Assembly (NCBI GenBank): GCA_964551375.1
Contig: CAZKBG010000001.1
Span: 715,229 to 747,228, forward strand
Source of the DNA: an uncultured archaeon
GTDB taxonomy: Archaea; Iainarchaeota; Iainarchaeia; Iainarchaeales; JAAZKV01
Direction of reading: 5' to 3'
Length of the DNA: 32,000 bases
Shown piece by piece: positions 1 through 32,000 of the stretch. A model generated the notes under the pieces. That model had not been told where the DNA came from and made no database searches. It saw only the letters and a list, made by a program, of their open reading frames with translations. Numbering within the stretch: position 1 is the stretch's first letter; each line of letters starts with the position of its first letter. The translations under genes and the position numbers were made by a program.

Positions 1-275
1 GGTTTTCTCTGTTTAATTCTTTTATGAAGAAGCTGGCTTTGATTTAAATGAGAATGAAAATACTCATTATACATAAGAGCCTCTTTTTGGCTGGCTTTTG
101 AACCAGCAACAACTCGATTTGCCGCGTTATTTGCAATCGCGGATTTAAAAGCAGCTTTTTTTAAACGCAAATCTAAAGAGTTTGCGCGCAGTTTGCGCCT
201 CACAGGACTCATACGCATACGCGTTTTATGAATTCTAATAACCGCTCTTGCCACAGTCCTTTTTACCACTGACAC
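1..275 (-). CDS. hypothetical very basic protein, N-terminal part only (gene runs off the window edge)
   Basis: My own minus-strand translation from GTG 273-275 (6 nt after the tgt stop) stays open to position 1: VSVVKRTVARAVIRIHKTRMRMSPVRRKLRANSLDLRLKKAAFKSAIANN... It is absent from the ORF track because it is truncated. No family recognised. Confidence 0.3.
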   Translation of the reverse strand, partial: MSVVKRTVARAVIRIHKTRMRMSPVRRKLRANSLDLRLKKAAFKSAIANNAANRVVAGSKASQKEALMYNEYFHSHLNQSQLLHKRIKQRK

Positions 276-281
276 AAAAAA

Positions 282-1391
282 TCACTTAGCATAATTTAAT
301 TCAAATTCTTTTTTAAGCTTCTCAAAATTATTTTCTTTAATTGCAACGCGGATGTCTTTGATTAAATTTGCAATAAAAAAAGTATTATGATAACTTAACA
401 GCATCAAGCCGTTCTGCTCATAAGTTTTAAACAAATGATGAAGGTACGCACGGGAATGATTTTTGCAAACAAAACAATTACACTTTGAATCAAGCGGTTC
501 AAAAGATTCCTTATGAACTGCCCTGTCAATTTTAATCTGCCCTTTGTGAGTAAAAATCAAGCCATGCCGAGCCATTCTTGTCGGATAGGCTGAATCAAAA
601 ATATCCACTCCGCGCTCCACTAAATTTAAAATTTCAAGGGGAGAACCCACCCCCATTAAATACACAGGGAGGTTTTCGCTGATTATTTCTTTTGTGATTT
701 GCGTCATATCATACATGCTCTTTGGATTTTCACCAATGCACAACCCGCCGACTGCGATTCCGTCAAAACCAATTGCTTCAATGCTTACTGCTGATTTTTT
801 TCTCAAATCAGGAAATGTCCCCCCTTGGGTAATTCCAAACAACAGTTGATTTTTATTTTTGTGGGCTTCTTTACAGCGCAATGCCCATTCAGTAGTTCGA
901 ATCATTGCATCAAAATATTCCTCTCTTGATTTTCCAAAATGCACAAGGTGATCAAGACACATGGCAACATCACTGCCAAGCGAATTTTGAATCTGAACTG
1001 CGCGCTCAGGAGTAATTAATTCAACGCTTTTATCAAAAGGGTTCTTGAAATAAACCCCCTTATCTGTCAAGTGATCTACAAAAGTTTCCGACAAGAGCTG
1101 AAAGCCGCCCGAGTCAGTGAAGAGAGCGCCGTTCCAGCCGAAGAACTTATGCAAGCCATCTGCTTTTTTTACCAAATCAATTCCCGGCTTTAAATAATTT
1201 ACAAAAGCATTTGTAATCAAACAATTAACTCCCATATCCTTTTCAAGTTCAGGATGAGTCACAAACTTTACCGCGCCTTTTGTAGCAACAGGCATGAAAA
1301 AGGGAGTTTCTAATTTTTTATGATGAGTAAAAAGAATGCCCGCACGCGCGCTTGAATTTTTGGATTTAGTTGTAATTTCAAAGCAACTCAT
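282..1391 (-). CDS. tgt: tRNA-guanine transglycosylase, catalytic TIM-barrel domain only (archaeosine-TGT-like, no PUA/C-terminal domains)
   Basis: TGT motifs LFTDSGGFQ and DSAYPTR, plus the Zn site CNCFVCKNHSRAYLHHL. I place the start at ATG 1389-1391 (MSCFEITT...) because the tracked upstream extension overlaps the SRP RNA gene. Confidence 0.85.
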   Translation of the reverse strand: MSCFEITTKSKNSSARAGILFTHHKKLETPFFMPVATKGAVKFVTHPELEKDMGVNCLITNAFVNYLKPGIDLVKKADGLHKFFGWNGALFTDSGGFQLLSETFVDHLTDKGVYFKNPFDKSVELITPERAVQIQNSLGSDVAMCLDHLVHFGKSREEYFDAMIRTTEWALRCKEAHKNKNQLLFGITQGGTFPDLRKKSAVSIEAIGFDGIAVGGLCIGENPKSMYDMTQITKEIISENLPVYLMGVGSPLEILNLVERGVDIFDSAYPTRMARHGLIFTHKGQIKIDRAVHKESFEPLDSKCNCFVCKNHSRAYLHHLFKTYEQNGLMLLSYHNTFFIANLIKDIRVAIKENNFEKLKKEFELNYAK

Positions 1392-1414
1392 ACCAATTAC
1401 CCTAATAAGTAGTC

Positions 1415-1428
1415 TTTTAATTATTTCA
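1415..1428. promoter_or_regulatory. shared AT-rich TATA-like box between divergent tgt and SRP RNA genes
   Basis: cttttaattatttc lies about 25 nt upstream of the tgt ATG (minus strand). It also lies about 20-30 nt upstream of the inferred SRP RNA 5' end (plus strand). Confidence 0.4.
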
Positions 1429-1440
1429 AACCACAGATAT

Positions 1441-1713
1441 TTCGGACTAGACTGGGCCGCTAGCGGTGGCTTGTAACCGGAAATCCGCTTTATGCCGGGG
1501 TTGAAGCTGGGGAAGAGGTTCGTAAGCTCTGCAGACACCATGCTGTTAGCGTCGAAGCTCTGTCCTTACAGGTGTTTTTTTAAAATGAACTCCGCCAGGG
1601 CAGGAATGCAGCAACGGTAGTTTTAGAAGAAGACGCTGAAGGGAAACGGAGTGGAGTTAGCGGTATGAAATGCCTGCAATGCCTGAAAAATCCATTTTCC
1701 AGCACGTCCTTTT
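1441..1713 (+). ncRNA. signal recognition particle RNA (archaeal 7S type)
   Basis: This is a GC-rich island in AT-rich DNA. The Alu-domain-like segment GGGCCGCTAGCGGTGGCTTGTAACCGGAAATCCGC..ATGCCGGGG is present. The helix-8 signature CGCCAGGGCAGGAATGCAGCAACGGTAG (1593-1620) has a GGAA tetraloop flanked by AGG and AGCA loops. The 5' GGAC..CTGG can pair with the 3' CCAGCACGTCC, and a T5 run follows. The ends are approximate. Confidence 0.8.
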
Positions 1714-1848
1714 TCTACATAAATTGTTAATTAAACCAATTTTAAGCTATTTAATGGCAAAAATAACCTGTGCCGGCAAAGAAGCGGGGCTTTGAAGGAA
1801 CGTTTATATACTAAAAACGCTTTTATTTAATTAATACAAGGGGTCGAA

Positions 1849-2022
1849 ATGGTTTTCGAGAAAAAAATGTCTGTCAAAGACCTTATTGAACAAATGCGGG
1901 AAGAACTGCGAAACGAGCAGGAACAAAAAGAAACGTCACAAAAACCTGCAAAGAAGGGCAAAGCAAAGCCTAAGAAAGCTAAAAAGGCAAAAGCTAAGCC
2001 AAAAAAGAAAAAGAAGAAGTAA
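1849..2022 (+). CDS. small protein (57 aa) with helical acidic N-terminus and poly-lysine tail
   Basis: My translation: MVFEKKMSVKDLIEQMREELRNEQEQKETSQKPAKKGKAKPKKAKKAKAKPKKKKKK. It is below the track's length cut-off. A TATA-like ttttatttaattaat lies at 1821-1835 and GGGGT lies 5 nt before the ATG. The tracked antisense ORF 1827..2027 is its low-complexity mirror. Confidence 0.5.
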   Translation: MVFEKKMSVKDLIEQMREELRNEQEQKETSQKPAKKGKAKPKKAKKAKAKPKKKKKK

Positions 2023-2023
2023 A

Positions 2024-2329
2024 TCACTTTGTTAAAGATTCCTTCTTTTTAATTTCCTTCTCAAGCGTCTTAAGAACACGCTGAACAACTTCTAAAAGCT
2101 GCCAATCAGTGTGCTCTGCAAAAAAAGTACCCCTTCCAAGAACTGCTTTTGCATGAATTTCATGCTGGGCGCGCAAGCCCCCTTTCTTATACTGTTTAAG
2201 CGAAAGCTGCAACTCCACATCAGGACCCACTTTTTTTACAAAATGAGCAATAGCCTTGTTAAACAATTCCAAGTCAACTTCATCAAGCTCAGGGAACTTA
2301 ACTAATTTTACATTTGCCGGAACATCCAT
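2024..2329 (-). CDS. HPF/RaiA (ribosomal S30AE)-like small protein, putative ribosome hibernation factor
   Basis: The 101-aa protein shows a beta-alpha-beta-beta-beta-alpha pattern that aligns by eye with E. coli HPF/YfiA. VELQLSLKQYKK..QHEIHAKAVLGRGTFFAEHTD..WQLLEVVQRVLKTLEKEIKKK matches VYVVLKVEK..ATLHVNGGEIHASAEG..MYAAIDGLIDKLARQLTKHK. There is no HMM confirmation. Confidence 0.5.
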   Translation of the reverse strand: MDVPANVKLVKFPELDEVDLELFNKAIAHFVKKVGPDVELQLSLKQYKKGGLRAQHEIHAKAVLGRGTFFAEHTDWQLLEVVQRVLKTLEKEIKKKESLTK

Positions 2330-2478
2330 AAAAACACCACATCCAAAAAAGATAGAACTCTTAATAAAATTAGTTCAATTAGTTTAAAAAAAGATTGAAA
2401 AGCCAAACAAAACGCGCAAAAAAAGTGAAAACTGCCCGCGCCAGAAAGGTATTTAGTTATTACAACACAGCATATATT

Positions 2479-4245
2479 ATGCAAAACTGCCCGAAAGAAT
2501 ACTCTAAACTTGCAAATACCGCAGTCAACCTTGCAAAAGAAAAGGGAGTAAAAAACTCCACGCTTGAAAGGACTTGGAGAGTCGCCATGGATTTGTGCGA
2601 TAAACAACTCCCTATTTCAGCAATCATTGCGGAAATAATAAAAGAAATCCCTCAAGAAAATATTTCTGAAGAAGAACTAATCAAACTATTTGGAAAAGAA
2701 GCGGTTGATATTTCAAATTATGTCAGACAGCTTAATTCAGTAATACAAAGCAATTACTTAAGAGTGCCTACTGAAACGCTGAATTCAATAATTCTTTCCA
2801 TACCAAAGGACTTTCAGCCGATAATTTTAATGATTGCTGATGTAAGCGACATGCTTGAATATAATGACAAAAGCGGGCTTGAGAAAAATTTTGCAAAAAA
2901 AGCTGAAGAAATATGGTTTCCGCTCGCAACAAAACTTGGGCTTAGCAACTACGCATGGAAACTACAGGATTACAGTTTTAGAGCAATAAACCCTGAAGGA
3001 TACGCTAAAGTCAATATGCTTGTGAATAAAGACAGAAAAGCAAGAGAACAATTAATTAAAGATGTCATAAACGAAATGCAAAAACTTTTAGCCGGAAAAA
3101 TGAAAGCAAGGATTATGGGAAGGCCAAAAACACTCAAATCAATTCATGACAAGATGAAAAAAAAACCGTTCTCAAACATACATGATATTTACGGAATAAG
3201 AATAATCTGCGACAAAGAAAAAGAATGCTACGAAGCTTTGGGATATGCGCACTCAAAATATGAAATCATACCAGAATCTTTTGATGATTATATTACAAAG
3301 CCCTGGGCTGACGGATACCAGAGCATACATACCGCTGTGCGAAGAGGAGAAGATATTATTGAAATACAAATACGAACATGGACGCACCACTTGCGTTCAA
3401 TCTCTGATAGGTACTGGAATTACAAAAAAATAATGAAAGACAAGGAATTTGAGAAAGAACTAAGCTGGGAAAGACAGCTCTTAGAGTGGCAGAAGAACGA
3501 ATCAGGAACTGGCTTAGGGAAAAAAATCAGCGGACAAAAAATATTTGCGTTTACTCCTAAAAATGAAGTAATTGCGATGCCAAACGGAGCGACAGTGGTT
3601 GATTTTGCATTTGCAGTGCACACGGATATTGGCAAAAACATGGAAGGGGCAAAAGTCAACGGCAAAGTTGTCCCAATTGAAACTAAGCTCAAAAACTTGG
3701 ACAGAGTTGAAATTATAACAAATCAAAAACCCCAGATGAAGAAAAACTGGATAGGGTTTGTAATAACAGAAAAAGCAAAACAAAAAATCAAATCAGTATT
3801 CGGGCTTAAGAGCATAAAAAAACCCGCTGCGCAAATAGGAATAAATGACATTAAAAAAATAAAAATGGCAGAATGCTGCAACCCGCTCCCGGGAGAAGAC
3901 GTAATAGGAGTAAAAACCACAAAAAGAAAAATAATAGTGCACAAAAAAGACTGCCCAAATATAAAAAAGATGGATAAATCCAAATTAATTGAAATAGGAT
4001 TTGAAAGAGACAAAGGAAAAACACAAATAAGAGTGAACGTGCTTGACAGGCCAGGAATACTTCCCGAAATACTTGACGAAATTAAAAAAGGTGGCGCAAC
4101 TTTAATCAACACAAATTTCAAAATAAAGAAAACTGGATATGCTGAAGCAATATTTGGGATTGAAATATCAAGCGCCTCAAAACTTGACAAGTTAATTGAA
4201 AGAATTGAACAAATTCCGGGCGTTATGGGCGCTGAAAGACTGTAA
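2479..4245 (+). CDS. long RelA/SpoT homologue: (p)ppGpp synthetase with degenerate HD domain, TGS, conserved-Cys and ACT domains
   Basis: Synthetase motifs GRPKTLKSIHDKM, DIYGIRIIC, DGYQSIHT and EIQIRT. TGS domain IFAFTPKNEVIAMPNGATVVDFAFAVHTDIG. Conserved-Cys segment CCNPLPGEDVIG..HKKDCPN. ACT domain IRVNVLDRPGILPEILDEI. The HD position reads IIAEIIKEIPQENISEEELIKLFG, with no His-Asp. The tracked TTG start at 2395 is unlikely. ATG 2479 sits about 20-30 nt after the TATA-like tatttagttattac. Confidence 0.85.
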   Translation: MQNCPKEYSKLANTAVNLAKEKGVKNSTLERTWRVAMDLCDKQLPISAIIAEIIKEIPQENISEEELIKLFGKEAVDISNYVRQLNSVIQSNYLRVPTETLNSIILSIPKDFQPIILMIADVSDMLEYNDKSGLEKNFAKKAEEIWFPLATKLGLSNYAWKLQDYSFRAINPEGYAKVNMLVNKDRKAREQLIKDVINEMQKLLAGKMKARIMGRPKTLKSIHDKMKKKPFSNIHDIYGIRIICDKEKECYEALGYAHSKYEIIPESFDDYITKPWADGYQSIHTAVRRGEDIIEIQIRTWTHHLRSISDRYWNYKKIMKDKEFEKELSWERQLLEWQKNESGTGLGKKISGQKIFAFTPKNEVIAMPNGATVVDFAFAVHTDIGKNMEGAKVNGKVVPIETKLKNLDRVEIITNQKPQMKKNWIGFVITEKAKQKIKSVFGLKSIKKPAAQIGINDIKKIKMAECCNPLPGEDVIGVKTTKRKIIVHKKDCPNIKKMDKSKLIEIGFERDKGKTQIRVNVLDRPGILPEILDEIKKGGATLINTNFKIKKTGYAEAIFGIEISSASKLDKLIERIEQIPGVMGAERL

Positions 4246-4317
4246 AACCAGCCACTCTGGCGCAAAAACGTATTTATTTAAATCGATGGGAAGACATGTT
4301 TTTGGGAGTTGGTCAGA

Positions 4318-5511
4318 ATGAAGTTAAACATACAAATAGCTGTGCTATTTATTCTTTTTATTTTTGCAGCGGGGGCAATGGCGGCTGCGCCTGACGCAAC
4401 ACAAGTCACTTACAACCCAAGCCCTGCCGTGCCAGGAACAACAATGACTGTAATTATACAGCTTGAGAACAAACAGCTTGTATCAGAAAATGATGTTTTT
4501 GTTAAACTAGAAAGCACATACCCTTTCACAGTAAAATCAAGCGAGACTGAACAAAATCCAAGAAGCATAGGAACAATGGATAAATACGCAAAAGCGCAGG
4601 CAAGCTTCACAGTTTATGTTGACCCGACAGCAGAAAATAAAACATACACTTTCCCAGTAATAGTAACTTCAAACGGAGACCAGACAGGAAAAAGAACTAC
4701 TTTTTCAATTGTAATCAGCGGAAAAAGCCCTGTTCTAAAAGTAGTATCAACAACAAACGAGAAACTTCTCCCAGGACAGGAAAAAGAAATACCAATTACA
4801 ATCCAAAACGTTGGAACAAGCCCAGCATATGATATAATTGCTGAAATACAAGAAGACAGGACTGTTACTGCAACAGGAACAGTAATTGAAAGAGACATAA
4901 CTTCAGTAGGCGCATCAACCGCATACTTAAATACAATAAATCCCGGCGAAAGAAAAGTGGCAAGCTTAAGAGTAAATGTAAGCAACACAGCAACAATCAA
5001 AAACTACCCTATTCCAATCAGAATCTCATACAGAGATGCAGCAGGAACAAGAATGACTGACACATCCTACATCGGACTCAAAGTTTTTGGAACAGCAGAT
5101 ATTGACGCAACAATAAAAGAAAGCAGCGGATCATTCTCTGTGGGACAACAGTCGCAAGTAACTGTGGAAGTTTTCAATAAAGGATTAGGAAAAGCTGATT
5201 TCACACTAATTGAAGTAAGCACCACAGACGGAACTGTTCAAACACCAAAACAATTCATTGGAACACTCGGGCCAAATGATGTGGACACAGTAAAAACAAC
5301 AATTGTATTCAACAGAAGCGGAGAACACGCAATTGATGTGAACATCACATACCAAGATGCGGATTCAACACAAAAGACAAAAACAATAACTCTGCCAGTA
5401 AAAACACAGCAAATTTCTGACGGCGGAATGAACCCAGTAATAATTATTGTCGCAATAATAGTAATTGCAGTAATAATCTGGAACTTCTTCTTAAGAAAGA
5501 AAAAGAAATAG
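4318..5511 (+). CDS. secreted surface protein with CARDB/S-layer-like beta-sandwich repeats and C-terminal TM anchor
   Basis: Signal peptide MKLNIQIAVLFILFIFAAGAMAAAP. Repeated ..V.V.N.G...A patterns (IPITIQNVGTSPAYD, VTVEVFNKGLGKAD). C-terminal segment NPVIIIVAIIVIAVIIWNFFLRKKKK. GGGAG lies 9 nt before ATG 4318. Confidence 0.7.
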   Translation: MKLNIQIAVLFILFIFAAGAMAAAPDATQVTYNPSPAVPGTTMTVIIQLENKQLVSENDVFVKLESTYPFTVKSSETEQNPRSIGTMDKYAKAQASFTVYVDPTAENKTYTFPVIVTSNGDQTGKRTTFSIVISGKSPVLKVVSTTNEKLLPGQEKEIPITIQNVGTSPAYDIIAEIQEDRTVTATGTVIERDITSVGASTAYLNTINPGERKVASLRVNVSNTATIKNYPIPIRISYRDAAGTRMTDTSYIGLKVFGTADIDATIKESSGSFSVGQQSQVTVEVFNKGLGKADFTLIEVSTTDGTVQTPKQFIGTLGPNDVDTVKTTIVFNRSGEHAIDVNITYQDADSTQKTKTITLPVKTQQISDGGMNPVIIIVAIIVIAVIIWNFFLRKKKK

Positions 5512-5524
5512 AAAACGCAGAAAC

Positions 5525-5552
5525 GCCTTTTTTAGCAGAAGCTAGAAAAGGC
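5525..5552. terminator. hairpin between convergent genes
   Basis: gcctttt..aaaaggc forms a 7-bp stem, followed by aaaagcttttttt. Confidence 0.3.
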
Positions 5553-5603
5553 AAAAGCTTTTTTTAAAACAAGAACTTATTGAACTCAAACAAAAGCTTG
5601 GAA

Positions 5604-6338
5604 TCAAACATTGTAGTCTTCTTCAACCTTATGAACCTTAATCCCGTCATCAGAAATCTGAATCGGGTGCAAATCTTCGCTGTGCTTAGTCGCGCGCATT
5701 TTTCTAATATGAAGAGTACGATTGCTCTGAGTGCCAAGCCCCATATAATGCAGCACCACAACACCGTCTGCAACAAATTCTTCAACACCATACTTGCCAA
5801 TCTGCTTTGAGTCTTCATTAATTTCAGTAGTGAAGACTGTTGTAACACCGGCTCTCGAAAGAAGATAAACAATCTTTAAAACAGCCTTTCTAATCTCGTG
5901 CTCAGAGTCAAAATTCAAGCCAAGCGCAGGAATTGAATCAATAACAACCCTCTTAGCTTTGATTTTCTTAATAGCACGCATTAATTCAAGCAAAAGCTTG
6001 TCAAGATCAAACCCAGTGGCTGGGAGAGAGAATTCTTCATCACTTGGAATTCCAAGCTTAGCCATTGTTCCGTCAACAATTCTAATCATCCCCGCATCTT
6101 CATACTGGCGCAAATTCCAGCCGAACCTCAACATATCTTCCCTAATCAAGTCAGGGCGCTCATCAAGAGTAAGATAAACTCCCGGCTCGTTTAATTTAAC
6201 TCCGGAAACCAAATACTGCATCGCAAAAATAGTTTTGCCTGTCCCTGTTCCGCCTGAAATCAAAAAGCTTCTTCCTTCAGGCAGCCCGCCTTCAACCAGT
6301 TCGTCAAAACCGCCAATTCCAGTCTTAATACGATTCAT
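5604..6338 (-). CDS. single-domain KaiC-like RecA-superfamily ATPase (COG0467-type)
   Basis: IKTGIGGFDELVEGGLPEGRSFLISGGTGTGKT (Walker A), RVVIDS (Walker B), and a KaiC/RadA-like layout over 244 aa. Confidence 0.8.
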   Translation of the reverse strand: MNRIKTGIGGFDELVEGGLPEGRSFLISGGTGTGKTIFAMQYLVSGVKLNEPGVYLTLDERPDLIREDMLRFGWNLRQYEDAGMIRIVDGTMAKLGIPSDEEFSLPATGFDLDKLLLELMRAIKKIKAKRVVIDSIPALGLNFDSEHEIRKAVLKIVYLLSRAGVTTVFTTEINEDSKQIGKYGVEEFVADGVVVLHYMGLGTQSNRTLHIRKMRATKHSEDLHPIQISDDGIKVHKVEEDYNV

Positions 6339-6415
6339 AAAATCAACAAAACAATAATGCTTTACTGGCTTATTAACTTTACCATGGGAAAGAATAGTAA
6401 ATTGGAAATAAAATT

Positions 6416-6435
6416 AATGTCCAAGAAATTGAGTT
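6416..6435 (-). repeat. copy of the TTAACTCTATTTCTTGGACA motif (19/20 over AACTCAATTTCTTGGACATT) followed by a TATA-like box
   Basis: The minus strand reads AACTCAATTTCTTGGACATTAATTTTATTT. It lies about 80-100 nt upstream of the KaiC-like ATG at 6338. Confidence 0.6.
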
Positions 6436-6509
6436 TGGTTTAATTAAAGAACTAAAAAACACTAAAAATACTAAAAAAAGCAAATTAACCAAAAAAAAGA
6501 AAAAAGAAG

Positions 6510-6583
6510 TGGGACTGGAGAGATTTGAACCCTCGACACCACGGTCTTCAGCCGTGTGCTCTCCCAGGCTGAGCTACAGTCCC
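6510..6583 (-). tRNA. tRNA-Phe (GAA)
   Basis: Reverse complement GGGACTGTAGCTCAGCCTGGGAGAGCACACGGCTGAAGACCGTGGTGTCGAGGGTTCAAATCTCTCCAGTCCCA folds as a cloverleaf. The anticodon loop is CT-GAA-GA. No encoded CCA. Confidence 0.9.
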
Positions 6584-6642
6584 AGACTCCTTAAAATAAA
6601 TAGCTACCCAAAGGTTTTTAATAATCGCTAAAACAACAAAAA

Positions 6643-7011
6643 TTACAACATTTTATTGATTTTTGAAACAGAGACAACAATTGCTGATTTTGCAGGCAGC
6701 CCCTTATTTTCAGGAATTGTTTTAATCAAATCAAAATACTTTCCTGACTTTTGGACTGACGCTGTTCCAAGCAGCTCAAATCCTTTCCCATCTGTGGTGA
6801 AAAATGAAACCGCAACTTTTGGATTAGATTCAATATTTTTAACCGTTGAACGCATGTAATTATTAGTAATTACTAAATTATCCCCGTCAACTCTTGCAAA
6901 AGCAACATAAATAATATGTGGAGAAGCATCTTTGCCAACTGTCGCAAAAGACAACGTGCTTGATTCAATTAATTTTTTTAATTCAAGAGACACTAAAGCC
7001 AACAAAATCAC
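6643..7011 (-). CDS. pyridoxamine 5'-phosphate oxidase-like FMN-binding (split-barrel) family protein
   Basis: STLSFATVGKDASPHIIYVAFARVDGDNLVITNNYMRSTVKNIESNPKVAVSF fits the PNPOx-like pattern. There is no ATG, so the start is GTG or TTG and the exact position is uncertain. Confidence 0.65.
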   Translation of the reverse strand: MILLALVSLELKKLIESSTLSFATVGKDASPHIIYVAFARVDGDNLVITNNYMRSTVKNIESNPKVAVSFFTTDGKGFELLGTASVQKSGKYFDLIKTIPENKGLPAKSAIVVSVSKINKML

Positions 7012-7041
7012 TAATAAAATTATAACAAAACAAAATAAAAA

Positions 7042-7054
7042 GCGAGCCCGTAGG
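7042..7054 (-). repeat. 13-nt duplicate of the tRNA-Lys 3' end (GCGAGCCCGTAGG)
   Basis: Exact match to 7124-7136, the 3' acceptor/T-arm end of tRNA-Lys(CUU), located 83 bp away. No cloverleaf is attached to it. Confidence 0.6.
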
Positions 7055-7124
7055 AAACTAACACCGCAACCCCTTTAGAAAAGGTGTTGCATCCCCAAAA
7101 TAAAAATTAAACAAAAAAAATAAG

Positions 7125-7197
7125 CGAGCCCGTAGGGAATCGAACCCTAGACACCCAGATTAAGAGTCTGGTGCTCTACCAACTGAGCTACGGGCCC
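7125..7197 (-). tRNA. tRNA-Lys (CUU)
   Basis: Reverse complement GGGCCCGTAGCTCAGTTGGTAGAGCACCAGACTCTTAATCTGGGTGTCTAGGGTTCGATTCCCTACGGGCTCG. The anticodon loop is CT-CTT-AA. Confidence 0.9.
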
Positions 7198-7284
7198 GTA
7201 GCATTACTAATCATGCGCGTAATTACCACGCGCTTTTCAAACGCACTGGCGCAGAAATTAAATTAAACCAACTATTAAATGAAA

Positions 7285-14345: not shown

Positions 14346-15197
14346 TTATTTTTTAATAGCCCTGATTCCAGAACTCTTCTCATGATATTTAATGTCAACA
14401 AACTTGTTTCGTTCAAGCATTTTCTCTATCGTTCGCCAAAACTCTTTTCCCTTGGTTTTACCTGGATTAGGGCAATAATGGTAAAGCACACCCCTTCTTT
14501 TCAGCACCCGGTTAAGCTCGGCGTAGAATTCATCAGTATAAAGCTCCGGAGCGAACGAAACAGTAGGCGGATCATGAATAATTCTATCAAAATAGTTACT
14601 CTCAAGCGATTTTATCCCCTCAAACACGCTTTCATTCTTGATTTCAATTTTTTTGTTATCAAAAAGCCCTTGTGAATAAGGATTATACTCACAAACTCTA
14701 AACATATTTTTATCTCTCTCAAAAGCCATTACTTTTTCAACCGCCGCGCCGTTAGCTGCACTAGTAGCAGTGTATCCCAACCCACAGCAAGTATCAAGAA
14801 TATTCCCTCTTAACGGCTCAATTTCCTTAATTTTTGTAATAGTGTCCTCTTTTGGAGAAAAATGTCTAAATCGGTGCATTGGAACTGAAGAAAGCATCAC
14901 AGTCGGCCAGTCTTTAGTAGGTTTTAATTTGTAATATAAGTTAGTGTCTTCACCAAAAAATTCAATTTTTTTTAAATCCTCACTTTCAAGAACATAACAA
15001 GCGTCATCTTTGACTTTTTTGAGCGGGGCAAGTTTAAGTTTTTCATCTCCAATAACAGCAAATTCACCAGTCAATTCAACTGTTTGAAAAGTTTTTCCCA
15101 AGTCAAAACTAAGTGAAACGCTGGTTTGTCCAAGTTTTTGAGCATTAAGCAGTTTAATTGCTTCTTTTTTTGTTAAAATGACTTTAGCAAGCGCCAT
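14346..15197 (-). CDS. SAM-dependent methyltransferase (DPPx-type, predicted archaeal RNA/N-methyltransferase)
   Basis: Motif I ILDTCCGLGY and motif IV IIHDPPT. The ATG is at 15195-15197; the tracked start is TTG. Confidence 0.7.
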   Translation of the reverse strand: MALAKVILTKKEAIKLLNAQKLGQTSVSLSFDLGKTFQTVELTGEFAVIGDEKLKLAPLKKVKDDACYVLESEDLKKIEFFGEDTNLYYKLKPTKDWPTVMLSSVPMHRFRHFSPKEDTITKIKEIEPLRGNILDTCCGLGYTATSAANGAAVEKVMAFERDKNMFRVCEYNPYSQGLFDNKKIEIKNESVFEGIKSLESNYFDRIIHDPPTVSFAPELYTDEFYAELNRVLKRRGVLYHYCPNPGKTKGKEFWRTIEKMLERNKFVDIKYHEKSSGIRAIKK

Positions 15198-15301
15198 AAT
15201 CAATTATAGTGCGGATAAAGGTTTATATACTACTTTTGCAGCAATATATATGGAGCTATTTTTAAGGAATTTTTCCAAGGAAATACTAAAGGTGAGCTAG
15301 A

Positions 15302-15538
15302 ATGAGCAACGTATTGCTTGACTTGAATGTCGATGAGGAGCTAAGACTACAGCTTTTGGCGCAAGAGCAGAAAATGAGATCAAAGCAGCCAGAGGCATGG
15401 ACTAAGACAAAATTCAGAAAATATGCTAACTTTGGCAGAAACAGAAAGAAAACTGCTGAAGAAATTCTAGGTATTGAGCCAAGAATGGATAAATCTGATT
15501 CAAAAACTGCAAAAACAAAAACTGCAGCAAGGAAATAA
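15302..15538 (+). CDS. small basic protein (78 aa)
   Basis: ORF track. AAGGTGA lies 6-7 nt upstream of the ATG. The tail reads KSDSKTAKTKTAARK. Confidence 0.5.
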   Translation: MSNVLLDLNVDEELRLQLLAQEQKMRSKQPEAWTKTKFRKYANFGRNRKKTAEEILGIEPRMDKSDSKTAKTKTAARK

Positions 15539-15546
15539 TTAATTTG

Positions 15547-15572
15547 TTTTTTGAGGCGCTGTGCCTCAAAAA
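15547..15572 (+). terminator. stem-loop ttttttgaggc-gctgt-gcctcaaaaa
   Basis: Perfect stem of 9-10 bp, located 9 nt after the 15538 stop. Confidence 0.45.
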
Positions 15573-15688
15573 CAACTCCTCAAAATTTTCATAACTTCTC
15601 TTTCGCTAAAGCTAGCGCTAAACAAAAAGGATTTATTTAGTTTTTTTCAACCAGGCAAAATTGCAATTAACTTTTAGTTGGCTTATAA

Positions 15689-15979
15689 TTACTTGATCAC
15701 TTCAATTTTTCCCTGTCTTCCAGCGCTGATCTGTAGTTTTCCTTTATATTCGGAAACCCATCCGCCGGTAATTTTTACTTTATCCCCGTTTTGAAGCTTT
15801 TTGTAGTCTTCATTCCAAAGAGTAAGCGAAACTTCAACACCTTCTTCATCCTTAACTGCCGCGTTACAAACAGTTCCCTGCCCCTGCGCACTCGCAAAAG
15901 CGCGCGGCTCACCCATAGAAACAACTTCAACAATCATTTCATCAAATGGAGTTTTTGGTTTAAGATCTTTAACAAGCAT
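15689..15979 (-). CDS. single OB-fold ssDNA-binding (SSB/RPA-like) protein
   Basis: VKDLKPKTPFDEMIVEVVSMGEPRAF...GTVCNAAVKDEEGVEVSLTLWNEDYKKLQNGDKVKITGGWVSEYKGKLQIS is the classic short archaeal OB-fold SSB pattern. The start is trimmed to ATG 15977-15979. Confidence 0.7.
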   Translation of the reverse strand: MLVKDLKPKTPFDEMIVEVVSMGEPRAFASAQGQGTVCNAAVKDEEGVEVSLTLWNEDYKKLQNGDKVKITGGWVSEYKGKLQISAGRQGKIEVIK

Positions 15980-16099
15980 TACAACACCCAAAATAATTCT
16001 TTCCAAAATCATTATAAAACAAACTCGTTTTGCTCCAAAACATCTTTTTTGCTTTTGTAAGATTTATATTGCTTATTATTCATGATATAATTGATAAAA

Positions 16100-16711
16100 A
16101 TGGGCTTTTTGTTTTTAGATATAGAATCCTTTGTGGACCCAGAGGATGAAAATTCAGGGCTTAATCCTCACCACGCTAAGAGCAAAGTCCTTGTAATCGC
16201 TTACAATTACTATTCAAGCCTGAGCCCGCCAAATTCTGACACAATAAAAGAGCCGTCTTTTTTGTTTGAATGGGAAATCGGCTCCGAAAAAAAACTTCTT
16301 GAAGAATTTTTTAAAATTTTAAAGCAAATACACAATAAAGACAATTTTTTGAAAATTGTGGGCTTCAATCACATAGTTTACGACTTAAATTATCTTTACT
16401 CAAGAATGGCTCACCACGAAGTTGCCTCAAAAAAAGAATTATTCAATCTGCTTTATACTCTTCCAAGACACGTTGATTTAGCACAGCTTGGGATGGCGGT
16501 ATCAAAAGCAACAAAACACAGCGAGGATTTTAGAACAATCTCCCAAAAAACAATTAATGCCTACTATGACATCCCAATAAAAGAAGCAAGCGGCAAAGAT
16601 GTGTCAAAATTTTATTCAAAAAAAGAATTTGAGAAAATAAAAAAATACTGCAAAGAAGAATTTACCTTTGAACTTCTATACCAGAGTCTTTTACAAACAT
16701 TTCTTCACTAA
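16100..16711 (+). CDS. RNase H-fold 3'-5' exonuclease (PolB-exonuclease-domain-like, DEDD type)
   Basis: FLDIES (Exo I DxE) and GFNHIVYDLNYL (Exo II). The ATG is at 16100; the tracked start is TTG at 16091. Confidence 0.6.
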   Translation: MGFLFLDIESFVDPEDENSGLNPHHAKSKVLVIAYNYYSSLSPPNSDTIKEPSFLFEWEIGSEKKLLEEFFKILKQIHNKDNFLKIVGFNHIVYDLNYLYSRMAHHEVASKKELFNLLYTLPRHVDLAQLGMAVSKATKHSEDFRTISQKTINAYYDIPIKEASGKDVSKFYSKKEFEKIKKYCKEEFTFELLYQSLLQTFLH

Positions 16712-16847
16712 TTTTTTTAATTTTCTTTTGAAAAACAAATTCACTGATTAACTATCAATAATTTAATGAAAATTTTCTGCGCGTCCAGAATTTTGTAAAT
16801 TAAAGCAAAGTATTTATACTCCATTTTCCTATTCCCCTTGACCTAAA

Positions 16848-16967
16848 ATGAGCGAATCATCTTGCCTAGGAAGAGAAATAGTTTTATGCAAAGTTCTTGA
16901 GTCAAAAGGAAAAAACCTTGACGACTCAAGCGCAGCGTTCATGAAGAACCTGAAGAACTTTAAATAA
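16848..16967 (+). CDS. candidate small protein (39 aa) or small RNA
   Basis: My translation: MSESSCLGREIVLCKVLESKGKNLDDSSAAFMKNLKNFK. TATA-like tatttata (16811-16818) lies 30 nt upstream of the ATG. There is an internal 8-bp stem, cttgagtc..gactcaag (16896-16930). Confidence 0.3.
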   Translation: MSESSCLGREIVLCKVLESKGKNLDDSSAAFMKNLKNFK

Positions 16968-17021
16968 AATTAAATTATCTTTTTTATTCTATTTTTAACT
17001 CTTTTTGAATACAACTAAATC

Positions 17022-17513
17022 ATGAAAATCGCAATAACAGGCACGCCCGGGTGCGGAAAAACAACTCTTGCAAAACAACTCGGCGAAAAGTACGGGCTCA
17101 AAGTAATAAACGAAAAAGACTTTGCCCTAAAGAATTCTATTGGAAAATTTAATGACGAAAATGAGCTTGAAATCCCGATTGATGCTTTTGAAAAAAAAGT
17201 AAACGCATTTCTCCAAAAAAACGACAATGTTTTATTTGAAGGGCATGTTTTATGCGAAGCAAAATTAAAAGTTGATTTTGTTCTCTTGATTACAATAAAT
17301 CCAGAAGAGCTTGAAGCAAGGCTTGAACAGCGAAACTATGCTCCATCAAAAGTAATGGATAATGTATTCTGCGAAGGAATAGAATACTGCAAAAAACACC
17401 TGCTTAGAAACTACCCAAAAGACAAAATACTTCAAATCACCTCAAAACCAGCTCAAAAGCTTACTTTTGCCGAGGCTGTGCGCGAGATAAACTCAAAAAA
17501 TTCCAAAAAATAG
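17022..17513 (+). CDS. Fap7/AK6-type adenylate kinase-like NTPase (small-subunit rRNA maturation factor)
   Basis: MKIAITGTPGCGKTTLAKQL P-loop, ..FEGH.., and RLEQRNY lid-like segment. The 163-aa size fits. Confidence 0.75.
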   Translation: MKIAITGTPGCGKTTLAKQLGEKYGLKVINEKDFALKNSIGKFNDENELEIPIDAFEKKVNAFLQKNDNVLFEGHVLCEAKLKVDFVLLITINPEELEARLEQRNYAPSKVMDNVFCEGIEYCKKHLLRNYPKDKILQITSKPAQKLTFAEAVREINSKNSKK

Positions 17514-17587
17514 CAATTTTCTGATTTTTTGAGCTTTATGGAATATTTTAAAGCTTATTCAAGCACAACCTAATGTAGTGTTTGGGC

Positions 17588-18760
17588 ATGAAAGCAATAT
17601 TTAATGTATTATTTTTAGTAACTTTAATCTCTTTAGCCCTCAGCGCATTTGCATATGAAGTGCCACTGTCAGAATTTGGGTTCACAGAAATATCTAATAC
17701 TACTAATTTTACAAAATCATGCAAAGAACTAACCCTTGAAGTTCCGCAAGACATACTTTCATCAGAAGGCGGAGCGCCAATTTTATCCTTAAACGCAAAT
17801 TTCTTTAACTATTCAAGCGACACAAGCTATGTTTCCGTTTCAATCAATAATTCAGAAGAAAATGTAATCTGGCCAGAAAGCTTTTCATGCACAGACAGCT
17901 GCTTTGCAAGAATATTTTTGCCAGAGCTTGAAAAAGGAGCTACTCAAGTTAATATTTGCACAATTCTTGGCGGAAAAACAGATGGAATTGAGGTACTTGA
18001 AAACTCAAAAATAGGTTTATACAACACTCCAGTTCTAACAATAAAAAATTCAGCCCCTGGGGTAGTATACCTTGGAGACAGGGCAAAAATGACAACAACA
18101 GTTACAAATGAAGGAACAAAAGCATCAATGATAAGAGTTCAATTCATACATCCAGACACAAGAGCGGCAGTTAATATCACAAGCTTTGACATTGTTGATG
18201 GAGAAAGCTATGCAGTAACAACAATTTCCCCAGGCGAAACCAAAAACTTTGTTTACTACATCAAGCCAACAGTGCTTGGATTATACAACCTGCCTTCAGC
18301 AGCAATGTTTTTCAAAAACGTGTTCGGAGAAAACCAGTTTATGATAAGCAATCACCCAATGATGTCAGTTCAAACAAGAAAACAAATCGAAGTATCCCTA
18401 ATAGCGATAAACGACAGCGAGCCAAGAACATTCAAAGCAATAATAAAAAACAACCTTGACCAAGCATTCAGCGGATTTATTACAGTTTCGCCGCAGACAA
18501 GCATTCAAGAAGCAATGCAGGAAGTAGAAGTTCCGGCAAACAGCGAAAAAGAATTGATTTTCCAATCTGATTTATTAGAGCAAGGGGACTATGAATTCTT
18601 TGCAACAATAAGAGACACAAATAATATTTACTCATCAAACAAGATTTCAGTGCAAGTGCAGAACAACTCGCTTCCAATCCAAATGATTCTTGCAATAGTT
18701 GGAATAATCGCAGGCGCGCTAATCTTCGCATGGATATATTTCTTAAGTGAAGGGAAATAA
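17588..18760 (+). CDS. secreted surface protein with CARDB-like module and C-terminal TM anchor
   Basis: Signal peptide MKAIFNVLFLVTLISLALSAFA, the module TTTVTNEGTKASMIRVQF, and the C-terminal segment LPIQMILAIVGIIAGALIFAWIYFL. Confidence 0.65.
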   Translation: MKAIFNVLFLVTLISLALSAFAYEVPLSEFGFTEISNTTNFTKSCKELTLEVPQDILSSEGGAPILSLNANFFNYSSDTSYVSVSINNSEENVIWPESFSCTDSCFARIFLPELEKGATQVNICTILGGKTDGIEVLENSKIGLYNTPVLTIKNSAPGVVYLGDRAKMTTTVTNEGTKASMIRVQFIHPDTRAAVNITSFDIVDGESYAVTTISPGETKNFVYYIKPTVLGLYNLPSAAMFFKNVFGENQFMISNHPMMSVQTRKQIEVSLIAINDSEPRTFKAIIKNNLDQAFSGFITVSPQTSIQEAMQEVEVPANSEKELIFQSDLLEQGDYEFFATIRDTNNIYSSNKISVQVQNNSLPIQMILAIVGIIAGALIFAWIYFLSEGK

Positions 18761-18769
18761 TTTCTAATT

Positions 18770-21700
18770 TTATATTTTTTCCCATTCTTCAGTGAGCTTT
18801 TCTCGCTTGTCTTTTTTTATTCGCTCTCCTGAATTAAACTTTTGCAGCAAAACTACTGCCACAACAATTATCAGCGCTATTGGAATAAATCCGGAATAGG
18901 GGATTGACTCTGACAAAGGGGCTTTTGAATTTAATAAAAGAAATGCGTCCGTAAATTTGTTTGAATCAATAAGCTCTTTGCTTTTGCTCACAATAGACTT
19001 ATCTTTTTTTGAGTCAACCGCTGAATTGAAAGCGGTTATAGTCTGGCGTTTGATTGAGTCAAACGCCGTTAAAAGTTCATCTTTAATTGCAAAAACAGTT
19101 TGAAGTTTGACTGACAAGTTTAAATCTGACAACGCAAGTTCATTCAAATTAAATTTTAATTGTTTTAACCTCTTTTCAGTAATTGGCTGAATAAATTTTG
19201 CATTTATCAGTTCAGACTCTTTTCCATAAAGCAGTGTTTCAAGGTTTTGTATGAGTTTGTTGCTGTCAGAAAGGAGACTCTTAAACTTTTTTTCTTCTTC
19301 TGGGGAAAAAGAGCTGTCTGTTTCAAAGCTTTTTTCTTTTTCAATCAGGAATTTATCAAATAGTCCTAATAATTGTGAGTATATTGAATAAGCATCTTTT
19401 TGAGATTTAATTAAAGCAACATCAAATTCATTTTTCTTTTTAACAAAATCGTTGAAAGTAAGGATAAGCGAAGCGGATTTGGTTTCTTTCATTATTTTTT
19501 GCATAGTTGCATGCATTTGCAAAACCCTTTTTTGCATTTCTGCCAGAATCTTAGTTTTTATTCCTGCTTCTTCTTTTTGCAAAGTATTTAATTGCGCCAA
19601 GCTATAATTTTCAATTGCTCCTGAACTGACTAATTCATTTAGTTCTTTTATTCGCTTTACGTCTTCAATAAATCCGATTGTCTCAAGCAGATTAACATCC
19701 GAATATAATTGTTTAAGAGTTGTCTCAATATTATTTTGCAGCTGGTTGGCAGTCAATTCATTTAATACAGTCAGTTTTTGGTTTTCAATTAAATTATTGT
19801 TTGATTCAATCTTTTTTGCAATTTCAATTAAACTTTTATCAAAAATTAAACTAATGAATTCGTTTGTCTTTTCTCCTTCAATAAGCATATTCTGCTCGTA
19901 AAAAAAATCCCGTTGTCTTTCTAAAATCAATTTATATGCCTCTTTTGAATCACTAACTTCAAAAGAAAGGGTAAAATATTTTTTTTCCTTTGGCAGAAAA
20001 TGGCTATTTTCAATAAACAGTTTATTTGCAAGCCTCTTATTTTCAATTTGGTTGAACGAATCTGTTTGGAGGGAGATGTTTTCAGCAAATTCAAGCTCGT
20101 CAATTTCGAACAGCAAGTCAGCAGCAAGGCTTTCAGGAAAAGTGCTTTGGGCAGTCAGCTCAAAAGTATACTTATCAAATCCGCTGCCAGAATCAATTTT
20201 TATTAAATTTGAACTTGTTTGAATAATTCCTGTTGTAAAAAAAGTTGCATAAATTTTTTTCTTAGTATCAAGAAGGGCGGGGCCAATTTCTAAAGTTGAT
20301 TTATTGATTGAATATAGGATTTCTTCATGTTCGTAACTGACCGCAACTTTATTTGTCTTGGGCGGGATTATGGTTGTTATTATTGCTCTTGCAAAGATAT
20401 TTTCAGGAATAAAACTTATTGTTCGTTGAATTATGCTTTCGTTGTTTGTCACTTTGATAAGCTCATCGCCCTCAACTTGTATTAAATTTGACTTTATTTT
20501 TATTTTAAGCGCAGTTGGCCCCGGGTTTGCGCAAATAAACACAATTTTTTGTCTTGAGAAAGGATCCTGTTGAATGCAAGAATTGTCTTCAAGGTAGGTT
20601 AGGAGAAAATTTAAGTCAATTTCAAAATATGTGTCGCTGTTTTTAATTGGGTTTGTGAAATACAACAGCCCTTCTTGTTCAAATCCTTCGCTTTTTTTAA
20701 TTATTGTGTTTGTGTCAAGAAGTATTGTGTAATTTGATTTTATTATCTTGCTTACACATTTATCCAAGAATTCATTTACTGTGATATTTTGTTCTTGTAT
20801 TGATTTTAGCAAAGTTTCCTCAATTCCAAGAATGTTTTCAATAATTATTTTTCCATCTGGTGAAAAATAATCATTATATTTAGATATTTTTTTTAACTGT
20901 TCTTTTGTTTCTGTCAAAAGTCCAGCGCCGGAGATAACAACGATATTTTGATTTAGTATATTTTCTGATTCCTTAAGTTTTGTGAATTCAAATTCAAGCT
21001 CTTTAATTTCCTTATTTTCCCCAATTTGCGCTTTTGCTTGATTGCTGATGGAAAGGCAATAATTAATGGCCCAGGGCAAATTTAATTTTGTTATATTTGT
21101 TTCTTTCAATTGGCTGTATTGTTCGCGGAGTTCGGGCATATTTTTATAAGAAAGCATCTTTTCCAGATTTGTTAAGCACTCTTGCGCCAATATTTTTTGA
21201 GCGGCAAGATATTCATCGTAATTAGATATTGCTTTCTCAAGCTCAAGTTTTTTAGCGACAAATTTTGCGCAATAATAAAGCTTTTCTTCATTAAGCGAAT
21301 TTTTTGTTTTCTGGGCAAAATAATACGCTTCGTCAGCAAGATCGCCTAAGTGGAAGTCTTCATCAGCAACGGGGTTTTTGTAGTTGCTGGCAATTTGCTC
21401 GCACTTGTTATAAGTTTGATCAAGCGCGTTTTCATTTATTATATTAACTTCTGCTAAAAGCGAATTTTCCGCCGCAAGAAGGTTTTTAATTTCAAAAACT
21501 CTTTCCCCAATGCCAACATCTTCTTTAGCAATTTTTTCCTTTAATTTAGCTATGTTTGTGCCGATTTGCAGGAGCTTTGTTTGGGGAGTTTCCTCTATGG
21601 AAACTACTTTTCCAAAAAGCAAACTGTATAATTTTGCGTGTTGTTTTAATGAGTTATATTCAGCAACTTTTTTTGAGCAAGCAACATATTTTTGTTCAAT

Positions 21701-22633
21701 ATCCTGCATGCCTGTTAATGAATATTTTTTTGTTGTGTTAAAATTATTGCTGGTTTTATTCATCAAATCAGAAAAGCGCTTAATGGCTGAATTATTGTTT
21801 CCCCCAATGTTTGAGTAAAGTTTCATAAAGTCATTAATTGGAAAGTTTTGCAGATTTAGAAGAGTTTCTCTGGTAAAAAAAGCATTTTCAAAATATGCTG
21901 CTAGTGAGCCAAATATTTTGCTGCTTTGGAAGTACTCTCCAAGCGTGCTTTCTTTGTGGTCAAAAATTATTAGTTTATCAAGATATGCAAACCCGGCAAT
22001 CCAAACAGGTGCTTTTTCTGCAGCTATTGGAAATCCTTTGGCCGCAGACGACTTAGTAAATTCAATAACTTTATTTTGGTAGTACGAAAAATATGTGTTT
22101 GAGTTTGTTTCTCCGCTGTTGAGTTCTGATATTATTTGGCGAAATTCTATTAATGAATAATATAATTCATCTTCTTTGATTAATTCAATATTTTCTTCAG
22201 AAAGCATTTTTTCTTCAGCTTTGATTATTTCAAAACTCTTTTTCATTGAATAGTCGAGCTCAATCAGCGCCTGCTGCATGTAATACCTTGATTGATTTAA
22301 TGGGGTTGAAAGGCCTTTTGCATTCCCTGTCTGGCAAAGTTTTTGGATAGTTTCAGTTTCTTTTATTGCTTTATTATGGAAAAACCAGCTTCTCGCAAGG
22401 CTGTTTTTTAGATCATAAAGCAGGCTTTCTTGCTCATACCCTAACTGGGTTTTGAACATTTCACTTACTTTTTCATAACAACTGCTTTCAGTTTCGCAAT
22501 AAGGCACATATGAATAGCTTTGGGTAGCAAGGGTGAAACATAGATTTTTTTGTGAAGAAGTCATTTGCGTACAGCCAAGCAAAAGAAGCAAAAAGACTGT
22601 GATTGCTATGCTAACTAAACCAAAATGCTTCAT
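18770..22633 (-). CDS. giant (1287 aa) coiled-coil-rich surface protein with lipobox signal peptide and C-terminal TM anchor
   Basis: MKHFGLVSIAITVFLLLLLGC (LLGC lipobox), long heptad-like K/E/L/N-rich stretches, and the C-terminal segment FIPIALIIVVAVVLLQKF followed by a charged tail. Confidence 0.75.
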   Translation of the reverse strand: MKHFGLVSIAITVFLLLLLGCTQMTSSQKNLCFTLATQSYSYVPYCETESSCYEKVSEMFKTQLGYEQESLLYDLKNSLARSWFFHNKAIKETETIQKLCQTGNAKGLSTPLNQSRYYMQQALIELDYSMKKSFEIIKAEEKMLSEENIELIKEDELYYSLIEFRQIISELNSGETNSNTYFSYYQNKVIEFTKSSAAKGFPIAAEKAPVWIAGFAYLDKLIIFDHKESTLGEYFQSSKIFGSLAAYFENAFFTRETLLNLQNFPINDFMKLYSNIGGNNNSAIKRFSDLMNKTSNNFNTTKKYSLTGMQDIEQKYVACSKKVAEYNSLKQHAKLYSLLFGKVVSIEETPQTKLLQIGTNIAKLKEKIAKEDVGIGERVFEIKNLLAAENSLLAEVNIINENALDQTYNKCEQIASNYKNPVADEDFHLGDLADEAYYFAQKTKNSLNEEKLYYCAKFVAKKLELEKAISNYDEYLAAQKILAQECLTNLEKMLSYKNMPELREQYSQLKETNITKLNLPWAINYCLSISNQAKAQIGENKEIKELEFEFTKLKESENILNQNIVVISGAGLLTETKEQLKKISKYNDYFSPDGKIIIENILGIEETLLKSIQEQNITVNEFLDKCVSKIIKSNYTILLDTNTIIKKSEGFEQEGLLYFTNPIKNSDTYFEIDLNFLLTYLEDNSCIQQDPFSRQKIVFICANPGPTALKIKIKSNLIQVEGDELIKVTNNESIIQRTISFIPENIFARAIITTIIPPKTNKVAVSYEHEEILYSINKSTLEIGPALLDTKKKIYATFFTTGIIQTSSNLIKIDSGSGFDKYTFELTAQSTFPESLAADLLFEIDELEFAENISLQTDSFNQIENKRLANKLFIENSHFLPKEKKYFTLSFEVSDSKEAYKLILERQRDFFYEQNMLIEGEKTNEFISLIFDKSLIEIAKKIESNNNLIENQKLTVLNELTANQLQNNIETTLKQLYSDVNLLETIGFIEDVKRIKELNELVSSGAIENYSLAQLNTLQKEEAGIKTKILAEMQKRVLQMHATMQKIMKETKSASLILTFNDFVKKKNEFDVALIKSQKDAYSIYSQLLGLFDKFLIEKEKSFETDSSFSPEEEKKFKSLLSDSNKLIQNLETLLYGKESELINAKFIQPITEKRLKQLKFNLNELALSDLNLSVKLQTVFAIKDELLTAFDSIKRQTITAFNSAVDSKKDKSIVSKSKELIDSNKFTDAFLLLNSKAPLSESIPYSGFIPIALIIVVAVVLLQKFNSGERIKKDKREKLTEEWEKI

Positions 22634-22749
22634 CTAAAGAAGCCCTTTTGTTTTCCTATAAAAACTTTAACAAAACTTCGACAGTTGTCAAGGTATTTGG
22701 TTTGGGCTGGCTGAGCTGTGGGGTGGTTTGTGAGTTTGTTTTAGTGGAA

Positions 22750-23100
22750 TTAGATGCCTTTTTCTTGATTCAAATCAAAGTTTATATCGTTTACTATGAC
22801 TGGAGTTTGGTTAATTAGCTTGCACTGTTTTGAAGCAGCTTTTGCATCAGGCAAAAGGCTATACAAGCAAGTGTTCTCTTTGTTTAATAAAGTCCTTATT
22901 TCAATGCAGTCCTGGCAGGGACTGTCCTTTGCAGCGCCCATTAACGGGTTGATGAATGAGTACTGGAGGTAGGCTCCGATTAGTATGCCAATTACAAGCA
23001 CAAGCAGGTAAAGTTTGGTTTTACTTAGTGCTTTTTTGACTTTTCCTGCGCCCTCTGGGATAAGGTCGTTGTATTCGTCGTTTGGATCTGCAAGTGACAT
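22750..23100 (-). CDS. small single-pass membrane protein with Cys-containing ectodomain
   Basis: ORF track. TM segment LYLLVLVIGILIGAYLQYSF and four Cys in the C-terminal part. Confidence 0.5.
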   Translation of the reverse strand: MSLADPNDEYNDLIPEGAGKVKKALSKTKLYLLVLVIGILIGAYLQYSFINPLMGAAKDSPCQDCIEIRTLLNKENTCLYSLLPDAKAASKQCKLINQTPVIVNDINFDLNQEKGI

Positions 23101-23226
23101 GAGTGATTAATGATTTTGCTTAATAAAAAACTTCTCTTTTAGTCCGAAAAATGCTGTTTTATTCAAATTCGCCATTACTTGGACAATTCATGCAACTATA
23201 CATAAGCGCCTTTTTTGACTTTGTCA

Positions 23227-23240
23227 TATTTCTTGGACAC
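23227..23240 (+). repeat. 14-nt core copy of the dispersed motif (TATTTCTTGGACAC)
   Basis: Identical to 10300-10313. A second CTTGGACA lies at 23178-23185, preceded by CATTAC. Both lie upstream of the PRC-barrel gene at 23366. Confidence 0.55.
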
Positions 23241-23365
23241 TTTTTTTCTTTCACTCTTGAAAATGAAAAAATACATAACGCGTTTTAAGTTCGCTTTCCC
23301 TTGGGGAAACCTTTATAAAGCAGTTAGTCTTTCTATATGTAAATTAGTTTTTGTAGGCGGTAAAT

Positions 23366-23641
23366 ATGTACAAATATACAATAGCGAGACAGCTTGCATC
23401 AAAGAGAATCATCACTAACAGAGGAGACGAAGTTGGCAAATTAGTTGACATAATCGTATCCGAACTTGGTGGAGATATCGAGTACTTGGTAGTTGAGGTT
23501 GACAGAAGTTCAAGATTACTATCAAAAATGGGCAAAGTTGACAAGCTAATCGAAGTTCCATACGCAGCAGTAACAGCCGTAAGCGACGTGTTCATTGTTG
23601 ACGAAAGGGAAATAATCGAAGATGCTGGAAGAAAAGAATAA
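23366..23641 (+). CDS. PRC-barrel domain protein
   Basis: ITNRGDEVGKLVDIIVSELGGDIEYLVVEV...LIEVPYAAV fits the PRC-barrel pattern. AGGCGGT precedes the ATG. Confidence 0.75.
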   Translation: MYKYTIARQLASKRIITNRGDEVGKLVDIIVSELGGDIEYLVVEVDRSSRLLSKMGKVDKLIEVPYAAVTAVSDVFIVDEREIIEDAGRKE

Positions 23642-23660
23642 AATTTAAAATTGACTTGCC

Positions 23661-23684
23661 AAGCTGCTGACTAGTCAGCGGCTT
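23661..23684 (+). terminator. strong stem-loop aagctgctga-ctag-tcagcggctt
   Basis: A 10-bp stem (one G:U pair) located 20 nt after the PRC-barrel stop. Confidence 0.45.
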
Positions 23685-23888
23685 AAATCAATTTTCAACC
23701 CAAGACTCAATTCTCTAAGTTGATGCCTTCTGTAAGAGGGCGATTTACTTAATCGCGAAACCTTGTGTTAAGAATGCAAAATTTTTGATTCAAGGATTTC
23801 TTTTTTTTATAATATTTCCAAGCTGTGCTTTGGCGGAGCATGGGGTGGGGGTAGTTAAGTCAAATCAATTGAGGGTGATTAGTTTTTT

Positions 23889-24983
23889 TTATAAATTCAC
23901 AATAAGTTTTTTCTTTTTAAAATCAAGCTCTTTAATTATCGGCTTTACTTTATTGATTTTTTCAGTAATTTCCTTTTCAGTGAGCCCCTTTGCTTTGCCC
24001 TTTTCAATGGCATCCATTAATTCTTTTAGTTGATTATAATGCAAGTAAACCTTTTCACCCTTCTCCTGCGCTTCTTTCTCCTGCACAGCAAGTCCAGCAG
24101 TTTGGTTTCTTTTGGCAGCAAGTTCTTTGAGCTGCTTATTTTGCTTTTTATCAATTTTTTCCTCAATTATTGGCAAATCTTTAGCATTTTCTTCAAGCAT
24201 AATTGCGTTTAATGCAGAGATAAGGTCATCAAATTCCTTTTCAGGAGGTTTTCCAATATCTGTAGTGTAAATTGCGCCTCCAATTACAAATGGTTTGGAT
24301 GGTTTAGCGTTGTAAATCTGTTTAATGAGCTCAAATAACTTTTTCATTTCGTTTGCGGTTGCTTTAGCTGAATCTTTTTTCTTATCAAGCCCCAGTGTGT
24401 CAAACGCATGCTCTAAAATAAGCGGGGAAGTGTTAAGCGCATCAACGGAACCGCCAAAAAAAGTCTTGGAGCTTGCCTTAACCAGCTTTTGAAACTCTCC
24501 GATACTGGCTGTGCTTGGATCAAGCCCTCTTGAACTTGGAAATTTATAAATTTCATTTTGCTCAAGCTTTCTATCCTTCCACTCTTCCTTTCTCATAGCC
24601 TTAATTATCTGCATTTCTTTGTTGCAAAGAATCATATTTCCTTTTGCAAAGAGTTCAACTATTAAAAACACGCTTGGAAATTCAAAAATAATAATTCTAT
24701 CCGCTCCGCGCTGGGTTAGAGAAATAATTCTTTGATTCATTAAGTATTTCTTAAGCAGAGCGGAGAACCCCCCAGGGTGCATTTTTGCGCTTAGCGAATA
24801 ATTAGAAACAAAAAAAGCATTTGAAGTGATGATTAAGTTCTTGTCTCCGGATTCTTTAGTGTGAACTTTAAGCTTTAACCATCCGTTATCAAGGCTCTGT
24901 GATTTATTCACAAATCCATTAACCAGAAACTGGCTTTCAAGAACCAAGTGCTTAAGCGCAAGGTTGCTTAACGTGATTTCCAT
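23889..24983 (-). CDS. NFACT-N domain protein (Rqc2/NEMF/FbpA family), short form without NFACT-R/DUF814
   Basis: The N-terminus LSNLALKHLVLESQFLVNGFVNKSQSLDNGWLKLKVH...NLIITSNAFFVSNY...GGFSALLKKYLMNQRIISLTQRGADRIIIFEF follows the FbpA/NFACT-N pattern. The remainder is coiled coil, and the protein ends at 364 aa. Confidence 0.6.
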   Translation of the reverse strand: MEITLSNLALKHLVLESQFLVNGFVNKSQSLDNGWLKLKVHTKESGDKNLIITSNAFFVSNYSLSAKMHPGGFSALLKKYLMNQRIISLTQRGADRIIIFEFPSVFLIVELFAKGNMILCNKEMQIIKAMRKEEWKDRKLEQNEIYKFPSSRGLDPSTASIGEFQKLVKASSKTFFGGSVDALNTSPLILEHAFDTLGLDKKKDSAKATANEMKKLFELIKQIYNAKPSKPFVIGGAIYTTDIGKPPEKEFDDLISALNAIMLEENAKDLPIIEEKIDKKQNKQLKELAAKRNQTAGLAVQEKEAQEKGEKVYLHYNQLKELMDAIEKGKAKGLTEKEITEKINKVKPIIKELDFKKKKLIVNL

Positions 24984-25068
24984 GAAAAAGAATTGGTTAG
25001 ATGTTAATAAAAAAGCTGTTATTTGAAGATATTCCTTTTAAAAAAATAGAAAATGAAGAACTTAGCAG

Positions 25069-26271
25069 TTATGCCAAGTACTTCATCATTATTTTAACAA
25101 GTCCAGGTCTCTGGATTAATTTCTTTGTGAAGAGAATCATTTTTTGCGTTTTAGATAGAGTTCCATTTCCAATGTTTAATGCTTCATCCATTGAAATGCT
25201 GTGGCCAAGGTAGTTGAAGTCGTCATCTGACAAGTTTTCAAGCAAGTGCCTTGACTTAAGTCTTCTCTTCAGTTCATCTCCTCTTAGAGTGAACCATTCT
25301 TTTGAGTAAGGAGCAAGCGTTTTCATAGTGAAATCATTTGCCTTAATTGCGCGAAGAGCAACTTGCCCAGCAAGTCTTCCGCCTTCCATTGCAATTCCTA
25401 TTCCCCCGCCGTGAATCGGGTCAACCATGTGCCCAGCGTCTCCTGCAACAAGCAAATTATCAGCAGCCATAGTGTCAAGGAATCCGCCAACAGGAATTCC
25501 GCCGCCGTTAACTTCAATAATTGAGCCGTCTTTTAATTTTGGCTGGGATTTAATCCACTTATCAAGATAATACTTCGCAGTCTTGTCCTCATAAGCTCCG
25601 ATTCCAATTCCAACATTTGCTGTTCCGTCTCTTTTTGGGAAAATCCAAACATATCCTCTTGGAGCAACGTCAGTTCCAAAGTACAAGTGAAGCAAGTTCT
25701 CATCGTATCCGCTGATTCCAGTCATTTCATACTGGTATCCCGAATCAGTGTCGTTAAGACTGTTCTTTGTATTAAGCCCAAGCATTCTTGCAACAAGAGA
25801 ATCAATTCCATCGCATGCAATAACCATTTTTGCCTTGAAAATCTGGATTTCATTATCCACTTCAACCTTTAATTCAACTATTCCGTTTTTTCTTTCAGCA
25901 GCAACGATTTGGTGCTTTAGTAAAATTTTTGCGCCTTCCTTAACCGCGGCAATTGCAAGATGTTTTTCCATTACTTTCCTTTCAAGAATATATCCTTGAG
26001 GCTCCTTAGTTTTTGAAAACACCTGTGTTCCGTCAGGGCTGTAAAGTGCAGCTCCGTGAATTGGCTGAATAGCATAAGCAGGGTCAACTTTTAAGTTAAG
26101 AACTTTAAACCATCTAAGGCTTAGTCCTTCAGCGCATCTTTTTGGGCAGCCGATTTCCTGTTTTCTATCAAGAATCAAAACTTTTGCTTTTCCTTTAGCA
26201 AGCTCGGTTCCAGCGTATAATCCAGCAGGACCCGCTCCAGCAACAATAACATCATAAATAGTCTCAGCCAT
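25069..26271 (-). CDS. geranylgeranyl reductase family flavoprotein (digeranylgeranylglycerophospholipid reductase-like)
   Basis: YDVIVAGAGPAGLYAG FAD-binding fold, ..CDGIDS.., ..LLVAGDAGHMVDPIHGGGI.. The 400-aa size fits. Confidence 0.85.
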   Translation of the reverse strand: MAETIYDVIVAGAGPAGLYAGTELAKGKAKVLILDRKQEIGCPKRCAEGLSLRWFKVLNLKVDPAYAIQPIHGAALYSPDGTQVFSKTKEPQGYILERKVMEKHLAIAAVKEGAKILLKHQIVAAERKNGIVELKVEVDNEIQIFKAKMVIACDGIDSLVARMLGLNTKNSLNDTDSGYQYEMTGISGYDENLLHLYFGTDVAPRGYVWIFPKRDGTANVGIGIGAYEDKTAKYYLDKWIKSQPKLKDGSIIEVNGGGIPVGGFLDTMAADNLLVAGDAGHMVDPIHGGGIGIAMEGGRLAGQVALRAIKANDFTMKTLAPYSKEWFTLRGDELKRRLKSRHLLENLSDDDFNYLGHSISMDEALNIGNGTLSKTQKMILFTKKLIQRPGLVKIMMKYLA

Positions 26272-26284
26272 AAACAGTCCACCT

Positions 26285-26464
26285 TCACTTCTTCTCCAAA
26301 GTCATTGCAGCAACAGGGCAGATTTTAACACATGCTCCGCAAGAAATGCATTTCTTTTCGTCTACTATGATTCTTGTGTCCTTTAGTACAAGCGCTTCCA
26401 CAGGGCAAACCCCTACGCAAGCTCCGCAATAAATACACTTATTCGCATTGTTTTTAACGACCAT
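26285..26464 (-). CDS. 2x[4Fe-4S] ferredoxin (59 aa)
   Basis: CIYCGACVGVCP and CISCGACVKICP. The start is trimmed to ATG 26462-26464. The stop is 13 nt before the reductase start. Confidence 0.85.
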   Translation of the reverse strand: MVVKNNANKCIYCGACVGVCPVEALVLKDTRIIVDEKKCISCGACVKICPVAAMTLEKK

Positions 26465-26524
26465 AAAACCACTCAGCAAATACTGGGGGATAAGGTTTTT
26501 AATCCCAAAAGCTATGGCTTTATC

Positions 26525-27883
26525 ATGCAATATAAATACAGTCGTGCCCAAGGGACAATTGAATATTTAGTGATAATTGCAATAGTAATTGTAATAGCAC
26601 TTGTGGTTGTAGGCTTAATGACTGGCATTATGGGTGATTCTGCCGGCCAGATAACTGACAATTTCGGGTACTTGAAGACACCCTCTTCAGGGCTGATTAT
26701 TAGCGAATCAGTAGTAGATCAGGCGGGCGAAGGAGTTATTAGAATGAGTAATCATTCAGGCGAATCAATTACAATAAATAAAATCACTACTCCCACTTCG
26801 TCAAGAACGTATAATGAACCTTTTGCTTCAAGCGATTCAAAAATATTTAATATGTCAAATTTAAATTTAAGCTGCCCGTGCGCTGCAGGAGAACGAAAAA
26901 AAATTTGCAATTTTACGCTTGAATACACTACAGGCAGCGGATTAGCGAAAACAGAAACTATTCAAATTACCACTGAGTGCATTACAAACTTAACTCCCTC
27001 AAATCCAGAAAGCGTAATTTATGGAGTGGGAACTGGAACCGCAATTGATCCATGGGTAGTAAAAACCATAGCACAACTTCAAGACATTAACAGCCATTTA
27101 GACGGAAATTTTGTTCTTGTAAATAATATTGATTTATCAGACTCAATTAATTGGGAATACCCAACATACACCGGATTTACTCCTATTGGCGGAGGAGGGG
27201 CAACAGAGTGCGGAGACAATCTTTATTTCACAGGAACTTTTGACGGAGGGGGAAATACAATAAGCGGACTCTACATAGATGGTTACAATTGCAATACCGC
27301 ATTATTTAGTTATCTTGGCGCTGCTGGAATAATAAAAAATCTTCACCTCACCGGAGTAAATATTTCAAATATTGATTCGACTGTCGCAGGAATTGCAGGG
27401 TACAGCGACGGAACAATAGAAAATGTTTCAGTTCAAGGAACATTTAGCGGAGGAGCTGGGGGCGCAATTGTCGGAGTAAATTACGGGACAGTTTCAAAAG
27501 CAAGCGCGAATGCAACAATAAATGTTACTGAATGGGGCGGGGGAATTGCAGGGGACAATCAAGGAACAATTTCTAATTCTTATGCTATGGGAACAATTAC
27601 TGCTTCTCCATGCGGGGGAATTGCTGCAAATTCTTACATTACTATAAATTCATACTCAACAGCTCGAATACTTAACTGCACAAACTATTACGGCGGATTA
27701 ATGGGCGCAATGACTGGGACTGTGACAAGTTCTTACTGGGATACAGAAACCTCACAAGAAGCCACAAGCGCAGGCGGAGTGGGAAAAACAACCGCTCAAA
27801 TGCAGCAACAATCAACTTACAGTGGATGGGATTTTACTAATATTTGGAACGCGCCAAGTTCAAGCTACCCAACACTAAAATAA
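26525..27883 (+). CDS. type IV pilin-like (class III signal peptide) protein fused to a GLUG-repeat adhesin-like domain
   Basis: MQYKYSRA-QGTIEYLVIIAIVIVIALVVV fits the QxSxExxxL class III signal motif. It is followed by repeats such as VAGIAGYSDGTIENVSVQG, GGAIVGVNYGTVSKA, GGGIAGDNQGTISNSYAMG and YGGLMGAMTGTVTSSYWD, and a terminal TYSGWDFTNIW..YPTL. Confidence 0.7.
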   Translation: MQYKYSRAQGTIEYLVIIAIVIVIALVVVGLMTGIMGDSAGQITDNFGYLKTPSSGLIISESVVDQAGEGVIRMSNHSGESITINKITTPTSSRTYNEPFASSDSKIFNMSNLNLSCPCAAGERKKICNFTLEYTTGSGLAKTETIQITTECITNLTPSNPESVIYGVGTGTAIDPWVVKTIAQLQDINSHLDGNFVLVNNIDLSDSINWEYPTYTGFTPIGGGGATECGDNLYFTGTFDGGGNTISGLYIDGYNCNTALFSYLGAAGIIKNLHLTGVNISNIDSTVAGIAGYSDGTIENVSVQGTFSGGAGGAIVGVNYGTVSKASANATINVTEWGGGIAGDNQGTISNSYAMGTITASPCGGIAANSYITINSYSTARILNCTNYYGGLMGAMTGTVTSSYWDTETSQEATSAGGVGKTTAQMQQQSTYSGWDFTNIWNAPSSSYPTLK

Positions 27884-27969
27884 GATTATTATTTTTTTTA
27901 ACTAATTTTGCGTTTCTTTTTTTTAGTTAAATTATTTTTTTAATTAGTTGTTTTTCTTGAACAGGTTAG

Positions 27970-28554
27970 TTATTCAAGGAACTGCTCATACTTCTGCGAA
28001 TTAAACCTGTAAAGAAATCTCTTAATCTTCTGGCTTTGGAAAGAATATTTCTTTATGACATCCGTTTTTACGCCCCTAAATTCAGTGAATTTCATTTCCT
28101 GCGCAGGGTCAAGGATAACAAAATCTCCTTTTATTTCAGTGACAACAAAAGCATGCGTTTTGAGATTATCAAGCTCCGCGATAATAACTTCTGCCCGATC
28201 ATCCCCGAGCGCTTTCATCATTGCGCAAAGAAAAACCGCCAAATCCTCGTCATCAGCAACTTTAACTTCAAGAATTTCTCTTGGCGCAAGCCAGTAATTA
28301 ACATTCAAATCAACATCAACAAAGCTAACTTCTTTTGCAGTGAAGTCAAAAACCTGCTTTAATGAATTTTCATAATCGCTTTCAAAAGAATAAGCTGAAT
28401 CCTTAAAATCAGCGACAAACGATTGCACAGTTAAATCATTGCCGTCAACAAGCGCCTTAATTTCCCCAATAGTTCTCTTCTCGCGTTCGTTGATTATGTC
28501 AGCGTATTTGCTTAAGAGGTATTTGCACAGCTTAATTTCATTCTCGCTAGTCAT
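27970..28554 (-). CDS. transglutaminase-like (Cys-His-Asp) fold protein
   Basis: DDEDLAVFLCAMMKALG (Cys), THAFVVTE (His) and FVILDP (Asp) occur in the order and spacing typical of transglutaminase-core cysteine proteases. Confidence 0.55.
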   Translation of the reverse strand: MTSENEIKLCKYLLSKYADIINEREKRTIGEIKALVDGNDLTVQSFVADFKDSAYSFESDYENSLKQVFDFTAKEVSFVDVDLNVNYWLAPREILEVKVADDEDLAVFLCAMMKALGDDRAEVIIAELDNLKTHAFVVTEIKGDFVILDPAQEMKFTEFRGVKTDVIKKYSFQSQKIKRFLYRFNSQKYEQFLE

Positions 28555-28660
28555 ATCTATACATAAATCCAGCTAAAAATCTTTAAAAAACCGCTTTTTT
28601 TGGCATTTTAATGAGGTTAATAGCTGTTTTGAGCGGGTTTAACAAGCTCAAAAAGGGGTT

Positions 28661-29989
28661 TTACCATGTTTCTTCTTCAAGAATAACTGTTTTCTTCAGC
28701 ACTTTTTCAGAGAAAATCTTAATCTTGTTCAAGTCATTTTCAATTTCAGCCTTAATTGCCGATTCCTTTTTTTCAATAGTCTCAATATTATCCTTAATTT
28801 CATCAATTTCTTTTCCAATCTCGCTTAATTTGCCTTCTTCAACACTTAACTTCTTTTTCGCCTCGTTTTTTTCAATCAATTTATTCATTTCAATTTGCTT
28901 TCTCTGAATCTCATTCATCTTCCAAAACACAGAGCCGAAGAAATCAAAATTAATTATTTCCTGAAGAGCCAAAAGCCTTTTTTCTTTTTCCCTTTCCTTA
29001 AGCTCAATAGCCCCTTCTTCAATTGCCTTAATTATTTCCACAAGAACTTTTTTGAAAATATCCGCTTTAGGGTCTTTTTTTAACGCAGCCATCGGATTAG
29101 TCACAAACAAATTAAGCATTTCCTTTTCTTCAGTCGGAATTTTCCATCTTCCTGAATCAACAAGCTGCTTAAACCTCTGAAGAGGCCTGTCAATATTTAA
29201 TAAAAGCGCGCTGATTTCAGTTTTAAGATCCTGTTTCTGGCTCATAAGCGCAGTCATTTCCTCTTCAAGCTTAGAATAAGCGCCCATCTCTTCCCCTGAT
29301 TTAAAACCGCCAACTTTATTTTCCTGCCCCACAGCGTTTGCCTCTTTGCCGCTCAACTCTTCATTAAATCTTTTTTTATCTTCCATGAGCTTATTAAATT
29401 CTTTTTTCTTTCTAAGCACAACTCCAACGCTTTCTTTTGTTTTTTCAAAATCAAAAAGCTCTCCTGATTTTTTATAAGCCTCGTTTAATTCATGCAGGGA
29501 ATTAAGCATCTCCTGCAAGGATTCTCCAAGCCCCTTCATTTCATCTTTAAAATAAAAACTTGTGTAAGCAATATTTTTTCTAAATGAAACAAGTTCAGTC
29601 GCAAGAAGAGAATAACTCTCTCCGCAGTAATGCCTTGCATCAGCAAGCGTTTTTCCCCTGTCAAGAGGATTGACTTTTTGCAAAAGTTTTCTAAGCTGGG
29701 TGACAATCTGATTTTTAGCAGTAAGCGCGGCTTTATTCAATCTCTCATTAGGCTTTCCTTCAAGCTCTTTTGAATCAATATCGTTAACAATTCCAACCGC
29801 CCTGCTATGAACATACTTTAATTCAGAAAGTTTTTTCGCAGTCAATTCCTCAAGCTCTTCTTTTTGAAGCAAAAAACTTTTTTCAATAAGCATAGGGATA
29901 TTTTCAACAGAAGTTCTAATCACAGGAGTCTCTTTTTTAAAAGCGCCCGTAAAAAGCGAAATGAGTTTAGCAAAGAAACTAAAAACCAT
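28661..29989 (-). CDS. hypothetical coiled-coil protein (442 aa)
   Basis: ORF track. Amphipathic N-terminus MVFSFFAKLISLFTGAF, then long charged heptad-like regions. A hairpin ttttgagc..gctcaaaa follows the stop. Confidence 0.6.
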   Translation of the reverse strand: MVFSFFAKLISLFTGAFKKETPVIRTSVENIPMLIEKSFLLQKEELEELTAKKLSELKYVHSRAVGIVNDIDSKELEGKPNERLNKAALTAKNQIVTQLRKLLQKVNPLDRGKTLADARHYCGESYSLLATELVSFRKNIAYTSFYFKDEMKGLGESLQEMLNSLHELNEAYKKSGELFDFEKTKESVGVVLRKKKEFNKLMEDKKRFNEELSGKEANAVGQENKVGGFKSGEEMGAYSKLEEEMTALMSQKQDLKTEISALLLNIDRPLQRFKQLVDSGRWKIPTEEKEMLNLFVTNPMAALKKDPKADIFKKVLVEIIKAIEEGAIELKEREKEKRLLALQEIINFDFFGSVFWKMNEIQRKQIEMNKLIEKNEAKKKLSVEEGKLSEIGKEIDEIKDNIETIEKKESAIKAEIENDLNKIKIFSEKVLKKTVILEEETW

Positions 29990-30036
29990 GCACTAAATGG
30001 AGATTAAACGTTTTAATACTCTTGCTTTAGAAAAAA

Positions 30037-30429
30037 TCAGCTTCCAAAATACTGGCTTGAAGAAGGGTAGAAGCACTTTGGAACACAAACTGCAATGCAC
30101 ATTGTGCTTGAGCCTGAAGCTTTATCAAAATAATAAGGAATTAAATCAGAAAACCCAATGCTCTTAATCGGGCGCTTTGAGCAGGCAGAAGTGCAGGGCT
30201 CAAAACAACCTTCTTGCGAAATACATTTAGAATATATTGCATTAGTATTAGGGTCGGCATTTGAATCAGGAATAAATTTTTCATTCTGCATGCATCCGGC
30301 ATATACTGAATTATAATAATTGTAATAATCTTTTTCAAGGGAAAAATTTGTTGAATAAAATCCCGCAGCATAAATAACAGCAATTATTACAATTGCAACA
30401 AAAAGAATTCCAATTATTTTGCCATTCAT
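30037..30429 (-). CDS. membrane-anchored Cys-rich extracellular protein
   Basis: MNGKIIGILFVAIVIIAVIYAAGF anchor and 10 Cys in the ectodomain. The start is trimmed to ATG 30427-30429. Confidence 0.55.
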   Translation of the reverse strand: MNGKIIGILFVAIVIIAVIYAAGFYSTNFSLEKDYYNYYNSVYAGCMQNEKFIPDSNADPNTNAIYSKCISQEGCFEPCTSACSKRPIKSIGFSDLIPYYFDKASGSSTMCIAVCVPKCFYPSSSQYFGS

Positions 30430-30517
30430 AGTTAATACACCCAGTTCAAATATATTAATCTTGGTTTTTCTTCCGGCAGGACGCATAAAGAAGCTTTAAA
30501 TTATACGCTTAGGGAAG

Positions 30518-31975
30518 ATGTTTATGCACCACGAAGAAGTACACACAAAAAGGGATGAAACCGCTTTTTTCAAACTGCTTGATGAGATGGCAATAGAGGT
30601 AAAAAAAAGAGACGACTTTGTAGTAATCTTCCACCACGACGCCGACGGATGCGCAAGCGGAGCAATAGCAATCAAGGCGCTTGAAAGAGAGGGGAAAAAA
30701 GTTGAAAGAAAATGCCTAAAACAGCTTTATAGAGAAAATATTCCTGAAATCAAAGCCCTTGGAAAAAATTATTTGTTCGTTGATTTTGGAAGCGGACAGA
30801 TGGATTATTTAATGGAAGAATTCGGCGAAAACTTTTTTGTACTTGACCATCATCAGTCAATTTTAATAAACGGAGAACTGCCAAAACACAAGTGGCACGC
30901 TAACCCCCTGCTTTTTGGAATAAACGGAGGCACGGAAATATCAGGCGCAGGAACAACATTCTTTTTTGCCCTTGCGTTAAATAAAAAAAATGCAGACCAG
31001 AGCGTTCTTGGAATAGTCGGGGCGCTTGGAGACATGCAGGATTTTAATTACGACGCAGCTCTTGTCGGAATGAATAGAAAAATAATTGAAATTGCAGTAA
31101 AAGAAAAGCTTCTTGATGTAAAAAAAGATATCCGGTTATACGGCAGAATTTCCCGCCCTCTTGTTTCGTTTTTAATGTTCTCATCAAACCCAATCCTTCC
31201 AAATCTAACAGCGAACGCAGACAACTGCAAAGCATTGCTTAATGATTTAGGAATTCCACTAAAAGATCCTTTTACAGAACAATATCTTTCTTATGAAGAT
31301 TTGGATATTGAACAAAAACGCGCGCTCACAAGCGCGTTGATAATTAATTTAGTAGAAAACAATATGCCTGAATGGAAAGTAAAAGAACTTGTGGGCGAAG
31401 TTTACACTCTCTTAAAAGAAAATCCAAAAAGCCCGCTGCGCGACGGAAAAGAATTTGCAACAATGCTAAATGCATGCGGGCGAAACAAACACCCCGAAAT
31501 CGCATTAAGCGTGTGCCTTGGCGACAGGGTAGAAGATTATTCAAAAGCAATTGCGCTCATGGATGCGCACAGAGATAACTTGCGCAGAGGAATAGAATAC
31601 GTTCAACAGCACGGAATTGACGAGCGAAAATCATTTTACTTTATAGACGCAGGAACAAATATTGACGAATCAATAATTGGAATAATTGCAGGAATGCTTT
31701 ACGGCTCGGTTATTTCTGAAACAAAACCAATTGTGGCTCTTGCAAGAAACAATGACGGGACGGTAAAACTTTCAGGAAGAGGAACAAGCGATTTAGTTAG
31801 AAGAGGATTAAATTTAGGCGGAGCGCTAAAAGAACTTTCAAAAGAAATTGAAGGAGTGGAAGGGGGCGGGCACAAAGTCGCAGCCGGAGCAAAAGTCCCC
31901 GCTGAAAAACTTGATGAATTTTTGAACAAACTTGAAGAAGTTCTTTTTTTACAGCTTCAAAAAGGATATTTTTAA
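30518..31975 (+). CDS. DHH/DHHA1 phosphoesterase, archaeal RecJ/Cdc45 (GAN)-like
   Basis: FHHDADGCASGA, FVDFGSG, VLDHHQ and GGGHKVAAGA motifs. Confidence 0.8.
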   Translation: MFMHHEEVHTKRDETAFFKLLDEMAIEVKKRDDFVVIFHHDADGCASGAIAIKALEREGKKVERKCLKQLYRENIPEIKALGKNYLFVDFGSGQMDYLMEEFGENFFVLDHHQSILINGELPKHKWHANPLLFGINGGTEISGAGTTFFFALALNKKNADQSVLGIVGALGDMQDFNYDAALVGMNRKIIEIAVKEKLLDVKKDIRLYGRISRPLVSFLMFSSNPILPNLTANADNCKALLNDLGIPLKDPFTEQYLSYEDLDIEQKRALTSALIINLVENNMPEWKVKELVGEVYTLLKENPKSPLRDGKEFATMLNACGRNKHPEIALSVCLGDRVEDYSKAIALMDAHRDNLRRGIEYVQQHGIDERKSFYFIDAGTNIDESIIGIIAGMLYGSVISETKPIVALARNNDGTVKLSGRGTSDLVRRGLNLGGALKELSKEIEGVEGGGHKVAAGAKVPAEKLDEFLNKLEEVLFLQLQKGYF

Positions 31976-32000
31976 ATTAAAAATATAATAACTGCTAAAA

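What the first reader, a model, noticed from the sequence alone, without database searches (positions are those of the whole stretch)
2024..4245. Bacterial-type long RelA/SpoT homologue with a dead hydrolase domain, divergently paired with an HPF/RaiA-like protein in an archaeal genome
The 589-616 aa ORF has the full long-RSH architecture: pseudo-HD, synthetase, TGS, conserved-Cys and ACT domains. The synthetase motifs look intact (GRPKTLKSIHDKM, DIYGIRI, GYQSIHT, EIQIRT). The HD segment aligns but lacks the His/Asp residues (KEIPQE where LHDvvEDT is expected), which is a RelA-like synthetase-only state. Long RSH enzymes are a bacterial/plastid hallmark and are generally absent from archaea. 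About 150 bp away on the opposite strand is a 101-aa protein whose secondary-structure pattern matches the HPF/YfiA ribosome-hibernation fold, another family not considered typical of archaea. In bacteria the alarmone and HPF act in the same starvation response. A divergent pair sharing one promoter region therefore suggests a horizontally acquired stringent-response/ribosome-hibernation module in a reduced archaeon.
Basis: partly seen in the sequence, partly recalled or inferred. Interest (0 to 1): 0.7.

Follow-up and report, generated by a model that had tools for sequence, protein, structure and literature searches.

The report
Archaeal ppGpp synthetase beside hibernation factor
A small-genome (DPANN, Iainarchaeota-type) archaeon carries a bacterial-derived, hydrolase-dead alarmone synthetase next to a short ribosome-hibernation protein; both identifications hold, but both gene families were already reported in these archaea, and the pairing looks like inherited gene order, not an imported two-gene module.

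Summary
Gene 2479-4245 (+) encodes a 588-aa long RelA/SpoT homologue. Its synthetase residues are invariant, its HD motifs are destroyed (KE for HD), and TGS, zinc-finger and ACT/RRM domains are present. Gene 2024-2329 (-), 149 bp away, encodes a 101-aa protein whose confident AlphaFold model matches only HPF/YfiA/pY structures in its top 34 PDB hits. The contig is archaeal (archaeal SRP RNA, aTrm56, TFE) and of Iainarchaeota/Diapherotrites type.

- The HPF belongs to the archaeal HibA lineage. Its relatives are C-terminal domains of ~370-aa CBS-HPF proteins, and one sits at the same locus in a distant relative. It was therefore not co-imported with the RSH.
- The pair sits in a collinear block (TGT, K-rich ORF, HPF, RSH, CARDB, KaiC, Trm56, TFE). 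Other genes intervene in some relatives. The three most divergent RSH loci have no HPF within 10 kb.
- RelA/SpoT in 69% of Diapherotrites (2021) and standalone HPF in DPANN (2026) are already published.

Apparently new: every sampled archaeal member lacks about 90 aa of the alpha-helical domain and has a dead hydrolase, and they form one clade against the sampled Clostridia-type Rel. Interest is moderate.

The parts
2479..4245 (+). Long RelA/SpoT homologue, 588 aa from the ATG (the ORF extends upstream to TTG 2395). Predicted monofunctional (p)ppGpp synthetase, type [hS].
   Evidence: (P0001 is 100% identical at 588 aa).
2479..3093 (+). Pseudo-hydrolase (HD-fold) domain, aa 1-205. K55-E56 (nt 2641-2646) replace the His-Asp of HDxxED.
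   Evidence: HD_4 at 26.8 bits. All-helical with pLDDT about 90. Motif table against bacterial Rel.
3094..3513 (+). Synthetase domain, aa about 206-345. It holds the G214-R-P-K loop, D236, R241, Y280, H284, E295, Q297 and an xFDD triad.
   Evidence: RelA_SpoT 4.4e-27. Invariant columns. G214 aligns with RelA G251 and D236 with RelA D275. Motif table.
3538..3738 (+). TGS domain, aa about 354-420. Invariant H381 aligns with E. coli RelA H432.
   Evidence: TGS 3.6e-18. Alignment. Invariance.
3739..3855 (+). Remnant of the alpha-helical domain (two short helices) plus a disordered linker, aa 421-459. About 90 aa are missing relative to bacterial Rel/RelA.
   Evidence: Query 442-462 corresponds to RelA 497-608. 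The distance from TGS start to the CC motif is 108-116 aa in archaeal proteins and 191-205 aa in bacterial ones. pLDDT is below 50 for aa 445-458.
3856..3978 (+). Zinc-finger / ribosome-intersubunit (ZFD/RIS) domain. C466, C467, H488 and C492 are invariant.
   Evidence: RelA_AH_RIS matches profile positions 90-181 of 185 only. PF28438 RelA_RIS is precomputed for the homologues. C466/C467/C492 align with RelA C612/C613/C638.
4015..4245 (+). ACT/RRM domain, aa 513-588.
   Evidence: ACT_4 2.3e-12. Beta-alpha-beta-beta-alpha-beta in the AF2 model.
2330..2478 (.). 149-bp AT-rich divergent intergenic region. By eye it has separate TATA-like boxes for each gene and a GGTG-type SD before the HPF start. 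Relatives have 80-150 bp here.
   Evidence: Reading by eye only; no archaeal promoter tool was available.
2024..2329 (-). Standalone HPF/RaiA-like ribosome hibernation factor, 101 aa, of the archaeal HibA-C-terminal type without the CBS module.
   Evidence: AF2 pLDDT 88.8. Foldseek top 34 hits are all HPF/YfiA/pY. The family alignment has an invariant K.Y.KGGL..QHE.H hairpin. Profile hits go to CBS-HPF proteins.

Best explanation
The window is a chromosomal segment of an Iainarchaeota/Diapherotrites-type DPANN archaeon.

Gene 2479-4245 encodes a member of an archaeal clade of long RSH enzymes that descends from a bacterial bifunctional Rel. In every sampled member of this clade the hydrolase catalytic motifs have decayed and about 90 aa of the alpha-helical domain are deleted. 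The synthetase active site, the TGS histidine that reads the tRNA CCA end in RelA, the zinc finger and the ACT/RRM domain are all kept. The most likely function (inferred, not shown) is a RelA-like, synthetase-only (p)ppGpp synthetase. It would be activated on the ribosome by deacylated tRNA, with alarmone removal left to an unidentified non-RSH hydrolase.

Gene 2024-2329 encodes a short HPF/RaiA-like hibernation factor. It is derived from the archaeal CBS-HPF protein HibA/AHA by loss of the CBS sensor module. It most likely blocks the decoding site and mRNA channel of the small subunit (inferred from HibA and HPF structures).

The two genes are neighbours because of conserved gene order in this lineage. 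A regulatory link between them is possible but is not shown by the genomic evidence.
For: Archaeal identity. Homologue names are archaeon, Diapherotrites or Iainarchaeum.

RSH domains and residues. The AF2 model has pLDDT 82.7, and its top Foldseek hits are RelA on the ribosome, B. subtilis Rel and full-length SpoT.

HD decay: seen in all 27 archaeal sequences, against intact motifs in all 16 bacterial ones.

AH deletion: shared by all archaeal members.

Phylogeny: the archaeal/bacterial split has 100/100 NJ bootstrap support. The nearest sampled bacteria are Caloramator, Thermaerobacter, Ruminiclostridium and Dethiobacteria Rel at 40-45% identity.

Charge triad: RFKD in 13 of 16 sampled bacterial Rel (QFND or EFKD in the rest), xFDD in the window clade.

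HPF fold and lineage. L007 carries a 377-aa CBS-HPF at the syntenic position.

Synteny: 23 of 31 HPF-anchored metagenome loci have the RSH directly adjacent, and 3 more have it about 1.4 kb away. The other 5 have under 1 kb of upstream sequence. The whole block from TGT to TFE is collinear.

Literature: PMC8407392, PMC13324472, PMC12934967.
Against: - No biochemical data exist for any archaeal long RSH.
- Loss of the AH domain could prevent RelA-like docking on the ribosome.
- A synthetase with no hydrolase is toxic in bacteria, and no alternative hydrolase was identified in the 32-kb window.
- TIGR00691 and the RelA/SpoT equivalog models score below their cutoffs.
- The donor inference rests on an NJ tree with a biased bacterial sample.
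Confidence: 0.7

Rival explanations
1. In-situ functional coupling. After the RSH was acquired next to the HibA/HPF gene, the alarmone came to control hibernation, either through transcription from the shared intergenic region or through direct action on the ribosome or HPF. This would replace the AMP-sensing CBS module lost from HibA.
For: - The divergent pair is kept in nearly all loci of the window clade down to 44% HPF identity.
- An HPF-domain gene lies within 0-2 genes of the RSH in all 8 independent Iainarchaeal loci first examined.
- In bacteria ppGpp induces hibernation factors (cited in PMC12934967).
- The standalone HPF has no sensor domain.
Against: - Unrelated neighbours (TGT, KaiC, Trm56, TFE) are equally collinear.
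- AdoHcy hydrolase, TIM or CorA are inserted between the two genes in some lineages.
- L007 has both an RSH and a full CBS-HPF, so CBS loss does not track RSH presence.
- The A3 clade has an RSH but no HPF within 10 kb.
- Each gene appears to have its own TATA-like box.
Confidence: 0.2
2. A two-gene bacterial stringent-response/hibernation module was acquired together by horizontal transfer and is driven from one shared promoter region.
For: The genes are divergently adjacent with a 149-bp spacer. The RSH is of bacterial ancestry (PMC8407392).
Against: - The HPF is closest to archaeal CBS-HPF C-terminal domains.
- It scores below the threshold of the bacterial-trained Pfam model.
- A full HibA occupies the same locus in L007.
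- No bacterial flanking genes are present.
- The pair is separable.
Confidence: 0.05
3. The RSH is no longer a (p)ppGpp synthetase. It would be a repurposed ribosome- or tRNA-binding regulator, or it makes a different nucleotide such as (pp)pApp.
For: - Both the hydrolase and the AH domain are lost.
- The protein scores below the NCBIfam family cutoffs.
- No partner hydrolase was seen in the window.
- Alarmones have not been detected in the archaea studied (PMC10249747).
Against: Every synthetase catalytic and substrate-binding residue is invariant from 30 to 100% identity. This includes the guanine-stacking Tyr (Y280), the Mg-binding Asp (D236) and the catalytic Glu (E295). That pattern argues for retained GTP/GDP pyrophosphokinase chemistry.
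Confidence: 0.1

Closest known systems
E. coli RelA (monofunctional long RSH, [hS])
   Same: - Best PDB sequence hit (5iqr, E 4.8e-76).
- Catalytically dead HD-fold N-terminal domain.
- Intact synthetase and an acidic xFDD triad resembling RelA's EFDD.
- TGS His (H381 aligns with RelA H432).
- Zinc-finger Cys residues aligning with RelA C612, C613 and C638.
- C-terminal ACT/RRM domain.
   Different: - Not an orthologue. The NF008124 equivalog scores 279 bits against a 728 cutoff.
- The nearest bacterial relatives are Clostridia-type bifunctional Rel, so hydrolase loss was independent.
- About 90 aa of the AH domain are absent.
- The protein is 588 aa rather than 744 aa.
- The host ribosome is archaeal.
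Bacterial bifunctional Rel (e.g. Caloramator or Thermaerobacter Rel; B. subtilis Rel 6yxa)
   Same: Likely ancestor type. Identity is 40-45% to the most bacteria-like archaeal member, with the same domain order.
   Different: Bacterial Rel keeps HxGQxR..HP, HDxxED and DRLHN, mostly an RFKD triad, and a full AH domain. The archaeal clade has lost all of these.
RelA/SpoT genes reported in DPANN genomes (Li et al. 2021, PMC8407392)
   Same: Same gene family and same taxon. That survey found RelA/SpoT in 69% of Diapherotrites and predicted a bacterial origin.
   Different: The main text devotes two sentences to it, from an eggNOG/KEGG annotation survey, with an unread supplementary figure (S34). 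In the passages retrieved there is no domain or active-site analysis, no note of the hydrolase decay or AH deletion, and no gene context.
Archaeal HibA / AHA (CBS-HPF hibernation factors) and their standalone 'HPF/RaiA-like' derivatives (PMC13324472, PMC12934967)
   Same: - The 101-aa protein is homologous to the C-terminal HPF domain of 355-390-aa CBS proteins.
[quoted passage not shown]
- It matches the published class of standalone HPF/RaiA-like proteins found 'mostly in DPANN and Nitrososphaerales' and said to arise by loss of the CBS module.
   Different: It lacks the CBS (AMP-binding) module. It sits next to an RSH gene, a context the retrieved passages of those papers do not mention. 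One of them states that the ppGpp system is absent from archaea.
Bacterial short HPF / YfiA (RaiA) / plastid pY
   Same: Same fold and size. Foldseek E 4e-6 to 1e-3 and TM 0.6-0.74 to 34 solved structures.
   Different: Sequence identity is only 10-19%. The protein scores below the Pfam gathering threshold and has no NCBIfam hit. It carries a lineage-specific invariant hairpin, K.Y.KGGL..QHE.H.

Membership tests
Long RSH (RelA/SpoT homologue superfamily) | Synthetase domain (PF04607) above the family threshold | tested here: met
   95 bits against a 27-bit cutoff, E 4.4e-27.
Long RSH (RelA/SpoT homologue superfamily) | Synthetase catalytic and substrate-binding residues (G-loop GRxK, Mg-binding Asp, guanine-stacking Tyr, catalytic Glu/Gln) | tested here: met
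   R215, K217, K225, D236, R241, Y280, H284, E295 and Q297 are invariant in 46 sequences. G214 is nearly invariant. G214 and D236 align with RelA G251 and D275.
Long RSH (RelA/SpoT homologue superfamily) | N-terminal HD-fold domain | tested here: met
   HD_4 scores 26.8 bits, 0.4 below its cutoff. The AF2 helical domain has pLDDT about 90 and aligns to the Rel N-terminal domain structures 1vj7, 6s2u and 8acu.
Long RSH (RelA/SpoT homologue superfamily) | Hydrolase catalytic motifs (HxGQxR..HP, HDxxED, DRLHN), needed for the bifunctional [HS] state | tested here: not met
   KE replaces HD, PQ replaces ED, and the other motifs are absent. No archaeal member keeps ED. The protein is therefore [hS].
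Long RSH (RelA/SpoT homologue superfamily) | C-terminal regulatory region: TGS, AH, ZFD/RIS and ACT/RRM | tested here: inconclusive
   TGS, ZFD and ACT are present. Most of the AH domain is deleted, about 90 aa.
Long RSH (RelA/SpoT homologue superfamily) | NCBIfam TIGR00691 spoT_relA trusted cutoff | tested here: not met
   367 bits against a 499-bit cutoff, although E is 1.4e-109.
Long RSH (RelA/SpoT homologue superfamily) | (p)ppGpp synthesis activity | not testable with these tools
   Needs an enzyme assay.
RelA subgroup (beta/gamma-proteobacterial paralogue) | Orthology to E. coli RelA | tested here: not met
   NF008124 scores 279 against a 728 cutoff. The archaeal clade groups apart from the sampled Clostridia-type Rel, which are its nearest hits. 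It works like RelA but is not a RelA.
HPF/RaiA (Ribosomal_S30AE, PF02482) | Pfam gathering threshold | tested here: not met
   16.7 bits against 23.7. Twelve of 19 family members give weak hits, best E 0.002.
HPF/RaiA (Ribosomal_S30AE, PF02482) | [quoted passage not shown] | tested here: met
   AF2 pLDDT 88.8. The top 34 PDB hits are all HPF/YfiA/pY, with E down to 4e-6 and TM 0.55-0.74.
HPF/RaiA (Ribosomal_S30AE, PF02482) | Binding to the small-subunit decoding region | not testable with these tools
   Needs binding assays or cryo-EM.
Archaeal HibA/AHA | HPF/RaiA-like domain homologous to the HibA C-terminus | tested here: met
   The profile of the 101-aa family hits the C-terminal 90-100 aa of many 355-390-aa proteins, with E down to 1e-12. 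These proteins carry 2-4 CBS repeats. The L007 377-aa protein is one example.
Archaeal HibA/AHA | N-terminal four-CBS module | tested here: not met
   The protein is only 101 aa and a single domain. It belongs to the published 'standalone HPF/RaiA-like' class, not to HibA proper.

The most novel reading that the evidence does not exclude
Iainarchaeota, and related DPANN labelled Micrarchaeota, run a genuine ribosome-dependent stringent response. An AH-less, hydrolase-dead Rel descendant would dock on an archaeal ribosome, read deacylated tRNA through its TGS domain, and make (p)ppGpp. The alarmone would then drive hibernation through the neighbouring sensor-less HPF, replacing the AMP-sensing CBS module of HibA. 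This would be the first alarmone pathway shown in Archaea and a natural case of a bacterial ribosome sensor re-fitted to an archaeal ribosome.
Probability: 0.15. Interest if true: 0.8.

Novelty: new variant of a known kind. Interest (0 to 1): 0.45.

Why it matters
Reviews of archaeal signalling still state that (p)ppGpp has not been described in archaea and plays no important role there (PMC10249747). A 2026 archaeal hibernation preprint says the stringent-response system is absent from archaea (PMC12934967). Against that background, this is a large clade under purifying selection. It has well over 100 sequence clusters at 33-100% identity, invariant synthetase residues, and invariant tRNA- and ribosome-contact residues. 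That suggests some DPANN archaea do make the alarmone.

The proteins are small enough to express. The question 'does any archaeon have a ppGpp-based stringent response, and can a bacterial stringent factor work on an archaeal ribosome?' therefore becomes directly testable.

The value is limited in three ways. The gene's presence in these taxa was already published. The hosts are uncultured. The attractive RSH-HPF link is not supported beyond shared synteny.

Tried and rejected
- The genome-contig scan with the RSH protein returned only one locus (L004).
- The profile of the 101-aa family against PDB sequences gave nothing significant (best E 0.046, to an unrelated bromodomain; RaiA 8rd8_D at E 0.87). 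Sequence alone does not establish HPF membership. The fold search and the profile search against 1.8 billion proteins did.
- A broad 31-sequence HPF alignment (A4) was too divergent for the search for related loci. A narrower one (A5) worked, but it reaches only the window clade.
- The listing of cluster members did not reveal organism names for the divergent RSH clades. The taxonomy of clade A3 therefore rests on a few NCBI 'Micrarchaeota' labels.
- The sigma-70 promoter/terminator scanner was not used because the organism is archaeal. The promoter reading of the intergenic region is by eye only.
- Considered and rejected: a chimeric or bacterial contig; an RSH pseudogene or relic (invariant active site); a dsRBD-like fold for the small protein (dsRBD hits appear only after 34 HPF hits and at E above 0.01).
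- I looked for a ppGpp hydrolase substitute in the window (SAH, Nudix, GppA) and found none among ORFs of at least 110 aa. A NUDIX gene lies about 5 kb from the RSH in L008 and L009 only.
Full report

Yes. The ORF listing gives a + strand ORF at 2395-4245 (616 aa from TTG; ATG at 2479 gives 588 aa). It also gives a - strand ORF at 2024-2329 (101 aa). The 588-aa form is identical to a database protein called on a 946-kb contig (P0001). The spacer between the two start codons is 149 bp.

Pfam finds RelA_SpoT (4.4e-27), TGS (3.6e-18) and ACT_4 (2.3e-12). HD_4 scores 26.8 bits, 0.4 bits under its threshold. TIGR00691 spoT_relA gives E 1.4e-109 but stays below its trusted cutoff.

**2. Is the contig archaeal?**

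Yes, and it is not chimeric.
- Rfam finds an archaeal SRP RNA at 1440-1713 (120 bits).
- Neighbouring genes include archaeosine-type TGT, a KaiC-like ATPase, aTrm56, TFE-alpha, geranylgeranyl reductase, a class III (archaeal pilin) signal peptide, NFACT and a DHH-CID nuclease.
- GC is uniform at 33-40%.
- Homologues that carry a name are labelled archaeon, Candidatus Diapherotrites or Candidatus Iainarchaeum. That genus belongs to the phylum Iainarchaeota in the DPANN kingdom Nanobdellati.
- The same gene order recurs in dozens of independent assemblies.

**3. Anatomy of the RSH**

*Synthetase.* In a 46-sequence alignment spanning 30-100% identity and including five bacterial Rel, the synthetase residues are invariant: R215, K217, K225, D236, R241, Y280, H284, E295, Q297 and R299. 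G214 is nearly invariant. In the HMMER alignment to E. coli RelA, G214 and D236 fall on RelA G251 and D275.

*C-terminal domains.* TGS H381 falls on RelA H432. From my own knowledge, that is the residue contacting the tRNA 3' CCA end. Zinc-finger C466, C467 and C492 fall on RelA C612, C613 and C638. All of these are invariant.

*Hydrolase.* This domain is dead. Against 16 bacterial Rel that all carry HxGQxR..HP, HDxxED and DRLHN, the window protein has none of these motifs; K55-E56 replace His-Asp. None of 27 archaeal homologues keeps the ED pair. Decay is graded, from LLHD/LLHN in distant clades to KE in the window clade.

*Charge triad.* It is RFKD in 13 of the 16 sampled bacterial Rel and xFDD in the window clade, approaching the EFDD of RelA.

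The stretch from the start of TGS to the zinc-finger CC motif is 108-116 aa in all archaeal members and 191-205 aa in bacterial Rel. Query residues 442-462 stand opposite RelA 497-608. Most of the alpha-helical (AH) domain is therefore deleted.

*Structure.* AlphaFold (46-sequence alignment, pLDDT 82.7) shows a well-folded helical pseudo-HD, then the synthetase, TGS, two short helices and a disordered linker, then the zinc finger and ACT/RRM. Foldseek's best PDB matches are ribosome-bound RelA, B. subtilis Rel and full-length SpoT.

**4. Origin and spread of the RSH**

The family is large. More than 100 clusters at 35-100% identity were listed with the window protein as query.

Searching with the most divergent member (P0116) finds further short (606-626 aa) archaeal forms, some labelled Micrarchaeota. 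It then finds 700-750-aa bacterial Rel at 40-45% identity: Caloramator, Thermaerobacter, Ruminiclostridium and Dethiobacteria.

A neighbour-joining tree of 27 archaeal and 16 bacterial sequences separates the two groups in 100 of 100 bootstraps. Together with the shared AH deletion and HD decay, this favours one acquisition of a bacterial Rel followed by diversification in DPANN. The caveat is that the method was NJ only and the bacterial sample was chosen by similarity.

**5. The 101-aa protein**

*Sequence searches.* Its Pfam Ribosomal_S30AE match is sub-threshold (E 0.013), and NCBIfam finds nothing. Twelve of 19 family members give the same weak hit. A profile search of PDB sequences is not significant.

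[quoted passage not shown] The top 34 Foldseek PDB hits are all HPF, YfiA/RaiA or plastid pY, with E down to 4e-6 and TM about 0.6-0.74.

*Lineage.* A profile search of 1.84 billion representatives finds 166 relatives. Many are 355-390-aa proteins matched only in their last ~100 residues. These carry 2-4 CBS repeats. That is the architecture of the archaeal hibernation factor HibA/AHA described in 2025-2026 (PMC13324472, PMC12934967).

Those papers already report standalone HPF/RaiA-like proteins in archaea. One finds them in 8% of genomes, 'mostly DPANN and Nitrososphaerales', nested within HibA clades and explained by loss of the CBS module. The 101-aa protein fits that class. It is an archaeal-lineage HPF, not a recent bacterial import.

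**6. Is the pair a module?**

*RSH-anchored loci.* I anchored on RSH homologues from 33 to 62% identity.
- The HPF gene is directly divergent-adjacent in L004, L005 and L006.
- It is separated by an AdoHcy hydrolase in L001.
- It is separated by TIM in L008 and L009.
- In L007 the equivalent gene is a full 377-aa CBS-HPF, separated from the RSH by TIM and CorA.
- In three loci of the most divergent clade (L010-L012) no HPF domain lies within 10 kb, even with a broadened profile.

*HPF-anchored loci.* A metagenome scan returned 31 loci at 44-82% HPF identity. Of these, 23 have the RSH directly adjacent, 3 have it about 1.4 kb away, and the other 5 have under 1 kb of upstream sequence.

*Background synteny.* The linkage is strong within the window clade, but the whole block is collinear there: TGT, a small Lys-rich ORF, HPF, RSH, a CARDB protein, KaiC-like ATPase, Trm56 and TFE-alpha. 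The unrelated housekeeping neighbours are conserved as well as the pair is. The most persistent neighbours of the RSH across all clades are the KaiC-like ATPase (11 of 11 loci) and TIM (6 of 11), not HPF.

*Intergenic region.* By eye the spacer has separate TATA-like boxes, and a conserved SD-like GGTG or GGAGG precedes the HPF start.

The genomic evidence is therefore explained by inherited gene order. It neither requires nor excludes co-regulation.

**7. What is already known**

- Atkinson et al. 2011 listed only small RSHs in archaea and named the lack of long RSHs as an archaeal trait (PMC3153485).
- Li et al. 2021 reported, in a brief passage of a DPANN survey, RelA/SpoT in 69% of Diapherotrites, 41.7% of Woesearchaeota, 21.3% of Pacearchaeota and 19% of Nanoarchaeota, with a predicted bacterial origin (PMC8407392).
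- A 2023 review says (p)ppGpp has not been described in archaea and was not detected in Haloferax or Sulfolobus (PMC10249747).
- The AHA preprint says the system is absent in archaea.
- Full-text searches combining ppGpp with DPANN taxon names found nothing beyond Li et al..

The headline claims, a long RSH in an archaeon and an HPF in an archaeon, are therefore not new. Four points appear to be undescribed in the searchable literature: the universal hydrolase decay, the AH deletion, the apparent single clade, and the gene context.

**8. Most likely mechanism**

*Shown:* the domain composition, the conserved active-site and contact residues, the folds, the synteny, and the separate ancestries of the two genes.

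*Inferred:*
- The RSH is a RelA-like, synthetase-only (p)ppGpp synthetase. I estimate it is active with probability about 0.7.
- It is probably triggered by deacylated tRNA on the ribosome, because the TGS His and the ZFD/RRM are under strict conservation (about 0.5).
- The missing AH domain implies a different docking geometry or a different autoinhibition mechanism.
- Alarmone degradation must rely on an unidentified enzyme.
- The 101-aa protein most likely occupies the decoding site and mRNA channel of the small subunit, as the HibA C-terminal domain and bacterial HPF do.
- A ppGpp-to-HPF regulatory link is plausible by analogy with bacteria but has no specific support here (about 0.2).

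**9. Verdict**

This is a new variant of a known kind: an AH-less, hydrolase-dead long RSH clade in DPANN archaea, next to a known class of standalone archaeal HPF. Interest is moderate, at 0.45.

Noticed in passing
window 1849-2022 (+): An uncalled 57-aa ORF lies tail-to-tail with the HPF gene. Its sequence is MVFEKKMSVKDLIEQMREELR... followed by a Lys/Ala/Pro-rich tail (KKAKKAKAKPKKKKKK). Orthologues with the same N-terminal motif and 60-126-aa K-rich tails occupy the same position next to the HPF or HibA gene in nearly all HPF-bearing loci (L001, L004-L009, L013-L038). They are absent from L010-L012. It has no Pfam hit. It could be an H1-like nucleic-acid- or ribosome-binding protein, and it is the HPF gene's tightest neighbour.
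   Followed up: partly
window 5604-6338 (-); L005-L012: A 244-aa single-domain KaiC-like ATPase (PF06745, 3.5e-74) lies within 0-2 genes downstream of the RSH in all 11 RSH-anchored archaeal loci. In the divergent clades it is immediately downstream on the same strand. It is 62-91% identical across loci. It is a more constant RSH neighbour than HPF.
   Followed up: partly
L007-L012 (upstream of RSH): Triose-phosphate isomerase is the divergent upstream neighbour of the RSH in the distant clades. It is absent from that position in the window clade. In L010-L012 a purine-biosynthesis cluster (guaA, purE, purC, purF, purB, purA) and class I LysRS lie 1-10 kb downstream of the RSH.
   Followed up: no
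window 1440-1713 (+) vs 282-1541 (-): The archaeal SRP RNA overlaps the first ~34 codons of the 419-aa TGT ORF. Homologues are 366-379 aa and the Pfam match starts at residue 64. The real TGT start is therefore probably M51 (nt 1391).
   Followed up: partly
window 18770-22633 (-): A 1287-aa ORF has no Pfam match at E below 0.001. Several other ORFs of 140-440 aa also have no match (9801-10235, 10525-11166, 13428-13991, 17582-18760, 28661-29989, 30037-30486).
   Followed up: no
window 12457-13386 (-): A tyrosine recombinase (Phage_integrase plus SAM-like N-terminal domain) is conserved at the same syntenic position in L005 and L006. It is therefore more likely the chromosomal XerA-type resolvase than a mobile-element integrase.
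   Followed up: partly
window 6509-7357 and 9344-9420: A tRNA cluster: Phe(GAA), Lys(CUU) and Lys(UUU) on the - strand, and Met(CAU) on the + strand.
   Followed up: no
L008 16976-17428 (-), L009 8314-8754 (-): A NUDIX hydrolase gene of about 150 aa lies about 5 kb downstream of the RSH in two distant loci. Nudix enzymes can degrade ppGpp in some bacteria (my own knowledge, and alluded to in PMC3153485). No equivalent was seen in the window.
   Followed up: no

What the first reader, a model, noticed from the sequence alone, without database searches (positions are those of the whole stretch)
26525..27883. Pilin-like prepeptide fused to a roughly 400-aa GLUG-repeat adhesin domain
The N-terminus (KYSRA/QGTIEYLVIIAIVIVIALVVV) fits the archaeal class III signal peptide/DUF361-type pilin motif QxSxExxxL. 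The rest is not a small pilin globular domain. It is a series of GG[IL][AV]G.N.G.I.N.Y-type repeats (GLUG motif, otherwise known from bacterial IgA-protease-like adhesins) ending in YWDTETS...GKTTAQM..TYSGWDF..IW..YP. A pilus subunit carrying a beta-helical adhesin would be a plausible host-attachment device for an episymbiotic archaeon. No pilus assembly ATPase or prepilin peptidase is present in this window.
Basis: partly seen in the sequence, partly recalled or inferred. Interest (0 to 1): 0.6.

Follow-up and report, generated by a model that had tools for sequence, protein, structure and literature searches.

The report
Archaeal modular pilin with GLUG head
This gene of a small DPANN-type archaeon encodes a real type IV pilin (cleavable pilin signal, core helix, small pilin domain) with a GLUG beta-helix grafted on its end. 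It is most likely one of several interchangeable sticky heads shown on one pilus system, a design already known from bacteria and already seen in paralogues of this genome.

Summary
ORF 26525-27883 (+, 452 aa) starts with an EppA-type class III signal (SRA|QGTIE, +1 Gln, +5 Glu) and ends in five GLUG turns.

The AlphaFold model (pLDDT 91) shows a helix (11-47), a four-Cys beta-sandwich (57-153) and a GLUG beta-helix (177-452).
- The helix plus sandwich is homologous to a 153-aa pilin encoded directly after an ATPase/PilC pair elsewhere in the genome (hhalign 99%).
- Its best PDB fold match is archaeal type IV pilins.
- The GLUG part matches the beta-helix of IgA1 proteases (profile E 6e-30), without any protease domain.

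New evidence: mature residues 1-23 are identical to the machinery-linked small pilin, although 16 of 23 codons differ synonymously. That points to selection for the same core helix, hence probable co-assembly.

Seven or eight paralogues share the pilin module with other heads. The scan has already described paralogues on other DNA of this genome the same way. I class it as a new member of a known kind (modular pilins). Assembly, binding and host attachment are unproven.

The parts
26496..26503 (+). TATA-like TTTTTAAT element 22-29 nt upstream of the ATG, in the 60-bp divergent intergenic region. It suggests a leaderless or short-leader transcript.
   Evidence: Read directly from the sequence. 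This is inference only; no promoter test was run.
26525..26548 (+). Leader peptide of the class III signal (residues 1-8, MQYKYSRA). It is short and basic, with the predicted cleavage after Ala8.
   Evidence: The pattern -2 Arg, -1 Ala, +1 Gln, +5 Glu matches EppA-type sites such as RA|QI (PMC4371748). Pfam Class_IIIsignal covers residues 6-29.
26549..26665 (+). Alpha-1 helix of the pilin (residues 9-47). The QGTIEYL motif is followed by a hydrophobic core. Mature residues 1-23 are identical to the 153-aa pilin of the ATPase/PilC locus at C1:422011-425634.
   Evidence: The AF2 model has a helix at 11-47. Q9-L15 is invariant. Mean identity to homologues is 74%, against 34-36% for the other domains. 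The protein is identical over these 23 residues while 16 of 23 codons differ synonymously.
26693..26983 (+). Pilin globular module (residues 57-153): a seven-strand beta-sandwich with four invariant cysteines (C117, C119, C128, C152).
   Evidence: AF2 model. Invariant Cys columns. hhalign to the 153-aa pilin gives probability 99%, E 3e-18. Foldseek top matches are archaeal type IV pilins 6w8u, 8fk7 and 8tib. The module is shared by 7-8 paralogues.
26984..27052 (+). Linker (residues 154-176) with the conserved TP.NP motif and G.GT...PW, joining the pilin module to the passenger.
   Evidence: Alignment. pLDDT is about 83-91.
27053..27880 (+). GLUG beta-helix passenger (residues 177-452). It has a cap with LDGN[YF], five GLUG turns at 288, 313, 339, 364 and 390, and a C-terminal YWD...GKTT...GWDF..W...YP closing motif. 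There is no protease domain.
   Evidence: Pfam Glug and Peptidase_M26_N. PDB profile hits: 3n6z at E 5.8e-30 and S. pneumoniae IgA1P beta-helix at about E 4e-16. Foldseek 7uvl at E 8e-7. pLDDT 93-99. No HExxH motif.
27884..27910 (+). T-rich tract directly after the stop codon, a likely archaeal oligo-T terminator shared with the convergent gene.
   Evidence: Read directly from the sequence. Inference only.

Best explanation
The gene encodes a modular archaeal type IV pilin.

Inferred steps of how it works:
1. The protein is inserted in the membrane by its class III signal.
2. An A24 prepilin peptidase removes the 8-residue leader in front of Gln9. Two such enzymes are encoded in the genome, and one is a long archaeal type lying in a pilin operon.
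3. The mature protein keeps a hydrophobic alpha-1 helix and a small four-Cys beta-sandwich. Together these are the same pilin module as a 153-aa pilin encoded right behind one of the genome's five ATPase+platform pairs.
4. Through that shared helix it is taken up by the same machinery into, or most likely at the tip of, the filament built from the small pilin.
5. This exposes its C-terminal GLUG beta-helix, probably N-glycosylated, as a binding head.

At least seven other paralogues use the same pilin handle with other heads (GLUG, beta-propeller, Ig-like, unknown), so the cell can arm one pilus system with a repertoire of adhesin-like modules.

Shown here: the architecture, the homologies, the presence of the machinery, and selection on the helix. 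Inferred: cleavage, incorporation into a filament, position in the filament, and binding function and ligand.
For: Architecture:
- The AF2 model has pLDDT 91 and pTM 0.79, with a helix at 11-47, a sandwich at 57-153 and a beta-helix at 177-450.

Signal:
- QGTIEYL is invariant in 15 homologues.
- The site SRA|QGTIE has the +1 Gln and +5 Glu signature of EppA substrates (PMC4371748).
- Class_IIIsignal scores above the cut-off in paralogues and in the 153-aa pilin.

Pilin module:
- hhalign to the machinery-linked 153-aa pilin gives probability 99%, E 3e-18 over 134 columns.
- Archaeal T4P subunits are the top fold matches.

Machinery:
- The genome has 2 A24 peptidases, 7 T2SSE ATPases and 5 ATPase+2xPilC loci. 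The 370-aa peptidase carries Arc_PepC domains.

Co-assembly:
- Mature residues 1-23 are identical to the locus-2 pilin while 17 of 69 nucleotides and 16 of 23 codons differ synonymously. This indicates purifying selection, not gene conversion.
- Across 29 genomes, helices are 10.6 points more alike within a genome than between genomes at equal sandwich divergence, and 0 of 5000 permutations reach this value.

Head:
- The GLUG beta-helix is homologous to the IgA1P N-terminal domain, which contacts the IgA1 Fab (PMC7695701).

Extracellular location:
- The protein has 10 N-x-S/T sequons, the top 3.5% of long ORFs in this genome.

Modularity:
- Paralogues with the same module carry SBBP, Big_7+DUF6454 or GLUG heads.

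Precedents:
- Bacterial modular pilins (PMC8179133).
- H. volcanii PilA1-6, which share an H-domain and are unlinked from their machinery.
- Scattered pilins and class III proteins with beta-helical C-termini in DPANN and other archaea (PMC13705601).
Against:
- The gene is not linked to pilus genes. Its neighbours are housekeeping genes, and only 3 of 78 homologous loci have an ATPase within 6 kb.
- For this protein alone, the Pfam signal and GLUG hits fall just below the curated cut-offs.
- Fold similarity of the pilin module is moderate (TM 0.41-0.47), and generic Ig-like sandwiches also score.
- A 290-aa head may be sterically hard to place in a filament body.
- Conservation of the helix could reflect recognition by the peptidase or platform, or a membrane function, without polymerisation.
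- The permutation test does not control fully for relatedness.
- No ligand or binding function is known for GLUG domains in archaea.
Confidence: 0.65

Rival explanations
1. It is a pilin-like but non-polymerised surface protein. The class III signal and helix serve only for export, processing and membrane anchoring, as proposed for bindosome-type class III proteins. The GLUG head sits on a short stalk at the cell surface rather than on a filament.
For: - The gene is unlinked from the machinery.
- The subunit is large, and large class III proteins that are not classical pilins are known, namely the bindosome subunits (PMC4371748; PMC13705601).
Against: - A mere anchor would tolerate I/V/L swaps. 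Here 23 residues are identical to the machinery-linked pilin despite near-saturated synonymous change.
- The protein keeps a full pilin globular module homologous to the small pilin, which an anchor would not need.
- Even bindosome proteins are thought to depend on a T4P-like ATPase and platform.
Confidence: 0.25
2. The head is an enzyme rather than an adhesin. In this reading the beta-helix acts as a glycan-degrading or other hydrolytic module displayed on the surface or pilus.
For: Right-handed beta-helices are common in glycoside hydrolases and lyases. Foldseek lists GH87, GH28, isopullulanase, fucoidan lyase and alginate epimerase among the weak matches.
Against: - Those matches have low probability (0.14-0.69) and E > 0.007.
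- The specific homology is to the non-catalytic N-terminal beta-helix of IgA1 proteases and to 3n6z.
- There is no HExxH motif and no M26 catalytic region.
- No Pfam enzyme family matches.
Confidence: 0.07
3. It has an ordinary Sec signal peptide or N-terminal signal anchor, and the resemblance to pilins is coincidental.
For: The Pfam Class_IIIsignal score is 0.5 bit below the gathering cut-off for this protein.
Against: - The conserved motif precedes the hydrophobic segment and is invariant in homologues.
- The same N-terminus occurs on 21 ORFs in the genome, including short pilins inside operons with an ATPase, PilC and a peptidase.
- The model continues the helix to residue 47 with no signal-peptidase I-type site used in the alignment.
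- The module is homologous to a bona fide small pilin.
Confidence: 0.03

Closest known systems
Bacterial modular type IV pilins (Streptococcus sanguinis PilB with a vWA module and PilC with a lectin module; PMC8179133, PMC9934059)
   Same: A small N-terminal pilin module is joined by a short linker to a bulky functional module that is not specific to pilus biology. These pilins are thought to sit at the filament tip and mediate adhesion. The published InterPro survey lists six bacterial proteins with the architecture IPR012902 - IPR011493. I recall IPR011493 to be the GLUG motif, but this was not verified here. Two hits (P0040, P0047) combine a bacterial prepilin signal with GLUG.
   Different: Here the signal is the archaeal class III/EppA type (+1 Gln), not the bacterial N-methyl motif; no PF07963 hit was found. 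The pilin module is an archaeal beta-sandwich rather than the bacterial alpha-beta roll. The gene is unlinked from the pilus operon. Nothing has been shown experimentally.
Methanococcus maripaludis Epd pilins and their peptidase EppA (archaeal T4F 'system 1')
   Same: The cleavage signature is K/R-G/A|Q with +5 Glu. [quoted passage not shown] A long A24 peptidase with archaeal C-terminal domains lies inside a pilin operon (PMC4371748; PMC13705601).
   Different: Epd pilins are small. The 370-aa peptidase scores only 28.6 bits on the EppA equivalog model (cut-off 450), so it is not an EppA orthologue by NCBI's standard. This protein also carries a 276-aa passenger.
Haloferax volcanii adhesion pilins PilA1-6
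   Same: Several paralogous pilins share an almost identical hydrophobic H-domain, are encoded away from the PilB/PilC genes, and depend on that H-domain for assembly (PMC4371748). This parallels the 12 ORFs here with the QGTIEYLVIIA.VIVIALVVVGL helix.
   Different: PilA1-6 are small major pilins without passenger domains, are processed by PibD and lack the +1 Gln.
N-terminal beta-helix of Gram-positive IgA1 metalloproteases (PDB 6xja, 7jgj, 7uvl) and the Bacteroides-type 'putative IgA1 protease' 3n6z; Pfam GLUG (PF07581) / Peptidase_M26_N
   Same: The passenger is homologous to this small beta-helix (profile E 5.8e-30 and about 4e-16; Foldseek E 8e-7). In the pneumococcal enzyme this domain contacts the IgA1 Fab and gates the active site (PMC7695701).
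   Different: There is no M26 catalytic region, no HExxH, no LPXTG or G5 domains. The host is an archaeon and the N-terminus is a pilin.
Class III signal-peptide 'binding proteins' / bindosome of Sulfolobales and their wider archaeal relatives (PMC13705601)
   Same: [quoted passage not shown] They have been proposed to functionalise T4F machineries.
   Different: Those proteins carry solute-binding domains directly after the helix. This one has a true pilin sandwich module and a GLUG head, and no solute-binding family matches.

Membership tests
Archaeal type IV pilin (class III signal peptide protein) | A short basic leader, with the peptidase site before (not after) the hydrophobic segment, and small -1 and charged -2 residues | tested here: met
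   The leader is MQYKYSRA|QGTIEYL followed by 20 hydrophobic residues. The motif is invariant in 15 homologues. It matches the EppA-type sites RAQI/KGQV with +1 Gln and +5 Glu (PMC4371748).
Archaeal type IV pilin (class III signal peptide protein) | Match to Pfam Class_IIIsignal (PF04021) above the gathering score | tested here: inconclusive
   The score is 23.2 bits against a cut-off of 23.7 for this protein. Eight of 15 homologues match at E<0.01. Paralogues with the same helix and the 153-aa pilin score 24.1-31.2 bits.
Archaeal type IV pilin (class III signal peptide protein) | A long N-terminal alpha-helix followed by a beta-sandwich globular domain, as in solved archaeal pilus subunits | tested here: met
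   The AF2 model has a helix at 11-47 and a sandwich at 57-153. The top Foldseek hits for the module alone are 6w8u (E 2e-4, TM 0.41/0.47), 8fk7 and 8tib. Caveat: TM is below 0.5 and generic Ig-like folds also score.
Archaeal type IV pilin (class III signal peptide protein) | Homology to a pilin encoded with assembly genes | tested here: met
   hhalign probability is 99%, E 3e-18, to the 153-aa pilin directly downstream of ATPase+2xPilC at C1:422011-425634. Mature residues 1-23 are identical.
Archaeal type IV pilin (class III signal peptide protein) | The genome encodes a prepilin peptidase, an assembly ATPase and a platform protein | tested here: met
   There are two PF01478 hits, seven PF00437 hits above the cut-off, and ten PF00482 stretches forming five loci.
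Archaeal type IV pilin (class III signal peptide protein) | Actual cleavage by the peptidase and incorporation into a filament | not testable with these tools
   This needs proteomics, cryo-EM or genetics.
GLUG / Peptidase_M26_N beta-helix domain (PF07581, PF05342) | HMM match to the GLUG motif | tested here: inconclusive
   This protein scores 19.6 bits against a cut-off of 20.5. Twelve of 15 full-length homologues match, with a best E of 2.8e-16, and most of the 985 homologues carry PF07581.
GLUG / Peptidase_M26_N beta-helix domain (PF07581, PF05342) | Homology and fold identity with the solved GLUG beta-helix | tested here: met
   The family profile hits 3n6z_A at E 5.8e-30 over profile positions 169-473, and the IgA1P beta-helix at about E 4e-16. 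Foldseek gives 7uvl_P at E 8e-7. pLDDT is 93-99.
M26 IgA1-specific metalloprotease | A catalytic Zn-metalloprotease region with HExxH | tested here: not met
   There is no HExxH in the protein. No Peptidase_M26_C or other protease family matches. The protein ends 50 residues after the last GLUG turn.
Modular type IV pilin (sensu Raynaud et al. 2021) | An N-terminal pilin module plus a C-terminal module that is a domain not specific to pilus biology | tested here: met
   The pilin module spans residues 1-153 and the GLUG module residues 177-452. The same pilin module occurs with SBBP, Big_7 and other heads in paralogues.
Modular type IV pilin (sensu Raynaud et al. 2021) | The bacterial prepilin N-methylation motif (IPR012902/PF07963) used to define the published set | tested here: not met
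   There is no PF07963 hit, and the signal is the archaeal class III type. It therefore works like a modular pilin but lies outside the bacterial family as it was defined.
Bindosome-type class III solute-binding proteins | A solute-binding protein domain after the helix | tested here: not met
   There is no SBP family in Pfam or NCBIfam.

The most novel reading that the evidence does not exclude
In Iainarchaeota-like DPANN archaea, one Epd-like pilus machinery may display a whole repertoire of modular pilins, eight or more per 1.1-Mb genome. These would be held compatible with the major pilin by strict selection on an identical alpha-1 helix. Their interchangeable heads (GLUG beta-helix, beta-propeller, Ig-like) would be the determinants of which partner cell or surface the archaeon attaches to. 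That would make them a combinatorial host-recognition system for a lineage whose partners are unknown.
Probability: 0.3. Interest if true: 0.65.

Novelty: new member of a known kind. Interest (0 to 1): 0.4.

Why it matters
DPANN archaea have tiny genomes, yet this one spends more than 20 genes on pilin-type proteins and has five assembly loci. Knowing that the large ones are true pilins with exchangeable heads gives concrete candidates for the molecules that mediate attachment in a lineage with no cultured members. The recombinant heads could be used as probes to fish for partners or ligands.

The synonymous-site test is a cheap, general way to predict which scattered pilin genes belong to which machinery.

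The design itself (modular pilins, class III proteins that functionalise pili) is already published, and paralogues in this genome were already described by this scan. This gene therefore adds an example and a line of evidence, not a new principle.

Tried and rejected
- NCBIfam gave no family for the protein.
- Gene neighbourhood gave no functional link. The neighbours are NFACT, geranylgeranyl reductase, ferredoxin, a transglutaminase-like protein and a RecJ/GAN-like nuclease. Only 3 of 78 homologous loci have a T2SSE ATPase within 6 kb. Two of those three involve a 767-aa, 75%-identical ATPase that may not be pilus-related.
- The IgA-protease reading was rejected because there is no catalytic region or HExxH.
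- The glycoside hydrolase/lyase reading was considered because of weak Foldseek beta-helix matches, and rejected as low probability.
- Foldseek of the pilin module also returned pMMO/AMO subunit B, chaperone-usher Ig folds and TRAP subunits. I treat these as generic sandwich similarity.
- The 370-aa peptidase cannot be called EppA, scoring 28.6 bits against a cut-off of 450.
- Gene conversion as the cause of helix identity was tested and rejected for this gene, since 16 of 23 codons differ synonymously.
- The third fold search (viral library), the representative-protein search and further word-index searches were not used because they would not bear on the open question of assembly.
Full report
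**1. The observation**

The window holds an ORF at exactly 26525..27883 (+), 452 aa.

Pfam gives three near-threshold hits for this protein alone:
- Class_IIIsignal, residues 6-29, 23.2 bits against a cut-off of 23.7.
- Peptidase_M26_N, residues 234-305, 22 bits against 27.7.
- Glug, residues 286-306, 19.6 bits against 20.5.

NCBIfam gives nothing. Taken alone these hits would be marginal, but the family context removes the doubt.
- A word-index search finds 985 homologues, most carrying PF07581. Some are named 'GLUG motif-containing protein [archaeon]'.
- In 15 full-length homologues the stretch Q9-G-T-I-E-Y-L15 is invariant.
- Glug matches 12 of the 15 and Class_IIIsignal 8 of the 15.

I count five GLUG-type turns at residues 288, 313, 339, 364 and 390, with a period of 25-26 residues.

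**2. Anatomy**

An AlphaFold2 model built on a 50-sequence alignment is confident (mean pLDDT 91, pTM 0.79). It has three parts:
- A long helix, residues 11-47.
- A seven-strand beta-sandwich, residues 57-153. It carries four cysteines that are invariant in the family: C117, C119, C128 and C152.
- A beta-rich module, residues 177-450, with pLDDT 93-99.

A pilin-sized domain sits between the helix and the GLUG part, and the GLUG module is about 276 aa rather than about 400 aa.

**3. The GLUG module**

A profile of the family hits several solved structures:
- 3n6z, a 'putative immunoglobulin A1 protease', at E 5.8e-30 across profile positions 169-473.
- The Streptococcus pneumoniae IgA1 protease (6xja, 7jgj) at about E 4e-16, over chain residues ~96-366.

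The paper on that structure describes this region as a small beta-helix (residues 781-1070 of the enzyme). The N-terminal domain contacts the IgA1 Fab, and the beta-helix moves as a gate (PMC7695701).

Foldseek with the whole model puts IgA1 protease first (7uvl, E 8e-7).

There is no HExxH motif and no catalytic M26 region. The protein is therefore not a protease. It carries only the binding/gating beta-helix.

Weak Foldseek matches to beta-helical glycoside hydrolases and lyases have low probability. I do not take them as evidence of enzymatic function.

**4. The pilin module**

The leader is eight residues long and basic. The predicted site is SRA|QGTIE, that is -2 Arg, -1 Ala, +1 Gln, +5 Glu. 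A review of archaeal pili lists exactly this signature for substrates of the Methanococcus peptidase EppA, with sites RAQI, KGQV, KGQL and KGQI, a conserved +1 Gln and a +5 Glu (PMC4371748).

Folded on its own, the module (residues 1-167) has archaeal type IV pilus subunits as its best PDB matches:
- Pyrobaculum arsenaticum 6w8u, E 2e-4, TM 0.41/0.47.
- P. calidifontis 8fk7, E 5.5e-4.
- S. islandicus 8tib, E 1.5e-3.

The similarity is moderate and generic Ig-like sandwiches also score. On its own this would be suggestive only.

**5. The genome**

The window lies in a 1.09-Mb, 93%-complete assembly.
- There are two A24 peptidases and seven T2SSE ATPases above the cut-off.
- There are ten PilC/T2SSF stretches arranged as five ATPase + two-platform-gene loci. 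This is the layout that a recent survey assigns to the Epd-like 'system 1' found in some DPANN (PMC13705601).
- One peptidase (370 aa) has the archaeal Arc_PepC domains and lies inside an operon of short pilins. It aligns full-length to the EppA model but far below the equivalog cut-off.
The window neighbours are housekeeping genes.

**6. A family of handles and heads**

A motif scan finds 21 ORFs in the genome with this type of N-terminus, all with +1 Gln. They fall into three helix groups.

The finding's protein belongs to a group of 12 with the helix QGTIEYLVIIA.VIVIALVVVGL. One member of that group is a 153-aa pilin encoded immediately after the ATPase and two PilC genes at C1:422011-424698.

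That small pilin is homologous to residues ~5-142 of the finding's protein, meaning helix and sandwich together (hhalign probability 99%, E 3e-18, 134 columns).

The sandwich module is shared by seven to eight paralogues, whereas GLUG is shared by only four. Other paralogues carry SBBP beta-propeller repeats, Big_7 plus DUF6454, or unassigned domains.

This is the architecture that Raynaud et al. call a modular pilin: a small pilin module with a functional module grafted on through a short linker (PMC8179133).

**7. Evidence for co-assembly (new here)**

Identity to 14 full-length homologues differs sharply by domain:

| Region | Mean identity |
|---|---|
| Helix | 74% |
| Sandwich | 36% |
| GLUG | 34% |
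| Leader | 23% |

Mature residues 1-23 are identical in the finding's protein, the machinery-linked 153-aa pilin and a 904-aa paralogue. Yet against the small pilin, 17 of 69 nucleotides differ and 16 of 23 codons differ synonymously. Identity is therefore maintained by purifying selection on the protein, not by recent gene conversion.

Across 83 proteins with this sandwich module from 29 genomes, helices are 10.6 percentage points more alike within a genome than between genomes after regressing on sandwich identity. None of 5000 label permutations reaches that value. The test does not fully control for relatedness.

A simple membrane anchor would tolerate I/V/L exchanges. A requirement to pack with the same major pilin, or to be handled by the same platform, explains the pattern better.

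H. volcanii offers a precedent. Six pilins with an almost identical H-domain are encoded away from PilB3/PilC3, and they need that H-domain for assembly.

**8. Other supporting points**

- The protein has 10 N-x-S/T sequons, the top 3.5% of ORFs of at least 200 aa in this genome. This is consistent with a glycosylated extracellular protein.
- A TATA-like TTTTTAAT lies 22-29 nt upstream of the ATG, and an oligo-T tract follows the stop codon. This is inference only.

**9. Distribution**

A scan of one genome per species found 139 relatives, all in uncultured archaea. Several carry titles such as Candidatus Iainarchaeum, 'ainarchaeum' or Forterrea, which belong to Iainarchaeota within Nanobdellati/DPANN. 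There are several paralogues per genome.

Only 3 of 78 loci have an ATPase within 6 kb. [quoted passage not shown]

**10. What remains open**

Nothing here shows expression, cleavage, presence in a filament, position (tip or body), or a ligand.

The main rival is a processed but non-polymerised surface protein of the bindosome kind. I give it about 0.25. 'Host attachment of an episymbiont' is a reasonable guess but is untested.

**11. Novelty**

Several parts of this picture are already published or annotated:
- Modular pilins are established in bacteria. The published survey lists six bacterial proteins with the architecture IPR012902 - IPR011493. I recall IPR011493 to be the GLUG motif, but that was not verified here.
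- Two hits combine a bacterial prepilin signal with GLUG.
- A 2026 survey already proposes that class III proteins with diverse C-terminal folds, including beta-helices, functionalise archaeal pili.

Earlier notes of this scan describe paralogues of this gene elsewhere in the same genome in the same terms. I reached the reading before seeing them and tested it independently on this gene.

I therefore class it as a new member of a known kind, with moderate interest. The added value is the link to a specific machinery-associated pilin and the synonymous-site evidence for selection on a shared core helix.

Noticed in passing
window 2395-4245 (+): A 616-aa long RelA/SpoT homologue with HD_4, RelA_SpoT, TGS and ACT domains sits in what looks like a DPANN archaeon. 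Long RSH enzymes are typical of bacteria, so this may be a horizontally acquired (p)ppGpp synthetase/hydrolase.
   Followed up: no
window 18770-22633 (-): A 1287-aa ORF has no Pfam match. Its N-terminus is a signal-like hydrophobic stretch ending in LLLLGC, which resembles a lipobox. It is possibly a large lipid-anchored surface protein.
   Followed up: no
window 26285-26551 (-): The mechanical ORF for the 2x[4Fe-4S] ferredoxin starts at a TTG that overlaps the pilin gene's first codons. The likely true start is the ATG at 26464 (MVVKNN...). That leaves a 60-bp divergent intergenic region shared with the pilin gene.
   Followed up: partly
G000 C1:634434-640700 (loci L001, L003, L011, L012): This is a complete Epd-like pilus operon. 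It holds an ATPase, two PilC genes, at least six short class III proteins (57-150 aa, all with +1 Gln), and a 370-aa A24 peptidase with Arc_PepC domains embedded among them.
   Followed up: partly
G000 whole genome: All 21 class III-type ORFs have Gln at +1 and fall into three helix types (QGTIEYLVIIA..., QGAIEYLLIIGAAIL..., QSALEYLMTYGWA...). Each type is represented by short pilins next to a different ATPase/PilC locus. The helix type may serve as an address label for the machinery.
   Followed up: partly
L048:3546-5813 and L092:7868-10135: In two other genomes, a 756-aa ATPase 73-76% identical to the genome's C2:48854 T2SSE-like protein (767 aa) lies directly beside a GLUG-pilin homologue. 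Its high conservation suggests a housekeeping role, and the adjacency is unexplained.
   Followed up: no
window 12457-13386 (-): A tyrosine recombinase (Phage_integrase plus SAM-like N domain) could be the archaeal XerA or an integrase of a mobile element. The flanking short ORFs have no matches.
   Followed up: no
proteins P0040 and P0047: Two homologues of the GLUG module carry a bacterial prepilin signal (PF07963, or a 'prepilin-type N-terminal cleavage/methylation domain' name). The pilin-GLUG combination therefore seems to have arisen in bacteria as well.
   Followed up: no
window 30037-30486 (-) and 4309-5511 (+): There is a 149-aa Cys-rich single-pass membrane protein without family matches, and a 400-aa CARDB-domain protein. 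Both are further probable surface proteins in the window.
   Followed up: no
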